Assembly (NCBI GenBank): GCA_964428655.1
Contig: CAYRYE010000001.1
Location: forward strand, 312,406 to 376,405
DNA: 64,000 bases
Direction: 5' to 3'
Source: an uncultured Gammaproteobacteria bacterium
Lineage (GTDB): Bacteria; Patescibacteriota; Microgenomatia; UBA12405; JAHJSD01
Shown: positions 1 through 64,000 of the stretch, piece after piece
How positions within the stretch are numbered: the first letter of the stretch is position 1
How the letters are laid out: each line of letters begins with the position of its first letter
Notes under the pieces: generated by a model
Databases searched by the model: none
What the model was told of the DNA's origin: nothing
Seen by the model: only the letters and a program-made list of their open reading frames with translations
Translations under genes and position numbers: made by a program

Positions 1-6
1 AAGTTA

Positions 7-957
7 ATGGCCCGGATAATTAAGCGTATTAATTCAGGCTTTGACTGTTTTATCAAGGATAATCCCCAATATCGTTCCAGCCAACGGGCTTTTGCCATTA
101 ACGCCACCCCTTTTTCTTTTATTAGAAATAAAGAAGGTCGGTTTTATGGCGGGGGACAATCGGTAAGAACCTTTCATGTTCATTGTTTTTTAATGCCTGG
201 GAAATTAAAAAAAATTGAGCTTCCGGAAGAAAAAGCCCCGTTAGTTTATCCCACGACTTTTTCTTTGGCATTGTTTAATCTGATTTTCAACTCCGAAAAG
301 ATTCATCAGGCTATTTTTGCCGGCAAAGAGGAGGAATTTAAAAGCACTAAGCGAGGAGTCGTTTTTAGCTGGAAAGGTGGTTTAGAAGATTTAGTTTCAA
401 TTCTAAATGAAATTGACGAGATTTTCTATAAGCTTCAGTTGAGCTTGATTTTTGCCTTTTATCAGGATGGTCAGAGTTTTTTGGATAAATTGGCAGATTT
501 TATGACCGTTGATTATTTAGAAAAAATTAAGGAAAAAAGAGAAAAATTGGTTTTATTAGGCAAGGAAAGGGGATTAGAAGAAGCCAGAATTCTGTTGACT
601 AGAGAACTTTTAAGATTAGGGGAAGGTTATAAAGTTAATTTTTCCAAAAGGAAAATAGAGAAGATTTGTCAACATTTGACTTTAGACCAAAACGGCGATC
701 TTTCTTCTTGGGTTGGAAACAAAATAGTAGTTTTAAGGCCGGGAATGGGTTATGGCTGTTTTGTGGAGATATTTGGTAGTAAACTCAGCATTCATCTGTC
801 GCCTCTTGATTCCCTTTTTCCGGAAGGAACTATGGAATCAACGGGGTTTTTGTTTGTGAAGAAGATCAAAATTGAACAAAAACCGGCTTGGTTAAAGAAA
901 TTTCTTGATTGTTTTCAATCTTCTTGCCCTTCTTGTTCTTTACTCCACCGAGGTTGA
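7..957 (+). CDS. hypothetical protein; the frame is open to the window edge and may start upstream
   Basis: Long ORF with protein-like composition; I recognise no motif; converges on the minus-strand ABC transporter cluster. Confidence 0.3.
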   Translation: MARIIKRINSGFDCFIKDNPQYRSSQRAFAINATPFSFIRNKEGRFYGGGQSVRTFHVHCFLMPGKLKKIELPEEKAPLVYPTTFSLALFNLIFNSEKIHQAIFAGKEEEFKSTKRGVVFSWKGGLEDLVSILNEIDEIFYKLQLSLIFAFYQDGQSFLDKLADFMTVDYLEKIKEKREKLVLLGKERGLEEARILLTRELLRLGEGYKVNFSKRKIEKICQHLTLDQNGDLSSWVGNKIVVLRPGMGYGCFVEIFGSKLSIHLSPLDSLFPEGTMESTGFLFVKKIKIEQKPAWLKKFLDCFQSSCPSCSLLHRG

Positions 958-1457
958 ATTAAGACTGAACGAAGTCCGAGATTGCTTAGGTAGACTTTGT
1001 CTTCATTGGGAAGTCGGATGTAATCGCTTTCAAAATCCGGCCCAACCATGCCGATTAAAAGATGAAGTAAAAGATTGTCGTCTTGAGAGGCTTTTAGATT
1101 AATAGCCTGGAATTCTCCCAGGCCATACTTTGAATGATTATCTTTATTTTGGGAAACCAAATCTGTTTTTTTCACCTCTTTTAAACCGGAAAGAAGTTTG
1201 TCAATCTTCTCCTGGTCGGCAATTGAGTTTTCTTCAGAGACAACCAGCCAATTATCATTGTCTTTTTTCAAAATCGCTTTTTCCTGGCCAATTGTAATCT
1301 CAATCTTGTTAACCAAATCAATTGTTTCTAACAGCCATGGCTTATTCTCAACACTTTTGGGAGAGAATTTTAAAAATGCCAGCACTCCGGCTAAAATAAC
1401 AAGCGTTGTGAAGCTTAATAAAAAGGGATCGGTTAATTTTTTAGGCAGTTTAACCAT
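915..1457 (-). CDS. membrane-anchored protein, probably a DUF4340-like component associated with GldG-type ABC systems
   Basis: N-terminal TM helix; last gene of the co-directional gldA/F/G-like cluster; start overlaps the upstream gene. Confidence 0.35.
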   Translation of the reverse strand: MVKLPKKLTDPFLLSFTTLVILAGVLAFLKFSPKSVENKPWLLETIDLVNKIEITIGQEKAILKKDNDNWLVVSEENSIADQEKIDKLLSGLKEVKKTDLVSQNKDNHSKYGLGEFQAINLKASQDDNLLLHLLIGMVGPDFESDYIRLPNEDKVYLSNLGLRSVLIQPRWSKEQEGQED

Positions 1458-2997
1458 GTTTTTTTCTTTTCCATCTGACCAGGGTTGCTAACGCTAAGAG
1501 AATTACTGGACCGCCGGCTAAACCAATGATTTTGAATGTCTGCTTTTCTTTTTCAGTAATCTGCTTCAATGGTCGGGAAAAAACAGTTTTACTCCTAATA
1601 CTGATTAATTGGATGTCGGCTGAAAGATAATCAACTAGATTAAGAAGGAAGTGGGCATTTTCCGGGGAAGAGGTAACAGTTTGGTCTTCAATAAAGTTAG
1701 CGTCGCCAACAACGGCCAGTTTAACGGCATCTGTTTTGTTTTTGAATTCAGTAATGTCTAGTTTTTCAAGATTTTTGGGCTTCTCTTTAGCAAACAAACT
1801 GTCAAATTGATTGGTTTGGATAGCAGCTAAAATAAACTGGTCATTATTTTCGCCAGCGAAACTCCATTTTTTAGTTGGGCTTAGATTGTTGAATCCAGAG
1901 GTAATTACTGCCTTTGGTGTTGACTGCCAAAGCGCTTTTGCCTCCTTGTCAAGTTTTAAGGAAGATACCCAGGGGAAGACAACAGATTCTAAACTGGCAG
2001 TTGGAGGCAGGTTGTGGCTGGCATTTTCACTCCTGGTTTTGACCCAGAAAGGATAGGGAGTCATAAAAGCCCCTTGCTCAGTTCTGAAAGTGGCAAACGC
2101 CGCCGAGGAATCAACGACTAAGTTTTTATTAACATTGATTCCAAAGTGGTCCAGCAAATCATCAAGATTGTTATTAATTTCAGTAGACATTAGTCCTTCA
2201 CCCACAAAAACCTTATCCAGAAGGAGAATAACTCCTTTTTGATTCATTAAAAGCTGATCAATAATCAGCTTAGCCTCCTGAGAGAATTCCTCTTTGGGGC
2301 CGGCTACGATAAGTGTTTCTATTGTTTCATCGAGTTTTACTGATTCTTGGGATAAATCTAAAGTTGAAACCTGGTAATTTAATTGGAGCAGTTTGTTAAT
2401 TTGCCTGAGTTGAAGTTGATCAATTTCTCCCAGACCGGCAGAAAAAGCAATTTTAGGAAGCGCTTCCTTTTGCATCTTTTTAATGGTGGCTGTCAGGTGA
2501 TACTCTAGATTGTTGATTTCTTGAAGAGCGGGAATAGTTTGTTTTTCTCCGGCATAAAATATTACTAGGCCAAAATAACCTTGAATTACCTCAAATTTAT
2601 CTTCTTTTACTGATGAGAATTGAAGAGGAGTAATGCCCAGCGAGATAGCCTCTTCTTGCAAAGCCTCATCTTTTTGAGGGTCAAGCCAAATTAATTTTAC
2701 TTTTCCCTTACTTGATTTTTGATATTGGCTGAGAGTATTTTTAAGTATTTTTTTAAGTGGGGTTAATTCAAGAGGAAGATTGCCGGAAACAAAAGCTTTA
2801 ATAGTAACAATATCATCTAGATCAACCAGTATTTTTTTAGTGGTGGCTGTTAAAGAGTGAGTCTTATTGCTGGTGAGATCAATACTGATAGGTATTAGGT
2901 GGACAATGATATTGATAATAATAGCAATTAAAATTAAGTTGATGCCGGTAGCCCAGAGTTTGGTATGGCGCAGTTTTTTCAACTTTTTAGTAATCAC
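1450..2997 (-). CDS. GldG-like auxiliary component of an ABC-type uncharacterised transport system
   Basis: 515 aa with N- and C-terminal TM anchors around a large extracytoplasmic domain; immediately downstream of an ABC-2 permease and ATPase with overlapping junctions. Confidence 0.55.
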   Translation of the reverse strand: MITKKLKKLRHTKLWATGINLILIAIIINIIVHLIPISIDLTSNKTHSLTATTKKILVDLDDIVTIKAFVSGNLPLELTPLKKILKNTLSQYQKSSKGKVKLIWLDPQKDEALQEEAISLGITPLQFSSVKEDKFEVIQGYFGLVIFYAGEKQTIPALQEINNLEYHLTATIKKMQKEALPKIAFSAGLGEIDQLQLRQINKLLQLNYQVSTLDLSQESVKLDETIETLIVAGPKEEFSQEAKLIIDQLLMNQKGVILLLDKVFVGEGLMSTEINNNLDDLLDHFGINVNKNLVVDSSAAFATFRTEQGAFMTPYPFWVKTRSENASHNLPPTASLESVVFPWVSSLKLDKEAKALWQSTPKAVITSGFNNLSPTKKWSFAGENNDQFILAAIQTNQFDSLFAKEKPKNLEKLDITEFKNKTDAVKLAVVGDANFIEDQTVTSSPENAHFLLNLVDYLSADIQLISIRSKTVFSRPLKQITEKEKQTFKIIGLAGGPVILLALATLVRWKRKKHG

Positions 2998-3727
2998 GGC
3001 TTTTTAATGAAGCAATAGTTAACCAAATGAAAATAAAAATCCAGGAGAGATAAAAAATTAGACTGGTGAGAGCGATATTGCCGCCGATTAAGAAAATAAA
3101 GTGGAAATTCAAGCTTAGGTTTGAGAAAATATTGATCAAACTATCGGGCAGGCGGCTGAGAAGATTTTCTTGGCCAAGGAGAAAATTAATTAAAAGAAAA
3201 GTAGTACTGGCAAGAAAGGCAACAACCGGATTATTGCTTAAACTTGAAAAAAACATGCCCGCGGCAATATAGCCTCCTGCTAAAAGCATAGTGCCCAGAT
3301 AACTGCCGGCTATAATTCCCCAATCAGGTTTTCCCAGAATACTGATGATAATGACTAAGGGCAATGTTAACAAAATAGTAAATACAGTGAAAATAAAGGC
3401 TGAAAGAAACTTGGCTAAAACAACACTTTTTTCATTAACCGGCAGGGTAAGTAAAATCTCCCAAGTTTTTGATTTTTTTTCTTCAGCAAATAAATTCATT
3501 GTAATCGCCGGCAGGAAAAAGAGGAATAAAAAGGGGAGAAGGTTAAATAAAGGCTCCAGAGAAGCCTGGTTAATTAAGAAAAAGTCTTGCAAAAATAACC
3601 AAGTGGCAATTAAAGAGAAAAGTCCGGAAAAGATAAAGCCCAAAGGAGAAATTAAATAATTATAATAAACCTCTTTGGTTAACAGAGCCAGAAAGTTATT
3701 TGGCAGAGAATGAGTTTTTTTGGTCAT
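2987..3727 (-). CDS. ABC-2 family permease (GldF-like)
   Basis: Polytopic hydrophobic 246-aa protein between the ABC ATPase and the GldG-like gene. Confidence 0.55.
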   Translation of the reverse strand: MTKKTHSLPNNFLALLTKEVYYNYLISPLGFIFSGLFSLIATWLFLQDFFLINQASLEPLFNLLPFLFLFFLPAITMNLFAEEKKSKTWEILLTLPVNEKSVVLAKFLSAFIFTVFTILLTLPLVIIISILGKPDWGIIAGSYLGTMLLAGGYIAAGMFFSSLSNNPVVAFLASTTFLLINFLLGQENLLSRLPDSLINIFSNLSLNFHFIFLIGGNIALTSLIFYLSWIFIFIWLTIASLKSRDY

Positions 3728-4419
3728 GATCTAGTTGATTCCAGAAACAGTTTTTCCAGTGAATGGCGTTTTCGTTTTAATTTACTGATTTCTTTTTCGG
3801 CAACAAGCTTGCCTTTGTGAATGATGATTATTTTCTGACAAACGGCCTCGGCCTCAGATAAGATATGGGTTGAGAAAATAACTGCTTTGTTTTTAGCAAT
3901 CCTTTTAATTAAAGTTTTGATTTCTGCTTGTTGGTTGGGGTCAAGGCCGCTGGTTGGTTCATCCATGATTACCAATTTAGGATCATGAATTAAGGTTGCC
4001 GCCAGCCCCACTCTTTGGCGGTAACCGCGGGAAAGAGTCTCAATTGTTCTGGTTAAAATATCTTCAATACCACAGTTTTTAGCAACATAATTGATTCTTT
4101 CCCCAAGAGATGACTTTTCAATTTGATGCATTTTGCCGATAAAACTTAAATATTCCAAAGGAGTGAATTGAGAATAGAGGGGATTTTCTTCAGGCAGATA
4201 ACCGATTAAATGGCGCGCTTGGTCAGGCGGCAGTTTATTAATAGTCACTTTTCCTTTATTTGGCTTAAGAAAACCGGTAATTAAACGCATTGTAGTTGTT
4301 TTGCCGGCCCCATTTGGCCCCAAAAAACCCACAATCTCTCCGGCCTTGACTTTGAAACTAATATTATTCACGGCGATTAAATCGCCGAATTCTTTACTAA
4401 GTTTTTTCGCCTGGAGCAT
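3724..4419 (-). CDS. ABC transporter ATP-binding protein (GldA-like)
   Basis: Walker A GPNGAGKTT, signature LSRGYRQRV, Walker B IMDEPTSGLD. Confidence 0.85.
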   Translation of the reverse strand: MLQAKKLSKEFGDLIAVNNISFKVKAGEIVGFLGPNGAGKTTTMRLITGFLKPNKGKVTINKLPPDQARHLIGYLPEENPLYSQFTPLEYLSFIGKMHQIEKSSLGERINYVAKNCGIEDILTRTIETLSRGYRQRVGLAATLIHDPKLVIMDEPTSGLDPNQQAEIKTLIKRIAKNKAVIFSTHILSEAEAVCQKIIIIHKGKLVAEKEISKLKRKRHSLEKLFLESTRS

Positions 4420-4467
4420 GATAGTAGATATAATAATTTATCGCTCGGTATTTATCAATTAGTATTT

Positions 4468-5325
4468 TTATTCCTCCTGCTGCCAATGGGGGTTAGCGAC
4501 TACCTGTAAATCTAAGAATATCTTTTTATTGGTAATGAGTTCTAATTCTTTTCTGGCAATGGTACCAATCTCTTTAATAGTTTTACCCTTTTTACCAATA
4601 ATAATTGGTTTATAGCGGTCAGAGCTGGTAAATATAGTTGCCTTAATATAAAATCGGTTTTCGTTCTCTTCAATTTCCTCGACTTTAACTCCGATAGTGT
4701 AGGGGACTTCTTGACGAAGGATTAAAAAGGTTTTTTCTCGAATTATTTCAGCAACAAATTCTTTAGGCGTGATGCCCAAAGCAGGAAACGCTTTAAAAGA
4801 TTCAGGATCAAAAATTGGTTCGCCTTCAGGCAGAAGCTCAAAAATTTTCTCTAACAGGCTTTTAAGGTGTTTGCCTTTTAGGGCCGAGATTTCTATCCAA
4901 GCATTGAATTCATCTTCTAAGAATTGATACTCATAAGTGTAGTTGGGTTTGTTGATATCGATTTTATTAAGAGCTAGAATTTTTGGTTTGTTAACTTGTC
5001 TTACTAATCCTAAAATTCGATTTTCCTCATCCCCCCGCGAGCGCGAACGGTCGATTAAATAAATAATCAAATCAGCGTTGGAAAGTTCTTTTTTGGCCAG
5101 ACTGGATATTTTTTTAGCCGCAGTGTTTTTTATTTTGGCAAAGACTCCGGGAGTATCCAAAAATATGATTTGACCCCTTTCATCCCAGTAAACTCCTTGG
5201 ATGATTTTTCGGGTGGTTTGAGGCAGGGGCGAAACAATAGAGATTTTCTTTCCCACTAAAGAATTAATCAGGGTAGATTTTCCTGAGTTTGGCCGGCCAA
5301 CAATGATAATTTTACCAACCTTCAT
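4468..5325 (-). CDS. era: GTPase Era
   Basis: G1 GRPNSGKSTL, G3 DTPG, NKID; C-terminal KH domain (VEIEENENRFYIKATIF...). Confidence 0.85.
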   Translation of the reverse strand: MKVGKIIIVGRPNSGKSTLINSLVGKKISIVSPLPQTTRKIIQGVYWDERGQIIFLDTPGVFAKIKNTAAKKISSLAKKELSNADLIIYLIDRSRSRGDEENRILGLVRQVNKPKILALNKIDINKPNYTYEYQFLEDEFNAWIEISALKGKHLKSLLEKIFELLPEGEPIFDPESFKAFPALGITPKEFVAEIIREKTFLILRQEVPYTIGVKVEEIEENENRFYIKATIFTSSDRYKPIIIGKKGKTIKEIGTIARKELELITNKKIFLDLQVVANPHWQQEE

Positions 5326-5418
5326 TGTTATTGACTTTAGCAACGATACTTAGGTAAATTATACAAGCAGTTGCTAGGTTTGACAATTAGCAGAAATTTT
5401 GTTAGACTGCTAATATTC

Positions 5419-7806
5419 ATGGCGATACTTTTACCACCTAGAAAAATAACCCATCGAGAAGGAATTTTACCCTTAGTTCCGGTGAGGAATTTGGTCCCTT
5501 TTCCCCATGTTGATTTTCAGCTGATTTTTGGCCGGCCCAGGTCAACCGATGCCCTAATGAGCTCTTTTGAAAGTGATAAGCTGATAATGGTCGTGGCCCA
5601 AAAAGACTTTCGAGTTGATGACCCTAAAGATAAAGATCTTTATAAAATTGGTGTTATTTGCCGGGTTGAGCACGTTGTCCGCATAAACGGCACTGTTCAC
5701 GCCACCTTTAAAGGAATAAGGCGGGCTAAAATAATAGAGTTTATTGGCAAAGATCCCTATATGAGAGTTAAAGTTAAGCCGCTTAAGGAAATTGTTGAGA
5801 AGATAAGGGAAATCAAGGTCTTGGCCGATCATTTAATTCGTGATCTCAAAAAAGCTTTTAATTTGGGAAAGACTTTTGACCCCGGTATTTTAATGAAATT
5901 AAGCAGCGGGATAAGGGTTGGAGAGTTAACTGACCAAGTGGCTTTTTCCTTGGATCTTTCGGTGGGTGAAAAACAGAAGATTTTGGAAATTCTCCCTATG
6001 AAGTCAAGACTGAAAGAAATCGGTGAAAAGCTGGCTCATGAGATTAATGTTTTAAAACTTGACCAGACAATTGAGAAAAAAGCTCGAGATAAATTTGATA
6101 AGCAAATGAAAAGGGCTGTTCTTCAAGAAAAGAAAAAAGAGATTAATAAGGAGCTCAAGAGTATGGGTATTGGTCGGGGAGCAGACAGCGACTTGGAAGA
6201 ATTAGAAAAGAAAATTAAAGCCGCCGGGATGCCCATTGAAGTTAAAAAGAGGGCTAATCGAGAGTTAAAACAGTTAAGTAAAATGTCTTCTTTTGCTCCT
6301 CAGGCCAGTTATATTAGGACATATTTGGATTGGTTGGTGGAAATGCCTTGGAGTAAGAAAAGTCAAGTTAGCGTTAGTCTGAAAAAGTCAAAGAAGATTT
6401 TAGACGATGATCATTACGGATTAAAAGAAGTTAAAGAAAGAATGCTTGAATATTTAGCGGTGATGAAACTCCGTCAGAAAAATGACAAAGGCAAAAATGG
6501 GAAAAAAAAGCAAGCGGACGGAAATATTAATATCCTCTGTTTTATCGGCCCCCCGGGAGTAGGCAAGACTTCAATTGGCAAGTCTATTGCCCGAGCCTTG
6601 GGGAGAAAGTTTGTTAGGATTTCTTTGGGAGGCATCCGTGATGAAGCTGAAATTAGGGGCCACCGCCGAACTTATGTTGGCGCTCTGCCGGGAAGAATTA
6701 TTCAGGGGATTAAAAACGCCGGGACCAAAAATCCAGTTTTTATGCTGGATGAGATTGATAAAGTAGGCGCTGATTTTCGGGGTGATCCCTCCGCGGCTCT
6801 ATTGGAAGCCCTAGATCCGGAGCAAAACAAGGAATTCTCTGATCATTATTTGGAGATGCCTTTTGATTTATCAGAAGTTTTCTTTATTCTTACTGCCAAC
6901 GTGACTGATACAATTCCTTCGCCGTTGCTTGATCGTTTGGAAACAATTCGTTTTTCCGGCTACACTGAGGAAGAGAAACTTTCCATTGCTAAAAAACATC
7001 TTTTGTCAAAACAATTAGCAAGACATGGTCTTTCTTTAAAAGAGTTAGCCTTAGGAGACAAAGTCTTAAAAGAGATTATTAAGGCCTATACTCGGGAAGC
7101 AGGAGTAAGAGAATTGGAAAGAGTAATTGCTAGTGTTTGCCGCAAGGTGGCAAAAAGAATCGCTGAGAAGAAAAAGACTGATCCTAAAATCAATCTTCAA
7201 ATGCTCCGTCGTTTTTTAGGTCCGCGGAAATTTAGTCATCAACTCAAGGGCCAAAAAGATGAAGTGGGTGTTTCTACTGGTTTGGCCTGGACCCAAACCG
7301 GCGGAGATATTCTTTTTGTTGAAACAGCTTTGATGCCCGGCAAAGGCAAATTGGCCTTAACGGGCCAACTGGGTGATGTTATGAAAGAATCTTGTCGGGC
7401 CGCTTTGTCTTATGTTAGGAGTCATTGGAAAGAATTAGGAGTTAAAGATAAGGATTTTTTTAGCAAGTTAGACTTTCATATCCATGTGCCGGAAGGAGCA
7501 GTGCCCAAAGACGGCCCATCGGCAGGGGTAACGATTACCACTTCTTTGGTTTCGGCTTTGACTGGCAAACCGGCCAGGAAGAATGTTGGCATGACCGGAG
7601 AGGTTACTTTAAGGGGCAGGGTATTGCAAATTGGCGGACTCAAAGAGAAAGTTTTAGCGGCCCACAGAGCCGGCATTAAGACAATTATTCTGCCAAAAGA
7701 GAATAGAAAAGATCTTCGTAATGTTCCTAAGAAAGTCAAAGACAGCCTGAAATTTATCTTTATTGAAAAATCAGACCAAGCCTTAAAAGAAGCCTTAAGG
7801 AATTAA
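5419..7806 (+). CDS. lon: ATP-dependent Lon protease (LonA)
   Basis: N-terminal LON domain, AAA+ Walker A GPPGVGKTS, C-terminal protease domain with PSAG...GEVTLRG and catalytic K. Confidence 0.9.
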   Translation: MAILLPPRKITHREGILPLVPVRNLVPFPHVDFQLIFGRPRSTDALMSSFESDKLIMVVAQKDFRVDDPKDKDLYKIGVICRVEHVVRINGTVHATFKGIRRAKIIEFIGKDPYMRVKVKPLKEIVEKIREIKVLADHLIRDLKKAFNLGKTFDPGILMKLSSGIRVGELTDQVAFSLDLSVGEKQKILEILPMKSRLKEIGEKLAHEINVLKLDQTIEKKARDKFDKQMKRAVLQEKKKEINKELKSMGIGRGADSDLEELEKKIKAAGMPIEVKKRANRELKQLSKMSSFAPQASYIRTYLDWLVEMPWSKKSQVSVSLKKSKKILDDDHYGLKEVKERMLEYLAVMKLRQKNDKGKNGKKKQADGNINILCFIGPPGVGKTSIGKSIARALGRKFVRISLGGIRDEAEIRGHRRTYVGALPGRIIQGIKNAGTKNPVFMLDEIDKVGADFRGDPSAALLEALDPEQNKEFSDHYLEMPFDLSEVFFILTANVTDTIPSPLLDRLETIRFSGYTEEEKLSIAKKHLLSKQLARHGLSLKELALGDKVLKEIIKAYTREAGVRELERVIASVCRKVAKRIAEKKKTDPKINLQMLRRFLGPRKFSHQLKGQKDEVGVSTGLAWTQTGGDILFVETALMPGKGKLALTGQLGDVMKESCRAALSYVRSHWKELGVKDKDFFSKLDFHIHVPEGAVPKDGPSAGVTITTSLVSALTGKPARKNVGMTGEVTLRGRVLQIGGLKEKVLAAHRAGIKTIILPKENRKDLRNVPKKVKDSLKFIFIEKSDQALKEALRN

Positions 7807-8262
7807 TGAATATGTTAAAACTTGGTAATGTTTAGTTGAAGGTCCTTCTATTTTGTTAAAAAGAGACAAAAGGGAAACAAGGAAACTAACGAGATAATTT
7901 TCAGTCTTCGTGCCCACCACAGGTAGACGAGCCCCGGGGAGAAAGCCACCATATTTTCTTCCAGTCCGCATTCAAAGCATTCAAGATAAAATGAACGCCG
8001 CAAGGATCGTTCGTGGCTCAAAAGCCTCTCCTTCTGACATAAAAACAAGATTATCGTTATTCAGAAGATTGAACGATTTAACATAAAATCTCCCAAAGCC
8101 AACGCCTCCAAATATATGTTGTGTCAATTTGACAAATGAAAGGCAGTTGATATAATCAGTCTTGTTATGCGTATAATTACTGAGAAGAAAAGAGATTGGC
8201 TTTGCATTAAATTTTCCAAGTCCGATTTTTAGCGGGGGCATTATCCGTTTGGAGAAAACTAA

Positions 8263-8291
8263 CCCCCGACGCTTCGGGGGCCTTTTCGTTT
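8263..8291 (+). terminator. intrinsic terminator hairpin (cccccga-cgct-tcggggg) followed by a T-run, 14 nt upstream of greA
   Basis: 7-bp GC stem, 4-nt loop, then ccttttcgttt; an upstream GGGGG run at 8231-8235 could form an alternative pairing. Confidence 0.5.
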
Positions 8292-8304
8292 CAGAGACAA
8301 AAGA

Positions 8305-8754
8305 ATGAAAAATATAGTTACTAAAATTGGTTATAGAAAACTGAGAAAAAGACTAGAAGAACTAAAGAGTCGTAGGGCGGAATTGGTCAAAGAAATGGAA
8401 TTGACCAGACAAGAAGGCGATTTAGCTGAAAATTCCGCTTATCATCAATTGCGGGAGACTATTATTTTAGTCGCCAGTCAGATTGATGATATTGGGCAAA
8501 AATTAGTTCATGTTGAGATTGCCGAGAAAAATAACAACGGTGTTGTTGAAGTTGGCAGTGAACTTGTTGTAGAAGTTAATGGTCAAGTTAAAAATCTCCA
8601 AATTGTAGGCAACGGAGAGTCAAATCCTTTGAAAGGTAAAATTTCTTACCAGTCGCCAATAGGCGCTGGCCTGTTGGGCAAGAAAAGAAAAGCTGTTATT
8701 AAAATAAAAACACCGAGGGGAACCATAGAATATCGCATTTTAGAGATTAAATAG
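8305..8754 (+). CDS. greA: transcription elongation factor GreA
   Basis: N-terminal coiled-coil with acidic tip (GDLAENSAYH) and C-terminal FKBP-like domain; 149 aa. Confidence 0.85.
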   Translation: MKNIVTKIGYRKLRKRLEELKSRRAELVKEMELTRQEGDLAENSAYHQLRETIILVASQIDDIGQKLVHVEIAEKNNNGVVEVGSELVVEVNGQVKNLQIVGNGESNPLKGKISYQSPIGAGLLGKKRKAVIKIKTPRGTIEYRILEIK

Positions 8755-8769
8755 CTATAATGGTTTAGT

Positions 8770-10947
8770 ATGGCTCAAACGAGACTTGAGTTGATTAGAA
8801 AACAAAGGCTTAAAAAACTTCAAAAATTAAGAAAATTAGGGATTGATCCTTATCCGGCCAAATTTGATAAAAAGCATACTTGTGGTGAGGTTGGTAAGAA
8901 ATTAGGCAAGAGGGTAAAAACTGCTGGTCGAGTGATGGCCATCAGGGGTCACGGAAAGATTGTTTTCTTTGATCTTATGGATTCTAGCGGCAGAATCCAG
9001 GTTTGGTTTCAAGAAAACAATTTGGGTAAAGAGAAGTTTGAGATTCTTAAGTGTATTGACACTGGTGATTTTGTCGGCGTTGAAGGAAAAGTAGTTAAAA
9101 CAAAAGCCGGCGAAATAAGCATTGATGTTCAGGATTTTCAATTTTTATCAAAGGCTCTTCGACCTTTGCCAGACAAATGGCAGGGTTTGAAAGATATTGA
9201 AGAAAGATATCGAAAGAGATATTTGGATTTATTGTTAAATAGTAATGTAAAAGACGTTTTTCTAAAGAGAGCGGAGATTTATAAAGCAATCAGGGAATTC
9301 TTAGATGAAAAAGGTTTTATTGAGGTGCAAACGCCTATTTTGCAAACACAATATGGGGGAGCTAATGCTTCTCCCTTTGTAACAAAAATAAATGCCTGGA
9401 ATATGATGATGTATCTGCGGATTGCGTATGAACTTCATTTGAAACGATTACTTGTTGGTGGATTTGAAAAAGTTTATGCATTGGGTTCATGTTTTCGCAA
9501 TGAAGGTGCGGATAAGACGCATAATCCAGAATTTGCAATGATGGAAGTTCAAATGGCGTATCGTGATTATGATGATGCAATGAAGTTAACAGAGGAGTTA
9601 TGGGAATATGTGGCAAAAAAAGTTTTAAAAACAACAAAAATTAAGTTTCAAGGAAAAGAAATTGAATTGAAGGCTCCGTGGAAGAGGTTAACGATTAAAC
9701 AAGCTTTAAAAAAGTTTGCGAAAATTGATGTGGATTCTTTGTCTGATAAAGAACTTTTAGCTTTAGCAAAAAAACATAAGATTGAATGTAAACCTGTCAG
9801 GGGAGAATTGATCATTTCTCTTTTTGAAAGACTTTGTGAAGACAAATTGATTCAACCAGTTCATATAATTGATCATCCAAAAGAGTCTTGTCCTTTGTCT
9901 CGTCCACATCGAAAGGATAAAGATTTAATTGAAAGAGTTGAACCCTTTGTCAATGGCTGGGAAGTTGGGAATTGTTATTCAGAATTAATTGATCCTCACT
10001 TGCAAGAAAAATTATTTAAAGAACAAGTTAAAAAAAGGCGAGAAGGAGATGAAGAAGCTCATCCAATGGATGAAGATTATATTCAGGCGTTGGAGCATGC
10101 ATTACCGCCTAATGTTGGTATGGGGTTTGGTATTGACAGGATGATTATGCTGCTTACTGGTTCAGAATCAATAAAAGATGTTATTTTATTTCCGGTGATG
10201 AAGGAGAAAGCAGGAAATAAAAAGAGCCCTCCTATTATTAAAGATATGTCCAGGGGAAAAATAAAATTAAATGAAATATATCAGATTAGTGAGGAAGTTA
10301 GTAAAAGATTTCCAGGTATTCATGTTGGCTGTGCAATCATTGAGGGGGTTGAAGTTAAAAAGGAGGATGAAAACCTAGAGAAGTTCAAAAAAAAAGCGCT
10401 TTCTAAATTTAAAGATTTAACCACCAAAGACATTAGTAAAATCTCTACTATTGGGGCCTATCGAGGTTTATTTAGGGATTTTGGTGTGGACTGGCATAGT
10501 CGTCGTCCTTCTGTTGATGCTCTATTGAGAAGAATTGCTCTTAAAAAAGGATTGTATAAGGTTAATACCTTAGTTGATGCTTATAATTTGGCTGTCATTG
10601 AATCTAAGATTGCCCTTGGTGCTTTTGATAAAGATAAGTTTATTCTACCAATTGAATTAAGATTTGCTGAGGAAAACGAAGAAATTGTTCTGTTGGGAGA
10701 AAAAAGACCAACAAGAATAAGACAAGGGGAATTGGTTTATACTGATCAGGTGAGAGTAATCACTTTAGATATGAACTATCGGGACTGTGACGCGACTAAA
10801 ATTAGCAAAGGAACAAAGAATATTCTTTTGTTTGCTGATGGCGCACCAGGAATTAATATAACTGAAGTTAAAAAAGGTCTTGAATTGGGCTGCAAATTGA
10901 TTACCAGGTTTTGTGGTGGAAAAGTAGTAAGAAAAGAAATTATTTAA
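8770..10947 (+). CDS. lysS: class II lysyl-tRNA synthetase with a C-terminal B3/4 (PheT-like) tRNA-binding domain, about 230 aa
   Basis: OB-fold N-domain, motif 2 FRNEG, motif 3 GxGIDR; extra C-terminus has B3/4 signature VDAYNLAVIESKIALGAFDKDK. Confidence 0.85.
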   Translation: MAQTRLELIRKQRLKKLQKLRKLGIDPYPAKFDKKHTCGEVGKKLGKRVKTAGRVMAIRGHGKIVFFDLMDSSGRIQVWFQENNLGKEKFEILKCIDTGDFVGVEGKVVKTKAGEISIDVQDFQFLSKALRPLPDKWQGLKDIEERYRKRYLDLLLNSNVKDVFLKRAEIYKAIREFLDEKGFIEVQTPILQTQYGGANASPFVTKINAWNMMMYLRIAYELHLKRLLVGGFEKVYALGSCFRNEGADKTHNPEFAMMEVQMAYRDYDDAMKLTEELWEYVAKKVLKTTKIKFQGKEIELKAPWKRLTIKQALKKFAKIDVDSLSDKELLALAKKHKIECKPVRGELIISLFERLCEDKLIQPVHIIDHPKESCPLSRPHRKDKDLIERVEPFVNGWEVGNCYSELIDPHLQEKLFKEQVKKRREGDEEAHPMDEDYIQALEHALPPNVGMGFGIDRMIMLLTGSESIKDVILFPVMKEKAGNKKSPPIIKDMSRGKIKLNEIYQISEEVSKRFPGIHVGCAIIEGVEVKKEDENLEKFKKKALSKFKDLTTKDISKISTIGAYRGLFRDFGVDWHSRRPSVDALLRRIALKKGLYKVNTLVDAYNLAVIESKIALGAFDKDKFILPIELRFAEENEEIVLLGEKRPTRIRQGELVYTDQVRVITLDMNYRDCDATKISKGTKNILLFADGAPGINITEVKKGLELGCKLITRFCGGKVVRKEII

Positions 10948-10965
10948 GCTAAAAAGGAGGTAAAA

Positions 10966-11532
10966 ATGGCTGATAGAGATAAGTTATTGGAAATTTTAAA
11001 TAAACAGGTTGAGAACAAAAATATTATTAAACATATGTTGGCGACTGAGGTTTGTATGAAAGCTCTGGCAGAGAAATTAGGGGCGGAAAATAGAGAAGAA
11101 TGGGCAATGGCTGGGCTGATGCACGATGGTGATTACCGGGATGATGTTCCGGTTGAACAACAGGGAGTAAAAATTACTGAGATTCTGAAAAGTGAGGGAG
11201 TTGAAGTTTCTGATTCGGTGGCTCAAGCGATGGCGGCCCACAACTGGAGTAATACTGGTGTTGAGCCCAAAACACCAATGGACTGGGCCTTGTTTTGTTG
11301 TGACAGTTTAACTGGATTGATTGTTGCTTGCGCTTTAGTGCGGCCGGATAAAAAGTTGGCTAGTGTGGAAGTTAAATCAGTATTAAAAAAGTTTCCCGAT
11401 AAAAGGTTTGCCGCCGGCACAAGGAGAGAGGATATAAAAAAGTGCCAGGAGAAATTAGGCATTCCTCTAGAGGAATTTGTTGAAATTTGTTTTAAGGCAA
11501 TGCAGGAAATTAGTGATGATTTAGGGTTGTAA
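10966..11532 (+). CDS. HD-domain phosphohydrolase
   Basis: H...HD motif (HMLATEV...GLMHDGDY); strong RBS aaaggagg upstream. Confidence 0.55.
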   Translation: MADRDKLLEILNKQVENKNIIKHMLATEVCMKALAEKLGAENREEWAMAGLMHDGDYRDDVPVEQQGVKITEILKSEGVEVSDSVAQAMAAHNWSNTGVEPKTPMDWALFCCDSLTGLIVACALVRPDKKLASVEVKSVLKKFPDKRFAAGTRREDIKKCQEKLGIPLEEFVEICFKAMQEISDDLGL

Positions 11533-11558
11533 GATGTTTCCCAAGAATTATCATTTTA

Positions 11559-11869
11559 TTGAAAATGGCTAATAAAAATCAATTTAAGGAATACAAGAAA
11601 CTTCTTTCCCAATGGATTAAGTTTAAGAGTATTTCTACTGATGCTAAATATAAGCGAGGAGTTTTTAATGCGGCTGATTGGTTTAGATCACTGCTCAAGA
11701 ATTATGGCTTTGTTAGCAAATTAATTAAAGGAAAAACAACCAATCCGTAATTTCTGTTTCAATGGCTAATGAGGATTGCAACATGCATGGGGCGAATGAA
11801 AATTTTAAGATTAGTTTAATTAAAAAAGGTTTAAAGTTTAGCAAAATGTTTTTTAGTCATCATGCTTGA
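11559..11869 (+). pseudogene. M20-family (dipeptidase-like) peptidase remnant, N-terminal about 60 aa and C-terminal about 35 aa with the core deleted
   Basis: 63-aa ORF looks like an M20 N-terminus (LLSQWIKFKSIS...). After its stop, a second frame encodes an M20 C-terminus (HGANENFKISLIKKGLKFSKMFFSHHA) whose TGA overlaps the serS ATG. Confidence 0.5.
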
Positions 11870-13115
11870 TCCAAATTATATTCGTAAGAATCCTGACAAA
11901 ATTAAAAAGGGGACAGTTGATAAGCAGCTTGACCCCAAATTAGTTGACCAATGGTTGAAAGTTGATCAGCAATGGCGGGAAGTAAATGCCCAAGTGGAAG
12001 AAGTTCGGGCCAAAAAGAATAGGCTTGTAAAAGAATTGAAAAAAAAGCCAGATAAAAAGCAGATAAATGAGGGGAAAAAATTAAAGGTAAAATTGCAAAA
12101 ATTGGAAGCAGATTTGGCAACTCTTAAGCAGAAAAGGGAAAAAATTTTAGTTCAAATTCCTAATTTGCCAGCCGGCGATGTTTCTCCTGGTAAGGATGAA
12201 GGCGAGAATGTTGTCGTTAGAAAGTGGGGAGAACCGACTAAGTTTGCTCTTGAACTTTTTGATCATCTTGAAATTGGAGAAAAACTAGGCCTGATTGATG
12301 TTAAAAGAGCCGGAAAAGTTTCGGGAACCAGATTTGGTTATTTAACCGGCGATGCAGTTTTATTGGAGTTTGCTTTGGTTCAGTTTGCTCTGGAAACTTT
12401 AATCGAAGAAGAATTTATTCCTGTTGTTCCGCCAGTAATGATTAAGAAAGAAATTGAAGCGGGTTTGGGTTATGGTGAGCATGGTGGTTGGGATGATATG
12501 TATCTTTTAGAAAAAGACAATTTAGTTTTGGTGGCTACAGCAGAACATTCTTTAGTGGCAATGCACGCTGGCGATGTTTTTAATGCCAGTGATTTGCCAA
12601 AAAGATATGTTGGTTTTTCAACCTGTTTTAGGAGAGAAGCTGGTAGTTACGGCAAAGATACCCGGGGGATTTTAAGAGTCCACCAATTTGACAAGGTGGA
12701 AATGGTTTCTTTTACCAAACCAGAGAATTCTGATAAAGAGCATGAATATCTTGTTTCTTTGGAGGAAAAACTAATGCAGGCATTAAAGATTCCTTACCAA
12801 ATATCAAAAATGTGTACTGGTGATCTGGGACAACCGGCGGCCAGGAAGTATGATCTTGATTCCTGGATGCCAGGTCAGGGAAAATACCGAGAAACTCATT
12901 CTTGCAGCAATTGTACTGATTATCAAGCAAGAAGATTGGGAATAAAGTATCGAGAAAAAGGAGAATTAAAATATGTTCATGTTTTAAATGGTACTGCTTA
13001 TGCAATTGGTAGAACAATCATTGCCATTTTAGAAAACTATCAGCAAAAAGATGGTTCAGTCGTGGTGCCGGAAGTTTTAAGAAAATGGGTTGGGAAAGAG
13101 AAAATTGGGGTATAA
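11862..13115 (+). CDS. serS: seryl-tRNA synthetase
   Basis: N-terminal coiled-coil arm, class II motifs (FRREAGSYGKDTRG, GTAYAIGRT). Confidence 0.9.
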   Translation: MLDPNYIRKNPDKIKKGTVDKQLDPKLVDQWLKVDQQWREVNAQVEEVRAKKNRLVKELKKKPDKKQINEGKKLKVKLQKLEADLATLKQKREKILVQIPNLPAGDVSPGKDEGENVVVRKWGEPTKFALELFDHLEIGEKLGLIDVKRAGKVSGTRFGYLTGDAVLLEFALVQFALETLIEEEFIPVVPPVMIKKEIEAGLGYGEHGGWDDMYLLEKDNLVLVATAEHSLVAMHAGDVFNASDLPKRYVGFSTCFRREAGSYGKDTRGILRVHQFDKVEMVSFTKPENSDKEHEYLVSLEEKLMQALKIPYQISKMCTGDLGQPAARKYDLDSWMPGQGKYRETHSCSNCTDYQARRLGIKYREKGELKYVHVLNGTAYAIGRTIIAILENYQQKDGSVVVPEVLRKWVGKEKIGV

Positions 13116-13122
13116 TTCTTCT

Positions 13123-15795
13123 ATGTTCAAATTTATTAAGAAACTTTTTGATTATAACGAGAAAGAGTTAAAGCGGCTTCGAGGAATTGTTGAGCAGATT
13201 AATTCTTTTGAGCTAAAGATAAAAAAGCTCTCTGATAAGAAATTGGCTGAAAAGACAGAGGAATTCAGGAATAAAATTGCTAATGGAATTAACCTCAAGG
13301 ATTTAATCCCTGAGGTTTTTGCTGTTGTCAGAGAGGCGGCAGTTAGAGTAATTGGCCAGCGCCCTTTTGATGTTCAGATGATGGCCGCTGTTTGTTTTTT
13401 TGAAGGGAAAATAGCCGAGCAAAAAACAGGCGAAGGAAAAACATTGTCTGCCGTTCCCGCTTTATATCTACGAGCCCTAGAAGGGAAAGGGGTTCATCTG
13501 GTGACTGTTAATGATTATTTAGCCAGGATTGGCTGCGGCTGGATGGCGCCGATATTTCATTTCTTAGGTCTTACTGTTGGTTGTATTATTCCTCATCAAT
13601 CTTTTGTCTATGATCCAAAATACAAGGTTGCCGCTGATGATGAAAGGTTAAGCCATTTAAAACCGGTTAAAAGAAAAGAAGCCTATTTAGCTGATGTTGT
13701 TTATGGAACTAATAATGAGTTTGGCTTTGATTATTTGCGGGATAATATGGCTCAAGGTTTGGATAGTACTGTTCAAAGGGAGCGCTATTTTGCTATTGTT
13801 GATGAAATAGATTTTGCCTTGATTGATGAGGCAAGAACTCCTTTAATTATTTCTTCACCCCAAGATGAACCAACAGAGAAATACTACCGTTTTGCCAAAT
13901 TAGCAGCTGAGCTTCTTCCTGAGAGTGATTATGTTATTGATGAGAAAGCCAGAACAGCGCTGTTGAGTGAGTATGGAATCCGCAAAGTAGAGAGAAAATT
14001 AGGCTCAAGTAATTTGTATGAAGAGGATTTTGATACCATTCACCAAATTGAAAACGCCTTGAAAGCAAAGACTTTGTTTTACAAAGATAAAGATTATGTT
14101 GTTAAAGACGGCGAGGTGATCATTGTTGATGAATTTACTGGCCGGTTAATGAAAGGACGACGCTGGTCAGACGGTTTACATCAGTCAGTTGAGGCTAAAG
14201 AAGGAGTGGCTATTCAGAAAGAATCTAGAACTTGGGCAACAATTACTTTCCAGAATTATTTCCGCATGTATCAGATTTTAGCCGGCATGACTGGAACGGC
14301 GGCCACGGAGTCAGAAGAGTTCAAAAAAATCTATGATCTTGAGGTTGTGGTTATTCCCACTAACGAACCAATTGTTAGGAAGGATAGCCCGGACGTGATT
14401 TACAAAACTCAACGGGCCAAATATGCCGCTGTGGCAGCTGAGATTGGAGAATGTCATCAGCGAGGCCAGCCGGTTTTAGTGGGCACAACTTCAATTGAGA
14501 AGAATGAGATGATCAGCCGCTATTTGAAGAAGAAAAAGATTGCCCATCAGATTTTAAATGCTAAACATCATCAAAAAGAGGCTAGGATTATTGCCCAGGC
14601 AGGAGAGGTAGGGGCAGTAACCATTGCCACTAATATGGCCGGAAGGGGAGTAGATATTATCTTGGGTGGAGATCAGTCGGGCTCTGGCCGGAAAAAATGG
14701 CAGAAAGAACATGACAAGGTAATTAAGCTGGGCGGACTTCATGTGGTCGGGACAGAAAGACACGACGCCAGGAGAATTGATAATCAATTAAGAGGTCGAT
14801 CTGGTCGTCAGGGTGATCCCGGCAGCTCAAAGTTTTTCATTTCCCTGGAGGATGATTTAATGAGAATCTTTGGCGGTGAACAAATTTCTTCAATGATGAC
14901 CCGGCTGAAGATGCCTGAAGATATGCCGATTAGTCATTCAATGGTTAACCGGATGATTGAACAAATTCAAGTAAAGGTGGAAGGTTTTAATTATGATATC
15001 CGCAAGAGCTTGGTTGAATTTGACGATATTGTTAATAAGCAAAGGGAGATAATTTATCGCCAGCGAGGAGAAATTCTTGATAACTATGAAAATAGCCCTA
15101 AAAAATTAAAAGAGATTATTTTGGAAAAAATTAAGAAAGAATTGGAATTTGTTTTTGATCGCAGTCTTGATTCGGAGTCAATGAAGCCTTCAACAAAGAA
15201 GATTGTTATGGGTTTTGCTGAAATCATTCCTATTGAAGAGACTAGCGAGCGGCAAAAAATTGAGAAGAAGATTAAAGGCTTGGATAGAGAAAAGACACTT
15301 TTGAAGCTGATACGCCTGATCAAGAATGCCTATCAAGATCGAGAAGAAAGTTTTGGCAGCAAGATTTGCCGGGAGATTGAAAAATCAATTCTTCTTTACA
15401 CAACAGATAATCTTTGGGTTGAACATTTAACCGCTCTTGATAGTTTAAAAGAGGGGGTGAGGCTTAGGGGCTATGGTCAAAGGGATCCTTTGGTTGAATA
15501 TCGAAAAGAGAGCTATGAGATGTTTCAACAATTATTATTAAGGATTGATTATCATCTGGCGCGTCGGATTTTTAGAGTTGAACTTAAAGCCAAACCGGTA
15601 GCCGCTCCCACCCAAGCAATAGAAACCAGAGGAGAAATGTTTGTTCCCGGAGCTTTGGAAGGCCAATCAGCTTCAGCGCCGGAATCAAAAGCAAAGCCGG
15701 TTGTTTCCGGCCAAACCAGACCTGGCCGCAATGACCCTTGCCCATGCGGCAGCGGCAAGAAATATAAAAAGTGCTGTTATCCTAAATACGGTTAA
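13123..15795 (+). CDS. secA: preprotein translocase ATPase SecA
   Basis: DEAD-like motor domains, Walker A, C-terminal zinc finger CPCGSGKKYKKCC. Confidence 0.9.
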   Translation: MFKFIKKLFDYNEKELKRLRGIVEQINSFELKIKKLSDKKLAEKTEEFRNKIANGINLKDLIPEVFAVVREAAVRVIGQRPFDVQMMAAVCFFEGKIAEQKTGEGKTLSAVPALYLRALEGKGVHLVTVNDYLARIGCGWMAPIFHFLGLTVGCIIPHQSFVYDPKYKVAADDERLSHLKPVKRKEAYLADVVYGTNNEFGFDYLRDNMAQGLDSTVQRERYFAIVDEIDFALIDEARTPLIISSPQDEPTEKYYRFAKLAAELLPESDYVIDEKARTALLSEYGIRKVERKLGSSNLYEEDFDTIHQIENALKAKTLFYKDKDYVVKDGEVIIVDEFTGRLMKGRRWSDGLHQSVEAKEGVAIQKESRTWATITFQNYFRMYQILAGMTGTAATESEEFKKIYDLEVVVIPTNEPIVRKDSPDVIYKTQRAKYAAVAAEIGECHQRGQPVLVGTTSIEKNEMISRYLKKKKIAHQILNAKHHQKEARIIAQAGEVGAVTIATNMAGRGVDIILGGDQSGSGRKKWQKEHDKVIKLGGLHVVGTERHDARRIDNQLRGRSGRQGDPGSSKFFISLEDDLMRIFGGEQISSMMTRLKMPEDMPISHSMVNRMIEQIQVKVEGFNYDIRKSLVEFDDIVNKQREIIYRQRGEILDNYENSPKKLKEIILEKIKKELEFVFDRSLDSESMKPSTKKIVMGFAEIIPIEETSERQKIEKKIKGLDREKTLLKLIRLIKNAYQDREESFGSKICREIEKSILLYTTDNLWVEHLTALDSLKEGVRLRGYGQRDPLVEYRKESYEMFQQLLLRIDYHLARRIFRVELKAKPVAAPTQAIETRGEMFVPGALEGQSASAPESKAKPVVSGQTRPGRNDPCPCGSGKKYKKCCYPKYG

Positions 15796-16036
15796 AAAGT
15801 TCGAGTCCTTAACGATTCATGACGACATCTACTAATAGAAACAAAGCGAGGTTTTCCGATGCAAAGTCATATTTATATCAGAATACAGTTCCGCATCTTC
15901 GAAGAAGAGATGTCATTTCAAATATTTTAATCCATGAAATAAAGGATCGATCAGAGGTTGCAATTGCTGAAGTGGGAATTGGGAATGGCGTCCCCGCTAT
16001 CTTATCAAGAGAGGATGATTCTGGTAGAATTAGAGT

Positions 16037-16387
16037 ATGGAACAGCAATGGCTGAGAATAGCAATTTTTGTTGCTATCAGCAGCGGAATTATCTGGTGGC
16101 TTTCTTCTAATGCTAATTTAAGTAAAGGCTCCGTCAAGGTGCTGGGAGAAAGAATTGAGGAAATAATACCTGAGCCGATTAAGAAGCAGGTTAGTGAGAT
16201 CGAAAAGAAGGTTTTTAAAAAAAGTAGTCAAGTTATTGAAGAGACGGAAATAATTCAGGAAATTAAGCAGACAATTCAACAAGCGACGGGAGAAATAGAA
16301 GGCTTTCCCGAGAAACAAAAGCAAGAGATTAAAAAAGAAGTTGTTCGTCAAGTTTGTGACGAATTATTGGAAGAGATTGGCGATTAA
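16037..16387 (+). CDS. small membrane-anchored acidic coiled-coil protein
   Basis: N-terminal TM helix then a charged repetitive region; stop overlaps the prfB start (TAATG). Confidence 0.3.
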
Positions 16388-17487
16388 TGGAAGGGATAAA
16401 AAAGAAATTATCAGATTTAGAGCTTCGCCTTAAGGTAGTTAAAGAGCGATTTGATGTTGAGAAGCTGAGGAAAGAGTTTAAAGACCTGGAGGAAAAAAGC
16501 CTGGATCCAAATCTATGGGATGATCAAGAAAAAGGTCAGCGAATTATGAGTCGGTTGGGAGAAGTAAAAAATAATTTAGAGATTATTGATAATTTTGAGA
16601 ATAAGTTGGCAGAATTAAAAGGCTTAATTTCGATGGTTGAGAAAGAGGACAAAGAAGAAGCGGAGATGGTGGACGAAATTTCCAAAGAAATGAAGAGTTT
16701 AGGGAAAAAACTGTCTGATTTGGAGTTAAAGACTTTTCTTTCTGGAAAATATGATTCCGGCGGAGCTATTTTATCAATTTATGCCGGTCAAGGGGGTACG
16801 GAAGCAATGGATTGGAGCTCTATGCTTAAAAGAATGTATATGAAGTATTGCCAGAAAAAAAGTTGGAAAGCGGACGTGATTGACGAAGTGCCGGGGGAAG
16901 AGGCGGGAGTAAAATCAGTCTCTTTAAAAATTTCCGGCCAATACGCCTATGGTTATTTGCAAAAAGAAGCCGGCATCCATCGCTTGGTTAGAATTTCTCC
17001 TTTCAATGCTCAGAACCTAAGGCAAACTTCATTTGCTAAGGTAGAAGTTTTACCGATAATTGGGGATGAGATGGAAATAGAAGTTGATCCTGGGGATATT
17101 AAGTTTGGGACTTTTAAATCCGGAGGCCACGGCGGTCAGAATGTTAATAAAGTGGAAACAGCAGTTCGTTTAAAACATAAACCAACTGGGATTGTTGTTT
17201 CTTGTCAGTCAGAACGCTCCCAGGAACATAATAGGAAGATTGCCATGCAAGTGTTGGCCGCTAAGCTTTTAAAGCTGGAGAAAGAAAAACTGGAGGCAGA
17301 AAAGACAAAATTAAAGGGTAAAAACTATGTACCCACCTGGGGAAGACAGATTCGATCCTATGTGCTTCATCCTTATAAAATGGTTAAAGACTTGCGGACT
17401 GATTGTGAGACAAGCGACGCCTCTTCTGTTTTGGATGGGAGCCTGGATGATTTTATTAAAGCGGAATTAAAGTTGAAAGTTAATTGA
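16387..17487 (+). CDS. prfB: peptide chain release factor 2; single uninterrupted frame with no programmed +1 frameshift site
   Basis: SPF tripeptide (RISPFNAQ) and GGQ ([11 protein letters not shown]). Confidence 0.9.
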
Positions 17488-17543
17488 GAAACTAGTATGT
17501 TAGTAATTAAGAATTCCAGTTAGTGATTTTTTAAGGAGGTGAA

Positions 17544-17996
17544 ATGAAAGAGCTACTTAAGCCTTTAGAGCCGGTAGAAGAGAAAAGAGAGAAGAGAATT
17601 GACCCAAAATTAATTGGCGGGGCATTTTTAATTGTTTTATTAGGAATTGGCAGCGGCTGGGGATTGACTAAGTTGGTTAATAGAGGTCAGAGTGTGTCTG
17701 GCACTCAATTGTCAGTTGAAGAAGGTGAAAAGCTAAAAGTAGGCCAGACTTATGGACAGACCGCTGAAGTTTTCAAGGATAAAGTGTTGGGAGTGATCGA
17801 GAAGGGCGGCATTAACGGCGAGGGTACTCATAAGATTCTTAGGGAAGGGGGCGAATCGCAGACAGCCTATCTAACCTCATCTGTTTTAGATTTAGATCTC
17901 TTTGTAGGTCGGAAGGTTGAGGTTTGGGGTGAGACTTTTGCAGCTCAAAAGGCGGGTTGGCTGCTGGATGTCGGCGCAATTAAAGTTCTGGAATGA
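17544..17996 (+). CDS. hypothetical membrane-anchored protein
   Basis: RBS aaggagg; single TM; translationally coupled to ftsE. Confidence 0.35.
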   Translation: MKELLKPLEPVEEKREKRIDPKLIGGAFLIVLLGIGSGWGLTKLVNRGQSVSGTQLSVEEGEKLKVGQTYGQTAEVFKDKVLGVIEKGGINGEGTHKILREGGESQTAYLTSSVLDLDLFVGRKVEVWGETFAAQKAGWLLDVGAIKVLE

Positions 17997-18670
17997 GAAT
18001 TAAATTTAATAAAGTAACCAAGAAATTTGGAGAAATAGTAGCCATAGAGAATATTGCTTTTAAGATAAAAAGAGGCGATTTTGCTTTTATTACCGGCAGG
18101 TCCGGAGCCGGTAAAAGTACAATTATCAGTTTGGTTTTGGGAGAGATGCTGCCTACTGAGGGTGAAGTTTGGATTGATGATCTTTGTTTAAATAAGGCTA
18201 AACAGAGGCAGATTTTGAGTTTACGGCGCCAAATGGGAGTTATTTATCAGGACTTTCGGCTTTTAAACGATAGAACCGTTCGGGAGAATATTTTAATTGC
18301 CCTGGATGTTGTTAAATACGACAAAGGAGATTGGCAAAAGAGTTTGGAGAAAGTTTTAAAAACAATTGGCCTGGAAGACAGGATTGATTTTTTTCCGGCT
18401 CAACTTTCAAAAGGAGAGTTGCAGAGAGTTTGTTTGGCTAGGGCTCTAATAGCTGAACCCAAAATACTTATGGCTGATGAACCGACCGGCAACCTTGATC
18501 CGGAGAATAGTTGGGAGCTGATGAATTTGTTAAAAAGGATAAATAAAAAAGGGACAACAGTGATCATGGCCACTCATAATTTTGATATTGTTAATTCAAT
18601 GCAAAAAAGGGTAATCAAGTTAGAAAAAGGAAAACTGGCTTCTGACAAAAAGAAAGGGAAATATGAGTAA
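17993..18670 (+). CDS. ftsE: cell division ABC ATPase FtsE
   Basis: Walker A GRSGAGKST, LSKGELQRV, Walker B MADEPTGNLD; followed by ftsX. Confidence 0.85.
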   Translation: MRIKFNKVTKKFGEIVAIENIAFKIKRGDFAFITGRSGAGKSTIISLVLGEMLPTEGEVWIDDLCLNKAKQRQILSLRRQMGVIYQDFRLLNDRTVRENILIALDVVKYDKGDWQKSLEKVLKTIGLEDRIDFFPAQLSKGELQRVCLARALIAEPKILMADEPTGNLDPENSWELMNLLKRINKKGTTVIMATHNFDIVNSMQKRVIKLEKGKLASDKKKGKYE

Positions 18671-19556
18671 AAAAAGAGCTAAAATCAGTCTTAGTCGGAA
18701 CACTTGGCACCATATTAGGCGGTCGCCATTTCAAAGTTTAGCGGCAATCTTAATAATGTGGCTGAATTTCTTGATGGCCAGTCTTTTGGTAGTTCTGGTT
18801 TTGGGATTTGGGGTCTTGTTGAGCCATTTTGAAAGCAGACCTGAAGTAACTGCCTTTTTAAAAGACGATAGTACTAAAGCTCAGATTCAGCAGCTACAGC
18901 AAAAGGCGGCTGCTATGGAAGGAGTAAAAGAAGTAAGATTTGTTTCCAAAGATGAGGCTTTAAAAATCTATCGGGAGCAGAATAAGGATAACCCTTTGCT
19001 CTTGGAAATGGTTAGTGCCAGTATTTTGCCGGCCTCTTTGGAAATTGCCGCAACCGAACCCGGCTTTTTGGTAAAAATAGCTGATTTTTTAAAAGGAGAG
19101 AAAAAAGTTGTTGAGGAGGTTATTTTTCAGCAGGATGTGGTTGAGAGATTATCTTTCTGGGTGAAAACAATTAGAAACGGAGGCATTATCGCAGTGGGCT
19201 TTTTGTCTTTTGTTTCTCTAGTGGTGATAATGGTTATTATTGGCATGAAAATAGCCGCTCATCAGGACGAGATTAGTGTTCTTCGTTCTTTGGGGGCGGC
19301 CAATTTCTATATTCAGGGGCCATTTTTATTGGAAGGAATTTTTTATGGCATAACAGGGGCTTTGCTGGGTTTGTCTTTAGTTTTTGGTGTTCTTTTTTAC
19401 TTTCGTGAGCGGATAGAAGGCTTTTTTGATCCCATTTCAGTTCTTCCTCAAGATGTTAACCTGTTGGCAATGATCTTTGCCGGCGAGTTGCTGGCTGGGG
19501 CTATTTTAGGGCTGATAGCGTCTTGGCTGGCTACCCGGCGCTACCTTAAGAAATGA
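18663..19556 (+). CDS. ftsX: cell division permease-like protein FtsX
   Basis: Four-TM topology with a large first periplasmic loop, downstream of ftsE. Confidence 0.8.
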   Translation: MSKKRAKISLSRNTWHHIRRSPFQSLAAILIMWLNFLMASLLVVLVLGFGVLLSHFESRPEVTAFLKDDSTKAQIQQLQQKAAAMEGVKEVRFVSKDEALKIYREQNKDNPLLLEMVSASILPASLEIAATEPGFLVKIADFLKGEKKVVEEVIFQQDVVERLSFWVKTIRNGGIIAVGFLSFVSLVVIMVIIGMKIAAHQDEISVLRSLGAANFYIQGPFLLEGIFYGITGALLGLSLVFGVLFYFRERIEGFFDPISVLPQDVNLLAMIFAGELLAGAILGLIASWLATRRYLKK

Positions 19557-20767
19557 ATTTTAAAATCTCCTTAAAAACAAAAATCAAAACTTTGTTTGTT
19601 TTACTGCTGTTTAGTTTTAGTTTCTTTCCTCTAAAGGTAATTAAGGCCGATGAGCAATCTGATATGGATAAGTTAAATGATGAAATAGGGAGGTTATCAG
19701 AACAGTTAAAAGAAGCCCAAAATAAAATTGGCTCTTTGAAGGGCGAGCTTCAATATATGGACTCGCAGATTCAGTTGACGGTTTTGAGAATGAGTCAAAC
19801 AGCCAGCCAGATTGATATTTTAGAATTGCAAATAGAAGATCTTAGTAAAAAAATAAACATTCTTAATGTTTCGCTTGATCAAGTTTCTGCCTTGTTTATT
19901 AATCGAGTGGTAGAAACTTACAAAGCAGGCAAGTTTTCTTCGCTTGATTTATTGTTTTCCTCAAATGGTTTTGCTGATTTCTTTCGCAGGGCCAGATATT
20001 TGGAAGCGGCTCAAACAAATGATCGCCAAGTGCTTTTAACAATGGAGGAAATAAGGTTTGACTATGATAGTCAAAAAAAGGAAAAGGAAGAGAAGCAAGA
20101 AGAGTTGGAAAGACTTAAAAATCAGTTAGCTGGGCAAAAGTTAAAATTGGATGAGCAAAAAAAGACAAAGGAGCATCTTTTAATAATTACCCGGAATGAT
20201 GAGAAAAAGTATCAGCAGTTATTGGCTCAAGCTAGAGCTGAATATCAAGCTTTACAGGCAATTTTGGCTGGCAAAGGAGACGAGACCGAGGTAGGCGGAG
20301 TGACGGCTGGTGAGAGAATAGCCAATGTTATTGAAGGCGGTTCATGTAATTCCAGCGGCACTCATTTGCATTTCACCATTGCTGATGGTGGAAATCCCCT
20401 TAATCCATTTAATTATTTAAAAAGCGTGGGGCATGAAAACTGTTCTGGTCCGGGGGAGTGTAGTTCTGCTGATGCTTTTAATCCTAGTGGAAGTTGGGAT
20501 TGGCCGCTTAATCCGACAATAAGATTAACTCAGGGTTACGGCAGTACCTGGGCAGTGGCTAATACCTGGGTTGGAAGAATTTATAGTTTCCATAATGGGA
20601 TAGATATTACTGGTTCTTCAAGTGAAGTTAAAGCTATCCAAGATGGGATTCTTTATCGAGGCAGTTACACCGGAGGCGGCGGTTGCAGACTGCCTTATGT
20701 CCGAATCGAGCACAAAGACTCCAATATCTCCACCTACTACCTTCACATTAATTACGAAAAGGTCTAG
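19553..20767 (+). CDS. FtsEX-associated coiled-coil M23/LytM peptidase (EnvC-like) with an apparently permuted M23 domain
   Basis: Signal peptide, about 230 aa of coiled coil; C-terminal region has GTHLHF (HxH) before FHNGIDI (HxxxD) and ...YYLH. Confidence 0.65.
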   Translation: MNFKISLKTKIKTLFVLLLFSFSFFPLKVIKADEQSDMDKLNDEIGRLSEQLKEAQNKIGSLKGELQYMDSQIQLTVLRMSQTASQIDILELQIEDLSKKINILNVSLDQVSALFINRVVETYKAGKFSSLDLLFSSNGFADFFRRARYLEAAQTNDRQVLLTMEEIRFDYDSQKKEKEEKQEELERLKNQLAGQKLKLDEQKKTKEHLLIITRNDEKKYQQLLAQARAEYQALQAILAGKGDETEVGGVTAGERIANVIEGGSCNSSGTHLHFTIADGGNPLNPFNYLKSVGHENCSGPGECSSADAFNPSGSWDWPLNPTIRLTQGYGSTWAVANTWVGRIYSFHNGIDITGSSSEVKAIQDGILYRGSYTGGGGCRLPYVRIEHKDSNISTYYLHINYEKV

Positions 20768-20797
20768 TGGGAGGTTTTTACTCTGCTCGTGTTTAAA

Positions 20798-21337
20798 TTA
20801 TCTCTTAAGATCTTCTGGTTTTAAACTAGTGTACTTTTTTAACAGTTCACCGTAAACCGGCTCATCTTTCAGTGAATCTCTTGATAGATCTACAAAACAT
20901 TTCATCTTTTCTAATAAACTGAAGTATTTAGACTCATCCTTTACTAAAGGGTAATAATCGCTATTGTCGAGGATATCCGCAGCTTTAATTATCAAAGCGT
21001 CTTTTCCGGCTTTCAAACAGCGGTCGAATGTTTCTTTGTATTTTTGCTGTCCCTCATCTTTTATAGACTCATCGAAGCTATTAGCTTTAACAAGATCAGC
21101 AACGTTGGTGCTGAACAAACTTTCAATTTCTTCAAGCCTTGTCTCGGAATCTTCCAACAGATCGTGCAATAAGGCCGCGATAACAATTTCCGTTGAGTAT
21201 TTTTGGGATTCTAGATAGAAAGCGACTCTAATACTATGCAGGATGACAGGCTTGGTATTGTTGCCGGATTTCTCTATTGCCTTCACTAAATATTTAATCG
21301 CTTTCTCGATTTTGAGACTATCGTCATAACTTCTCAT
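20798..21337 (-). CDS. HD-domain (p)ppGpp hydrolase-like protein (SpoT/Mesh1-type small alarmone hydrolase)
   Basis: HSIRVA...AALLHDLLEDS motif typical of the RelA/SpoT HD domain; 179 aa. Confidence 0.55.
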   Translation of the reverse strand: MRSYDDSLKIEKAIKYLVKAIEKSGNNTKPVILHSIRVAFYLESQKYSTEIVIAALLHDLLEDSETRLEEIESLFSTNVADLVKANSFDESIKDEGQQKYKETFDRCLKAGKDALIIKAADILDNSDYYPLVKDESKYFSLLEKMKCFVDLSRDSLKDEPVYGELLKKYTSLKPEDLKR

Positions 21338-21512
21338 ACAAGGATGATAGCATGGCTTCGTTGAGTATCATTTTTTTGATACAATGACCCAGAATGAAAA
21401 ATGTTGTTAAGAGAGTAGCCGTGTTTGCCGATTTTTTAACCGGTGCCAGCAGGACCAAGGTAACAACTAGCCAAAAGAAAAAGTCCAACCAACCCCTAAA
21501 AGACTTGTTCAA
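21324..21512 (-). pseudogene. fragment paralogous to the membrane protein at 23150-23572
   Basis: About 55-nt DNA identity (about 88%) between 21443-21497 and 23347-23400; encodes WLDFFFWLVVTLVLLA vs WLDFLFWLVVALILLA; TTG start. Confidence 0.3.
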
Positions 21513-21695
21513 TAGGCCTTAGCAAATATGACTTTTGTTTTAGTAGGTTTTCCAGAAAAAACACATTTACCAGATTTCCCTTGATCAAAAGGAATACACC
21601 TTACCGTAGCTTTAATTTCATTTTTTATCTTTTCTTCTGCTTCAACGTCTTCCTTAAAATAAGCCAAAACAAAATTATTGTTATTTATTTCCTTT

Positions 21696-22955
21696 TTAAA
21701 TTCTTCCCCATGTCTTTACTTCTTTTGTTTTCTTTTTTCTGAAAGCTAATGCTTTTTCATAAAGACTTTCTTGAATATTCTCAAGTTCTTTCCCTATTTC
21801 TTTTTTAAGAACCTTAAGTTCAACAGATCTTTTCTCCCCATTATCACGACGAGCAATTGAAACAGTTCCTCCTTTTACTTCTCTTGGTCCAAGTTCTATT
21901 CTTAAAGGAACACCTTTTCTTTCCCATTTATAAAACTTTTCTCCTGGATGTTTATCAGATAAATCAATCTGTACCCTAAAATCATTTTCTAACTCTGACA
22001 AGAGTTCTTTTGCTTTCTTTATTACTAAATCCTTATCTTTTTCGCTTGGACAAATTGGGACAATCACAACTTGAACAGGTGCTACTTTAGGAGGTAAAAC
22101 TAAACCTACATCATCACTATGAACCATTATAATCGCACCAATAACTCTTGTACTCATACCCCAGCTGGTTTGATGACAATAAGTAGTTTTCCTATCTTCA
22201 TTCGTAAATTGAATACCAAAAGGTTTGGCAAAATTCTGACCTAAATCATGAGATGTTGCCAACTGCAAAGCTTTCCCATCTTGCATCATTGCCTCTAAAC
22301 AATATGTATCTTTTGCTCCAGCAAATCTTTCTGAATCTGTTTTAAGACCATCGATTATTGGTATAGCTAAAACTTCTTTTGCAAAGTCCTTGTAAACTTT
22401 TAACATTAAAAGCGTTCTTTCTTTTGACTCTTTAGCCGTAGCATGAACAGTATGTCCTTCTTGCCATAGGAACTCTGTTGTTCTTAAAAACAATCTTGGT
22501 CTTTTTTCCCACCTTACAACATTCGCCCACTGATTAAGTAAAATAGGTAAGTCGTTATAAGATTGAACCCATTTTGAAACAGTGTCATAAATAATTGTTT
22601 CAGAAGTAGGTCTAATAATAAGAGCTTCTTTAAGTTTCTTGCCTCCAGCATAAGTAACAGCTGCAATTTCGGGAGAAAAACCTTCAACATGTTCCTCTTC
22701 TTTCTTAAGAAATCTTTCAGGAATTAATAAAGGAAAGTAAGCATTGACGACACCTGTTTTCTTTATTCTTTTATCGAAACTCCTTTGTATTAACTCCCAC
22801 ATAGCATAACCATGAGGCTTAATAACCATCGATCCTTTACTTGCGCCATGTTCAGCTAATTCAGCTGTTCTAATAATATCTAAATACCATTGAGAAAAAT
22901 CTTGATCTCTACTTACAACTCCTTCTTCCTTTTTATCTTTATTTTTCATTTTCAT
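21696..22955 (-). CDS. proS: archaeal/eukaryotic-type prolyl-tRNA synthetase; the C-terminal domain continues in another frame to 21509
   Basis: Class II motifs; the downstream frame 21509-21715 encodes the ProRS C-terminal domain ending in the conserved terminal Tyr (...KVIFAKAY*). Confidence 0.85.
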   Translation of the reverse strand: MKMKNKDKKEEGVVSRDQDFSQWYLDIIRTAELAEHGASKGSMVIKPHGYAMWELIQRSFDKRIKKTGVVNAYFPLLIPERFLKKEEEHVEGFSPEIAAVTYAGGKKLKEALIIRPTSETIIYDTVSKWVQSYNDLPILLNQWANVVRWEKRPRLFLRTTEFLWQEGHTVHATAKESKERTLLMLKVYKDFAKEVLAIPIIDGLKTDSERFAGAKDTYCLEAMMQDGKALQLATSHDLGQNFAKPFGIQFTNEDRKTTYCHQTSWGMSTRVIGAIIMVHSDDVGLVLPPKVAPVQVVIVPICPSEKDKDLVIKKAKELLSELENDFRVQIDLSDKHPGEKFYKWERKGVPLRIELGPREVKGGTVSIARRDNGEKRSVELKVLKKEIGKELENIQESLYEKALAFRKKKTKEVKTWGRI

Positions 22956-23149
22956 AATTTAAAACTTGTTCGAGGATCAATATATTCAACTTTATTGTCT
23001 TCCTGTCGAACTATAGCTATTTTACTATATCCTACTACTTCAACAACCCCATTCTCTAAAAAGATCCCACTATTCTCAGGCATAGAAAAAGCTGTTCCAT
23101 GAAAGTTCGTTAAGATATTTTTGTAACCATTAGTCTTTTCATAGCTCAT
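22952..23149 (-). CDS. small hypothetical protein (65 aa) coupled upstream of proS
   Basis: Start/stop overlap with neighbours; no recognisable motif. Confidence 0.3.
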   Translation of the reverse strand: MSYEKTNGYKNILTNFHGTAFSMPENSGIFLENGVVEVVGYSKIAIVRQEDNKVEYIDPRTSFKL

Positions 23150-23572
23150 TTATTCCCGAGTTTTTCTATAAAGGAAAATTATAATTCCTAAAAAAAGGGG
23201 GCTAAAAATAAGTAAAGCATACTCTCCGTATGGATTCGGTTCGCCTTTAGTTATATCATGTAATGCTGCCCAGTTTAAGGCAAGAGTCACCAGTGCAGTT
23301 GCAACAAGAACTGTCTTTTTCATTGAAAAATTGAACTTGCTAAATCTTTTAAAAAGTGCCAGCAGGATCAAGGCAACAACTAGCCAAAAGAGAAAGTCCA
23401 ACCATAGCCCTTTGTATTGAATAATCTCAACATAGGAGGGGTCTCTCCATTCGTATCGCAGCCAAGCAAGAGGCCAGCCAACTTGGTTTATAAAATAGGT
23501 GCCAATAGTAATTGCCCCTGCTAAGAAAACGGAAAGAAAGGCTAAAAATGGAGGAACGACTTTTCTCATCAA
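23150..23572 (-). CDS. hypothetical polytopic membrane protein
   Basis: Four hydrophobic segments; source copy of the repeat fragment at 21443-21497. Confidence 0.4.
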   Translation of the reverse strand: MMRKVVPPFLAFLSVFLAGAITIGTYFINQVGWPLAWLRYEWRDPSYVEIIQYKGLWLDFLFWLVVALILLALFKRFSKFNFSMKKTVLVATALVTLALNWAALHDITKGEPNPYGEYALLIFSPLFLGIIIFLYRKTRE

Positions 23573-23679
23573 GATAAGTATACCTTTTTTGGTTTTACTC
23601 CCCCTATTGGACGTATTCAGAACCCGTAAGGTTGAGTTTGAAGTTACTTTACCTGAGCTTAAAAATAACCTTAGACTAC

Positions 23680-24042
23680 TTAGTTTCCAATTTGTTTAGC
23701 CTCTTTGCTAGCATTTTTCTCTTCAAGAAGCTCTATTTTTAGTTCAATTTCTTTAATCTTGTCATTTCTTATTTCAATCTCTTCATTCATAAACCTACGT
23801 TCCTCCTTGAGAATTACCTTGTGCTCTTTGTATGCCTCAGTCCTGTAAACAAAAGCATCTATTACAAAGCCCACAAAACTAACAAGAAAAACAATGATTA
23901 CTGCAGTCATTAATATAAGAAGAAACTTGTTTTGCTTTGATAGACGGTCAACCTGTCTTTGCACCTTAACCATCACGTCTTTTTTGTCTAGTGGTAGCGG
24001 TATCATTTTGTCCTCTAATTTTTTTTTAAGTACCATTTTCAT
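23680..24042 (-). CDS. hypothetical membrane-anchored coiled-coil protein
   Basis: Central TM segment, charged flanks. Confidence 0.3.
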   Translation of the reverse strand: MKMVLKKKLEDKMIPLPLDKKDVMVKVQRQVDRLSKQNKFLLILMTAVIIVFLVSFVGFVIDAFVYRTEAYKEHKVILKEERRFMNEEIEIRNDKIKEIELKIELLEEKNASKEAKQIGN

Positions 24043-24256
24043 AAAATCCTCTTATTACTAATATTGAACCTTTTTTTTCAACAGCCAAATCAAAGGATTG
24101 ATATTTATGAAAGTCTACGCCACCAAAAGAAACACCTTTGGCAAAGGTTACACCTGTTCCAAACGTAACACCGTTAACTTTGATTACATGCTTTGGGGTT
24201 AAGGAGTCGTCTGAATTTAGGCTAAAAATATCGAGAAATTTTTTTCTTTGTATCAT
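24026..24256 (-). CDS. small hypothetical protein with a Gly/Val/Thr/Phe-rich repetitive core
   Basis: ORF only. Confidence 0.2.
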   Translation of the reverse strand: MIQRKKFLDIFSLNSDDSLTPKHVIKVNGVTFGTGVTFAKGVSFGGVDFHKYQSFDLAVEKKGSILVIRGFYENGT

Positions 24257-24363
24257 TACTTTACTGACTTTGCATTAATTATTACCTGTAGTTTATATAA
24301 TAATATCACAGAAGCTGATAAAATAAGACAAATAAAGTTGAAGATGTAATGAAATGAACTACG

Positions 24364-24412
24364 AAGAAAAACTTGATATTATGATGTCATGTTTAAAAAA
24401 TGCTTCATTTTT
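24364..24412 (+). repeat. direct repeat copy 1 (about 45 bp, 2-3 mismatches) of the promoter/start region of the 26903 gene; encodes a truncated MFKKCF... start
   Basis: aaaaacttgatattatgatgtcatgtttaaaaaatgctt vs 26881-26919 aaaaacttgatattatgatgtcatgcttaaaaaatgctt. Confidence 0.7.
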
Positions 24413-24453
24413 AAATCTACTCTAAGAGGTAAAAAACTCAGAAGCCTCTACTT

Positions 24454-24840
24454 TCATTCAATTACAGGAAGATAGACACAACGACAACCATATTTATGCA
24501 CACACCTTTCAATTGGGAGGGGGTTTTTCTTAAGAGCGTGGTCTATTAAAAATATTTTTCCATCTAATTTTAAACACCTCCCACAAGAACTACTATCCGT
24601 TAAAACCTCTACCTTTTTGGCCCCCTGAGTTTTCATTCTCTTAAGTTGCTCTTTTTGCTTTCTAAGTTTCATCTTGTAACCCAACTCCCTCATTTGATTT
24701 GGATCTTTACCTTCCTTAGTCAGAAAATCAGCCATCTCATAATAAACTGTTCCCATTCCATAAAAATCGCTGACCTTCATCAAGTCGTTGAGTTTTTTGT
24801 TAAAACGACGCCATTTTTCGTCGGGGGCAAGTTTAGGCAT
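24454..24840 (-). CDS. Cys-rich (zinc-ribbon-like) small protein, partner of the upstream HEPN gene
   Basis: C-terminal CGRC...x17...C..YGCRC; 8-nt gap to the HEPN ORF on the same strand. Confidence 0.4.
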   Translation of the reverse strand: MPKLAPDEKWRRFNKKLNDLMKVSDFYGMGTVYYEMADFLTKEGKDPNQMRELGYKMKLRKQKEQLKRMKTQGAKKVEVLTDSSSCGRCLKLDGKIFLIDHALKKNPLPIERCVHKYGCRCVYLPVIE

Positions 24841-24848
24841 TTTGAAAT

Positions 24849-25403
24849 TTAATATTCTTCATATTTTTCTATTATCCTTTGCTTAGCTTTTTTTAACTCC
24901 TGTGGAGATAAGAAACTCTGATATTGCCAAATTTTCCCATCTTTTGAAAAAGCTTGCAGGTAGCACTCGCAATAAATCTTTGGGTTTATTACAACCCTAT
25001 CCTTATTTTGCCTCCACCCTTTGCTTATTTTGTAGTCGTATTCGATTTTGTGTCCTCTGGAACTTATCCACTGATGAGCCAAAATATTCCTCCAATCATG
25101 TAAAACATGAGCTATTTTCGAAAATTTTCTGTCTTTCGATTGTCCGTCTACAAACTTTTCAAGAAAAGTTCGATAGCCTTCCTTCCCACTTTTGCCAAAG
25201 AGTGCTTCGGATATAGTTAGAGCAGCTGCATGGATACCAAGAAAAAGCAAAGAAGTCTGATGATGCTTTATAGTTAAAGAAATCTCGTTATTTAAAAAAT
25301 TATTAATTGAGTTAAGAAGTGTTTCTATTGCCTCAATTGGTGGTCCGCTCCTTAATCTTCTCAGCCGCCTAGCTTTAGGTTCCATATGTGCTCTATTCCA
25401 CAT
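24849..25403 (-). CDS. HEPN-domain protein (Rx4H motif), candidate RNase toxin / abortive-infection-like
   Basis: HVLHDWRNILAHQW contains R-N-x3-H in a predicted helical context; 184 aa. Confidence 0.45.
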   Translation of the reverse strand: MWNRAHMEPKARRLRRLRSGPPIEAIETLLNSINNFLNNEISLTIKHHQTSLLFLGIHAAALTISEALFGKSGKEGYRTFLEKFVDGQSKDRKFSKIAHVLHDWRNILAHQWISSRGHKIEYDYKISKGWRQNKDRVVINPKIYCECYLQAFSKDGKIWQYQSFLSPQELKKAKQRIIEKYEEY

Positions 25404-25676
25404 GTCTCAATTCTACCAGAACCTCTCTTTTCACAAAAATTACCAATTTTGCAGGCTCACGGAGGAGAAAATCTCAAATAATCCAAAAAACTTATTAAAC
25501 TGGGCTTTTCTTTTATTGGCTCCCTTTGGTTGACTTATTCCGCAACCAAAAAATTGAGCTTGATGTCAACCTAGGAGATATAAAAATACTGTTTGAAAGT
25601 TTAGGATTGTCCCAAAACAAACCTGTGTTTTTTGCTCTTTAGTAAGCCTCTAGCTTTGCCTTTGATAATTTCATGG

Positions 25677-26402
25677 TTACTCCACGGGGTAATCTGTTTC
25701 TATATCTCCTTTGTCCATCATTTCCAATTTACACTCCTTGTTTTCTTCTCCAGTTGTGGGATCCCAACACTTGTAGGCAATAGATATTTCGTCGATAAAG
25801 CCACTGCGATTTTCAGAATTTAGGGCAATCTCGAAAATTACTTCTTCTGAGACATTCAGCAGGGAAGACCAATCCGCGCTTAATAAGCTTCCTCTCCATC
25901 TATCGGCCCGAGTCTTCCAGTATTGAATCTCATTAAGGGGGAAGATATATTCTGAAAATTCCCTTCCGTCACCCGTTCCTATTTGATTCTCTGATTTTAT
26001 ATGCCCTCCAAAGTTATTGGGGTTAATATATACATTCTCCCATTTTTCCAAAGCTCCGTGGTCAGTGCCTACTCTAACCAATAAATAACCACAAGCTACT
26101 TTAGATTTTTTTGTTTCATTTTTGGTAACAACTTTTTGTAAATTAATAAACCTTCCCCCACTAGCAAACATAGATTTTCTACCATCTATAAGTTTTACTA
26201 TTTTGCCATCACTTTCTGTAAGGGAATTGTAGGACTGTGAATCTGCAGGACATTTAACACTTTCATATGCTGGGGTTGGGACAGAAGGCACTTCCTTAGG
26301 CCCATAGAGATTACGCACTGCATTCTGTATGAATGCGCCCGCTGTGATAATGCCTAATGTTATAACGGCGACTAAGCCACCTTTAATAATATTTTTATTC
26401 AT
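25677..26402 (-). CDS. hypothetical secreted/membrane-anchored protein
   Basis: Probable start MNKNIIKGGLVAVITLGIITAGAF (signal anchor); no known motif. Confidence 0.35.
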   Translation of the reverse strand: MNKNIIKGGLVAVITLGIITAGAFIQNAVRNLYGPKEVPSVPTPAYESVKCPADSQSYNSLTESDGKIVKLIDGRKSMFASGGRFINLQKVVTKNETKKSKVACGYLLVRVGTDHGALEKWENVYINPNNFGGHIKSENQIGTGDGREFSEYIFPLNEIQYWKTRADRWRGSLLSADWSSLLNVSEEVIFEIALNSENRSGFIDEISIAYKCWDPTTGEENKECKLEMMDKGDIETDYPVE

Positions 26403-26679
26403 ATGTTTTCTCTTTCTTAACAAGGAACCCCTGTAATATCCAAAGTATTCCGATTGCAAACGCTAGTGCAAAAACTAGCATAAAAGCATCATGAAACATA
26501 TTTGGAAATTCTCTCCATTTTGGCCAAATATACATTATTGCAGTAATCCCACTTATTAAAAGAAAAGGGTAGTCTATTTCCCCTTTTGTGATTATCAGTG
26601 CAATGAATCCTGAAGATGCCAAAAAAACCAAGGGGCTAAAAACCCACCTGTCAGGCGATTTTTGCATTTTACTTGACAC
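26395..26679 (-). CDS. small three-TM membrane protein
   Basis: Hydrophobic 94-aa ORF. Confidence 0.3.
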   Translation of the reverse strand: MSSKMQKSPDRWVFSPLVFLASSGFIALIITKGEIDYPFLLISGITAIMYIWPKWREFPNMFHDAFMLVFALAFAIGILWILQGFLVKKEKTYE

Positions 26680-26876
26680 TTGACTTAGATACTAACTCAA
26701 AACATATTAAAATACAATTAAATTAAAACTAAGGGTTAGCTTGTTACCAGACTGTTTGTAGATTGGCATATCAAGACTATTTTACCAAGAATTGATAAAG
26801 CATGACAAATAAAATAAATATCTAGCTTTACTCCGGGACTCTCCGGCGAGTGGCCGGTATGGCCTATTGCCTGCAA

Positions 26877-26925
26877 AGATAAAAACTTGATATTATGATG
26901 TCATGCTTAAAAAATGCTTTTTAAT
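26877..26925 (+). repeat. direct repeat copy 2, the intact promoter/start of the surface-protein gene
   Basis: See copy 1 at 24364-24412. Confidence 0.7.
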
Positions 26926-28144
26926 TTTTTTCTTCTTATTTTCACTCCCCTCACTATTTTTTCCAAAAATTTGCTCTGCTTTTTCCATTAAAAATTTGAG
27001 TGTTTCAGAAATTAATTCACCAGAAAATATTATTGAGGCAACTTTGGACCTAAGTGATTTACCAAGCAGCGCTTCTTATTTCCGAATCGCCTTTACTAAA
27101 AGTGATACTAACCCAAGTTATTTTGGAAAGATGAAAAACGATAAGGATGATTGGGTAGAAATAGGCCCACTCGGTGATTGTGACAATTATTATCGAATGG
27201 ATGAGTTAAACCAAGATGAACTGGTTCTTAGGATTAAAATGGGCAAAGAGGTAGAGTCAGGCACATATTTCCTAAGAGCACACCGCTTAACAGAGACTGG
27301 TTGTAGTCCAACTCCTACGAATTTTATTTCGATTGTGTATACTCCCTTACCAACTGCGATATTGCTGCTCCCGACTCCCACGGAGCCGTCTGGTGAAACA
27401 ACCAACATTCCAACTCCTACTAACACTCCAGAGCCTTTTTCAATCACTGCCAATTTTAATAGTTCTGTTTCAGCCGGAGAAGAATTTGATGTTAGTGTTG
27501 AAATCCAAAATGACGAAAGCGAGACAGAATATTATTTGAAGGCAAGGATTGGTGAAGATACTTCTGAGTTAACCAGAGGAGAAACTTATTCATCAGAGAG
27601 TAACAGTTGGCTTACTGACGGTAGCGCTTGGACAGAATTTCCAAAATTTACAACTACTGATGGAAGTTGGTCCGGCTCAGTTAAAGCAAAAGTAAAAAAT
27701 GACTCATCAGCAGGAGATTATTATTTAGTGGTAAGAGTTCGTGAGGTAGATGGTGGAAATAAAGATAGTGTTGAATATCAATTGACAGTTAGTTCGCCCT
27801 CTTCGCCAACATCCACCCCTACTCCAAACCCAACTACAAAACCCTCATCAACTCCTAAGCCAACCGCAACCAAAAAACCCTCTCCTACTTTAAAACCATC
27901 ACCCACTTTTGAGGCAACTCCATCTGGGGACATTGTATTTTCAACTGCTTCTGCTGGTAAAATTTTAGGTGAGTTTGGAGAGGCAACTGAGTCTGGTGAG
28001 GGCGATGAGAAAAAACAAAAGACAACTAATAGAATAGTTGCTGGAATTTTGATTGTTCTTGGCGGGGGATTAATATCAGTTGTTGGTTTTGCGCCAAAAA
28101 TTAAAGAGTTTCTCGAAAATAGAAAAGTGAGGCATGGAGAATAA
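26903..28144 (+). CDS. cell-surface protein with signal peptide, Pro/Thr/Ser-rich linker and C-terminal TM anchor
   Basis: N-terminal signal, PTPTPNPTTKPSSTPKPTATKKPSPT low-complexity stalk, C-terminal hydrophobic helix then basic residues. Confidence 0.5.
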   Translation: MLKKCFLIFFFLFSLPSLFFPKICSAFSIKNLSVSEINSPENIIEATLDLSDLPSSASYFRIAFTKSDTNPSYFGKMKNDKDDWVEIGPLGDCDNYYRMDELNQDELVLRIKMGKEVESGTYFLRAHRLTETGCSPTPTNFISIVYTPLPTAILLLPTPTEPSGETTNIPTPTNTPEPFSITANFNSSVSAGEEFDVSVEIQNDESETEYYLKARIGEDTSELTRGETYSSESNSWLTDGSAWTEFPKFTTTDGSWSGSVKAKVKNDSSAGDYYLVVRVREVDGGNKDSVEYQLTVSSPSSPTSTPTPNPTTKPSSTPKPTATKKPSPTLKPSPTFEATPSGDIVFSTASAGKILGEFGEATESGEGDEKKQKTTNRIVAGILIVLGGGLISVVGFAPKIKEFLENRKVRHGE

Positions 28145-28538
28145 AGTTAAAAAATCAATTCGTTTTTTCCTGCCTTTAATTTGGATGGGATTAATTTTTT
28201 ATGGCTCCTCTTGGCAAAAACCAACTACCTCTGGAGATTATTGGCTTAGTTTTATTTTTTTCAAAAGTTTACATATTATTGAATATGGAATTCTTTTTTT
28301 GCTTTGGAGATTTGCCCTATATAGCAAATCTTATAGCATTAAGGTGGCAATAGCTATTTCGATTTTCTATGGGATTACTGATGAGTTCCACCAAACCCTT
28401 GTTCCAACCAGAGAGGGGAAAATAAGAGATATTTTAATTGATGCCTTAGGAGTGGTAATTTTCTGGCGATTTGCTCTTAATAAAGCAGAGAGTTTTGTTG
28501 CCAAGAATAAGTTTTTAAAGAGGATATTTTTGTTTTGA
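28134..28538 (+). CDS. VanZ-like family membrane protein
   Basis: Four TM segments; motif GITDEFHQTLVPTREGKIRDILIDALG. Confidence 0.55.
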   Translation: MENKVKKSIRFFLPLIWMGLIFYGSSWQKPTTSGDYWLSFIFFKSLHIIEYGILFLLWRFALYSKSYSIKVAIAISIFYGITDEFHQTLVPTREGKIRDILIDALGVVIFWRFALNKAESFVAKNKFLKRIFLF

Positions 28539-28562
28539 CCTATTTTGTTATATTTTTGACCA

Positions 28563-28592
28563 TTGACAAAAGTTTTTTATTTGTTTCATAAT
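28563..28592 (+). promoter_or_regulatory. near-consensus sigma70-type promoter (TTGACA-N18-CATAAT) driving the TasA-like/SipW operon
   Basis: TTGACA at 28563-28568, CATAAT at 28587-28592; RBS aaaggagg at 28644-28651. Confidence 0.5.
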
Positions 28593-28659
28593 GAAGTAAC
28601 TTGCTCGTTGACGATAAAGATTAAAAATTAATTTTACAAAAAGAAAGGAGGTGAAAAGA

Positions 28660-29268
28660 ATGAAAAACATTTTAAAAAGTCTTTTTATAATTTCGGTGGC
28701 ATTGACAGTTATGAGTGTTTCCACTTATGCTGCTTGGACCGCAAGCGCTACTGTTCAGAACAACACTTTTAGTACCGGGAATGCAGCCTTGAGGCTTTAT
28801 GGTAATTTAGGAGGTGTTCCGGGAACTAATGCGGCCTTGACTCAAACTTTAGCCGGAAGCTCGTTTTCTAATCTTTACCCGAATTGGCAGCAAGATTATT
28901 TGGCAAAACTTTATAATAATGGCACAGTCAATTTGCAAGCGAGCGTAACAGGTGTTTATGTTTCAGAAGATGCAGATTTAAGAAATCGTATTTCTGTTGA
29001 AGTTTGGCAGTGGAATGATGAAGGTGATGGCACTACCGGTCCTGGAGACACTTATTCTTTATTGTCTGCAGCTCAGACTTTGCAGAGCTGGAGAACAAAT
29101 CCAGTTTCTTTAGGTCAGCTAGATGTTGGCAACACGGTTGGAGTTTTATTGAGATTTACGACAGGCGATCTGTCCAACGCATATCAAGGAAAAACAACAG
29201 TATTTGATTTTCTGCTTGATGGCACGACTACGGGAGCAACTCAAAGTACTCCGCCAACATTGCCATAA
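28660..29268 (+). CDS. TasA/camelysin-like secreted protein with a SipW-cognate-type signal peptide
   Basis: Signal peptide then AAWTASATVQNNTFSTGNAALRL, matching the A-x-F-[ST]...N-T-F-x-x-G pattern of SipW substrates; immediately upstream of a SipW-type peptidase. Confidence 0.55.
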   Translation: MKNILKSLFIISVALTVMSVSTYAAWTASATVQNNTFSTGNAALRLYGNLGGVPGTNAALTQTLAGSSFSNLYPNWQQDYLAKLYNNGTVNLQASVTGVYVSEDADLRNRISVEVWQWNDEGDGTTGPGDTYSLLSAAQTLQSWRTNPVSLGQLDVGNTVGVLLRFTTGDLSNAYQGKTTVFDFLLDGTTTGATQSTPPTLP

Positions 29269-29334
29269 TTCGAGGTTGGTGTTTTTTAGATTGCAAAAGC
29301 CTTGTGTTTTTGCAATCGCTGGAGACGCCAACTT

Positions 29335-29883
29335 ATGAAAAAATTAAAATTAGCAAAGACAGTAATTGGTACGGTTTTCTTTTTGTTTGTTTTGATCGTT
29401 GGGTCATTTGTTTTTCTTTCCGGTAAAAAAGATATTAATGGCTGGAGGTTTTTGGTGGTTAAGTCAGGCTCGATGGAACCAACAATAAAAACTGGCAGCC
29501 TCATCTTTATTAAACAAAAAGAAGAATATCAAGAAAGCGATATCGTAACCTATGGTCCAGTTACTCGGCCTGATTTTTTAGTTACCCACAGAATTGTTGA
29601 TGAAATTAGTGAGGGTGAAGAGAAATATTTTGTGACCAAAGGGGATTTCAATGAGAAGGAAGATGTGGAGAAGGTTTATTCTCAAGAAGTAATTGGAAAA
29701 TATCAGTTTGGAATTCCCTATTTTGGATATGTAATCAATTTTGCCAAAACTCGAGCTGGCGTTATTTTGTTAGTGGTCATTCCTGGCACTCTAATTGTTT
29801 ACGAAGAATTTAAAAACATTAAAAATTACATTTCTGGCCTTTTTTCGAAAATAAAAGAGAAAAAAGCAAAACAGGATCAATAA
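29335..29883 (+). CDS. sipW: signal peptidase I, archaeal/ER-type (SipW/Sec11 family)
   Basis: VVKSGSMEPTIKTGSLIF (Ser box), VTHRIV (His box), VTKGDFN (TKGDNN box). Confidence 0.8.
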   Translation: MKKLKLAKTVIGTVFFLFVLIVGSFVFLSGKKDINGWRFLVVKSGSMEPTIKTGSLIFIKQKEEYQESDIVTYGPVTRPDFLVTHRIVDEISEGEEKYFVTKGDFNEKEDVEKVYSQEVIGKYQFGIPYFGYVINFAKTRAGVILLVVIPGTLIVYEEFKNIKNYISGLFSKIKEKKAKQDQ

Positions 29884-31847
29884 TGAGGCGCTATTTGTAC
29901 CTTTTGTTGTGTTTGGTGTTAGTTAATTTTTTGGTTTTAGAAACTAATGCGGTGTTTACGGCGTCTACAGCGGTAGGAAGCAGTTCTTGGACTACCGGTG
30001 ATTGGACTCCGCCGAGTTCGGAGATAACTGATATTACCGGCAGTGGCAGTCTCGATCCAATTACTAATCTCAGCAGTTTTACTATTCATTACGAAGCAGC
30101 TGATTCTGGACTTGGCGTTCATTATGTTGAATTATGGTACTCCTATAATTATGGTGAGTGGCAGTATTTTGATAATGATTATCCTAGTTCAGCAGGAAGT
30201 TTTGAGTTTGATATGCCGGAAGGAGATGGCTTTTATGAATTTATTACTGTAGCAATTGATGAGTCTGGCAATGTGGAGGATCGAGATGGTGATGGGGAAA
30301 ATGACAATGCAAATCAGGAAGCCTTAAATAATGCAGCGTTTAGTTTGGAAGAAGACTTATGGATGATAGAAGTTGACACTCAAGCGCCAACAATGAATTT
30401 ATCTCTTGATGAATTTGGCAGTGATCGTTGGGCAGGTCAGGATTTATTAATTAATGGAAGCTTTGAAGAGGGTTCAAATGCTTGGTTAACCGGAAGTTTA
30501 GGCGATCATCATCTAGTTAGCGAAGGAGAAGATGATTTGGGAGATCCAATTTTGCCGGCAGAAGGTGAAAACATGTTTATTTTAGGCTTCAAAGATGCTT
30601 CGCCTTCAGACGAGGCAATTGATTGGTTATATCAAGATGTAGTTTTGCCGGTTAACATTTCCAGCAGCTTGAGTTTTTGGTGGCGGATGGTTAGTGAAGA
30701 TACGGTAGATTATGATCAGTTCTCAGTTTGGGTTAAAGATGATAATAATCATCCATTAGAGAGAATTTTAACTACTGGCTCAGGGGAAATTTGGGACATT
30801 TCTGCTTGGGACGGCGATTCTGGTTGGCAAGAAATTACCCATCCCTTGGTCAATTTTGCTGGCAGACCAATCCGAATTTGGTTTGAGTTAGTGGACAAGG
30901 GCGCTGATGATAAAAGTTGGGTTTACATTGATGGTGTTCGAGCAACTACAACCGATAACAGAATAACTGAAGAGAAAGAGATTGATTTTGAAGTTCACGA
31001 TGGTTCAGGATCGGGAACATTCGAAGCTAATTATGAGGTTGATGGAGTGCCATTCGGCGATTATTCAGGAGTTCCGTTTACTTTGGCTTCAGGTGATTAT
31101 GACATTGCCAATAGCGGAGAAGATGTGGCCGGCAACATTGAATCTCCAGAAACGGATGAACTGGTAGTTTTACCACCAATGGTCATTAACGCTTTTTCGG
31201 CCGCACCATCAATTGGTGATGAGTGGGTTGATTTGTACAACAATTCCAGTTCTCCGATAAACGTTGATGGTTGGCAAATTTGTGATTCTCTAAACCAGTG
31301 CCAAGGTTTGAGTTTAGGAAACTCGGAGAGCGGTGATACTTGGATTGGTTCCCACGATAGTTTGAGATTTTTGGATAATTTTCTTCTCAATAATCTTGGT
31401 GATACGGTAATTTTGAAAAATGACATGGCTGAGGAGCAGGATAGGTTTCTTTATCCTTCATTTGCTGGTGATTATAATTGGATCTGGCAGCGGAATCCTG
31501 ATGGCATTGGCAGTTGGGAATTAAACAAGCCAGAAATCGATGCTCATATTACCAGTCGCTACGATGAAGCGAATAAGATTTTGCTAACGATATTTAATAT
31601 TCCTGAAAATTATGGAGACGGTGATCTGATTGAATATGAAATTGTTTATAACAACGGAGATAGGGGAATTGCCGGAACTATTTTAGCGGAGACAGTTGAG
31701 AATGGTAAGGCGGATCGGGAGTTTTATCTGGGAACCTGCTCGGCTATGGGAGTTTGTACGCCGGATGAGGTTCCAACTAGAGAAGTTGAACTAACCTTGA
31801 CTCAAGGAATAACGGTAATTATTAATCAAAGAGAATTTGGTATTTAA
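29883..31847 (+). CDS. large secreted protein with a SipW-cognate-like N-terminus and a C-terminal lamin-tail domain (LTD)
   Basis: N-terminus NAVFTASTAVGSSSWTTG; C-terminal INAFSAAPSIGDEWVDLYNNSSSPINVDGWQICDS...LGDTVILKN matches the LTD pattern. Confidence 0.5.
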   Translation: MRRYLYLLLCLVLVNFLVLETNAVFTASTAVGSSSWTTGDWTPPSSEITDITGSGSLDPITNLSSFTIHYEAADSGLGVHYVELWYSYNYGEWQYFDNDYPSSAGSFEFDMPEGDGFYEFITVAIDESGNVEDRDGDGENDNANQEALNNAAFSLEEDLWMIEVDTQAPTMNLSLDEFGSDRWAGQDLLINGSFEEGSNAWLTGSLGDHHLVSEGEDDLGDPILPAEGENMFILGFKDASPSDEAIDWLYQDVVLPVNISSSLSFWWRMVSEDTVDYDQFSVWVKDDNNHPLERILTTGSGEIWDISAWDGDSGWQEITHPLVNFAGRPIRIWFELVDKGADDKSWVYIDGVRATTTDNRITEEKEIDFEVHDGSGSGTFEANYEVDGVPFGDYSGVPFTLASGDYDIANSGEDVAGNIESPETDELVVLPPMVINAFSAAPSIGDEWVDLYNNSSSPINVDGWQICDSLNQCQGLSLGNSESGDTWIGSHDSLRFLDNFLLNNLGDTVILKNDMAEEQDRFLYPSFAGDYNWIWQRNPDGIGSWELNKPEIDAHITSRYDEANKILLTIFNIPENYGDGDLIEYEIVYNNGDRGIAGTILAETVENGKADREFYLGTCSAMGVCTPDEVPTREVELTLTQGITVIINQREFGI

Positions 31848-33103
31848 TGAGAAAAACTAGACTGTTCATATTATTTCTTTTGTCTTTAGTCTTGCCATTT
31901 TTGACTGCGCGTATTGTTTTGGCTCAAGGAATTACGGTTGATCCGACAGGCCCCATTTTTCTGCCTAGTGAGATTTGGTATCCGGGAAAAAATCTTACTC
32001 GGGAAATTACGGTAACTAATAATGCGGACGTCATTCATTTAATTGGAATTAATTCGGTCAACGAGAGTGAGAGCAAAAGCTTGAGCCAGGTGATTTATCT
32101 TACTATTAGCGATGAAAGTTTTACTTGTAGATATGGCTGTGGATTAGATATTAAAAATTTGGCTCAGTTTTGGCAGGAAAGCAATTTGGACGGGATTTAT
32201 CTTGGCGATTTAAACGCTGGTTCTTCTGTTGACTATTATTTTTCCGCCACAATGGATCCTTTGGCTGGTAATCAATATCAAGAGGCGGTGGCAACTTTTG
32301 ATTTAGTGTTTGGTTTGGCACCGACATTGCCAACCCCCACACCAACGCCGGTTGTTGATGGGACAGTGGCTGGTGCGTCTACAAATGGAGATGATGGAGT
32401 TGGAGGGGAAGCGCCTTGTTCAGCCCCTGAGCCAGGGGCGCCGTTTAGTTTAACTGCCGCTCCTGCTGGAGTGGGCCAGATATTGCTTAGCTGGCTGCCA
32501 CCAACTACGGGAACAGTAACTCATTACGCTATTGTTTATGGCACTAGTAGTGGCAATTACCTTTATGGAAATACAAATGTGGGATCAGGAACAACTTATG
32601 TTGTTTCTGGCTTATCAAGCGGAGTTCGTTACTATTTTGTTGTTGTTGCCGTTAATGATTGTGCTGCTGGGCTTTATTCAAATGAAGCGAGTGCTGTTGC
32701 TGGGGGAGTTTTGGGAGTGTTTACTCCTGAGGAGCCGGCCGAAGAGTTTGAAGTTTTGGGTGAAGAGACTGAGCCGGGGCAAATTGCTGGTGGGGAATCT
32801 ATAGAGGTGGGCGGGGTGGAAGGAGCGGTAGCGGAGAAAGTGTGTTTTTGGTGGTTGGTTTTCAGCTTAATTGTTTTGGTTTTTAATACTTGGTATTTGT
32901 ATGAATATCGGGAGAGAATGAAAAGTGAGAAATGGCGCTGGTTTGTTTTGGCAATAACAGGAGTTTTGGCTTTTTTTGCTGATAGATTTATGCACCAATG
33001 GTGGATGCCGTCAAGATTTTGTCACTATATGTGGTTGTTAGCTTCGTTAGCCTTCGCAGTTCCGGGGGGAATTTGGCTATTTTATTGGCGAAAGGAAGAA
33101 TAA
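31847..33103 (+). CDS. secreted surface protein with TasA-like N-terminus, fibronectin type III domain and C-terminal TM region
   Basis: ITVDPTGPIF...ITVTNNADV; FN3-like LTAAPAGVGQILLSWLPPTTGTVTHYAIVYG...YYFVVVAVN; three C-terminal hydrophobic helices. Confidence 0.5.
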   Translation: MRKTRLFILFLLSLVLPFLTARIVLAQGITVDPTGPIFLPSEIWYPGKNLTREITVTNNADVIHLIGINSVNESESKSLSQVIYLTISDESFTCRYGCGLDIKNLAQFWQESNLDGIYLGDLNAGSSVDYYFSATMDPLAGNQYQEAVATFDLVFGLAPTLPTPTPTPVVDGTVAGASTNGDDGVGGEAPCSAPEPGAPFSLTAAPAGVGQILLSWLPPTTGTVTHYAIVYGTSSGNYLYGNTNVGSGTTYVVSGLSSGVRYYFVVVAVNDCAAGLYSNEASAVAGGVLGVFTPEEPAEEFEVLGEETEPGQIAGGESIEVGGVEGAVAEKVCFWWLVFSLIVLVFNTWYLYEYRERMKSEKWRWFVLAITGVLAFFADRFMHQWWMPSRFCHYMWLLASLAFAVPGGIWLFYWRKEE

Positions 33104-33145
33104 GCTTGCCATTTCTTTCAAGGAAAGTGTAATATGTTGGTAGAA

Positions 33146-34009
33146 ATGAAAAAGTGGATTAAGTCTTTGTTTATCCCCCAAGAGGAAAATAATTATCAAG
33201 CCAAGATTCTTCACCCTTCGTTCTTGGCCGCCTTTGTTTTCTTGTTTCTGCTTAACCAGACTTTAATAAACTTTGTCGCTTTACTGCGGCCTGGAATTTT
33301 AGGATACTCTTCAAATATTACTCCGGAAATGATTATTGAATTGACTAATAGTGAGAGAGTCAAACAAGGATTGTTGCCGGTTGAAGTAAATAACCTTTTA
33401 AACGAAGCGGCTCGTCGTAAAGCCGGCGATATGTTTGCTTTTGATTATTGGGCCCATAAATCGCCATCCGGAAGAAACCCTTGGTCATTTTTAAAGGAAG
33501 CTGGCTATGATTATCGGGTTGCGGGAGAAAATTTAGCCAGAGATTTTTATGATCCTGATTCAGTAGTGGGAGCTTGGATGAAATCCCCGACACATAAAGA
33601 AAACATTATTAACTCGAAGTTTAAGGAAATCGGAGTAGCGGTTGTTGATGGTACTTTGGGAGGTATTCAAACTACCTTGGTAGTTCAATTTTTTGGCACC
33701 CCAACAAATTTTGTTGCCGCTGATATTTTTAGGCAAAAGGAATTATTAGAAACTGTTCCGAGCTTTTCCAAACAAGAATCAGGAGTATTATCAGTTGAAG
33801 AGAAAACTTTGATTAGTCCGCTTAGTTTAACTAGGGGATCAAGCGCCTTTTTCTTTGGTTTGATAGTGGGTGCTTTAGCAATTGATGGCTATTTGGTTTT
33901 TAAAAAGCGGATTTACCGATCAACTGGGAGAACAACAACTCATGCTGGGTTTTTAGCTGTTATGTTTTTGCTGATTTTACTGAGCGGCAGTCCGGGACTG
34001 ATAAATTAA
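33146..34009 (+). CDS. CAP/SCP (PR-1-like, YkwD-type) domain protein with flanking TM segments
   Basis: LLNEAARRKAGDM...WAHKSPSG...GENLARDF...VGAWMKSPTHKENII CAP motifs. Confidence 0.65.
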   Translation: MKKWIKSLFIPQEENNYQAKILHPSFLAAFVFLFLLNQTLINFVALLRPGILGYSSNITPEMIIELTNSERVKQGLLPVEVNNLLNEAARRKAGDMFAFDYWAHKSPSGRNPWSFLKEAGYDYRVAGENLARDFYDPDSVVGAWMKSPTHKENIINSKFKEIGVAVVDGTLGGIQTTLVVQFFGTPTNFVAADIFRQKELLETVPSFSKQESGVLSVEEKTLISPLSLTRGSSAFFFGLIVGALAIDGYLVFKKRIYRSTGRTTTHAGFLAVMFLLILLSGSPGLIN

Positions 34010-34024
34010 CATTAATTATTAACA

Positions 34025-34315
34025 ATGATTATTGAAGAAGTAGCTGACTTTATTTCAGGCGAGCTTAAAAAACACCCTGAAGATTTTTTGATTTTAGCCA
34101 TATTTTTTATTTTGGCAATTGTTAATTTTTGGATCTTTTCTTATGATCATACTTTTCAAAAGTGGATAATATTTGCAACCGGTGCAGGTTATTTCCTTTG
34201 GGGTGTTTTTCATCATTGGCGTAAAAAAGATCTTTGTATGAAAATAGCTTTGGATTATTTCCTGGTTTCGGCCCTTGGAGTAACAGCAGCTATATTCGTT
34301 CTCCTTCGCGGCTAA
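34025..34315 (+). CDS. small membrane protein
   Basis: Three hydrophobic helices, 96 aa. Confidence 0.3.
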   Translation: MIIEEVADFISGELKKHPEDFLILAIFFILAIVNFWIFSYDHTFQKWIIFATGAGYFLWGVFHHWRKKDLCMKIALDYFLVSALGVTAAIFVLLRG

Positions 34316-34330
34316 TGTTATAATATACTC

Positions 34331-34822
34331 ATGACTAGTTATTTTCTAAATCCAACCAAGGGTAAATTATCTTGGAAAGATCTGGGTAAGGAGATTCAAG
34401 ATTTTATTGTCTCAGGCCCGGATGAGGATTATCAGTTGATTATTGGCTCTGATTCTCGAGGCAAGAGCTATCGAGGCAGGCCTGGTCTTGATTTGGTCAC
34501 TGCTATTGTTATTCATCGTAAAGGCAGGGGCGGCCGCTATTTCTGGTCTAAGAGAAAAGTTGCCAAAGTCTATTCTTTAAAAGAAAGGCTTTATCATGAA
34601 ACAATTGCTTCTTTAGGAATAGCCCGCAAGCTTATGGGTGTTTTAAAAGATGATTTAAACGGTCAATTTGAAGCGTTGGAGATTCATATTGATATTGGTG
34701 AAAAGGGCCCTAGCAGGGAGATGATAAAAGAGTTGGTAGGAATGGTTAATGGCAATGGATTTAGAGCCAAAACTAAACCAAAAGCTTATGCCGCTTCCAG
34801 TGTTGCTGATAAATATACTTAA
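34331..34822 (+). CDS. DUF458/YkuK-like RNase H-fold protein (tentative)
   Basis: About 160 aa with LIIGSDSRGK and HIDIGEKG segments resembling the YkuK family; from memory, unverified. Confidence 0.35.
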   Translation: MTSYFLNPTKGKLSWKDLGKEIQDFIVSGPDEDYQLIIGSDSRGKSYRGRPGLDLVTAIVIHRKGRGGRYFWSKRKVAKVYSLKERLYHETIASLGIARKLMGVLKDDLNGQFEALEIHIDIGEKGPSREMIKELVGMVNGNGFRAKTKPKAYAASSVADKYT

Positions 34823-34829
34823 TCTTCAC

Positions 34830-35843
34830 TTACAAAAGACTCATCAATGATCCGGAGAGAAGAGGGATTAATAAATTGTCGTCAACTTCTTTTCCTTTGA
34901 TTTTTGGTTCAGTGAATTCCAGGATTGAAGTGGATAGGGCCCCGATGATAGCTTGCTGTGGATTAACGTATTGCAGAGTCATTAGGCTGGTGGCAAAAAA
35001 GGCGGCCGCGGTTATTCCAATTTTTTTCTTTTTGTCTTTTTTCCAAAAATAGCCAATAAGGGCGTTAACTGAGTCGCCCACGGTTAGGTTTAAAATGGCA
35101 GCCAAGGCGATTGGCTTGCTGAAAAGCAGTAAGGCTAAAAATGAGCTGGTAGTGAAAAACAACGGCCCTAAACCTGGAAATCTAGGATTCTTTTTCCGTT
35201 CAAAATAGGTAATTATTTTTCTAATAATTGAGGATTGCTGGCGGCTGAGGACAAAAACAAAAATTGCTATAATTGCGCAGATAAGACCCAAAAGGGGAGT
35301 GTTTAAGATGTTAAGGCTTAATAAGCCTACTAGAGCGAAGCCGTAAAACAGATGAATTAATTTTCTTCTTAGGTTTGGGTTGTAGTCTTTTCTCAAAGCT
35401 TTTTTACCGCAGATGAGTAAAAAGAAAAACCAATAGATGGCTGTAGCGAGTAGAAAACCGGCAGTTATGTCTCGACCGTAGTGAACTCCAAGATAAACTC
35501 TTGAGGCTGAAATTATCAGCATGATAGCAAAGCCAATCCAGGATAAAGATGGTGCGATAGTGGCCAAAACCCAGGCAAAAAGGGTAGCAATGATGGTGTG
35601 ACCTGATGGAAAGGAATAATCAGAGGGTATGTTAACGCTTATGCCTAATACCTGCGGCTGTTGGATAAATGGTCTGGGAATGGCGGTTAGTCTTTTTATA
35701 ATTGCGTGGAGGGAGATCGTGGTGACATAAGTTGGAATAAATAAACGAAATAATAACTTTCTTTTCTTTTTTGCCGCTAATATTAAAGGAATAGCTGTTA
35801 GACAGCCAAGAACAAGTTTGGAATTTAATAAATCATTTATCAT
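34830..35843 (-). CDS. bifunctional-looking membrane protein: N-terminal PAP2 phosphatase domain fused to a C-terminal dolichol/polyprenol kinase-like (CTP-dependent) domain
   Basis: PAP2 motifs KRLTAIPRP, SFPSGH, SRVYLGVHYGRD; C-terminal VGDSVNALIGYFWKK resembles the GDxxAxxxG motif of the Sec59/dolichol kinase family. Confidence 0.5.
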   Translation of the reverse strand: MINDLLNSKLVLGCLTAIPLILAAKKKRKLLFRLFIPTYVTTISLHAIIKRLTAIPRPFIQQPQVLGISVNIPSDYSFPSGHTIIATLFAWVLATIAPSLSWIGFAIMLIISASRVYLGVHYGRDITAGFLLATAIYWFFFLLICGKKALRKDYNPNLRRKLIHLFYGFALVGLLSLNILNTPLLGLICAIIAIFVFVLSRQQSSIIRKIITYFERKKNPRFPGLGPLFFTTSSFLALLLFSKPIALAAILNLTVGDSVNALIGYFWKKDKKKKIGITAAAFFATSLMTLQYVNPQQAIIGALSTSILEFTEPKIKGKEVDDNLLIPLLSGSLMSLL

Positions 35844-35865
35844 TTTATGTACGCAACCCCGGAAA

Positions 35866-36546
35866 CTAGGTTTTTTTCTTGATTTTTTTTGCTCGCCATT
35901 CAGTAATTTTTTTATGGTCTCCGGAAAGCAAGACTTTAGGGACTTTCCAGCCTTTAAAAACAGCAGGACGAGTGTAGTGGGGAAATTCCAATAGCGTTTG
36001 ATGATTTTGAGATTTTTGCAAGAGTTTTTTTAAGCCTGGGGAAAATGATTCTATTTCCGAAGCGCCTTCTTTTTTCAAAACTCCGGGGAGTAATCGAGAG
36101 ACAGTATCGACAACAACCATGGCTGGAATTTCACCACCAGAGAGGATGTAGTTGCCAATGGAAATTTCTTCATCAATCATGTGTTTTCTGACTCTTTCGT
36201 CTATGCCTTCGTAATGGCCGCAAATTAGAATTGTATGACTCGATTGAAATAATTTCTGCGCCATTTTCTGATTGAAAGTTTTTCCTTTGGGTGATAGTAG
36301 TATTATTTTTGATTTTTTTTCCCTTAGATTTTTTAAAGCATTAAAAATCGGTTCTGGCCGCAATATCATTCCTGGACTGCCGCCATAAGGGCGGTCATCA
36401 ACCGTACCCCTTTTATCAATCGCCCATTTTCTTAAATTATGAATCTTTATTTCAACAGCCTCAACCGACTGTGCCTTCTTTATCATGCTCCATTCTAAAA
36501 AAGGCGTGAATAATTCTGGAAAAAGAGTGATAATATCAATTTTCAT
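35866..36546 (-). CDS. trmD: tRNA (guanine37-N1)-methyltransferase
   Basis: MKIDIITLFPELF... SPOUT fold motifs, 226 aa. Confidence 0.9.
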   Translation of the reverse strand: MKIDIITLFPELFTPFLEWSMIKKAQSVEAVEIKIHNLRKWAIDKRGTVDDRPYGGSPGMILRPEPIFNALKNLREKKSKIILLSPKGKTFNQKMAQKLFQSSHTILICGHYEGIDERVRKHMIDEEISIGNYILSGGEIPAMVVVDTVSRLLPGVLKKEGASEIESFSPGLKKLLQKSQNHQTLLEFPHYTRPAVFKGWKVPKVLLSGDHKKITEWRAKKIKKKT

Positions 36547-36576
36547 ATTTCGATTTTAACATGCGAATGATATAAT

Positions 36577-36834
36577 TTGTTGGAAATGGCAGGGGAAGTT
36601 ATTATTGATCATATCGTTGTCGTCGAGAAGCCCGTGCCTAGACGGGACGTTCTTCCTTATCGGCTTTTACCAGGGGTATTAAGAAATAGGGTTAGAGGAA
36701 CAGTCTATCGGGAGGAGTCAAGATCACCCATATTGACGGCTCGTGGTGGGGAAATTGCTGCTAGTGTGGAAAGACATGTTTCTAGGAACTCCAGAAAAAG
36801 GGTTAAGGTAATTCCAGTACCAAGAAGGCGTTAA
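36577..36834 (+). other. GC-enriched, Arg-rich 85-codon ORF of uncertain nature (small basic protein or non-coding element)
   Basis: Composition differs from its surroundings; no motif. Confidence 0.15.
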
Positions 36835-36860
36835 TTTTCATTAGTTAATCCAAAGGGTTT

Positions 36861-37154
36861 TTGATTCTTTTAATGCTTATGGACCTGAAAAAGCTAAAAA
36901 TCATCAAATCTGACAAAAGAGGCGTTGTTTATGAGTGTGGCGAGGGCATGTATGTTTCGAGAAAAAAAGGAACAGTCACGGCAGATCATATCCATGATGA
37001 TTTTGGCGAAACGCTCTACTTAGTTAAGGGAGTAATTGAACTTACAGTTGGCAAAGAGGTCAAAAAGGTAGCGGCTCCGACAAAAATTGCGATTCCCAAG
37101 AAAATTTATCACAAAATTTTAGCTCTTTCAGATATAGAATTTTTGAAAATGTAA
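36861..37154 (+). CDS. small cupin-fold protein
   Basis: G(x)5HxH-like segment ADHIHDDFGETLYLVKG..ELTVG. Confidence 0.35.
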   Translation: MILLMLMDLKKLKIIKSDKRGVVYECGEGMYVSRKKGTVTADHIHDDFGETLYLVKGVIELTVGKEVKKVAAPTKIAIPKKIYHKILALSDIEFLKM

Positions 37155-37171
37155 GCGGTTGAGTAAAAAAC

Positions 37172-37358
37172 TCAAGGGGACGCTGCGCTCTCACTCAAAT
37201 TTTAAACCATTTTTCGTTCGCCCTCGGATAACACAGTATATGCAGTTCACTTCATTGCATTCGTTCACCCAAATTATTTACTCCCTTTATGGTTAAGTGA
37301 TAAAATATATCATAAAGCTCGTTTAATAACTTTGCATATACTGAAACGTTAGATGAAA
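37172..37358 (+). repeat. cassette-associated repeat, copy A (about 190 bp)
   Basis: Shares caaggggacgYtgcgct, cgcccTCGnAnAACACAGTATAT...GTTCnnTTCnTTGCATTCnnTCAnCCCAAATT and CATATACTGAAACGTTAnAnGAAA blocks with copy B. Confidence 0.7.
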
Positions 37359-37384
37359 CAAATTTCATCACTAAGTATAAATTC

Positions 37385-38047
37385 ATGAAAAAATTAGTTT
37401 TACATAGCGATCAAATTAGCGGAAAAACTCAAGTGGATGAGGCCTCCTTAAAATTGTTCGCTTCTAATAAGCCAAAAATTGCATACATCCCATCGCAATC
37501 TGATCTTGAAAGAAAATATTTCAATGAAAGGGTTGAATGGTATAAGCAATTTGGTGTAACTGGTTTGTTCTATTTTGATGTAGACAAGGAGTACGATGAG
37601 GGAAAAATTGATGAATTATTAGCCTGCGATGCAATTTTTCTATCTGGAGGCAATACATACTTTTTCCTTAATTCGCTGAAAAAACGTAATTTTTTGCCAG
37701 TGTTGAGGAAATATGTTGAAAAAGACGGGGTTTTAATTGGTGTTAGTGCTGGAAGCATGATAATGTCTAAAACTATAGCCGTAACTACTATTGACGAGGA
37801 TATTGGCGGTGATCAAAACACGATTGGACTTAAAGATTTTTCAGCTTTAGGATTAAATGATTTTGAATTTTTCCCTCATTTTGATAAAAACGAAGAAATA
37901 TCCAAAAGATTGAAAGAATATTCCAGGAAAAGCAAATCAGTTATTTACGCATGCAAAGATGGCGATGGGATTATCGTCAATGATGACGATATGAAATTTT
38001 TTGGCGAAGTGCTGAAAATAGAGAATGGTGAAATTAAAAGGGCATAG
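37385..38047 (+). CDS. peptidase S51 family (PepE / cyanophycinase-like) protein
   Basis: SGGNTYFFL, GVSAGSMIM and FFPHF segments match PepE GGGNTF / GWSAGA / HF. Confidence 0.6.
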   Translation: MKKLVLHSDQISGKTQVDEASLKLFASNKPKIAYIPSQSDLERKYFNERVEWYKQFGVTGLFYFDVDKEYDEGKIDELLACDAIFLSGGNTYFFLNSLKKRNFLPVLRKYVEKDGVLIGVSAGSMIMSKTIAVTTIDEDIGGDQNTIGLKDFSALGLNDFEFFPHFDKNEEISKRLKEYSRKSKSVIYACKDGDGIIVNDDDMKFFGEVLKIENGEIKRA

Positions 38048-38409
38048 TGAAGATTACAGGAGTAATAAATTGTCAAAGTAAGAACCAGTTATTTATAATT
38101 GATTTTTGGCAATTTAGTCTTTGCTGTTATGGAGCGAGAAAGAATCCTGAAGAAGATTGCAAAGCAAGAAGCGGCTATTCGGTTAGATAGCACGCGATTT
38201 GCAGGCCATATTCTAAAAAGGCATAGGGGCAAACCGGCGACAGCTTGCCATGAGTGCAACAATTTTCGCCAAGCACTGCGGGGAGGCAGGGAGCTTTTGG
38301 GTAGTTATCGAAGAGAATTACAACAACAATGAATTGCCAAAATCAAGACAGGAGTTGATTTTTGGTATTTCGCCTAACAAGGTATATCTGGTGAACTTGA
38401 CATAGTGCC

Positions 38410-38475
38410 AGGTTCAGCCCAAATCCTTTGACAAGCTCAGGACTTCAGATATACCTGAACGTTGTCCGACATATT
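38410..38475 (+). repeat. degenerate copy of the cassette repeat (part 2/3 only)
   Basis: ...gcccaaatcc...tacctgaacgttgtccgacatatttttt resembles acccaaatt...actgaaacgttagatgaaa. Confidence 0.35.
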
Positions 38476-38493
38476 TTTTAAGATTTTTTCAGG

Positions 38494-39249
38494 ATGTTTA
38501 CAATCAACAATTATCCCAAATCGTATGCCAAAACAAAACCAGGTTTTTATAGGTTGCGAGGTTGGCAAACATCGGACATTGATATTGAACAAGTAGAATC
38601 AAAATTTTGGAAATTCATTGCTTCATTCGCAGATTCAAAACAGCCAAGAAAATTTTTTAAAACCTATGAGTTTATGGATGCCGGGTGGGAATGGTCGGTT
38701 TTTCGTAAAGATAACCAAACAGTTGTCAAAATACCTGCCGGAATCTTTCTCGAAGTTAATGACAAGATATATCTTAAAAATACAGAATTTGCCTATCAAA
38801 AAATTCTTGATTATTTCCCGGCGAAATTTGTCGCCCAAACTTCCTTCGAAAGATCCGATGGATTAAACATAATGGAGCAGGACTATATTGTGGGCAAGGA
38901 CAACGAAAGTATTGGGTACAATACGAAAAATCTCGAATTATTAAAGAATATAAAAAAATTTCTTGAATCTGCGTTGCAAATGTTGAATGATTACCAATGG
39001 CTTCCTGACTTTGATATTCGTAGAGCTTCTGGAGGGTTTAGACTACGAAATGTAATTATTCAAAAAAACATTCCCAAAATTATTGATTTTACCGCCTACT
39101 ACGATGTTTATCGACTATGCCCGCAGAGAACCGTAGAGGAAGTTAAAGATAAAAGGGGGCACATTGTTGATTTTCTTAATTGGATTAACAAGAAGAAAAA
39201 AATCTCAAAAAATACGCAAGGGGACGTTGCGCTTTCGCAAAAATTGTAA
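38494..39249 (+). CDS. hypothetical protein (251 aa); its last 11 codons lie inside repeat copy B
   Basis: C-terminal QGDVALSQKL* is encoded by the part-1 block of the repeat; the same block in copy A would encode QGDAALSLKF*. Confidence 0.4.
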   Translation: MFTINNYPKSYAKTKPGFYRLRGWQTSDIDIEQVESKFWKFIASFADSKQPRKFFKTYEFMDAGWEWSVFRKDNQTVVKIPAGIFLEVNDKIYLKNTEFAYQKILDYFPAKFVAQTSFERSDGLNIMEQDYIVGKDNESIGYNTKNLELLKNIKKFLESALQMLNDYQWLPDFDIRRASGGFRLRNVIIQKNIPKIIDFTAYYDVYRLCPQRTVEEVKDKRGHIVDFLNWINKKKKISKNTQGDVALSQKL

Positions 39250-39415
39250 GAAATGATTGTACAATTTTGTGCTCACCCTCGCACAACACAGTATATAGGG
39301 TTCGGTTCGTTGCATTCCCTCAACCCAAATTGCCCATACACTATTGCGATGTTAAAATCATCTTATCGCAATTACGTTTCTCGCAACTTCCCATATACTG
39401 AAACGTTATACGAAA
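39217..39415 (+). repeat. cassette-associated repeat, copy B
   Basis: About 75% identity to copy A over about 200 bp. Confidence 0.7.
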
Positions 39416-39470
39416 TTCGCATTCTAGAATTTTTTATTGAAATTGGCTTGATTATTAATTAAACTAAATT

Positions 39471-39920
39471 ATGTCAAAAGAGACGGGAAAACCTAAAGAA
39501 GTGGGAAGATTCTTGGTCGCTGTTGGGGCAATTATTGAGCATTCCCCAACAGGTAAAATATTACTGTTGAAAAGAAGCCCCAAAAAGGACTTTTCTGGTG
39601 GTATTTGGGAATATATTACTGGCCGAATGAATCAGTTCGAAGAACCAAGGGATGCCTTGAGAAGAGAAATTAAAGAAGAGGCTGGAATTGAAGTTACAAT
39701 AATTAAGCCAACTTCAACCTACCATATTTTCAGGGGTGAAAGAACTGCAGAAAACGAACTTGTTGGTATAATGCACTGGTGCACAGTGGATTCAGACAAG
39801 ATTGTATTATCTGAAGAGCATACAGAATATAAATGGGTTTCTCCAGAAGAAGCATTGAAAATGATTCAAAAGCCCAGTATGCAAAATGATATAAAGGCAT
39901 ACATGCGTGAGAAAGAATAA
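39471..39920 (+). CDS. NUDIX hydrolase
   Basis: Nudix box GRMNQFEEPRDALRREIKEEAGI. Confidence 0.75.
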   Translation: MSKETGKPKEVGRFLVAVGAIIEHSPTGKILLLKRSPKKDFSGGIWEYITGRMNQFEEPRDALRREIKEEAGIEVTIIKPTSTYHIFRGERTAENELVGIMHWCTVDSDKIVLSEEHTEYKWVSPEEALKMIQKPSMQNDIKAYMREKE

Positions 39921-39937
39921 AAAATTAAGAATACGAA

Positions 39938-39998
39938 CTCAAGGGGGGGTATTGTACTTTCGGTTGGCTCATTTGTTACACACACTCGACCCATATTG
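39938..39998 (+). repeat. cassette-associated repeat, partial copy C (part 1 plus a truncated part 2)
   Basis: aactcaagggggggtattgtactttcgg...ttcatttgttacacacactcgacccatattgg. Confidence 0.5.
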
Positions 39999-40054
39999 GC
40001 TATTTTCTCTGCCAGCCGTGGTATAATTAGCCATGCAGGCAGTTATTAATATCA

Positions 40055-40780
40055 ATGGAGCGCTATCTCACCAAAGAGGTGATTAAGTATATGGTAGGAC
40101 AACAGGGAGGAAGTGAAAAAAGTAAAAGTGGTTATTCCTATACTACTATTTCGGGATCCTGCGTCCCCATGGCCACTTCGGCAGAGCATTTCAGATTAGA
40201 TTTGCATACTCTGTCTTTTTTACGCCCAAGGGACCGGGCCAGACATGGAGGAATGAGTCCTTCTATTACAGGTGGAAGACTTAGTAGGCCACCAAGTGGT
40301 AGATTGGCAACTCGGGGTTGATGAAGTTATTATCTTTGTGTCATTGTTATAGGAAATAAACACAGTGACTTTTTCGTTAGGTAAAATTTATTTATCCTAC
40401 CTTCTTACTTTTCGAAGACTCATTTCTGTATCACATTTTTTACATCGGGCACGGGTAACTTTGCCTGGCGTTATCACAACATCAAATCCATACCTTTCAA
40501 GCCGGCTTTTGGTAAATGTTCTCTGGGTCCATCTTGTTGTAACTGGTCCGCCAGCACCCTCACTCGCTCCAATATTAAACATCAGTTGACTTAAGGGGCA
40601 ACGTTCTCTTTCGGACCTGTTCACAGGATGTCTGGGTGGGCCAGCAGGACAACGCCTACTTCTTATTGCTGGATAAGTGGGAAGGTATTTAAATTTACTC
40701 ATAAAAACATTATAACATGGTTGGAAAGGCAAAATAAACTTCTCTGTTGACGCTCCACACTGCACTTTTCGGATCACCTA
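40055..40780. other. GC-enriched (about 48-50%) block with mutually overlapping, low-plausibility ORFs on both strands; a candidate structured RNA or a degraded horizontally acquired gene
   Basis: Sits between repeat copies C and D like a cassette; the minus-strand 126-aa ORF (Cys-containing, Arg-rich) and the plus-strand 88-aa ORF both have atypical composition. Confidence 0.3.
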
Positions 40781-40894
40781 ATATAGTATAGCTAGTTCAT
40801 TTCATTGCACTCGCTCGACCCATATTGGATAACTTTGTAGTAAAATAAAATTATAAAATGCCCACATTAGATACACACGAACGTTAGATGAAAT
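40749..40894 (+). repeat. cassette-associated repeat, copy D
   Basis: gacgctccacactgcacttttcgg...ACCTAATATAGTATAGctaGTTCAttTCATTGCAcTCGcTCgACCCAtATT...cacacGAACGTTAGATGAAA. Confidence 0.6.
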
Positions 40895-40985
40895 TTTGAA
40901 AAGCCAAAAACAAGATTGGATTAATACCCAAAGACATAATTTAGGCATTGATTAGTTGCTAATTTTGGCCTTCCAAAGCATCACG

Positions 40986-41738
40986 ATGAAATATGAAGAA
41001 AAATTTTTTGAGGCAGATGGTATAAGATTAAAATATATTACTGCAGGACAAGGCGAGCCTTTATTGTTTTTGCATGGGGGTGGCGTCAATGCCCTAACGT
41101 ATATAAAAAATTTTGAACTGCTATCTCAAAAATACTTTGTTATAGCTCCGGATATCCCTTGTTTTGGTCAATTCAGCGTTCCGAATGAATTATGGAGTTT
41201 TGATGACTTCGCAAATTTTTTTTCAAAGTTTATCGACTCATTGACTGTCAATAACATTATTCTAGTCGGTCATTCTTTTGGCGGCGGTATTGCTATTAGC
41301 TTAGCTCCGAAAAATAAAAAAATTTCTAAACTGATCTTGCTGGATTCTGCGGGGATTCCGCCTGATTATAGTTCTTTGAAAGTGATTTATTTGCTTTTCG
41401 TTAAAACATGTCATGGCTTGTTCTTATTCCAGAATAAGATTTTATCTTTAGTAATGCTTCGCGATTTTTTTAAAGAATTTTTTAGACACTTATTTTCATT
41501 ACCTCAAATTTGCAAAATTGTGAAAAATTCAGTTTTTAGAGAATACGATGTATTTAAGAAAATTAGCCAACCAACACATATTTTCTGGGGCAATACTGAT
41601 GAAGTATTTCCGAAAAAATCTGCTCAAAAAATGAATCAACTTATTAGTAATTCAAAATTAGAATATATAGAAGGAAACCATGATTGGTGTTTGCTGATGC
41701 CTCAAGAATTTTTTAAAATGATATCTAAAGTGACATAA
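40986..41738 (+). CDS. alpha/beta-fold hydrolase
   Basis: HGGG oxyanion region (LFLHGGGVN), nucleophile elbow GHSFGGG, C-terminal His region. Confidence 0.65.
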   Translation: MKYEEKFFEADGIRLKYITAGQGEPLLFLHGGGVNALTYIKNFELLSQKYFVIAPDIPCFGQFSVPNELWSFDDFANFFSKFIDSLTVNNIILVGHSFGGGIAISLAPKNKKISKLILLDSAGIPPDYSSLKVIYLLFVKTCHGLFLFQNKILSLVMLRDFFKEFFRHLFSLPQICKIVKNSVFREYDVFKKISQPTHIFWGNTDEVFPKKSAQKMNQLISNSKLEYIEGNHDWCLLMPQEFFKMISKVT

Positions 41739-42592
41739 TGTGTGCCAAACTTTTTAAAGTGAGAAATAATAATCAAAAAAGGAAGATTTTGATATTGTGG
41801 CCGCTTCTAATCTTCACAATATTAGTTGTTCTTACTGATTCGTTTATCGAGGCTTTTGGCTATAAACCTTTGCCCATAATAAGTTTTTTAAAAATTTTAA
41901 TGCCTATTGCAGTGGGCTTGTTACACATCTCAATAGTTTTTACTTCTACCAGAGGGTTGCTGTTTATTTTGCTTTCATCATTAACAGGCTTATTTTTCGA
42001 AGTTGCTGGAGTCAAATATGGAGTAGTGTTTGGCGGACATTATGAATACAATAACCAATATTTTGGACTAACTCTTTTTAATATTCCGTTGTTAGTTCCT
42101 ATCTATTGGACTGTTTTTATTTACATTGGTTATTCGCTGGTAACGTCATTTTTAGTATGGATCAACAAGAATAAACCAACTATAAGCAATGACGGGTGGG
42201 CGTTATTGCCAATATTGGTTATTTTTGACGGGCTTGTTGTTACTGCTATTGATATTTTCATGGACCCTCTAATGGTTTACCAAAAAAGATGGTTTTGGCG
42301 GGAAGGCGGGCCATTTTTTAACATCCCAATTGGCAACTTTGTTGGGTGGTTTGCCGTTACCGCTATTGCAACAGGTATGTTTAGGATTTTTGAGTACTTG
42401 TTTCCCCAGAGACCGCGCCAATTTGATAAATCAATTTATCTTGTTACCACTTTTAGTTACGCCGCTTTGTGTGTATCGCTTTTTGTTTCCGCAATCGGTA
42501 TTCGCTTGCCGCAGTTAGCTTTACTGGGTGTATTCGTAATGATGCCCACAGTAATTATAAACCTTCTTTATTTCAAAAACTGGAGGGGCTAG
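41738..42592 (+). CDS. hypothetical polytopic membrane protein
   Basis: Seven or more hydrophobic helices; start overlaps the upstream stop (ATAATG). Confidence 0.4.
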   Translation: MCAKLFKVRNNNQKRKILILWPLLIFTILVVLTDSFIEAFGYKPLPIISFLKILMPIAVGLLHISIVFTSTRGLLFILLSSLTGLFFEVAGVKYGVVFGGHYEYNNQYFGLTLFNIPLLVPIYWTVFIYIGYSLVTSFLVWINKNKPTISNDGWALLPILVIFDGLVVTAIDIFMDPLMVYQKRWFWREGGPFFNIPIGNFVGWFAVTAIATGMFRIFEYLFPQRPRQFDKSIYLVTTFSYAALCVSLFVSAIGIRLPQLALLGVFVMMPTVIINLLYFKNWRG

Positions 42593-42658
42593 ACAGAGAT
42601 AATCTGGATTGCTATATTGTAGTTAGATTAATAAATTTGCCAAGACTTTAGTTTTTCA

Positions 42659-44488
42659 ATGAGTCATAAATATAGAAAAGCTCCTCGAGGGTTAGGAGTT
42701 GCTGGTAAGGATAAGAGTGTGCTTCTTTTTCATCAGGAAACTGACCTTCGAGTCGATATTAGTTCAGACGGATTTAATTTCAGTTCTTATGGCGAAGAAC
42801 CGGTAATAAAAAGGAAAAATGGAAAAAGGGAAAACGCAAAGGACTGTTCTGATTTTAGAATTAGCAAATTAGACAAAAATTATCTTCTCGTCTATAGACT
42901 AAAGACTAAAAAAGAAACTTGCCTTTGCGGAGCCCTTTCAAAAGATTTAGTTCATTGGGAAAAAATAGGAAAGTTTTCCGAGATTAAAGAAACAGGCGTG
43001 GTGGTGCCCGACTATAAATGTGACGGAGAATTTGTGCTTTACTTTGGCAAAAAATCAATAAGGATTGCTTTTTCAAAAGATTTTAAAACATGGAGAATAT
43101 TAAAAAAGCCGCTCCTTCGCCTATCAGGTGAGTTATTAAGGGAAGATTCTTCCGCCAAAATGGGGAATGTAATCATAACCGATGAGGGGATTTTATTAAT
43201 CTACTATTTGATCAAGGGCAAAAAAAAGTCAGCCAAATATTCTATAAGGGCTGTTCTTTTTGACAAAAAAGATCCCGAAGAACCCTTGTGGTGGTCTGAT
43301 AGAATAATTTGGCAACAAGCGGAAAGTCAAGAGCCAATTAATCCCATTGGCGTTATAAAGCGAGATGACAAATTGATTTCTTATTGGCAGGCTGAAAGTG
43401 GAGCAATTTTTGCTCTTAGCCACCCCTATCTTAAATTGCTTCAGCAAGATTTAAAGCAACCCCTCCTTTCTCTTATTTTTAAGAAATTTAGAGAAAATCC
43501 GATTTTAAAGCCAGTTGCTGAAAACGCTTGGGAATCCAAACTTGTTCTTAACCCTGCCGCCATTTACGAAGAGGGCAAAGTTCACATTATCTACCGAGCA
43601 GTGGGTGATAAAAATGTGTCTGTTTTTGGCTATGCCGCTAGCAAGGATGGAATTCATATAGACGAGAGGCTTAAAAGTCCTGTTTATGTCTTCAGGGAGC
43701 CATTTGAGACCAATTCCCAGGCTCCAAACTGCCGTTCTTCTTATATATCTGGAGGAGGAAGCGGAGGCTGTGAAGATCCAAAACTAACCAGAATTGGCGA
43801 CAGGCTTTATATGACTTACGTTGCTTGGGATGGAAGTAGTCCTCCTCGAGTTGCTCTCACTTCCATAAAAATTGATGATTTTTTAAACCGGAAATGGAAC
43901 TGGGAGCGCCCAGTTTCGATATCGCCTCCGGGTGAAATGCACAAAAACTGGGCGATTTTCCCAGAAAAAATAAACGGCAAATACGCTGTTTTACATAGTC
44001 TTTCTCCAGAGATTCTGATTGACTATGTCGACAGTTTGGAATTCGATGGAAATACCCATATTAATAGCCACTATCATCCATTAGGCCGGAAAAACTGCTG
44101 GGATAATTACGTAAGGGGGGTAGGACCTCCTCCGATTAAAACAGAGGAGGGATGGCTTGTTCTTTATCACGCTATGAATAATCGAGATCTTGGAAGATAT
44201 AAATTGGGAGCAATGATTTTAGACCTTAAAACTCCCACCAAGACATTATGCCGCTCAAGAGCGCCCTTGTTAGAGCCGGATAAGCTCTACGAGAATAAGG
44301 GCTTTAAGCCTGGTGTTGTCTATGCTTGTGGTGCAGTGGTAATAGATGACCGGTTGTTTGTTTATTATGGAGGGGCGGATACTGTTGTGTGTGTAGCTCA
44401 TACCCGATTAAGTCTCCTATTAAATCAACTTAAAAACCAGGAACATATCCAGCTGGAAACAGAAGTTTCAGACTATGATTTAAACTGA
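42659..44488 (+). CDS. tandem two-domain GH130-like (beta-mannoside phosphorylase family / DUF377) protein; the N-terminal domain is divergent
   Basis: C-terminal half has FRENPILKP...NPAAIYEEGKVHIIYRAVG...GGCEDPKLTRIGDRLYMTYVAWD; the N-terminal half lacks the EDPR box. Confidence 0.6.
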   Translation: MSHKYRKAPRGLGVAGKDKSVLLFHQETDLRVDISSDGFNFSSYGEEPVIKRKNGKRENAKDCSDFRISKLDKNYLLVYRLKTKKETCLCGALSKDLVHWEKIGKFSEIKETGVVVPDYKCDGEFVLYFGKKSIRIAFSKDFKTWRILKKPLLRLSGELLREDSSAKMGNVIITDEGILLIYYLIKGKKKSAKYSIRAVLFDKKDPEEPLWWSDRIIWQQAESQEPINPIGVIKRDDKLISYWQAESGAIFALSHPYLKLLQQDLKQPLLSLIFKKFRENPILKPVAENAWESKLVLNPAAIYEEGKVHIIYRAVGDKNVSVFGYAASKDGIHIDERLKSPVYVFREPFETNSQAPNCRSSYISGGGSGGCEDPKLTRIGDRLYMTYVAWDGSSPPRVALTSIKIDDFLNRKWNWERPVSISPPGEMHKNWAIFPEKINGKYAVLHSLSPEILIDYVDSLEFDGNTHINSHYHPLGRKNCWDNYVRGVGPPPIKTEEGWLVLYHAMNNRDLGRYKLGAMILDLKTPTKTLCRSRAPLLEPDKLYENKGFKPGVVYACGAVVIDDRLFVYYGGADTVVCVAHTRLSLLLNQLKNQEHIQLETEVSDYDLN

Positions 44489-44489
44489 A

Positions 44490-46442
44490 ATGATCAATGT
44501 TAGGCGCTTCCAAAAAAACCCGATCCTCGCTCCCAATAGAGAGAATAGTTGGGAGGCGGAAGCAGTGTTTAATGGCAGCATTGCTAGGGAAGGAAGTAAA
44601 TTCCACTTCCTTTACCGAGCAACGTCTTCTTTGCAGAATTATCATGGTTTAGATATAAAATTATCTTCAATCGGCCATGCAACAAGCAGTGACAGGATCC
44701 ATTTTGAAAATAGGAGGCCTTTTATTGTTCCCGAATACGAATGGGAAAAATTTGGCTGCGAGGATCCAAGGGTTACCAGGTTGAATGATAAATATTTTAT
44801 TTTCTACACTGCTCTTTCGGATTATCCTCCAACACCCTCGGGCATTAAAGTCGGAGTGGCAATAACTGAAGATTTCAGTCAGGGAGTAGAAAAACATCAA
44901 GTGACTCATTTTAATTCAAAAGCAATGGCTCTTTTTCCGGAAAAAGTGGCCGGGAAAATTGCCGCTGTTTTGACTGTAAATACAGACAAACCGCCGGCAA
45001 AAATTGCTCTTGCTCTTTTTGATCACGAGGAAGAAATTTGGTCAAAGGAACATTGGTCTAATTGGCTGCTTTCTCTAGATAAATATGTGATTCCACTGCT
45101 AAAGCAAGAAAGCGATCATGTAGAAGTTGGCGCCGCTCCGGTTAGAATAGAACAGGGCTGGCTGTTGATTTATTGTTATATTGAAAATTATTTTTCTTCT
45201 CGGCCAACCTTTGGAATAGAAGCTGTTTTACTTGATTTGGAAAACCCGTTGGAGATATTGGGTAGGACAGCAGAACCACTTTTAATCCCGGAAAAAAAGT
45301 ATGAGTTGCATGGCGATGTGCCCAATGTTATTTTTCCTTCTGGCGCTCTTGTTCAGGATAAAGAGTTGTGGATTTATTATGGCGCCGCCGACACCACTTG
45401 CTGTCTGGCAAAAGTGAGAGTAAAAGATGTTCTTCAGGGGATGACGCTTAAGAAACAAGTTAAATTTTCGCCAAGCAAGGTTAAATCGGTAAAGTTGGAA
45501 AGACACAAAGAGAATCCAATAATTCAGCCAAATCCGGAACATAGTTGGGAGTCCAAATACACTTTTAATCCGGCGGCTATTTATGAAAATGGGAAAGTTC
45601 ATATTATTTATCGGGCGATGGGGGATGAGGATACTTCAGTTTTTGGTTATGCCTCAAGTCAAGATGGAGTTCATCTGGAGGAACGTTTGGCCGAACCAAT
45701 CTATTTACCTAGGGAAGATTTTGAGAAAATAACTGGGCCAAAAGGAGATTCTGGTTGTGAAGACCCAAGGATCACTAAAATCGATGGTAAATTCTATGTA
45801 TGCTACACTGCTTTTGATGAGAAAAATCTGCCTCGTGTTGCCTTGACTTCAATTGAAGTTGATGATTTTCTAAATCACCGCTGGAATTGGGAAAGACCAT
45901 TTCTAATTTCCCCTCCTGAAGTGGCCGATAAAAACACTTGCATTTTATCAGAAAAAATAAAAGGCAAATATGTTTTGCTCCATCGGCTGGATCCCTGCAT
46001 TTGGATAGATTTTGTTGATGATTTGCGTTTTGAAAATGAACGATGGCTTAGTGGAAAAATACTGCTTGATCCAAGAACAAATAAGTGGGACAGTAGAAAA
46101 ATTGGCATTGGACCGCCTCCTGTTAAAACTCAAGATGGTTGGCTTTTGATTTACCATGGTCTTTCCAAGAAAGATAATAAGTATAGACTGGGAGCAGTCC
46201 TGCTGGACTTAAAAAATCCTAGTAAAGTTATTGCCAGACTGAATCGGCCTATTCTTGAACCTGAAGCGGATTATGAGAAGGAAGGCTTAAGGCCGGGTAC
46301 GGTATTTGCCTGCGGGGCAGTAGTGATTAAGGGTAGGCTGTTCGTTTATTACGGAGCGTCTGATCACGTGGTTGCTGTTGCCTCAGTTAGTTTAAACGAA
46401 ATTATGGTTCAGTTAAAAAGAAGACTTACTCCAAATTTTTAA
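44490..46442 (+). CDS. tandem two-domain GH130-like phosphorylase-family protein (both domains canonical)
   Basis: Two copies of the xNPILxP...FNxxxxxxGxxxHxxYRA...GCEDPR[VI]T...Y..YTA pattern (GCEDPRVTRLNDKYFIFYTA and GCEDPRITKIDGKFYVCYTAFD). Confidence 0.65.
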   Translation: MINVRRFQKNPILAPNRENSWEAEAVFNGSIAREGSKFHFLYRATSSLQNYHGLDIKLSSIGHATSSDRIHFENRRPFIVPEYEWEKFGCEDPRVTRLNDKYFIFYTALSDYPPTPSGIKVGVAITEDFSQGVEKHQVTHFNSKAMALFPEKVAGKIAAVLTVNTDKPPAKIALALFDHEEEIWSKEHWSNWLLSLDKYVIPLLKQESDHVEVGAAPVRIEQGWLLIYCYIENYFSSRPTFGIEAVLLDLENPLEILGRTAEPLLIPEKKYELHGDVPNVIFPSGALVQDKELWIYYGAADTTCCLAKVRVKDVLQGMTLKKQVKFSPSKVKSVKLERHKENPIIQPNPEHSWESKYTFNPAAIYENGKVHIIYRAMGDEDTSVFGYASSQDGVHLEERLAEPIYLPREDFEKITGPKGDSGCEDPRITKIDGKFYVCYTAFDEKNLPRVALTSIEVDDFLNHRWNWERPFLISPPEVADKNTCILSEKIKGKYVLLHRLDPCIWIDFVDDLRFENERWLSGKILLDPRTNKWDSRKIGIGPPPVKTQDGWLLIYHGLSKKDNKYRLGAVLLDLKNPSKVIARLNRPILEPEADYEKEGLRPGTVFACGAVVIKGRLFVYYGASDHVVAVASVSLNEIMVQLKRRLTPNF

Positions 46443-47465
46443 ATCTGGCCTGGCGACCCGATCTAGTTTATCAAAATCCTTTTTCAGATAAATGCCTTCT
46501 TTATATTTGAAATAGGCCGCTATTCCAATCATGGCGGCATTGTCGTTATAGAGTTTATTTGAATAAGGAAAATAGAGATTTACTCTTTTTTCTTTTGTTA
46601 ATTTTCTGATCATTCGCCTTAGTTTTTTATTGGCCATAACTCCGCCGCCGCAAACAAGGTAATTAATATTGGTTTTAGAAATAGCCAAATGGAGCTTGTT
46701 AATTATTTGTTTAAAAGCTGTTTCTTGAAATGAGGCTGATAAATGGGAAAGGTTTTTTGATATTTCGTCGGAACTTAGTTTTTTTAATTTGTTTTTAAAA
46801 GCTGTTTTTAATCCGGAATAAGAAAAGTTTAGATCTTTTCTTCCCTGCATGGGAATAGGTAAGTCTAAAAAGTTTGGATTTCCTTTTTTGGCTAGTTCTT
46901 CAATAATTGGTCCGCCGGGATAAGACATGCCCATCATTTTGGCGGCTTTATCTAAGGCTTCTCCGGCCGCGTCATCAAGAGTTTTGCCAATGATTTCATA
47001 TTGAAGATGATCTTTAACTATGATTAGGCCGGTGTGGCCGCCGGAAACGACTAGGGCTAGAAGCGGGAAAGAAAAATTTCTTCTTGGATTGCCGTTTCTG
47101 TTTTGGGCAAAAGCAGAGTAAATGTGGCCTTCAGTGTGATCAACCGGTATTAATGGTTTTTGATATTTTTTAGCTAATTCTTTGGCTTTTGCGATTCCTA
47201 TTTCTAAGGCAATGACCAAACCAGGGCCAAAAGTGACGGCAATGGCATCTACGCTTTTAATAGTAATTCGGGCATTTTTTAAAGCCTGCTCAATAACCGG
47301 ATCAATTTTCTTTTCATGTTCCCTCCTGGCTAAAGAGGGATAAACGCCTCCATATTTTTTATGAATGTTAACCTGAGAAAAAACTACATTAGAAATAACT
47401 TTTCTTTTATCTGTTACTGCCGCGGCAGTCTCATCACAGGATGTTTCTATAGCGAGAATTTTCAT
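46413..47465 (-). CDS. tsaD: tRNA N6-adenosine threonylcarbamoyltransferase TsaD (Kae1/YgjD family)
   Basis: MKILAIETSCDETAAAV N-terminus, HxxGH metal site region (VDHTEGHIY), ASKH-fold. Confidence 0.85.
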   Translation of the reverse strand: MKILAIETSCDETAAAVTDKRKVISNVVFSQVNIHKKYGGVYPSLARREHEKKIDPVIEQALKNARITIKSVDAIAVTFGPGLVIALEIGIAKAKELAKKYQKPLIPVDHTEGHIYSAFAQNRNGNPRRNFSFPLLALVVSGGHTGLIIVKDHLQYEIIGKTLDDAAGEALDKAAKMMGMSYPGGPIIEELAKKGNPNFLDLPIPMQGRKDLNFSYSGLKTAFKNKLKKLSSDEISKNLSHLSASFQETAFKQIINKLHLAISKTNINYLVCGGGVMANKKLRRMIRKLTKEKRVNLYFPYSNKLYNDNAAMIGIAAYFKYKEGIYLKKDFDKLDRVARPDLKIWSKSSF

Positions 47466-48532
47466 ATCTTGTATAGTTTTAATAATCTGGTATTTATATT
47501 TTGCTCTTGTATTTGAATCAAGTAGAAACAAGCGTTTTCCTTTTTAAGGCTTTGCAGGATTGAAAGTTTTTCTCCCCATTCAATGAGCAATAAATTACCC
47601 TTTTTTAAGAGTTTTTCCAGCTTTAATTCTAAAAGTTCTTTTTCTGTTTCGATTCGATAAAGATCCAAATGATAAATGTTTTTTAAAGGTGGTTTTTCTA
47701 TTCTATATTCATCCATTAAAATAAAGGTTGGAGAAGTAAATTCTTTATTGAAAAGATTTCCTATTCCTTTGGCGAAAATTGTTTTTCCGGCTCCTAAATC
47801 GCCCTGAAGAATAACGACAACGGCATTGGTTTTTAGTTTATTTTGGAGCAAAGAACTATAGAGTTTTTGAGCATATTTTTTGGTCTCTGTTTCGCTTTTA
47901 GATCTATGTTTAGCGATCAGTTTTGGATTTAAAACGCCTTTTCTTAAAATTTTAATTTCATCTTTGATTAGTTTGACTACGGTTGAAGTCGGCTTTTTAA
48001 CTAATTTGCCGGCATCAATAATTAGATCAATGCTTTTTTTCTTTTTTTCAGAAAGAGTTTTTAGAAAGGAGTTAATAGAGTAATGCGGGCCCTTTCCGGA
48101 AACATTAGCTGAGGTGGCGGTGATGGGAAAAGGACAGATTTTAGTTAGTTCTTTAACAAAGGAATGGTTAATAATTCTAATGCCAATAGTATTGTCTTCT
48201 GGTTCTATTTCCGGAGCGGTTTTGCCTTTGGACTTTAAGATTAGGGTAAACGGTCCCGGCAGCAAGGTTTTAATAATTTCTTTTTGGCCATTGTTATAAA
48301 CGGCGTATTTACTGATATCTTTAGTACTATTTAAAAAAACAGAAATCCCCTTGCCAAATTTTCTGCCTTTAAAATCAAAAATTTGTTCGACTGCTTTGGA
48401 AGAATTAGCATTAGCAGCTAGGCCATAAGCGGTATCGCTGGGAATAATGACTAAGCCATTATTTTTTAAAACTTTTTTAGTTAAACTAACGGCCTTTTTG
48501 AAATTATCCTTTTCCAACTTTATAATCTTCAT
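47462..48532 (-). CDS. tsaC-tsaE: fusion of TsaC (Sua5/YrdC, threonylcarbamoyl-AMP synthase) with TsaE (YjeE P-loop ATPase)
   Basis: N-terminal IPSDTAYGLAANA, SANVSG, STVV (YrdC); C-terminal LQGDLGAGKTIFAKG and HLDLYRI (TsaE); 4-nt overlap with tsaD. Confidence 0.7.
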   Translation of the reverse strand: MKIIKLEKDNFKKAVSLTKKVLKNNGLVIIPSDTAYGLAANANSSKAVEQIFDFKGRKFGKGISVFLNSTKDISKYAVYNNGQKEIIKTLLPGPFTLILKSKGKTAPEIEPEDNTIGIRIINHSFVKELTKICPFPITATSANVSGKGPHYSINSFLKTLSEKKKKSIDLIIDAGKLVKKPTSTVVKLIKDEIKILRKGVLNPKLIAKHRSKSETETKKYAQKLYSSLLQNKLKTNAVVVILQGDLGAGKTIFAKGIGNLFNKEFTSPTFILMDEYRIEKPPLKNIYHLDLYRIETEKELLELKLEKLLKKGNLLLIEWGEKLSILQSLKKENACFYLIQIQEQNINTRLLKLYKI

Positions 48533-49704
48533 AGTTTTTTAAGTGTAAACTTCATTTGTTTTTCCCAGTCGCCATAAAGTGATTTTTTTCTTTCCAGTTC
48601 TTTCAGGAATTTGAAAAATTTGGCTGGGATTTTGGTGACTTTCTCTTTTTCCCACGGAGTTCCAGGTAAGGGTAGAAAATAGTGGCCGTGAATTCTGGTT
48701 TTTGGATATCGCAAAGTAAATTCGATTAGTTTTTGTGTTTCTTTGAGGTGTTTTGTGGTTTCATCTGGCAAACCGAAAATAAGATCAATATTAACGCTGA
48801 AATTGGCCTTGAGACTTGCCCTTATAGCCTTTTTTACATCTTCCACTGTATGAAAGCGATGCATTTTTTTCAGCAAGTGATTGCTGCCCGTTTGGGCGCC
48901 AATGGTGATCCACTGGTTAGAAACGTATTTTTTTAACATTTTCATTTTTTGGACAGTTATATCTTTAGGCCATAATTCTGATGGAAAATTTCCCAAATAT
49001 ATTTTCTTTACCCCAGGAGTTTTTTTAATTTTCATGAGAAGATTTTCTAATTTAGGATAACCCAAACCATTAGGGGTTAAAAGTCTTATTCCTGAATATC
49101 CTTTTTTAACTGTCGTTTTTACGCCCTTAAGGATATTTTTAATTGTTCTGTGGCGAGTTGCTCCGAATAAATATGTTGTTTGGCAGTATCGACAGCCGTG
49201 AGGGCAGCCTCTGGTGATTTCTATAGGGGTGAACAGAGGAAAGTCTCTTGACGCTGAGGGATAAGAATTAATATCAACTCTTTTTCCTAAAAGTTTTTTG
49301 GGATTTTTTCTTTTCTCTAGAGAGTTAGTTAGGTATTTAATTAAGGAAATTTCCCCTTCGCCGATAAAGGCAGTATCAAATCCGGCCTTAAGACAGTTGT
49401 TGGGATCACCTGACGGATGAGGTCCTCCACAAATTAAGGTAAAGTTATCTCCCGCCTCTTTTAAAGTTTTTATTTCTTTCCTAATATGGGGGAATTCTAG
49501 AGAAGTAAAAGAATAAACAACTATTATTTTTTTTTGAAACTTGATTGCTTCTAATAATTTCTCCTTTTTATCGAAATAGTAAAGCTTTATTTTTTTGCTA
49601 ATTTTTGATTTTTCAATGCTTCCCGTTAGAGCAGCGATACTGTTTTTGTTATATGGCGTTAGGCGGAAAGCCAATATTAATTTTTTAGACTTTACACTCG
49701 GCAT
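48529..49704 (-). CDS. B12-binding-domain radical SAM protein
   Basis: CPHGCRYC cluster motif after an N-terminal Rossmann-like (cobalamin-binding-type) domain. Confidence 0.65.
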   Translation of the reverse strand: MPSVKSKKLILAFRLTPYNKNSIAALTGSIEKSKISKKIKLYYFDKKEKLLEAIKFQKKIIVVYSFTSLEFPHIRKEIKTLKEAGDNFTLICGGPHPSGDPNNCLKAGFDTAFIGEGEISLIKYLTNSLEKRKNPKKLLGKRVDINSYPSASRDFPLFTPIEITRGCPHGCRYCQTTYLFGATRHRTIKNILKGVKTTVKKGYSGIRLLTPNGLGYPKLENLLMKIKKTPGVKKIYLGNFPSELWPKDITVQKMKMLKKYVSNQWITIGAQTGSNHLLKKMHRFHTVEDVKKAIRASLKANFSVNIDLIFGLPDETTKHLKETQKLIEFTLRYPKTRIHGHYFLPLPGTPWEKEKVTKIPAKFFKFLKELERKKSLYGDWEKQMKFTLKKL

Positions 49705-49725
49705 AATTGTTATTATACTTCAAAC

Positions 49726-50115
49726 ATGAACGACTGCATGTTTTGCAAGATTATTAAAGGAGAAATTCCTTGTTACAAAGTTTACGAAAATGAGAATTTT
49801 TTGGCATTTTTGGATGCTAAACCCTGGGCTGAGGGACATACTTTAGTGATTCCCAAAAAACATTATCAATGGGTTTGGGATGTACCCAATGCTGGAGAAT
49901 ATTTTGAGGCAGTTGCCAAAATTGCCAATCATTATAAAGAGGTTTTTAAAACAGAATTTGTGATGAGTTTTATTTATGGTTATAACATTCCTCACGCTCA
50001 CATTCACCTTTTGCCTGATGCCCGAAAAAAAGTAGCCATGTATCCAAGGGAGAGATTGGGCGGTCTAGAAGAGAAAAAGGCAAAAGAATTGTTAAAAAAG
50101 TTAGTCTTAGAGTAG
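49726..50115 (+). CDS. HIT-family (Hint-like) nucleotide hydrolase
   Basis: HTLVIPKKH and histidine triad HAHIHLLP. Confidence 0.8.
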   Translation: MNDCMFCKIIKGEIPCYKVYENENFLAFLDAKPWAEGHTLVIPKKHYQWVWDVPNAGEYFEAVAKIANHYKEVFKTEFVMSFIYGYNIPHAHIHLLPDARKKVAMYPRERLGGLEEKKAKELLKKLVLE

Positions 50116-50125
50116 GCTTTTTGTT

Positions 50126-50617
50126 GTGAAAATATTGAACTGGGCTCTGGTTTTGCTTTTATTAGCAGGTACTTTTTCTGCTTTTAGTATTTTTTTTGGT
50201 TTTCAAAAAAACAAGAGCAGGCTTGAGGTTGAAGGGGGTTTACCCAGCATTAGTATTTTGGATAGCAGGGCGAGAGAGAAGGCTGTTTTCTTTGTTGAAA
50301 TCGCAAAAACTGTTGCTGAGCGTACTAAGGGCTTGATGTTTCGGGAAAGCCTGGCAATGGATCAAGGAATGCTTTTTGTTTTTCCGGATGAGGCTAAACG
50401 GTGGTTTTGGATGAAAAATACCCGCATTCCCCTGGATATGATTTTTTGCAATCAGGATGGAATGATTGTTGGTTTAATCAAAGAGGCAGAGGCAAACAGC
50501 AAAAGCGTTTTTACTGTTGATATTGAAAGTATGTATATTTTAGAAGTCAATGCTGGTCTAGTGGAAAAATATGGTATAAAAGAAGGAGATATGCTTACTG
50601 ATTTAAGCGGTTTTTAA
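50126..50617 (+). CDS. DUF192 (COG1430) protein
   Basis: GLMFRESLAMDQGMLFVF...FWMKNTRIPLDMIF. Confidence 0.55.
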   Translation: MKILNWALVLLLLAGTFSAFSIFFGFQKNKSRLEVEGGLPSISILDSRAREKAVFFVEIAKTVAERTKGLMFRESLAMDQGMLFVFPDEAKRWFWMKNTRIPLDMIFCNQDGMIVGLIKEAEANSKSVFTVDIESMYILEVNAGLVEKYGIKEGDMLTDLSGF

Positions 50618-51781
50618 ATGGTCAAAAAGAAAACAGCAGTTGTTGTTGTTCCAACATATAACGAAAAAGAGACAATTAGCCGGATGATTGATCATCTTTT
50701 TCAAAAGACTTTTCCTTCAATTAAAAATTGGGAATGCAGGGCCTTGATTGTTGATGCTAATTCTCCTGATGGAACTGCGGATTTAGTTAGAGAAAAGCAG
50801 AAAAAGTATAAAAATTTGGATTTGCTGGTTGAAAAAAAGAAAGAGGGAATTGGCGCGGCTTATGTAAAAGGATTTAAAAGAGCGATGAAGCGGCACAGGG
50901 CTGATGTAGTGATAGAGTTTGATGGTGATTTTCAGCACCCGCCGGACAGAATTCCTATTCTGCTTCAAGAGATTGATAAGGGAGCAGACTATGTTTTAGG
51001 TTCAAGAAAAATCAAGGGCGGTTCTAATCCCGAGGGTTGGGGTTTTAAGAGAGTTTTCTTCTCAGAGGTTGGCGGTTTGGTGGCCAGATTTATTCTATTT
51101 TTCCCTTTTAAACATTTTTTCAAGATTACTGATCCGACTACAGGACTTAAAGCCTCTCGCGTTAAGGGATTTGTCGACAAGATGGATATGGACAATCTTT
51201 ATTCAAGAAAATTTGGCTACAAATTGGAGTTCTTATATAAGATGGTTAAACTAGGGGCCAAGGTTAAAGAAATTCCTCTTAAATTTCAGTTAAGGAAAGT
51301 GGGCGAGTCTAAGATTACCGGTCAAACGGCTAGCGATATTTTCCGGACTGCTTTTTTTCTTCGCTGGCATGATCAAACAACCAAAAGTTTTATTAAGTTT
51401 GCCATTGTTGGATTTGTTGGCTATTTGGTTAATGCTTTGAGCTTAGAGCTTTTTTATCAATTGGGAGCTTCACCCGCTTGGGCAGCCGCCGGCGGGGCAG
51501 AATTGGCTATTATTTCTAATTTTGTTTGGAATAATCTGTGGACATTTTCCCATAAGAAGATTATTGGTTTGGCAGAAATTATTAAGAAATTTTTAACTTT
51601 TAATTTAACTTCATTTGGAGCTGTTGTGATTCAATTCATTGTTATTGGGCTGGGAACAAAATTAACTGGCGACCAGTGGCGCCAAATTTGGCTCGTTATC
51701 GCCATTGGTTTTTTCATTATTCCCTACAATTGGCTAATGTATACCAAAGTGATTTGGAAGAAGAAGAAAATTAATAATTAA
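50618..51781 (+). CDS. GT2 polyprenol-phosphate glycosyltransferase (Dpm1/ArnC-like) fused to a GtrA-like C-terminal membrane domain
   Basis: VVVPTYNEKETI, DANSPDGT (DxD region), C-terminal four TM helices. Confidence 0.7.
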   Translation: MVKKKTAVVVVPTYNEKETISRMIDHLFQKTFPSIKNWECRALIVDANSPDGTADLVREKQKKYKNLDLLVEKKKEGIGAAYVKGFKRAMKRHRADVVIEFDGDFQHPPDRIPILLQEIDKGADYVLGSRKIKGGSNPEGWGFKRVFFSEVGGLVARFILFFPFKHFFKITDPTTGLKASRVKGFVDKMDMDNLYSRKFGYKLEFLYKMVKLGAKVKEIPLKFQLRKVGESKITGQTASDIFRTAFFLRWHDQTTKSFIKFAIVGFVGYLVNALSLELFYQLGASPAWAAAGGAELAIISNFVWNNLWTFSHKKIIGLAEIIKKFLTFNLTSFGAVVIQFIVIGLGTKLTGDQWRQIWLVIAIGFFIIPYNWLMYTKVIWKKKKINN

Positions 51782-51802
51782 TAAGCAAAATGAGGTAGAA
51801 AT

Positions 51803-52156
51803 ATGCCTAATGGGGAAGAAACAGCAGAATCAGGCCCCTTTTTTGTACCTGAAAGAAAATTGCCAGACCCCGATAGAATTAAAGAGATGCTGAGAACAAC
51901 CGCTTTTAAAGAAGTTGATCCAGACAAGGTTTTAGGGGTGTTGAAAGATCCAATATGGCGAGCAAAGGAAAAGCTATGGAAACTGAGAGTTGATTTAGTG
52001 TCTGAACAACCGGAGTTAGCTAGGGAATTAATGGAAATTGGTAAGTTTTGTCAAGTTCCTCTCGTGGAAAAATATTCTTCTGTTTTATTGAGTGCTGCTT
52101 CGAGTCTTGAAAATGCTATGGAAAAGGAAGGAAGTTCAGCAGACGATCAAAGCTAG
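51803..52156 (+). CDS. hypothetical protein
   Basis: RBS gaggtag; no motif. Confidence 0.3.
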   Translation: MPNGEETAESGPFFVPERKLPDPDRIKEMLRTTAFKEVDPDKVLGVLKDPIWRAKEKLWKLRVDLVSEQPELARELMEIGKFCQVPLVEKYSSVLLSAASSLENAMEKEGSSADDQS

Positions 52157-52201
52157 TTTATCAATCCCCTCTATCAACTCCCGCAACTCCCGGTGGGCCT
52201 C

Positions 52202-52519
52202 CTAGTCAAAGACCAAGATAAGCTTTTTGAAATTTTTAACTTTGTTTCCTGTGAATTTAATGCCTTCCTTTTCAAGAAGCCTCTTTTTTTTCTTGATATT
52301 TTTCCCTTTGGTTTTGCCTCCGAATCCACCAATGTTACCATTACTTTTTACTACTCGATGGCAAGGAACTTTAGGGGCGTAGGGATTTCTTCTCATTGCA
52401 TTGCCTACTGCCTGATATGCCTTGGTTCCCAAAGCTTCTGCCAACACTTTGTAAGTGGTTACTCTCCCTTTTGGGACTTGCTCTAGGAGGTTATAAACTT
52501 TGTCTGTGAATTCAGGCAT
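52202..52519 (-). CDS. ogt: short methylated-DNA-protein-cysteine methyltransferase (MGMT C-terminal domain only, active Cys retained)
   Basis: PCHRVV active-site motif and helix-turn-helix (YKVLAEALGTKAYQAVGNAM). Confidence 0.7.
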   Translation of the reverse strand: MPEFTDKVYNLLEQVPKGRVTTYKVLAEALGTKAYQAVGNAMRRNPYAPKVPCHRVVKSNGNIGGFGGKTKGKNIKKKKRLLEKEGIKFTGNKVKNFKKLILVFD

Positions 52520-52527
52520 TTATCTCT

Positions 52528-53082
52528 TTGATGTTAATGGGTAGTATAGAGGAAAAAGAAAACAAAGTTAATAAAGGGCTGTTAAGTAATCCAGAGAACT
52601 ATGGAGAAGGAAGTGGAATCAGTGTGTTTGAAAATTACATTTCCCTAATGCGGGTTTACCTTGAAGAGGAAAACAAATGGCTAGAAAAACAATCAACCTA
52701 TGTCAACCGCTGGGATTTTCAGTTACTTGAGCCTTGGTACATCAAGCAAGCCGCCGAATATCAGTTAGAAATGTATTACGGATACAGGGATGACGCAAAA
52801 TATATGCTAGAAATTGTCAATGCAGGCGATCTCACTGACGAGCTTTCGGTAAAAGTTGATGATGCAAAGGACAGAAGAGACAAATTTTCTGAGCTGTATT
52901 ATGCTTTTGGAAATGAGGCGAGTGAGATATTTGACTTAAGAAAATTCTTGGTTATAATTCCGTCCCCAGATGGTTGCACTGAAGAAAATATGTCAATCCC
53001 AAGCACATTTGGTTCAGTTGATTGGAAAGGTGATGACGAAGAGCGACCGCTTATACCCTTAGATCCTGATTTGGTATCATAA
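52528..53082 (+). CDS. hypothetical protein
   Basis: ORF only. Confidence 0.3.
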   Translation: MMLMGSIEEKENKVNKGLLSNPENYGEGSGISVFENYISLMRVYLEEENKWLEKQSTYVNRWDFQLLEPWYIKQAAEYQLEMYYGYRDDAKYMLEIVNAGDLTDELSVKVDDAKDRRDKFSELYYAFGNEASEIFDLRKFLVIIPSPDGCTEENMSIPSTFGSVDWKGDDEERPLIPLDPDLVS

Positions 53083-53220
53083 CTCCAATATACCACTCGC
53101 TATTAAAAAGCCTATCAGAACGAAACACAACTCTATTTCCTGAGAACACAATGCCTCTTTTAGGTAAATAAAAGGTCTTATAGTTTTCACTTTAGGTTTA
53201 ATTGTATTATAATTACATTC

Positions 53221-53847
53221 ATGTTGAAGAAAATTAAGTCTGTTTTGTGTATTGGAGCACATCCTGATGATATTGAACTTGTCTGTGGTGCAACACTACT
53301 AAAACTCAAAGATGAACATGACGCAAAAATACACTTGATTATTTGTTCTCGGGGTGAGTTAAAAAGCAATGGTGCTATGAGAGAAAAGGAACAAAAACTA
53401 TCTGCAAAAATGCTTGGGGTAGATAGTTGTGTGTTTTTGAATTTCCCTGATGGCTCAATCGGAAATCAGAAAAAAGAATTAATCAAACAAATAGAAAAGG
53501 TGGTATTGATCCACAAACCCGATGTCGTGTTCACCCACTCCGACATGGATCACCATCAAGATCATTTAGCAGTGTTCTCTGCCTCAATAGCTGCATTACG
53601 ACTATCACTCTCGTCAATCCTATTATATGCATCTGTGAATTATAAAAGAGATAAGCGAGTTAATGTTATTGTTGATGTGAGTAACTACTTTGATAAAAAG
53701 ATAAAGATATTGAAGTGCTTCGAATCCCAAGATAAGGTTTGGTATTTTGAGACAGAATTTATAAGAAGTTTAGCCGTAGTAGCTGGAAGAAAATATGGTT
53801 TTAAATATGCTGAAGAATTTTACCTTTATTCAAGTATTTTCAAATGA
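53221..53847 (+). CDS. PIG-L/LmbE-family N-acetylglucosaminyl deacetylase
   Basis: AHPDDIE, HSDMDHHQDH metal-binding motifs. Confidence 0.7.
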   Translation: MLKKIKSVLCIGAHPDDIELVCGATLLKLKDEHDAKIHLIICSRGELKSNGAMREKEQKLSAKMLGVDSCVFLNFPDGSIGNQKKELIKQIEKVVLIHKPDVVFTHSDMDHHQDHLAVFSASIAALRLSLSSILLYASVNYKRDKRVNVIVDVSNYFDKKIKILKCFESQDKVWYFETEFIRSLAVVAGRKYGFKYAEEFYLYSSIFK

Positions 53848-54665
53848 CAAGAGAAAACTATTACGATAAAGCCGAAATTAAATTGAAGGAAGTTGTGCCT
53901 AATGAGGGTATCCTTGAATGGTCTCAAAGAATTACTTCGCATGAACTTTCTGGCTTAGAACTAATGGGCTGTTGTGTTGAAAACAAAGAAAGTGGTCTAA
54001 TTTCAACATACCATGATAACAGAATTGTCTTTTTCAACAGAACGATAGGAGTATCGATCGACAATGTTCCCCTGGCAAATGTCGAACCTTTACCTCGTGA
54101 GGTTATCGTTTCGTCATTCATTAAGAAACCAAAAAAAGTTGAATTGTACCTAGAAAATACTGGCTGGGACCATACCTTGTCTTCAATTATTTTGGTTACC
54201 AGATTGGATTCTAAGCTACAAGCCCCCGATGTTTCTTTTAGGTTTGAGGATGTTAAGAGTGATACTAACTTCAAAGAGGGGTTTAGTGTTTTTTCTAGTT
54301 TCTTTATGAAACCTGATGAAGCGCTTTCAGACACAAGGTCAAGATTCTCTCATAATGTTAAGCATGGTCCTCATAAAGTAGCTTTTCGTGAAACGGAACC
54401 TATCGCCATGGTAGGTTCGATTGTCATCGGCGATACTGCCACTATATATTCCGGAATTGTTGATAACAGGTATCGAAATACAAAATTATTGGATGCTATG
54501 CTGTGTTGTTTAAATGGTTCTTTGATAAGTGAGGGAGTATCATATATTTATATGAAAACCAGAAATAGGGCTGTATCTTTGTACGCCCAACGCTTTTATG
54601 GCGTTGAACATATATATAACGAGAGAGTTTATGAAAAAAAAGAAAAAAAGAGTTCTAGTGCTTGA
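53844..54665 (+). CDS. hypothetical protein, possibly acyl-CoA N-acyltransferase (GNAT)-like fold
   Basis: Translationally coupled between the deacetylase and the ATP-grasp gene; weak C-terminal GNAT-like segment. Confidence 0.3.
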   Translation: MTRENYYDKAEIKLKEVVPNEGILEWSQRITSHELSGLELMGCCVENKESGLISTYHDNRIVFFNRTIGVSIDNVPLANVEPLPREVIVSSFIKKPKKVELYLENTGWDHTLSSIILVTRLDSKLQAPDVSFRFEDVKSDTNFKEGFSVFSSFFMKPDEALSDTRSRFSHNVKHGPHKVAFRETEPIAMVGSIVIGDTATIYSGIVDNRYRNTKLLDAMLCCLNGSLISEGVSYIYMKTRNRAVSLYAQRFYGVEHIYNERVYEKKEKKSSSA

Positions 54666-55560
54666 ATCAGGAGGACCCTGTGGTATTTCAGCGATTAAGT
54701 TATTGAAGAAAAACGATATTACATTTGTTGTTGCTGCGGATATTGATACTTATTCCCCTTCATTTTCCATGGCTGACGTTGGTATCATTGTTCCCCCTGC
54801 CGGATCACCCGAATTTGCAAGCACGATCCAGTCAATACTCAATGAGTATTTAATTGATATTGTCTTACCAACTTTTGAACACGGCTACAAGAGCCTGTCT
54901 AGTCTTAATAACAAAGCTTTTGTGACAGATTTTAAGTCTGCTCTTGCATGTAAAGATAAATTGAAGTTTCACTCATTATGTAAAAAGAAAGGTTTACCCA
55001 CCCCCGACACAAAATTAATGAGTGATGTTTCTAAAATTGATGGCTCCGTATACATAAAACCTAGGGTAGGTGTTGGTAGTAGAAATAATTATCCGATTGA
55101 AAACGACGCACAATACCAAAAGCTGAAAAATTACATTACTCACCACAATAAATACATCGTCCAAGATTTATTGAAGGGAGATCATTGGAACATTGATGTA
55201 CTAGTGGAGGATGGCAGTTTCAAGAGAGCCATCCCCAGAAGAGACTTGAAACAAAAAGAAGGAAATTGCATTACCGTGTCAATAAAACGGTATAAAAAGC
55301 TAATTGAATTTTCTAAACAAGTTCAAAAGAAGTTATTTATTCAATCCCCATTCAACCTGGAAGTTTTCGACAACAATGGAAATTTTACAATTAACGAGGT
55401 CAATGTACGATTTGGAGGTGGTGTAATTTTTGGTGCACTGGCGGGTGTCGACATTGTTTCTTACTTAGTCACAAAAGACGAAAACTTCTTGGGAATCTTG
55501 AAAGAAAAAGTCTACAGTAGGTATTATGAAGAGATAGAAGTCAAAAATTACATTAAATGA
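54631..55560 (+). CDS. ATP-grasp ligase
   Basis: Pre-ATP-grasp then KLKFHSLCKKKGLPTPDT... YIKPRVGVGSRN ATP-grasp core. Confidence 0.55.
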   Translation: MKKKKKRVLVLESGGPCGISAIKLLKKNDITFVVAADIDTYSPSFSMADVGIIVPPAGSPEFASTIQSILNEYLIDIVLPTFEHGYKSLSSLNNKAFVTDFKSALACKDKLKFHSLCKKKGLPTPDTKLMSDVSKIDGSVYIKPRVGVGSRNNYPIENDAQYQKLKNYITHHNKYIVQDLLKGDHWNIDVLVEDGSFKRAIPRRDLKQKEGNCITVSIKRYKKLIEFSKQVQKKLFIQSPFNLEVFDNNGNFTINEVNVRFGGGVIFGALAGVDIVSYLVTKDENFLGILKEKVYSRYYEEIEVKNYIK

Positions 55561-56084
55561 TTCTTTTAATTATATATTTTCTGTTTGTCTTTCTTTCTTT
55601 TTGGTACACAAAATCCGACGAAATCACTGACCAAAACAAAAACGCCTTCATAGTTATTCTGTCAGGGAAGAACAAGTACATAGCAAAATTCAGAATTAAA
55701 GAAGGGATTAAGTTATATAGAAAAGGAAATCAAATAATTGTTTGTGGCAAAAAAATGTCTAAATTCATGAAATTTGAGCTTGAAAAAACAGGGGTTAAAA
55801 AAGTTTTAGTCCAGGATATGTCTACCAATACAAATGAGGATGCAAAATATCTTGTTGAAATGTTTTCCCAGACAAAAAACAGAAAAATCATATTGGTAAC
55901 AAGTTTAAGCCACCAAAGAAGGGCATTTCACTCCTTTTTGAATTTCTACCAAGAATCCCATATCATAAACAGGCCAGCTTGGGGTGAGATTGTGTCTTGG
56001 TATTCTCCGTTGTTGCCCAGTGGTTGGTTCGCAGTCATTCTAAATATTTACAAAGATCTTCGATACAATGGAAGAGTGTTATAA
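55557..56084 (+). CDS. DUF218 (YdcF/ElyC-like) domain protein
   Basis: FIVILSGK...IIVCGK, NTNEDAKY, ILVTSLSHQRRA match the DUF218 pattern. Confidence 0.5.
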   Translation: MILLIIYFLFVFLSFWYTKSDEITDQNKNAFIVILSGKNKYIAKFRIKEGIKLYRKGNQIIVCGKKMSKFMKFELEKTGVKKVLVQDMSTNTNEDAKYLVEMFSQTKNRKIILVTSLSHQRRAFHSFLNFYQESHIINRPAWGEIVSWYSPLLPSGWFAVILNIYKDLRYNGRVL

Positions 56085-56437
56085 TTAATCCCTAGTAACT
56101 TCTTCTGAATTTTTAATTGTTTAAGGGTAATATCAAACTTAATCTTCTGGTTGCGAAACGTGTCCAATAGAGGGAGCCGATTGTCCCTACTCGAACTATT
56201 TCAGCAATTTTAAAACCCCGCATGATAGCATTTTATTCCTTAGCTTCCAGTTTTGTGGTAAAATCTCTCCTGGCTAAACCACAGCTTGACTCTCATCTTG
56301 GAGATGTTTTTCCCTTGATACCTCGGTAATTTCTTTATCTTTATAGCGATTTTGTTCCGGCAGAGTTAATAGGGTGTGCCTGTTATGTTGTTATGCTATT
56401 ATGTATTATAAAAATAAGCGAAAGGGGGTGATAAGAA

Positions 56438-56980
56438 GTGAAAAAGTTTTTACCTTTTATTATTGTTGGAGTGATAATTGTTGTTTCAATATTTGGTTTT
56501 AGGGCTTTTTCTGGGAAAGAAGAGGAAGAAGCTCTTTCTTTATCAGGAACTTTGCCAGAAAGTTCTTCTGGCGGTTCGGCGACAAAGGAATTCAGCGGCA
56601 GCCTTAAGGCAGTTATGGCTTTGGGAGTGCCAATGAAATGTACTTGGAAAAGAGATAATAATTATTTTGGCGCTTCTTGGGTTAAGGGCAAGGATTCTTA
56701 TGGAGAAATTACAATGGAGGGCAGGAACGTAAAAGTGATTTATAAAGATAATTGTATGTGGAATTGGCAAGAGGGCAACAGCCAGGGAATGAAGATGTGT
56801 TTTGATCCAGTTGAAATGGAAAAAATGTTAGAGGGTGAAAGTGTTCAGGGCCAGGATCAGAGTCAAGGAATGCCGGCTGATATTGATTATCGCTGCGCTC
56901 CGGCAGTATTTACCGAGGCTAAGTTTAATCCGCCTGCCGGCGTTAATTTCATGGACCTTGAGGATATGATGGGTCAGTGA
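56438..56980 (+). CDS. secreted/anchored hypothetical protein (GTG start)
   Basis: RBS aaggggg, signal anchor, Cys-containing mature region. Confidence 0.4.
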   Translation: MKKFLPFIIVGVIIVVSIFGFRAFSGKEEEEALSLSGTLPESSSGGSATKEFSGSLKAVMALGVPMKCTWKRDNNYFGASWVKGKDSYGEITMEGRNVKVIYKDNCMWNWQEGNSQGMKMCFDPVEMEKMLEGESVQGQDQSQGMPADIDYRCAPAVFTEAKFNPPAGVNFMDLEDMMGQ

Positions 56981-57015
56981 GCGGTTAAAGTTAAAAAGAG
57001 GTGCCAATAGGTTTT

Positions 57016-58098
57016 TTAACGGTACGGCGTCCAATCGGCGATGGGAGCGGTGTTGTAGGTGATAAAATTAATGGCATAGAGATAAATAGCCGGCAGAATA
57101 AGCAGAAATATTATTTTAAACTCTTTCTTTCTTAGAAAGCTGGAAAAGGCAATAATCCAAAAAGGATAAAGAGGAGCTGAATAACGTGAAATATCCCGAT
57201 GGGCTATGAAAATTGTGGCCAAGTAAAAGACAGTTGGGAAAAGCGCGATAATATCGGTTTTGTATTTTTTAATTAGATAAACAACGGCCAAACCTCCAAG
57301 CAGATAAATATAGATAATGTCTTCCAGCCAAAAGTCTCCCAGCCAAGAACGAGAACTGATAAAAGTTTGGAATGGAGTAAAGGTCAGATGGAAATTATCG
57401 CCTGAATGAAAATAGGCCCAGAAGTTGCCGGCTTGTTGTCTAAACAACCAGAAGATCGGCAAAACAGCTAAAGGGCCTAGAAATAATGGCCATTTTTTGA
57501 ACCATTTTTTAATTTGAAACTTATCATGTATTAATATATGCAAACCAAAGGCAACAGATAATAAAATGGCCGGGGTTTTTATTGTTTGGGCGATTGCCAA
57601 GAATATTCCTGACCATAAGAATTTATTTTTTCTAAAAAAGAGGATTGATAAAAGTATTGTGCTTGTGAATAAAGCTTCTGGAGACCCCACGCTTCTCAAG
57701 ATAAAATTTCTGGCTGGCAAGAAGAGTGAAATAGTTGATAACCAAAAAGAATTTTTAATTTTCAATTGATTGAGAAGCAGATAAAAAGCAGTGACCGTGA
57801 TCCCAGCGCCAATTAAATTAACTAACAGCATTGCCCACCAGCCGGGTAAAAATTTGTCGAAGATAGAAATCAGAAAAGAATAGCCGGGAAAATGAGCGGG
57901 ATAGTATTCAAGAGGCAGGGGAAGAGAGAAGTTTTTCCCGATGCAATCTTTGTTATACCAGCATTTAGCGATGATAATATAATTAGGGCCGTCGTAATTA
58001 GAGAAAATTTTATCCATCCGCTTTGCCTGATTAAAAGGAAGCCAGACTAAAACAGTAGAACTAATGGTAATTAACCAAAGAAAAAGGATTTTTTTCAC
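57016..58098 (-). CDS. polytopic membrane protein, putative GT-C-fold glycosyltransferase (same family as the partial gene at 62629)
   Basis: 11 or more TM segments; shares the P..Y.P..P.Y first-loop motif with the 62629 gene. Confidence 0.4.
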   Translation of the reverse strand: MKKILFLWLITISSTVLVWLPFNQAKRMDKIFSNYDGPNYIIIAKCWYNKDCIGKNFSLPLPLEYYPAHFPGYSFLISIFDKFLPGWWAMLLVNLIGAGITVTAFYLLLNQLKIKNSFWLSTISLFLPARNFILRSVGSPEALFTSTILLSILFFRKNKFLWSGIFLAIAQTIKTPAILLSVAFGLHILIHDKFQIKKWFKKWPLFLGPLAVLPIFWLFRQQAGNFWAYFHSGDNFHLTFTPFQTFISSRSWLGDFWLEDIIYIYLLGGLAVVYLIKKYKTDIIALFPTVFYLATIFIAHRDISRYSAPLYPFWIIAFSSFLRKKEFKIIFLLILPAIYLYAINFITYNTAPIADWTPYR

Positions 58099-58150
58099 GC
58101 CTTATGTATGATAACATAACTAGTAGTTAGTGGTTAGTGGCTAGTAGTTA

Positions 58151-58861
58151 GTGAAAAAACATTTAGTTTCTGAACTTTCGGTTTTCTTTCCTGCTTATAA
58201 TGAGGAAAGAAACATTAAGCAAACAATTTTGGAGGCGATTTTTGTTCTCAGGGAAATTACTCCTAAATGGGAAATTTTGGTGATCAATGATGGTAGTACT
58301 GATAAAACCGGCGAAATTATTGAGGATTTAATCAAAAAACACCCAGAAATTAGAATGGTTAGCCATAAGCCAAATAGAGGTTACGGAGCTGCTTTAAAAG
58401 CTGGTCTTTATGGCTGTCAATATAAATGGATTGCTTTTACTGATGCTGACGGCCAGTTTAATTTTAAAGGAATTTACCACTTTATTGATACTGCCCAGCG
58501 TGAAAAGGCTGATTTGGTGATTGGCTATCGCTTTAAACGACAAGATTCAATAGTGCGGCTTTTTATTGCTTTTTTATTGAAAATTTGGAATTTTGTTTTT
58601 TACCGTATTTGGTATAAGGATGCTGATTGCGGCTTTAAATTAATTAAAAAAGAAGTTATTGATGAAATACCAAAACTGCAAACAGAAAGCGCTATTACTG
58701 AGACTGAATTTTTAATTCAAGCTAAAAAGGCAGGTTTTAAAATTATGGAAATTGGTGTTAAGCACTATCCTAGGATAGGGGGTAAATCAACAGGTGGCGA
58801 TCCTAAGGTTATTTGGAAGGCGGCAAAAGAGAGTTTTAAGTTATGGAAAGTACTCCACTGA
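58151..58861 (+). CDS. GT2 glycosyltransferase (Dpm1/ArnC-like polyprenol-phosphate sugar synthase)
   Basis: LSVFFPAYNEE, VINDGSTD, FTDADGQ (DxD). Confidence 0.75.
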   Translation: MKKHLVSELSVFFPAYNEERNIKQTILEAIFVLREITPKWEILVINDGSTDKTGEIIEDLIKKHPEIRMVSHKPNRGYGAALKAGLYGCQYKWIAFTDADGQFNFKGIYHFIDTAQREKADLVIGYRFKRQDSIVRLFIAFLLKIWNFVFYRIWYKDADCGFKLIKKEVIDEIPKLQTESAITETEFLIQAKKAGFKIMEIGVKHYPRIGGKSTGGDPKVIWKAAKESFKLWKVLH

Positions 58862-60345
58862 GAAATCTTAAATCTCAAATCCTGAATCTCAAAAGAATAT
58901 TCTTTAGAGATTTTTTCTTGGTGTTGATTTTACTTTTGGCTGCCTTTTTAAGGCTCTATCGAATTTCTGGCCAGATGGAGTTTTTGGGTGATCAGGGAAG
59001 GGACGTTCTTATCGTTCAGCGTTTTTTAAAAAAAGGCGACTTGATGTTTATTGGGCCCCAAACTTCGATTGGCGGCATGTATTTGGGACCCTGGTATTAC
59101 TACTTAATGGCCCCAGCTCTACTTTTAGCCAATTTTAACCCTGTTGGCCCGTCAATAATGGTGGCCCTAATTGGAGTGGCTACTGTTTGGCTGGCCTATA
59201 AGGTGGGAAAAGAATGGTTCAATAAGGAAACCGGTGTTTTGGCCGCTTTGTTAACAGCCATTTCTCCAGTAATAGTTTATTATTCAATTTTTTCTTGGAA
59301 TCCCAATGTAATGCCTTTTTTTGCCCTTTTATCAATTTGGCTTACTTGGCGAATTTGGCAGAAAAATGAATTCAAAAAACTTCCTTGGCTGGGGTTTTCT
59401 TTGGGGATGGTTTTGAATTCTCACTACTTGGGGCTGCTGCTTCTACCACTGGTTGCTTTTTTTTGGTTCTTAGCTCTGAAAAAAAATTGGCACAAAAAAA
59501 CCCAGAAACACTTCATACTTCATACTTCATACTTCATACTGATTTTGTTTTTCCTAATGTCCCCTCTGATTTTGTTTGACCTAAAGCACGACTTTCTCAA
59601 TTTTAAGGCTTTCAAACAATTTTTTATGATTAGACAAACTACTGTTAATCTTAAATTCTATAAAGGGTTTCTTAAGTTGCCAATAATTGTTAGTCAGCTT
59701 TTTGCTAATTTGTTGGCAGGAAAAGATTATTTGGCAGGCATCTATTGGTTATTGCTTTTTCTGGGTCTTGGAATTTGGAAATTAAGAAAAAATAAAAATC
59801 TGTGGTTTATATTGGCTTGGCTTTTGGTTGGAATTTTGGGGATATCTAATTACAAACAGCATGTTTTTGCCCATTATTTTGGTTTTTTGTGGCCGGTAGC
59901 AGTTTTGTTAGCCGCTTTATTTTTAAAAAAAACTCTTCCTTTTAGTCTGCCAATTATTGCTTACCTTGCTTGGCTGAGTTTATCAAATTGGCACGGTTGG
60001 CAGCCGGCTAATTCTCAGTTAAAACGAGCTAGAGAAGTCTCTGATTTCATTTGTCAACAGACGAAACAAGCTGAAAAATATAATATAGTTAATCTGGCCG
60101 CTTATAATGACTTTAGGGCCATGCCATATCGTTATTTTTTAACAAAGGATTGCCCCCGACCAGTAATGGTCGATACTTCCTATCCTGATGCCCGTTCCCT
60201 TTATGTGGTTCAGGAAGATCCAAGTAAATATCCTGATCCTGTTGGCGCTGATGTTTGGGAAATTCAATCAGGCGGCAATTGGGAAGTTGAGAATGAGTGG
60301 GTGGTATTCGACACTAAGATTTATCGATTAACAAAAAAGGGATGA
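58843..60345 (+). CDS. GT-C membrane glycosyltransferase (ArnT/PMT-like, COG1807 type)
   Basis: 12 or more TM helices, conserved first-loop region GDQGRD...; contains the (CTTCATA)4 repeat. Confidence 0.6.
   Translation: MESTPLRNLKSQILNLKRIFFRDFFLVLILLLAAFLRLYRISGQMEFLGDQGRDVLIVQRFLKKGDLMFIGPQTSIGGMYLGPWYYYLMAPALLLANFNPVGPSIMVALIGVATVWLAYKVGKEWFNKETGVLAALLTAISPVIVYYSIFSWNPNVMPFFALLSIWLTWRIWQKNEFKKLPWLGFSLGMVLNSHYLGLLLLPLVAFFWFLALKKNWHKKTQKHFILHTSYFILILFFLMSPLILFDLKHDFLNFKAFKQFFMIRQTTVNLKFYKGFLKLPIIVSQLFANLLAGKDYLAGIYWLLLFLGLGIWKLRKNKNLWFILAWLLVGILGISNYKQHVFAHYFGFLWPVAVLLAALFLKKTLPFSLPIIAYLAWLSLSNWHGWQPANSQLKRAREVSDFICQQTKQAEKYNIVNLAAYNDFRAMPYRYFLTKDCPRPVMVDTSYPDARSLYVVQEDPSKYPDPVGADVWEIQSGGNWEVENEWVVFDTKIYRLTKKG
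59511..59538 (+). repeat. perfect heptanucleotide tandem repeat (CTTCATA)x4 inside the GT-C gene, preceded by A8 and A7 tracts
   Basis: cttcatacttcatacttcatacttcata; encodes HFILHTSYFIL. Confidence 0.9.
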
Positions 60346-61115
60346 AGAAGGTTAAAAATATTTATCTTTCGATTACTATTCCCTGCTATAACGAAAAAGA
60401 GAACTTAAAAAGAGGTGTTTTGAGTGAGGTTTGGAAATATCTTAAGAAACAGGATTATTCTTGGGAGGTAATTGTTTCTGATGATGGTTCTACTGACGGG
60501 AGTTTAAAGCTTGTCAGAAGTTTTGCGCGAAAACACAAGGGCTTCAGGGTCTTAGAAAATAAACACAAAGGCAAGCCTTGGGCGCTTTGGCAGGGAATAA
60601 AAGCAGTTAAAGGAAAGTATATTTTGTTTGCCGATATGGATCAATCAACTCCGATTGATCAGCTTGGTAAGCTTCTTTCTTGGTTGAAAAAGGGGCATGA
60701 AGTGGTGATTGGCTCAAGGGGAATAGAGCGAAAGAATTTCCCTTTTTTTCGCAAAATTGGAGCAGCGGTTTTTAGAAATTTCAGGAAATCACTTCTTTTG
60801 CCACAAATAAACGATACCCAGTGCGGATTTAAATTGTTTAAAACTAAGGTGGCAAAGGAGATTTTTCCTAAATTGGAAGTTTTGAAAAAACATGGTTCCG
60901 GCTGGACAGTTACTTCGTACGATGTCGAACTCTTGTTTATTATTGATAAGTTGGGCATTAAGATAAAAGAAGCGATTGTTGATTGGGAGGATAGGGATGT
61001 AAGTTTAGGGAAGGGAAAAAGTTATATTGCCAGGTATTTTAAAGAATCAAAAGAAATGTTTGGGCAAATTTTGAAAGTCAAACTAAATGATTGGCAGGGG
61101 AAATATGATGAATAA
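60342..61115 (+). CDS. GT2 glycosyltransferase (Dpm1/ArnC-like)
   Basis: ITIPCYNEKEN, VSDDGSTDGS, FADMDQS (DxD). Confidence 0.75.
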   Translation: MKKVKNIYLSITIPCYNEKENLKRGVLSEVWKYLKKQDYSWEVIVSDDGSTDGSLKLVRSFARKHKGFRVLENKHKGKPWALWQGIKAVKGKYILFADMDQSTPIDQLGKLLSWLKKGHEVVIGSRGIERKNFPFFRKIGAAVFRNFRKSLLLPQINDTQCGFKLFKTKVAKEIFPKLEVLKKHGSGWTVTSYDVELLFIIDKLGIKIKEAIVDWEDRDVSLGKGKSYIARYFKESKEMFGQILKVKLNDWQGKYDE

Positions 61116-62631
61116 AAAAATTACAATTGGTAATTTCCAGTTTGCCGTTTACCATCTTTTTATTTTCCTTCTCATTATCTTTCTCTACTTTTTTACTCGT
61201 CTTTATCATTTGACTGCTTTGCCGGTTTTTTGCGATGAGGCGATCTATGTTCGCTGGGCCCAAATTATGAAAAATGAGCCTAGTTTGAGATTTTTGCCTC
61301 TTCAGGATGGTAAACAGCCGCTTTTCATGTGGCTGGTGATACCGGCTCTGGAGATATTTCATGATCCGCTTCTTGCCGGACGGATGGTTTCTGTTTTTGC
61401 CGGTTTAGCCACTTTGATAGGCATGGTTGTTTTACCGATTATCATGAATCGATTCATCGCAATTGGTTTGATGAGCGGATTATTGTATGTTTTAGCGCCG
61501 TTTACTTTATTTTTTGACAGAATGGCTTTAGTTGATAGTCTCCTTTCCGCTTTTGGGATTTGGTCTTTGATTTTGGCAATATTGCTGGGCCGGTACAGAA
61601 GGCTTGATTTGGCGATGATTTTGGGAATGATATTGGGTGGAGCAATGCTGACTAAAAGTCCTGGTCTTTTATTTTTGGCCATGAGCTTGCCAGTCTCTTT
61701 TATATTTATGATTAAAGGAAAAGAGAAAAAAGATAGTTTTTTCCTTTGGGGATTAAAGAGCCTTAGTTTATTGGGGATCAGTTTGTTTTTTGCCTTCGGG
61801 ATTTATAATATTCTTCGTCTGGGGCCAAGTTTTCACATGATTGCCATTAGAAACAAAGACTATGTCTGGCCAATTGCGGAAATAATTAAACATCCCCTAG
61901 ATCCTTTAAAGCCTCATATTAAAGATGTTCTCCGTTACTATTGGCATTATTTAACTCCCCCTTTTATAATCTTGGGGTTGATAGGAATTTTATCAGTTAA
62001 AAAAGATCTTATTTTTCTTTTATTAATTAGCTGGTGGCTTTTGCCTTTATTGGGACAGAGCGTTTTTGCCAGGGTTTTTACTGCTCGGTATATTTTATTC
62101 AGCCTTCCCGTTTTTCTGTTTTTTATTGCTGTTTTCACTGCCAGAATTTGGGATTTTGCTAGGGAAAAGGTGGGTAAACTGGCCTATCTTCTTCTTTTTC
62201 TTTTAATCCCGGCATTATCTTTTAATTGGCGGCTTTGGCGTGATCCGGTTAAAGCCCCATTGCCTAAAGATGAACGGGCTGGTTATTTGGAAGATTGGAC
62301 TGCCGGACAAGGGATAAGGGAGATAGCCGATTATTTGAAAAAAGCGCCAAGAGAGCAGGGGATTGTTGTGGGAACAGAAGGCCATTTTGGCACTCTGCCT
62401 GATGGTTTACAGATTTATCTTGAGGGAGAAAAAGATATTACCGTCCTCGGCATTGGGCATCCAGTCAATAAAGTGGCTGATCCCTTGGTTGGATCCAGAA
62501 AAGCAGAGAATAAGGTTTATTTGGTTGTTAATCAAAGCAGGTTTCAAATGATTGACAAAAATGAACTGAGTTTAATTAAAGGATATGAAAAACCAGGAGG
62601 AGATAAGTTGTTATTTTTTGAAGTTCTATGA
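61087..62631 (+). CDS. GT-C membrane glycosyltransferase (ArnT/PMT-like)
   Basis: 13 or more TM helices; N-terminal loop with CDEAIYVRWA; coupled to the upstream GT2. Confidence 0.55.
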   Translation: MIGRGNMMNKKITIGNFQFAVYHLFIFLLIIFLYFFTRLYHLTALPVFCDEAIYVRWAQIMKNEPSLRFLPLQDGKQPLFMWLVIPALEIFHDPLLAGRMVSVFAGLATLIGMVVLPIIMNRFIAIGLMSGLLYVLAPFTLFFDRMALVDSLLSAFGIWSLILAILLGRYRRLDLAMILGMILGGAMLTKSPGLLFLAMSLPVSFIFMIKGKEKKDSFFLWGLKSLSLLGISLFFAFGIYNILRLGPSFHMIAIRNKDYVWPIAEIIKHPLDPLKPHIKDVLRYYWHYLTPPFIILGLIGILSVKKDLIFLLLISWWLLPLLGQSVFARVFTARYILFSLPVFLFFIAVFTARIWDFAREKVGKLAYLLLFLLIPALSFNWRLWRDPVKAPLPKDERAGYLEDWTAGQGIREIADYLKKAPREQGIVVGTEGHFGTLPDGLQIYLEGEKDITVLGIGHPVNKVADPLVGSRKAENKVYLVVNQSRFQMIDKNELSLIKGYEKPGGDKLLFFEVL

Positions 62632-64000
62632 AAAAGATTGCTCTGATTTTAGTTTTATTTTCTGCTCTTCTAGCTTCCCGCTGGCTATTTAAGCCTGGCT
62701 ATTTTTTAATGCATGATGATCTCCAAATGATGAGACAGCTTCAGATGGAAAAATGTTGGCAGGATAGGCAGATACCTTGCCGCTGGGTGCCTGATATGGG
62801 TTTTGGCTACGGTTATCCGCTTTTTAATTTTTATCCCCCCCTTCCTTATTATATTGGTCAAATATTTCGCTGGCTGGGATTTAGTTTTGTCGCCACTGTT
62901 AAATTAGTTTTTGCGCTTCAATTTTTTCTTTCAGGCGTAGCAATGTTTATACTTGCCTCGGATTTATGGGGGATTTCGGGAGGATTATTAAGCAGTGTTT
63001 TCTATATCTGGGCGCCTTACCACTCTGTTGATGTTTATGTTCGCGGGGCGATGAATGAGGCTTGGGCTTTTATTTGGTTTCCTTTGATTTTTTGGGCGGC
63101 TAAGAAAATGATTGAAAAAGTTGATCTTAAATACTTATCTTGGTTGAGTTTTTCCTATGCCATGCTTTTTTTAACTCATAATGTGATGGCAATGATATTC
63201 ACCCCGGCAGTATTGGCTTGGATTTTGTACTGGATGGTTAAGGAGAAAAAACTGCCTTGGCAGGATTGGAAATTATTAGGCAGGTTTGTTCTATCCGGAT
63301 TCTGGGCTTTAGGATTAGCGGCTTTTTTTACTTTACCGATGTTTTTCGAAAAAAAATACGCTCAGGTTGAAACAATGTTCTCTGGTTACTTTGATTGGCG
63401 GGCCCACTTTGTTTCTTTGAGACAGCTTTTTATTTCCCGCTTTTGGGGCTGGGGGCCATCAGTTTGGGGGCTTGATGATGGCATGCCCTTTCCGGTTGGC
63501 CATATTCACTGGGTATTAGGCTTGATAATCATTTTAGTAGTTTTTTATAAGGTTCTTAGATCAAAGATCGTAAATTATAAATCAGTGTTGCTTTTTGGTT
63601 TCTTTTTTACCGCCTTAGCTTACACTTTTTTAGCTCATCAGAGATCTGTATTTATTTGGAAAATTATTAAGCCTCTTCAGTTAGCTCAGTTTTCTTGGCG
63701 GCTTTTAGCAGGGACAGTTTTCTTTTTTTCTCTGTTGGCAGGAGCAGTTTGTTTGTTTTTGAAGAAGCGATGGCTGGTCTTCGCTCTTTTAGTTTTAGTT
63801 ATTGGCTGGAACTGGAATTTTTTCAAACCCGGATGGATGGGGCCGGTGACTGATGAAGAAAAGTTTTCCGACAAAGCGTGGGAGCTGCAGCAAACGGCGG
63901 GTATTTATGATTACCTTCCTAAAACAGCCAGCAAAGCGCCTACGTCTGCTCCCGAAGGAGATTGGTTGTTTTTGGAAGGTGAGGTTGAGAATGGGGAGGT
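62629..64000 (+). CDS. polytopic membrane protein, putative GT-C-fold glycosyltransferase (3' end beyond the window)
   Basis: Continuous frame from ATG 62629 to the window end; N-terminal region MHDDLQMMRQLQMEKCWQDRQIPCRWVPDMGFGYGYPLFNFYPPLPYY. Confidence 0.45.

Follow-up and report, generated by a model that had tools for sequence, protein, structure and literature searches.

Contingency loci switch reversibly and often, at rates of about 1e-5 or more per division; they are associated with genes for surface structures, and several occur in a genome. The transferases known to be switched by repeats are mostly cytoplasmic GT-A or GT-B enzymes, whose genes carry their tracts, poly-G/C or tetranucleotide, close to the 5' end. 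An excess of 7-nt tandem repeats that characterizes a lineage, as found here, is known from the STRRs of heterocystous cyanobacteria, which are mainly intergenic, G+C rich, and dispersed across the genome; STRRs have no known link to frameshifting in glycosyltransferase genes.

In Haemophilus influenzae, heptanucleotide arrays are located in promoters or open reading frames (ORFs) of surface-related genes, such as (TGAAAGA)n in the hmw1A/hmw2A promoter, (AATTTTG)14 within the ORF of hmw1A, and (AACAACC)n in a gene for a TonB-dependent receptor (PMC2651432). Gain or loss of units alters expression or reading frame, and some strains are frameshifted; copy numbers range from about 6 to 38 and differ between nearly all strains, with 13 to 38 copies in the established switches (PMC2651432). 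Haemophilus, Neisseria, Campylobacter, and Pasteurella switch transferases for lipooligosaccharide, capsule, and protein glycosylation through coding repeats, in which slipped-strand mispairing turns the glycosyltransferase on or off and diversifies surface glycans (PMC6321876, PMC9176279, PMC8437040). The gtrABC systems of Salmonella and phage P22 combine a GT2 polyprenyl-phosphate sugar synthase with a membrane transferase, glucosylate the O antigen and so modify a surface polymer outside the cytoplasm, and are phase variable, with several paralogous copies; this variation is epigenetic, with Dam methylation and OxyR acting at the promoter, and does not involve repeat slippage (PMC2909390, PMC3688519).

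The locus described here lies in a window of 64,000 nucleotides (64 kb), by which we mean the whole stretch of DNA analyzed. It shares with the H. influenzae loci a 7-nt unit whose gain or loss would shift the frame, with the lipooligosaccharide-type switches a candidate coding repeat in a glycosyltransferase gene, and with gtrABC the pairing of a GT2 enzyme (GT2a) and a membrane transferase (GTCa). Unlike the H. influenzae arrays, it has four copies, constant in intact orthologues, and sits mid-gene in a transmembrane helix; its host is a free-living or episymbiotic lineage of Patescibacteria rather than a host-adapted pathogen. Unlike the known repeat-switched transferases, the enzyme is a GT-C membrane protein whose gene has its heptamer 670 nt from the start, and its switching is a prediction. 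Unlike in gtrABC, no GtrA-only flippase gene adjoins the GT2a/GTCa pair.

A heptanucleotide array within a GT-C glycosyltransferase gene

The array is perfect and far above chance expectation. Four copies of CTTCATA are read directly at 59511-59538, and TRF reports a period of 7 with 4.4 copies, 100% matches, and a score of 62, making this the top-scoring tandem repeat of the window (Table 1). It is also the sole perfect repeat with at least three copies of a 2- to 12-nt unit in the 64 kb. At offset 7 it gives a run of 24 consecutive matches, compared with 8 to 9 for offsets 4 to 10 of the same window and a maximum of 13 in 100 first-order Markov simulations. The GTCa protein of this organism is recorded on four contigs; the three compared, from JGI samples 3300028837, 3300008516, and 3300005782, are 100% identical in DNA, array included, so the repeat is not an assembly artifact. 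All heptamer arrays of the window, one perfect and two decayed, are found inside 1.5 kb, and a further 6 kb of the source contig outside the window contained no other.

Table 1. Features of the array locus, with positions in the window
Feature	Position	Strand	Remarks
Divergent 360-residue membrane protein	57016..58098	-	Weak match to a cell-surface glycopolymer formation family; syntenic cluster member
Palindrome-like motif TATGATAACATA	58107..58118	.	Divergent intergenic region
Imperfect heptamer array (TAGTAGT TAGTGGT TAGTGGC TAGTAGT TAGTG)	58121..58153	+	Presumed 5' untranslated region of GT2a-GTCa
GT2a, family-2 glycosyltransferase	58151..58861	+	Overlaps GTCa by 19 nt; syntenic across loci
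GTCa, 500-residue GT-C fold glycosyltransferase (PMT_2, ArnT/PMT-like)	58843..60345	+	Target of the proposed switch
Decayed heptamer array (GAAATCT TAAATCT CAAATCC TGAATCT)	58863..58893	+	N terminus of GTCa
A8 and A7 tracts (59479-59486 and 59494-59500)	59479..59500	+	Weak candidates for secondary slippage
Perfect heptanucleotide array (TTCATAC)x4 + 3 nt	59510..59540	+	Proposed slippage site; TRF, simulations, orthologues
Second GT2 + GT-C pair	60342..62631	+	GT2b 60342-61115, GTCb 61087/61105-62631

The array is thus a perfect tandem repeat inside a reading frame, with a unit length not divisible by three. It encodes HFILHTSYFIL (residues about 222 to 233), of which FILHTSYFIL forms the N-terminal part of a transmembrane helix (residues 221 to 248). 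In simulations, changes of -1, +1, -2, and +2 units ended the protein at 230, 247, 240, and 237 residues, respectively, while changes of three units in either direction kept the frame (493 or 507 residues). These results bear out what a preliminary description of this DNA had claimed, namely, that the repeat is real and in frame in this ORF and that a change of one unit or of a single A truncates the transferase about 230 codons in. It also asked whether the alternative frame at 59385-59579 becomes joined on unit change; the +1- and -2-unit alleles do read into it but gain nothing but a short nonsense tail of 12 residues, DFVFPNVPSDFV, followed by a stop.

Enzymes of the GT-C class (CAZy GT39/GT83-type) match a family model above its curated threshold, share a multipass membrane fold, and have conserved acidic residues in the first extracytoplasmic loop and a polyprenyl-phosphate-linked sugar donor. 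GTCa matches PF13231 (PMT_2) over residues 83 to 237 with 61.3 bits (cutoff, 26.1), its homologues are named "glycosyltransferase family 39 protein" at NCBI, and residues D50 and D54 of the invariant motif EFLGDQGRD are kept in 34 of 34 homologues. Although a PDB sequence search with the family profile gave no match, comparison at the level of the fold succeeded: the AlphaFold2 model (pLDDT, 89.3; pTM, 0.89) retrieved ArnT (5F15/5EZM; E value, 4e-8; TM score, 0.60) as the best Foldseek hit, followed by AglB, STT3, ALG12, PglB, and Pmt. GTCa is therefore predicted to adopt a multipass membrane fold superimposable on solved GT-C enzymes, in agreement with the identity first given to it. GT2a resembles polyprenyl-phosphate sugar synthases (PpgS, ArnC, and AglJ-like), with every match under the curated cutoffs, and presumably supplies GTCa with its lipid-linked sugar donor. 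Beyond these pairs, a GT2-GtrA fusion gene is located a few kilobases upstream, and the third and later GT-C-like ORFs downstream are without a Pfam match.

Conservation and unit turnover of the array among orthologues

About four heptamer units occupy the same codons in orthologues from at least 12 Microgenomates/Shapirobacteria-like lineages, with units that are lineage specific (TTCATAC, TCTATAC, TTCAGTA, TTTTTAC, and TCTTTTC). While the window carries four copies of TTCATAC, related loci show TTCATAC TTCATAC TTTATAC TTCATAC (L084), TTTATAC followed by three copies of TCTATAC (L087), four copies of TTCAGTA with one mismatch (L004), TTCAGTA/TTCACTA (L007), TTTTTAC-like units (L086), four copies of NNNATAC (L167), or TCTTTTC-like units (L170 and L174). 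All the units found are T rich and give peptides rich in F, L, I, S, and Y. The length of the array segment is identical among 34 aligned proteins, and every intact orthologue has four units.

To separate the repeat from the peptide that it encodes, codons were resampled from each gene's own usage with the peptide held fixed. The array of the window gave a P value of 1.5e-4, and the observed periodicity was exceeded in <0.05% of trials for the window, L084, L087, L004, and L007. P values were <0.05 in 14 of the 25 sequences tested, including 12 of the 13 in which an array of the NNNATAC, TTCAGTA, or TTTTTAC type can be seen. By this test, the periodicity of the array goes beyond what the peptide alone demands. 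For Ile and Tyr, the arrays almost invariably use ATA, a rare choice (18.5% of Ile codons), and TAC (24.6% of Tyr codons). Where the window and L084, L088, or L167 have the same residue, the third codon positions agree in just 48 to 52% of cases, yet identity over the array codons is 27 to 30 of 33. High identity of array codons would be expected if the units are homogenized, because each unit position is nonsynonymous in some copy. L085 and L169 are 97.5% identical across the gene, yet they differ at 4 of 28 array positions.

One orthologue was found to be interrupted by the loss of a unit. In L170 (a 622-kb contig), the GTCa gene is split exactly at the array into parts of 228 and 287 residues, and alignment with the intact L174 (85% identical) shows a clean 7-nt gap within the array. 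Putting one unit back results in an ORF of 518 residues that aligns without gaps to seven intact relatives, and the two halves contain no additional stop codons. L170 was retrieved by a search that selected truncated proteins and is the sole unit-sized indel allele found; it could be an irreversible pseudogene. Three other broken genes were considered as heptamer off alleles and rejected, since L171 and L172 have shifts in homopolymer regions, which may be sequencing errors, and L173 has an unrelated deletion after MSPL. Taken together, the comparative data show that slippage acts at exactly this site.

Heptamer arrays elsewhere in the glycosylation clusters

Using a criterion of at least 3.5 copies at ≥90%, we found 23 arrays of period 7 in 1.22 Mb of orthologous loci, compared with 7, 4, 4, and 0 arrays of periods 5, 6, 8, and 9. 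Seventeen of the 23 lie inside GT-C coding sequence, which makes up 44.5% of this DNA; the remaining 6 either immediately precede glycosylation genes or fall at the junction of a GT-C gene, and none was found in any other coding sequence of these loci. This shows that heptamer arrays are enriched in these glycosylation clusters, within the 1.22 Mb of orthologous loci to which the count applies.

Among relatives, the noncoding arrays upstream of GT2a have similar units in 0 to 6.4 copies, and the length of the spacer shifts accordingly. At the N terminus of GTCa, where the window has a decayed array, L130 and L164 carry perfect ones, and perfect (AATTTTC)n arrays are present at the N terminus of GTCb in L004 and L027 but absent from this window. 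The intergenic motif TATGATAACATA was found in 12 of the 15 relatives' intergenic regions inspected; it probably represents two -10 elements placed back to back, or else an operator.

Slippage, switching, and alternative explanations

The array had been described as a candidate phase-variation switch. Slippage at the site is the part of this reading that gains support, from the orthologous units, the periodicity, and the L170 allele; the four units and the lack of variation in this organism count against the switch itself. The preliminary description took a constant four units as the result that would speak against a switch, and for this organism the data point that way: each of the three assemblies compared has four units, and an exact look-up of its ten predicted variant proteins in a collection of 15 billion proteins gave no match. 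Truncated alleles were also absent from the 90%-identity clusters of ten close homologues, and a frame break between the gene halves occurred in 0 of 167 loci not picked for truncation. Given these intact loci and the four units in all intact orthologues, off alleles are uncommon in consensus genomes. A flank-anchored DNA pattern that allowed 2 to 6 units matched no sequence among the metagenome contigs, the source contig included, which is uninformative because this organism is apparently missing from that collection; a second metagenome scan for related loci returned relatives at ≤52% identity only. Comparison of repeat numbers, made on assemblies, gave no difference within this organism and one one-unit deletion among orthologues (L170 versus L174). 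Phasome predictions in Campylobacter use cutoffs of at least 5 units for units of ≥4 nt and at least 10 for poly-A/T (PMC6321876), whereas the array has 4.4 units and the A tracts have 8 and 7 bases. Since four units are under published cutoffs, switching may be rare. Four copies, identical assemblies, absent variants, and a constant unit number in intact orthologues all argue against a classical high-frequency switch.

We propose that the array is a conserved, slippage-prone coding microsatellite that turns one GT-C surface glycosyltransferase on and off at low frequency, a proposal to which we give an even chance of being correct. The four identical units would misalign during replication, with gain or loss of one of them. 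A change of 7 nt shifts the frame, since 7 is not divisible by 3, and translation would then stop at residues 230 to 247, leaving only the N-terminal half of the enzyme, and the sugar decoration made by GT2a and GTCa would be lost until a second slip brings back four units. Recurrent loss and regain may copy neighboring units over one another, which would explain why units are alike within a lineage and different between lineages, and if the four-unit length alone fits the transmembrane helix, every intact gene would have four units. The reversibility, the rate, and the selective benefit of switching (e.g., escape from phage or host recognition) are parts of the proposal that we infer, as is the decoration of a surface polymer by the enzyme.

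The strongest competing explanation, which we consider possible but on the whole doubtful, is a nonadaptive mutational hotspot: the array slips and is homogenized by slippage or template switching without selection for switching, it persists since the peptides encoded by T-rich heptamers happen to be acceptable in a transmembrane segment whichever of the three frames is read, and the frameshifts are simply deleterious or neutral gene losses. This would agree with the low copy number, the lack of variation in this organism, the rarity of off alleles in consensus genomes, and the T-rich units with their F/L/I/S/Y-rich peptides, and the unrelated lesions that break the same gene elsewhere suggest that it is dispensable and occasionally lost. 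However, coding repeats prone to frameshift are normally purged, whereas this array has stayed at a single site in lineages with saturated synonymous sites. Also against a hotspot, the further arrays at GT-C 5' ends and upstream of glycosylation genes are placed where contingency loci typically have theirs and are absent from the other gene classes sampled, and the L170 halves lack further stop codons.

It is very unlikely that the A8 and A7 homopolymers, rather than the heptamer, are the effective switch through one-base slippage in the Lys-rich loop. The preliminary description was right that the tracts exist and shift the frame if changed: a one-base change in either stops the simulated protein at 232 or 245 residues, and two relatives (L171 and L172) are frameshifted within the equivalent A-rich loop. 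The tracts are, however, ordinary AAA AAA Lys-Lys codons of the loop KKNWHKKTQKH preceding the helix, as expected in an A/T-rich genome, and both are short of the poly-A/T cutoff of 10 (PMC6321876). They are nothing special in a window with 86 A or T runs of at least 7 bases (∼1 per 750 bases), and the name of the L172 contig points to a long-read assembly, a type prone to homopolymer errors.

Even less probable is that the array acts in cis, whether as an iteron bound by a protein, as a promoter within the gene, or through its RNA structure, and not as a length-variable switch. Such an element would account for the conserved position and the constraint at the DNA level, but a binding site would not tolerate units that differ by lineage without coevolution. 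We set this reading aside because no promoter- or terminator-like site was found at the array and the region as RNA is less structured than shuffled controls (z = +2.55). We give hardly any credence to the idea that the repeat merely encodes a required peptide (F-I-L-H/Y-T-x-Y-x-I-L) without slippage: despite the similar peptide in several orthologues and the invariant segment length, peptide plus codon usage as a full explanation is largely refuted by the resampling in 14 of 25 sequences, the near-invariable use of less favored ATA and TAC codons, the quite different peptides of the TTCAGTA, TTTTTAC, and TCTTTTC lineages, and the existence of a 7-nt indel allele.

If the low-frequency switch is extended to the other arrays, Microgenomates-group Patescibacteria might use heptanucleotide microsatellites in 5' untranslated regions, at GT-C 5' ends, and at one conserved mid-gene site as contingency loci that switch individual GT-C transferases, with the mid-gene array held at exactly four units and homogenized by long-term loss and regain. 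We offer this broader model tentatively, at somewhat less than an even chance. Full-text literature searches yielded no publication that connects phase variation with Patescibacteria or the candidate phyla radiation; if the model is true, it would be the first description of repeat-based phase variation from that radiation, and the coding microsatellite would be unusual in keeping its position while its unit sequence is replaced. The deep positional conservation together with lineage-specific units would also make the array a clear natural case of concerted evolution in a coding microsatellite whose protein sequence is constrained in three frames. The genomes of Patescibacteria are tiny and encode few regulators, their episymbiotic lifestyle depends on the cell surface, and diversity-generating retroelements are the main source of surface variation known in them. 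A GT-C repeat switch would give them the bet-hedging device of small-genome pathogens against phage and host recognition.

The repeat, its gene and its neighborhood

The GT-C glycosyltransferase gene GTCa encloses four perfect copies of CTTCATA, extended by TRF to 4.4 copies of period 7 (100% matches, score 62), the highest score among the tandem repeats of the window. It is the sole perfect repeat of at least three copies with a 2- to 12-nt unit across the 64 kb, and its run at offset 7 reaches 24 matches versus 8 to 9 at other offsets and at most 13 in 100 Markov simulations. The repeat is real, and it lies in frame, encoding HFILHTSYFIL. In simulations, gain or loss of one or two units stopped translation at 230 to 247 residues, and changes of three units kept the frame, so that the preliminary description of this array as a phase-variation switch was right about its presence, its frame and the truncating effect of a single unit. 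The alternative ORF it pointed to does contribute to the shifted product, yet merely a 12-residue tail (DFVFPNVPSDFV); the A8 and A7 tracts it included exist but are unremarkable, being AAA AAA Lys-Lys codons in a window with 86 A or T runs of at least seven bases.

GTCa matches Pfam PMT_2 at 61 bits (cut-off 26). A confident AlphaFold2 model built on 34 homologues (pLDDT 89.3, pTM 0.89) has ArnT, AglB/STT3, ALG12, PglB and Pmt as its best PDB matches, indicating a predicted GT-C fold in which a Lys-rich loop (residues 215 to 220) precedes a long helix (221 to 248) whose first turns are encoded by the array. Upstream lies GT2a, which by sequence match resembles polyprenyl-phosphate sugar synthases; a second GT2/GT-C pair (GT2b, GTCb) follows, and a divergently transcribed gene encodes a membrane protein of 360 residues. 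The five genes keep their synteny in relatives labeled Candidatus Shapirobacteria, Collierbacteria, Woesebacteria, Microgenomates or Patescibacteria. Consecutive cluster genes overlap, which suggests translational coupling, so that a frameshift stop in GTCa could affect downstream expression too. Some relatives carry additional glycosyltransferase genes (GT-C in most of these loci) between GTCa and GT2b; the number of transferase modules thus differs among lineages. The homologous proteins P0022 and P0128, from one 90% cluster (L007 lineage), are ∼98% identical over residues 1 to 345 and then diverge strongly, their C-terminal ∼135 residues alternating between types “YNIVNLASY..” and “FALALLAE.NYD”, both found throughout family alignment A1. 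This pattern indicates swapping of the C-terminal domain by cassette-like recombination.

Features of the window and of orthologous loci (L numbers) in relatives
Feature	Locus	Position	Detail
GTCa (+)	window	58843-60345	
Heptamer array	window	59511-59538	CTTCATA x4; TRF 59510-59540
A8; A7	window	59479-59486; 59494-59500	
Alternative ORF	window	59385-59579	
GT2a/GTCa overlap	window	58843-58861	19 nt
GTCa/GT2b overlap	window	60342-60345	4 nt
GT2b/GTCb overlap	window	61087-61115	11-29 nt, set by start codon chosen
Palindrome-like motif	window	58107-58118	TATGATA(A/T)CATA; short intergenic region, membrane protein gene/GT2a
Decayed array	window	58121-58153	motif-GT2a spacer, presumed 5' untranslated region
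Decayed array	window	58863-58893	GT-C N-terminus position
NFQF codons	window	61130-61141	no repeat
Mid-gene units	window		TTCATAC x4
Mid-gene units	L084		TTCATAC TTCATAC TTTATAC TTCATAC
Mid-gene units	L167		TATATAC TGCATAC TATATAC TTCATAC
Mid-gene units	L087		TTTATAC TCTATAC TCTATAC TCTATAC
Mid-gene units	L004		TTCAGTA TTCAGTA TTCAATA TTCAGTA
Mid-gene units	L007		TTCAGTA TTCACTA TTCACTA TTCAGTA
Mid-gene units	L086		TTTTTGC TTTTTAC TTTTTAC TGTTTAT
Mid-gene units	L174		TTTTTTC TCTTTTC ATTTTTT TCTTTTC
Mid-gene, decayed	L085, L169, L088, L120, L142, L157		
GT-C N-terminal array	L004; L027; L130	5912-5941; 6219-6242; 2935-2966	(AATTTTC)n, x3.4-4.4, perfect
GT-C N-terminal array	L164		(ACAAATT)5
GT-C N-terminal array	L086		(AAATTTC)4
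Array near GT2a start	L088; L014; L022	2165-2204; 3204-3248; 3251-3280	
Array near GT2a start	L065; L004	3226-3251; about 225-260	
Split GTCa orthologue	L171; L172; L173	325-1994; 4001-5543; 4001-5576	
Extra GT genes, GTCa-GT2b	L004; L085; L086	2888-5120; 6524-7981; 3858-5222	
Extra GT genes, GTCa-GT2b	L169; L167	7629-10647; 7467-10682	

Heptamer arrays in orthologous clusters

The aligned proteins show no indel where the array lies; it has therefore not lengthened the segment. When the homologous 28 to 31 nt were pulled from orthologue DNA by codon anchoring, many orthologues proved to have a heptamer array at this mid-gene site, its unit differing by lineage, and every intact orthologue has four units. 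Seven of 164 loci reach at least 17/21 at offset 7, versus 0, 0, 1 and 0 at offsets 5, 6, 8 and 9. The genes of L085 and L169 are 97.5% identical, yet 4/28 array positions differ.

With the peptide fixed and codons resampled from each gene's own usage, the periodicity had P values of 1.5e-4 (window), 5e-4 (L084), 5e-5 (L087), 2e-4 (L004) and 3e-4 (L007), and was below 0.05 in 14/25 sequences; relatives without a visible array were mostly unremarkable, L027 and L014 being significant nonetheless. The arrays use Ile ATA and Tyr TAC nearly exclusively (18.5% of Ile and 24.6% of Tyr codons in these genes). When the window is compared with L084, L088 and L167, residues that are identical share only 48 to 52% of their third positions, near saturation, and array codons are 27-30/33 identical. 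Such identity is expected if units are continually homogenized, since each unit position is then a first or second codon position somewhere and none can drift freely. Where a lineage has another unit, the peptide at this site is very different (FSIQYSIFSIL, FLLFTFYCLL, FFLFSFFSFLSF), so the repeat shapes the peptide and not vice versa. Judged from these comparisons, the repeat is conserved at the DNA level.

A scan that covered the window and orthologous loci totaling 1.22 Mb (at least 3.5 copies at ≥90%) returned 23 arrays at period 7, versus 7, 4, 4 and 0 at periods 5, 6, 8 and 9. Seventeen lie within GT-C coding sequence, which makes up 44.5% of the scanned DNA, and the remaining six either immediately precede GT2 genes or fall on a GT-C gene junction; the coding sequence of GT2, housekeeping and other genes contained none. 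In the loci scanned, the GTCa array is one case of a lineage-wide link between heptamer arrays and GT-C glycosylation genes. Recurrent positions beyond the mid-gene site include GT-C N-termini, where the arrays of five loci (L004, L027, L130, L164, L086) are all in frame with an upstream ATG, and the spacer from a conserved TATGATA(A/T)CATA motif to the GT2a start codon, which holds 0 to 6.4 copies and whose length (27 to 93 nt among relatives) changes with copy number.

The AATTTTC arrays encode an FSIFNFQFS-type N terminus in GT-C paralogues that are not the same from one genome to the next; at the corresponding position the window has NFQF written in other codons. TAGTRRY-like or AATTTTC units fill what is presumed to be the 5' untranslated region of GT2a; in L014 the array instead sits on the side of the motif that faces the membrane protein gene. 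The motif itself recurs at the equivalent position in L004, L007, L014, L022, L027, L084 to L088, L167 and L169; it is probably a back-to-back -10 pair or an operator, and it escaped a simple sigma-70 scan.

Slippage, and a possible switch or hotspot

Truncated homologues were sought with the N-terminal 230 residues as the query, and some were returned on long contigs. In L170 (ENA ERZ27247850, 622-kb contig) the GTCa orthologue is called as 228 plus 287 residues, and the break falls exactly in the array: 38 nt separate a conserved Phe from a conserved Met, versus 45 nt in 34/34 aligned homologues. Putting back one TCTTTTC unit yields a stop-free 518-residue ORF that aligns without gaps to seven intact relatives (50 to 88% identity). 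The intact L174, from the same sample and 85% identical in DNA, aligns to L170 with a clean 7-nt gap within the array. This one-unit deletion shows that unit-sized slippage happens at the mid-gene site and gives an off allele able to dominate a population, with no implication of reversibility. Among 167 loci not chosen for truncation, none had a frame break between the gene halves. Three other split orthologues (L171 to L173) were excluded as slippage alleles, their lesions being unrelated to the array (two shifts in the A-rich loop, one deletion right after MSPL); these splits stem from repeated loss of the gene or else, in the two that fall in the homopolymer region, from sequencing error.

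The window belongs to JGI contig Ga0309839_1000004 (428 kb), and two other JGI samples hold contigs 100% identical to it across 5 to 7 kb; the next-closest homologue of the GTCa protein has just ∼65% identity. The proposed repeat-length variation was not borne out for this organism: the three assemblies have the same unit number, and none of ten predicted variant proteins occurs among 15 billion sequences. No truncated alleles occur in the 90% clusters to which ten close homologues belong. The window's exact flank pattern had no match in the metagenome contig collection, which therefore lacks the source contig and its two identical copies; negatives from that collection carry no information on this organism. 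The Patescibacteria-type cluster occurs in many public genome bins whose titles read “uncultured Gammaproteobacteria” or “uncultured Pseudomonadales”, and in single ones titled Candidatus Methanoperedens, Aenigmatarchaeota or Bathyarchaeia; the oddly titled set, which includes loci L005, L006, L009, L014, L016 and others, L080, and proteins P0218 and P0259, is likely mislabeled or contaminated.

The repeat thus appears, from the L170 allele, to be active in slippage. The reading we regard as most likely, with an even chance of being correct, is that the array switches one surface glycosyltransferase on and off at low frequency. Its main rival, a tolerated mutational hotspot without selected function, is possible but less probable. 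A classical switch is opposed by the invariant assemblies, the missing variant proteins and truncated alleles, the constant four units of intact orthologues, and an array at which neither RNA structure nor a promoter-like signal was detected; four units are also short against published criteria (at least five units; poly-A/T of at least 10; PMC6321876) and against known heptanucleotide switches (13 to 38 copies; PMC2651432). Our literature search found no paper connecting phase variation with Patescibacteria or the candidate phyla radiation. If confirmed in reads, the low-frequency switch would extend repeat-based phase variation to the candidate phyla radiation, and the form would be unusual: four copies of a 7-nt unit, placed mid-gene in a transmembrane helix, with the array position conserved while the unit sequence turns over.
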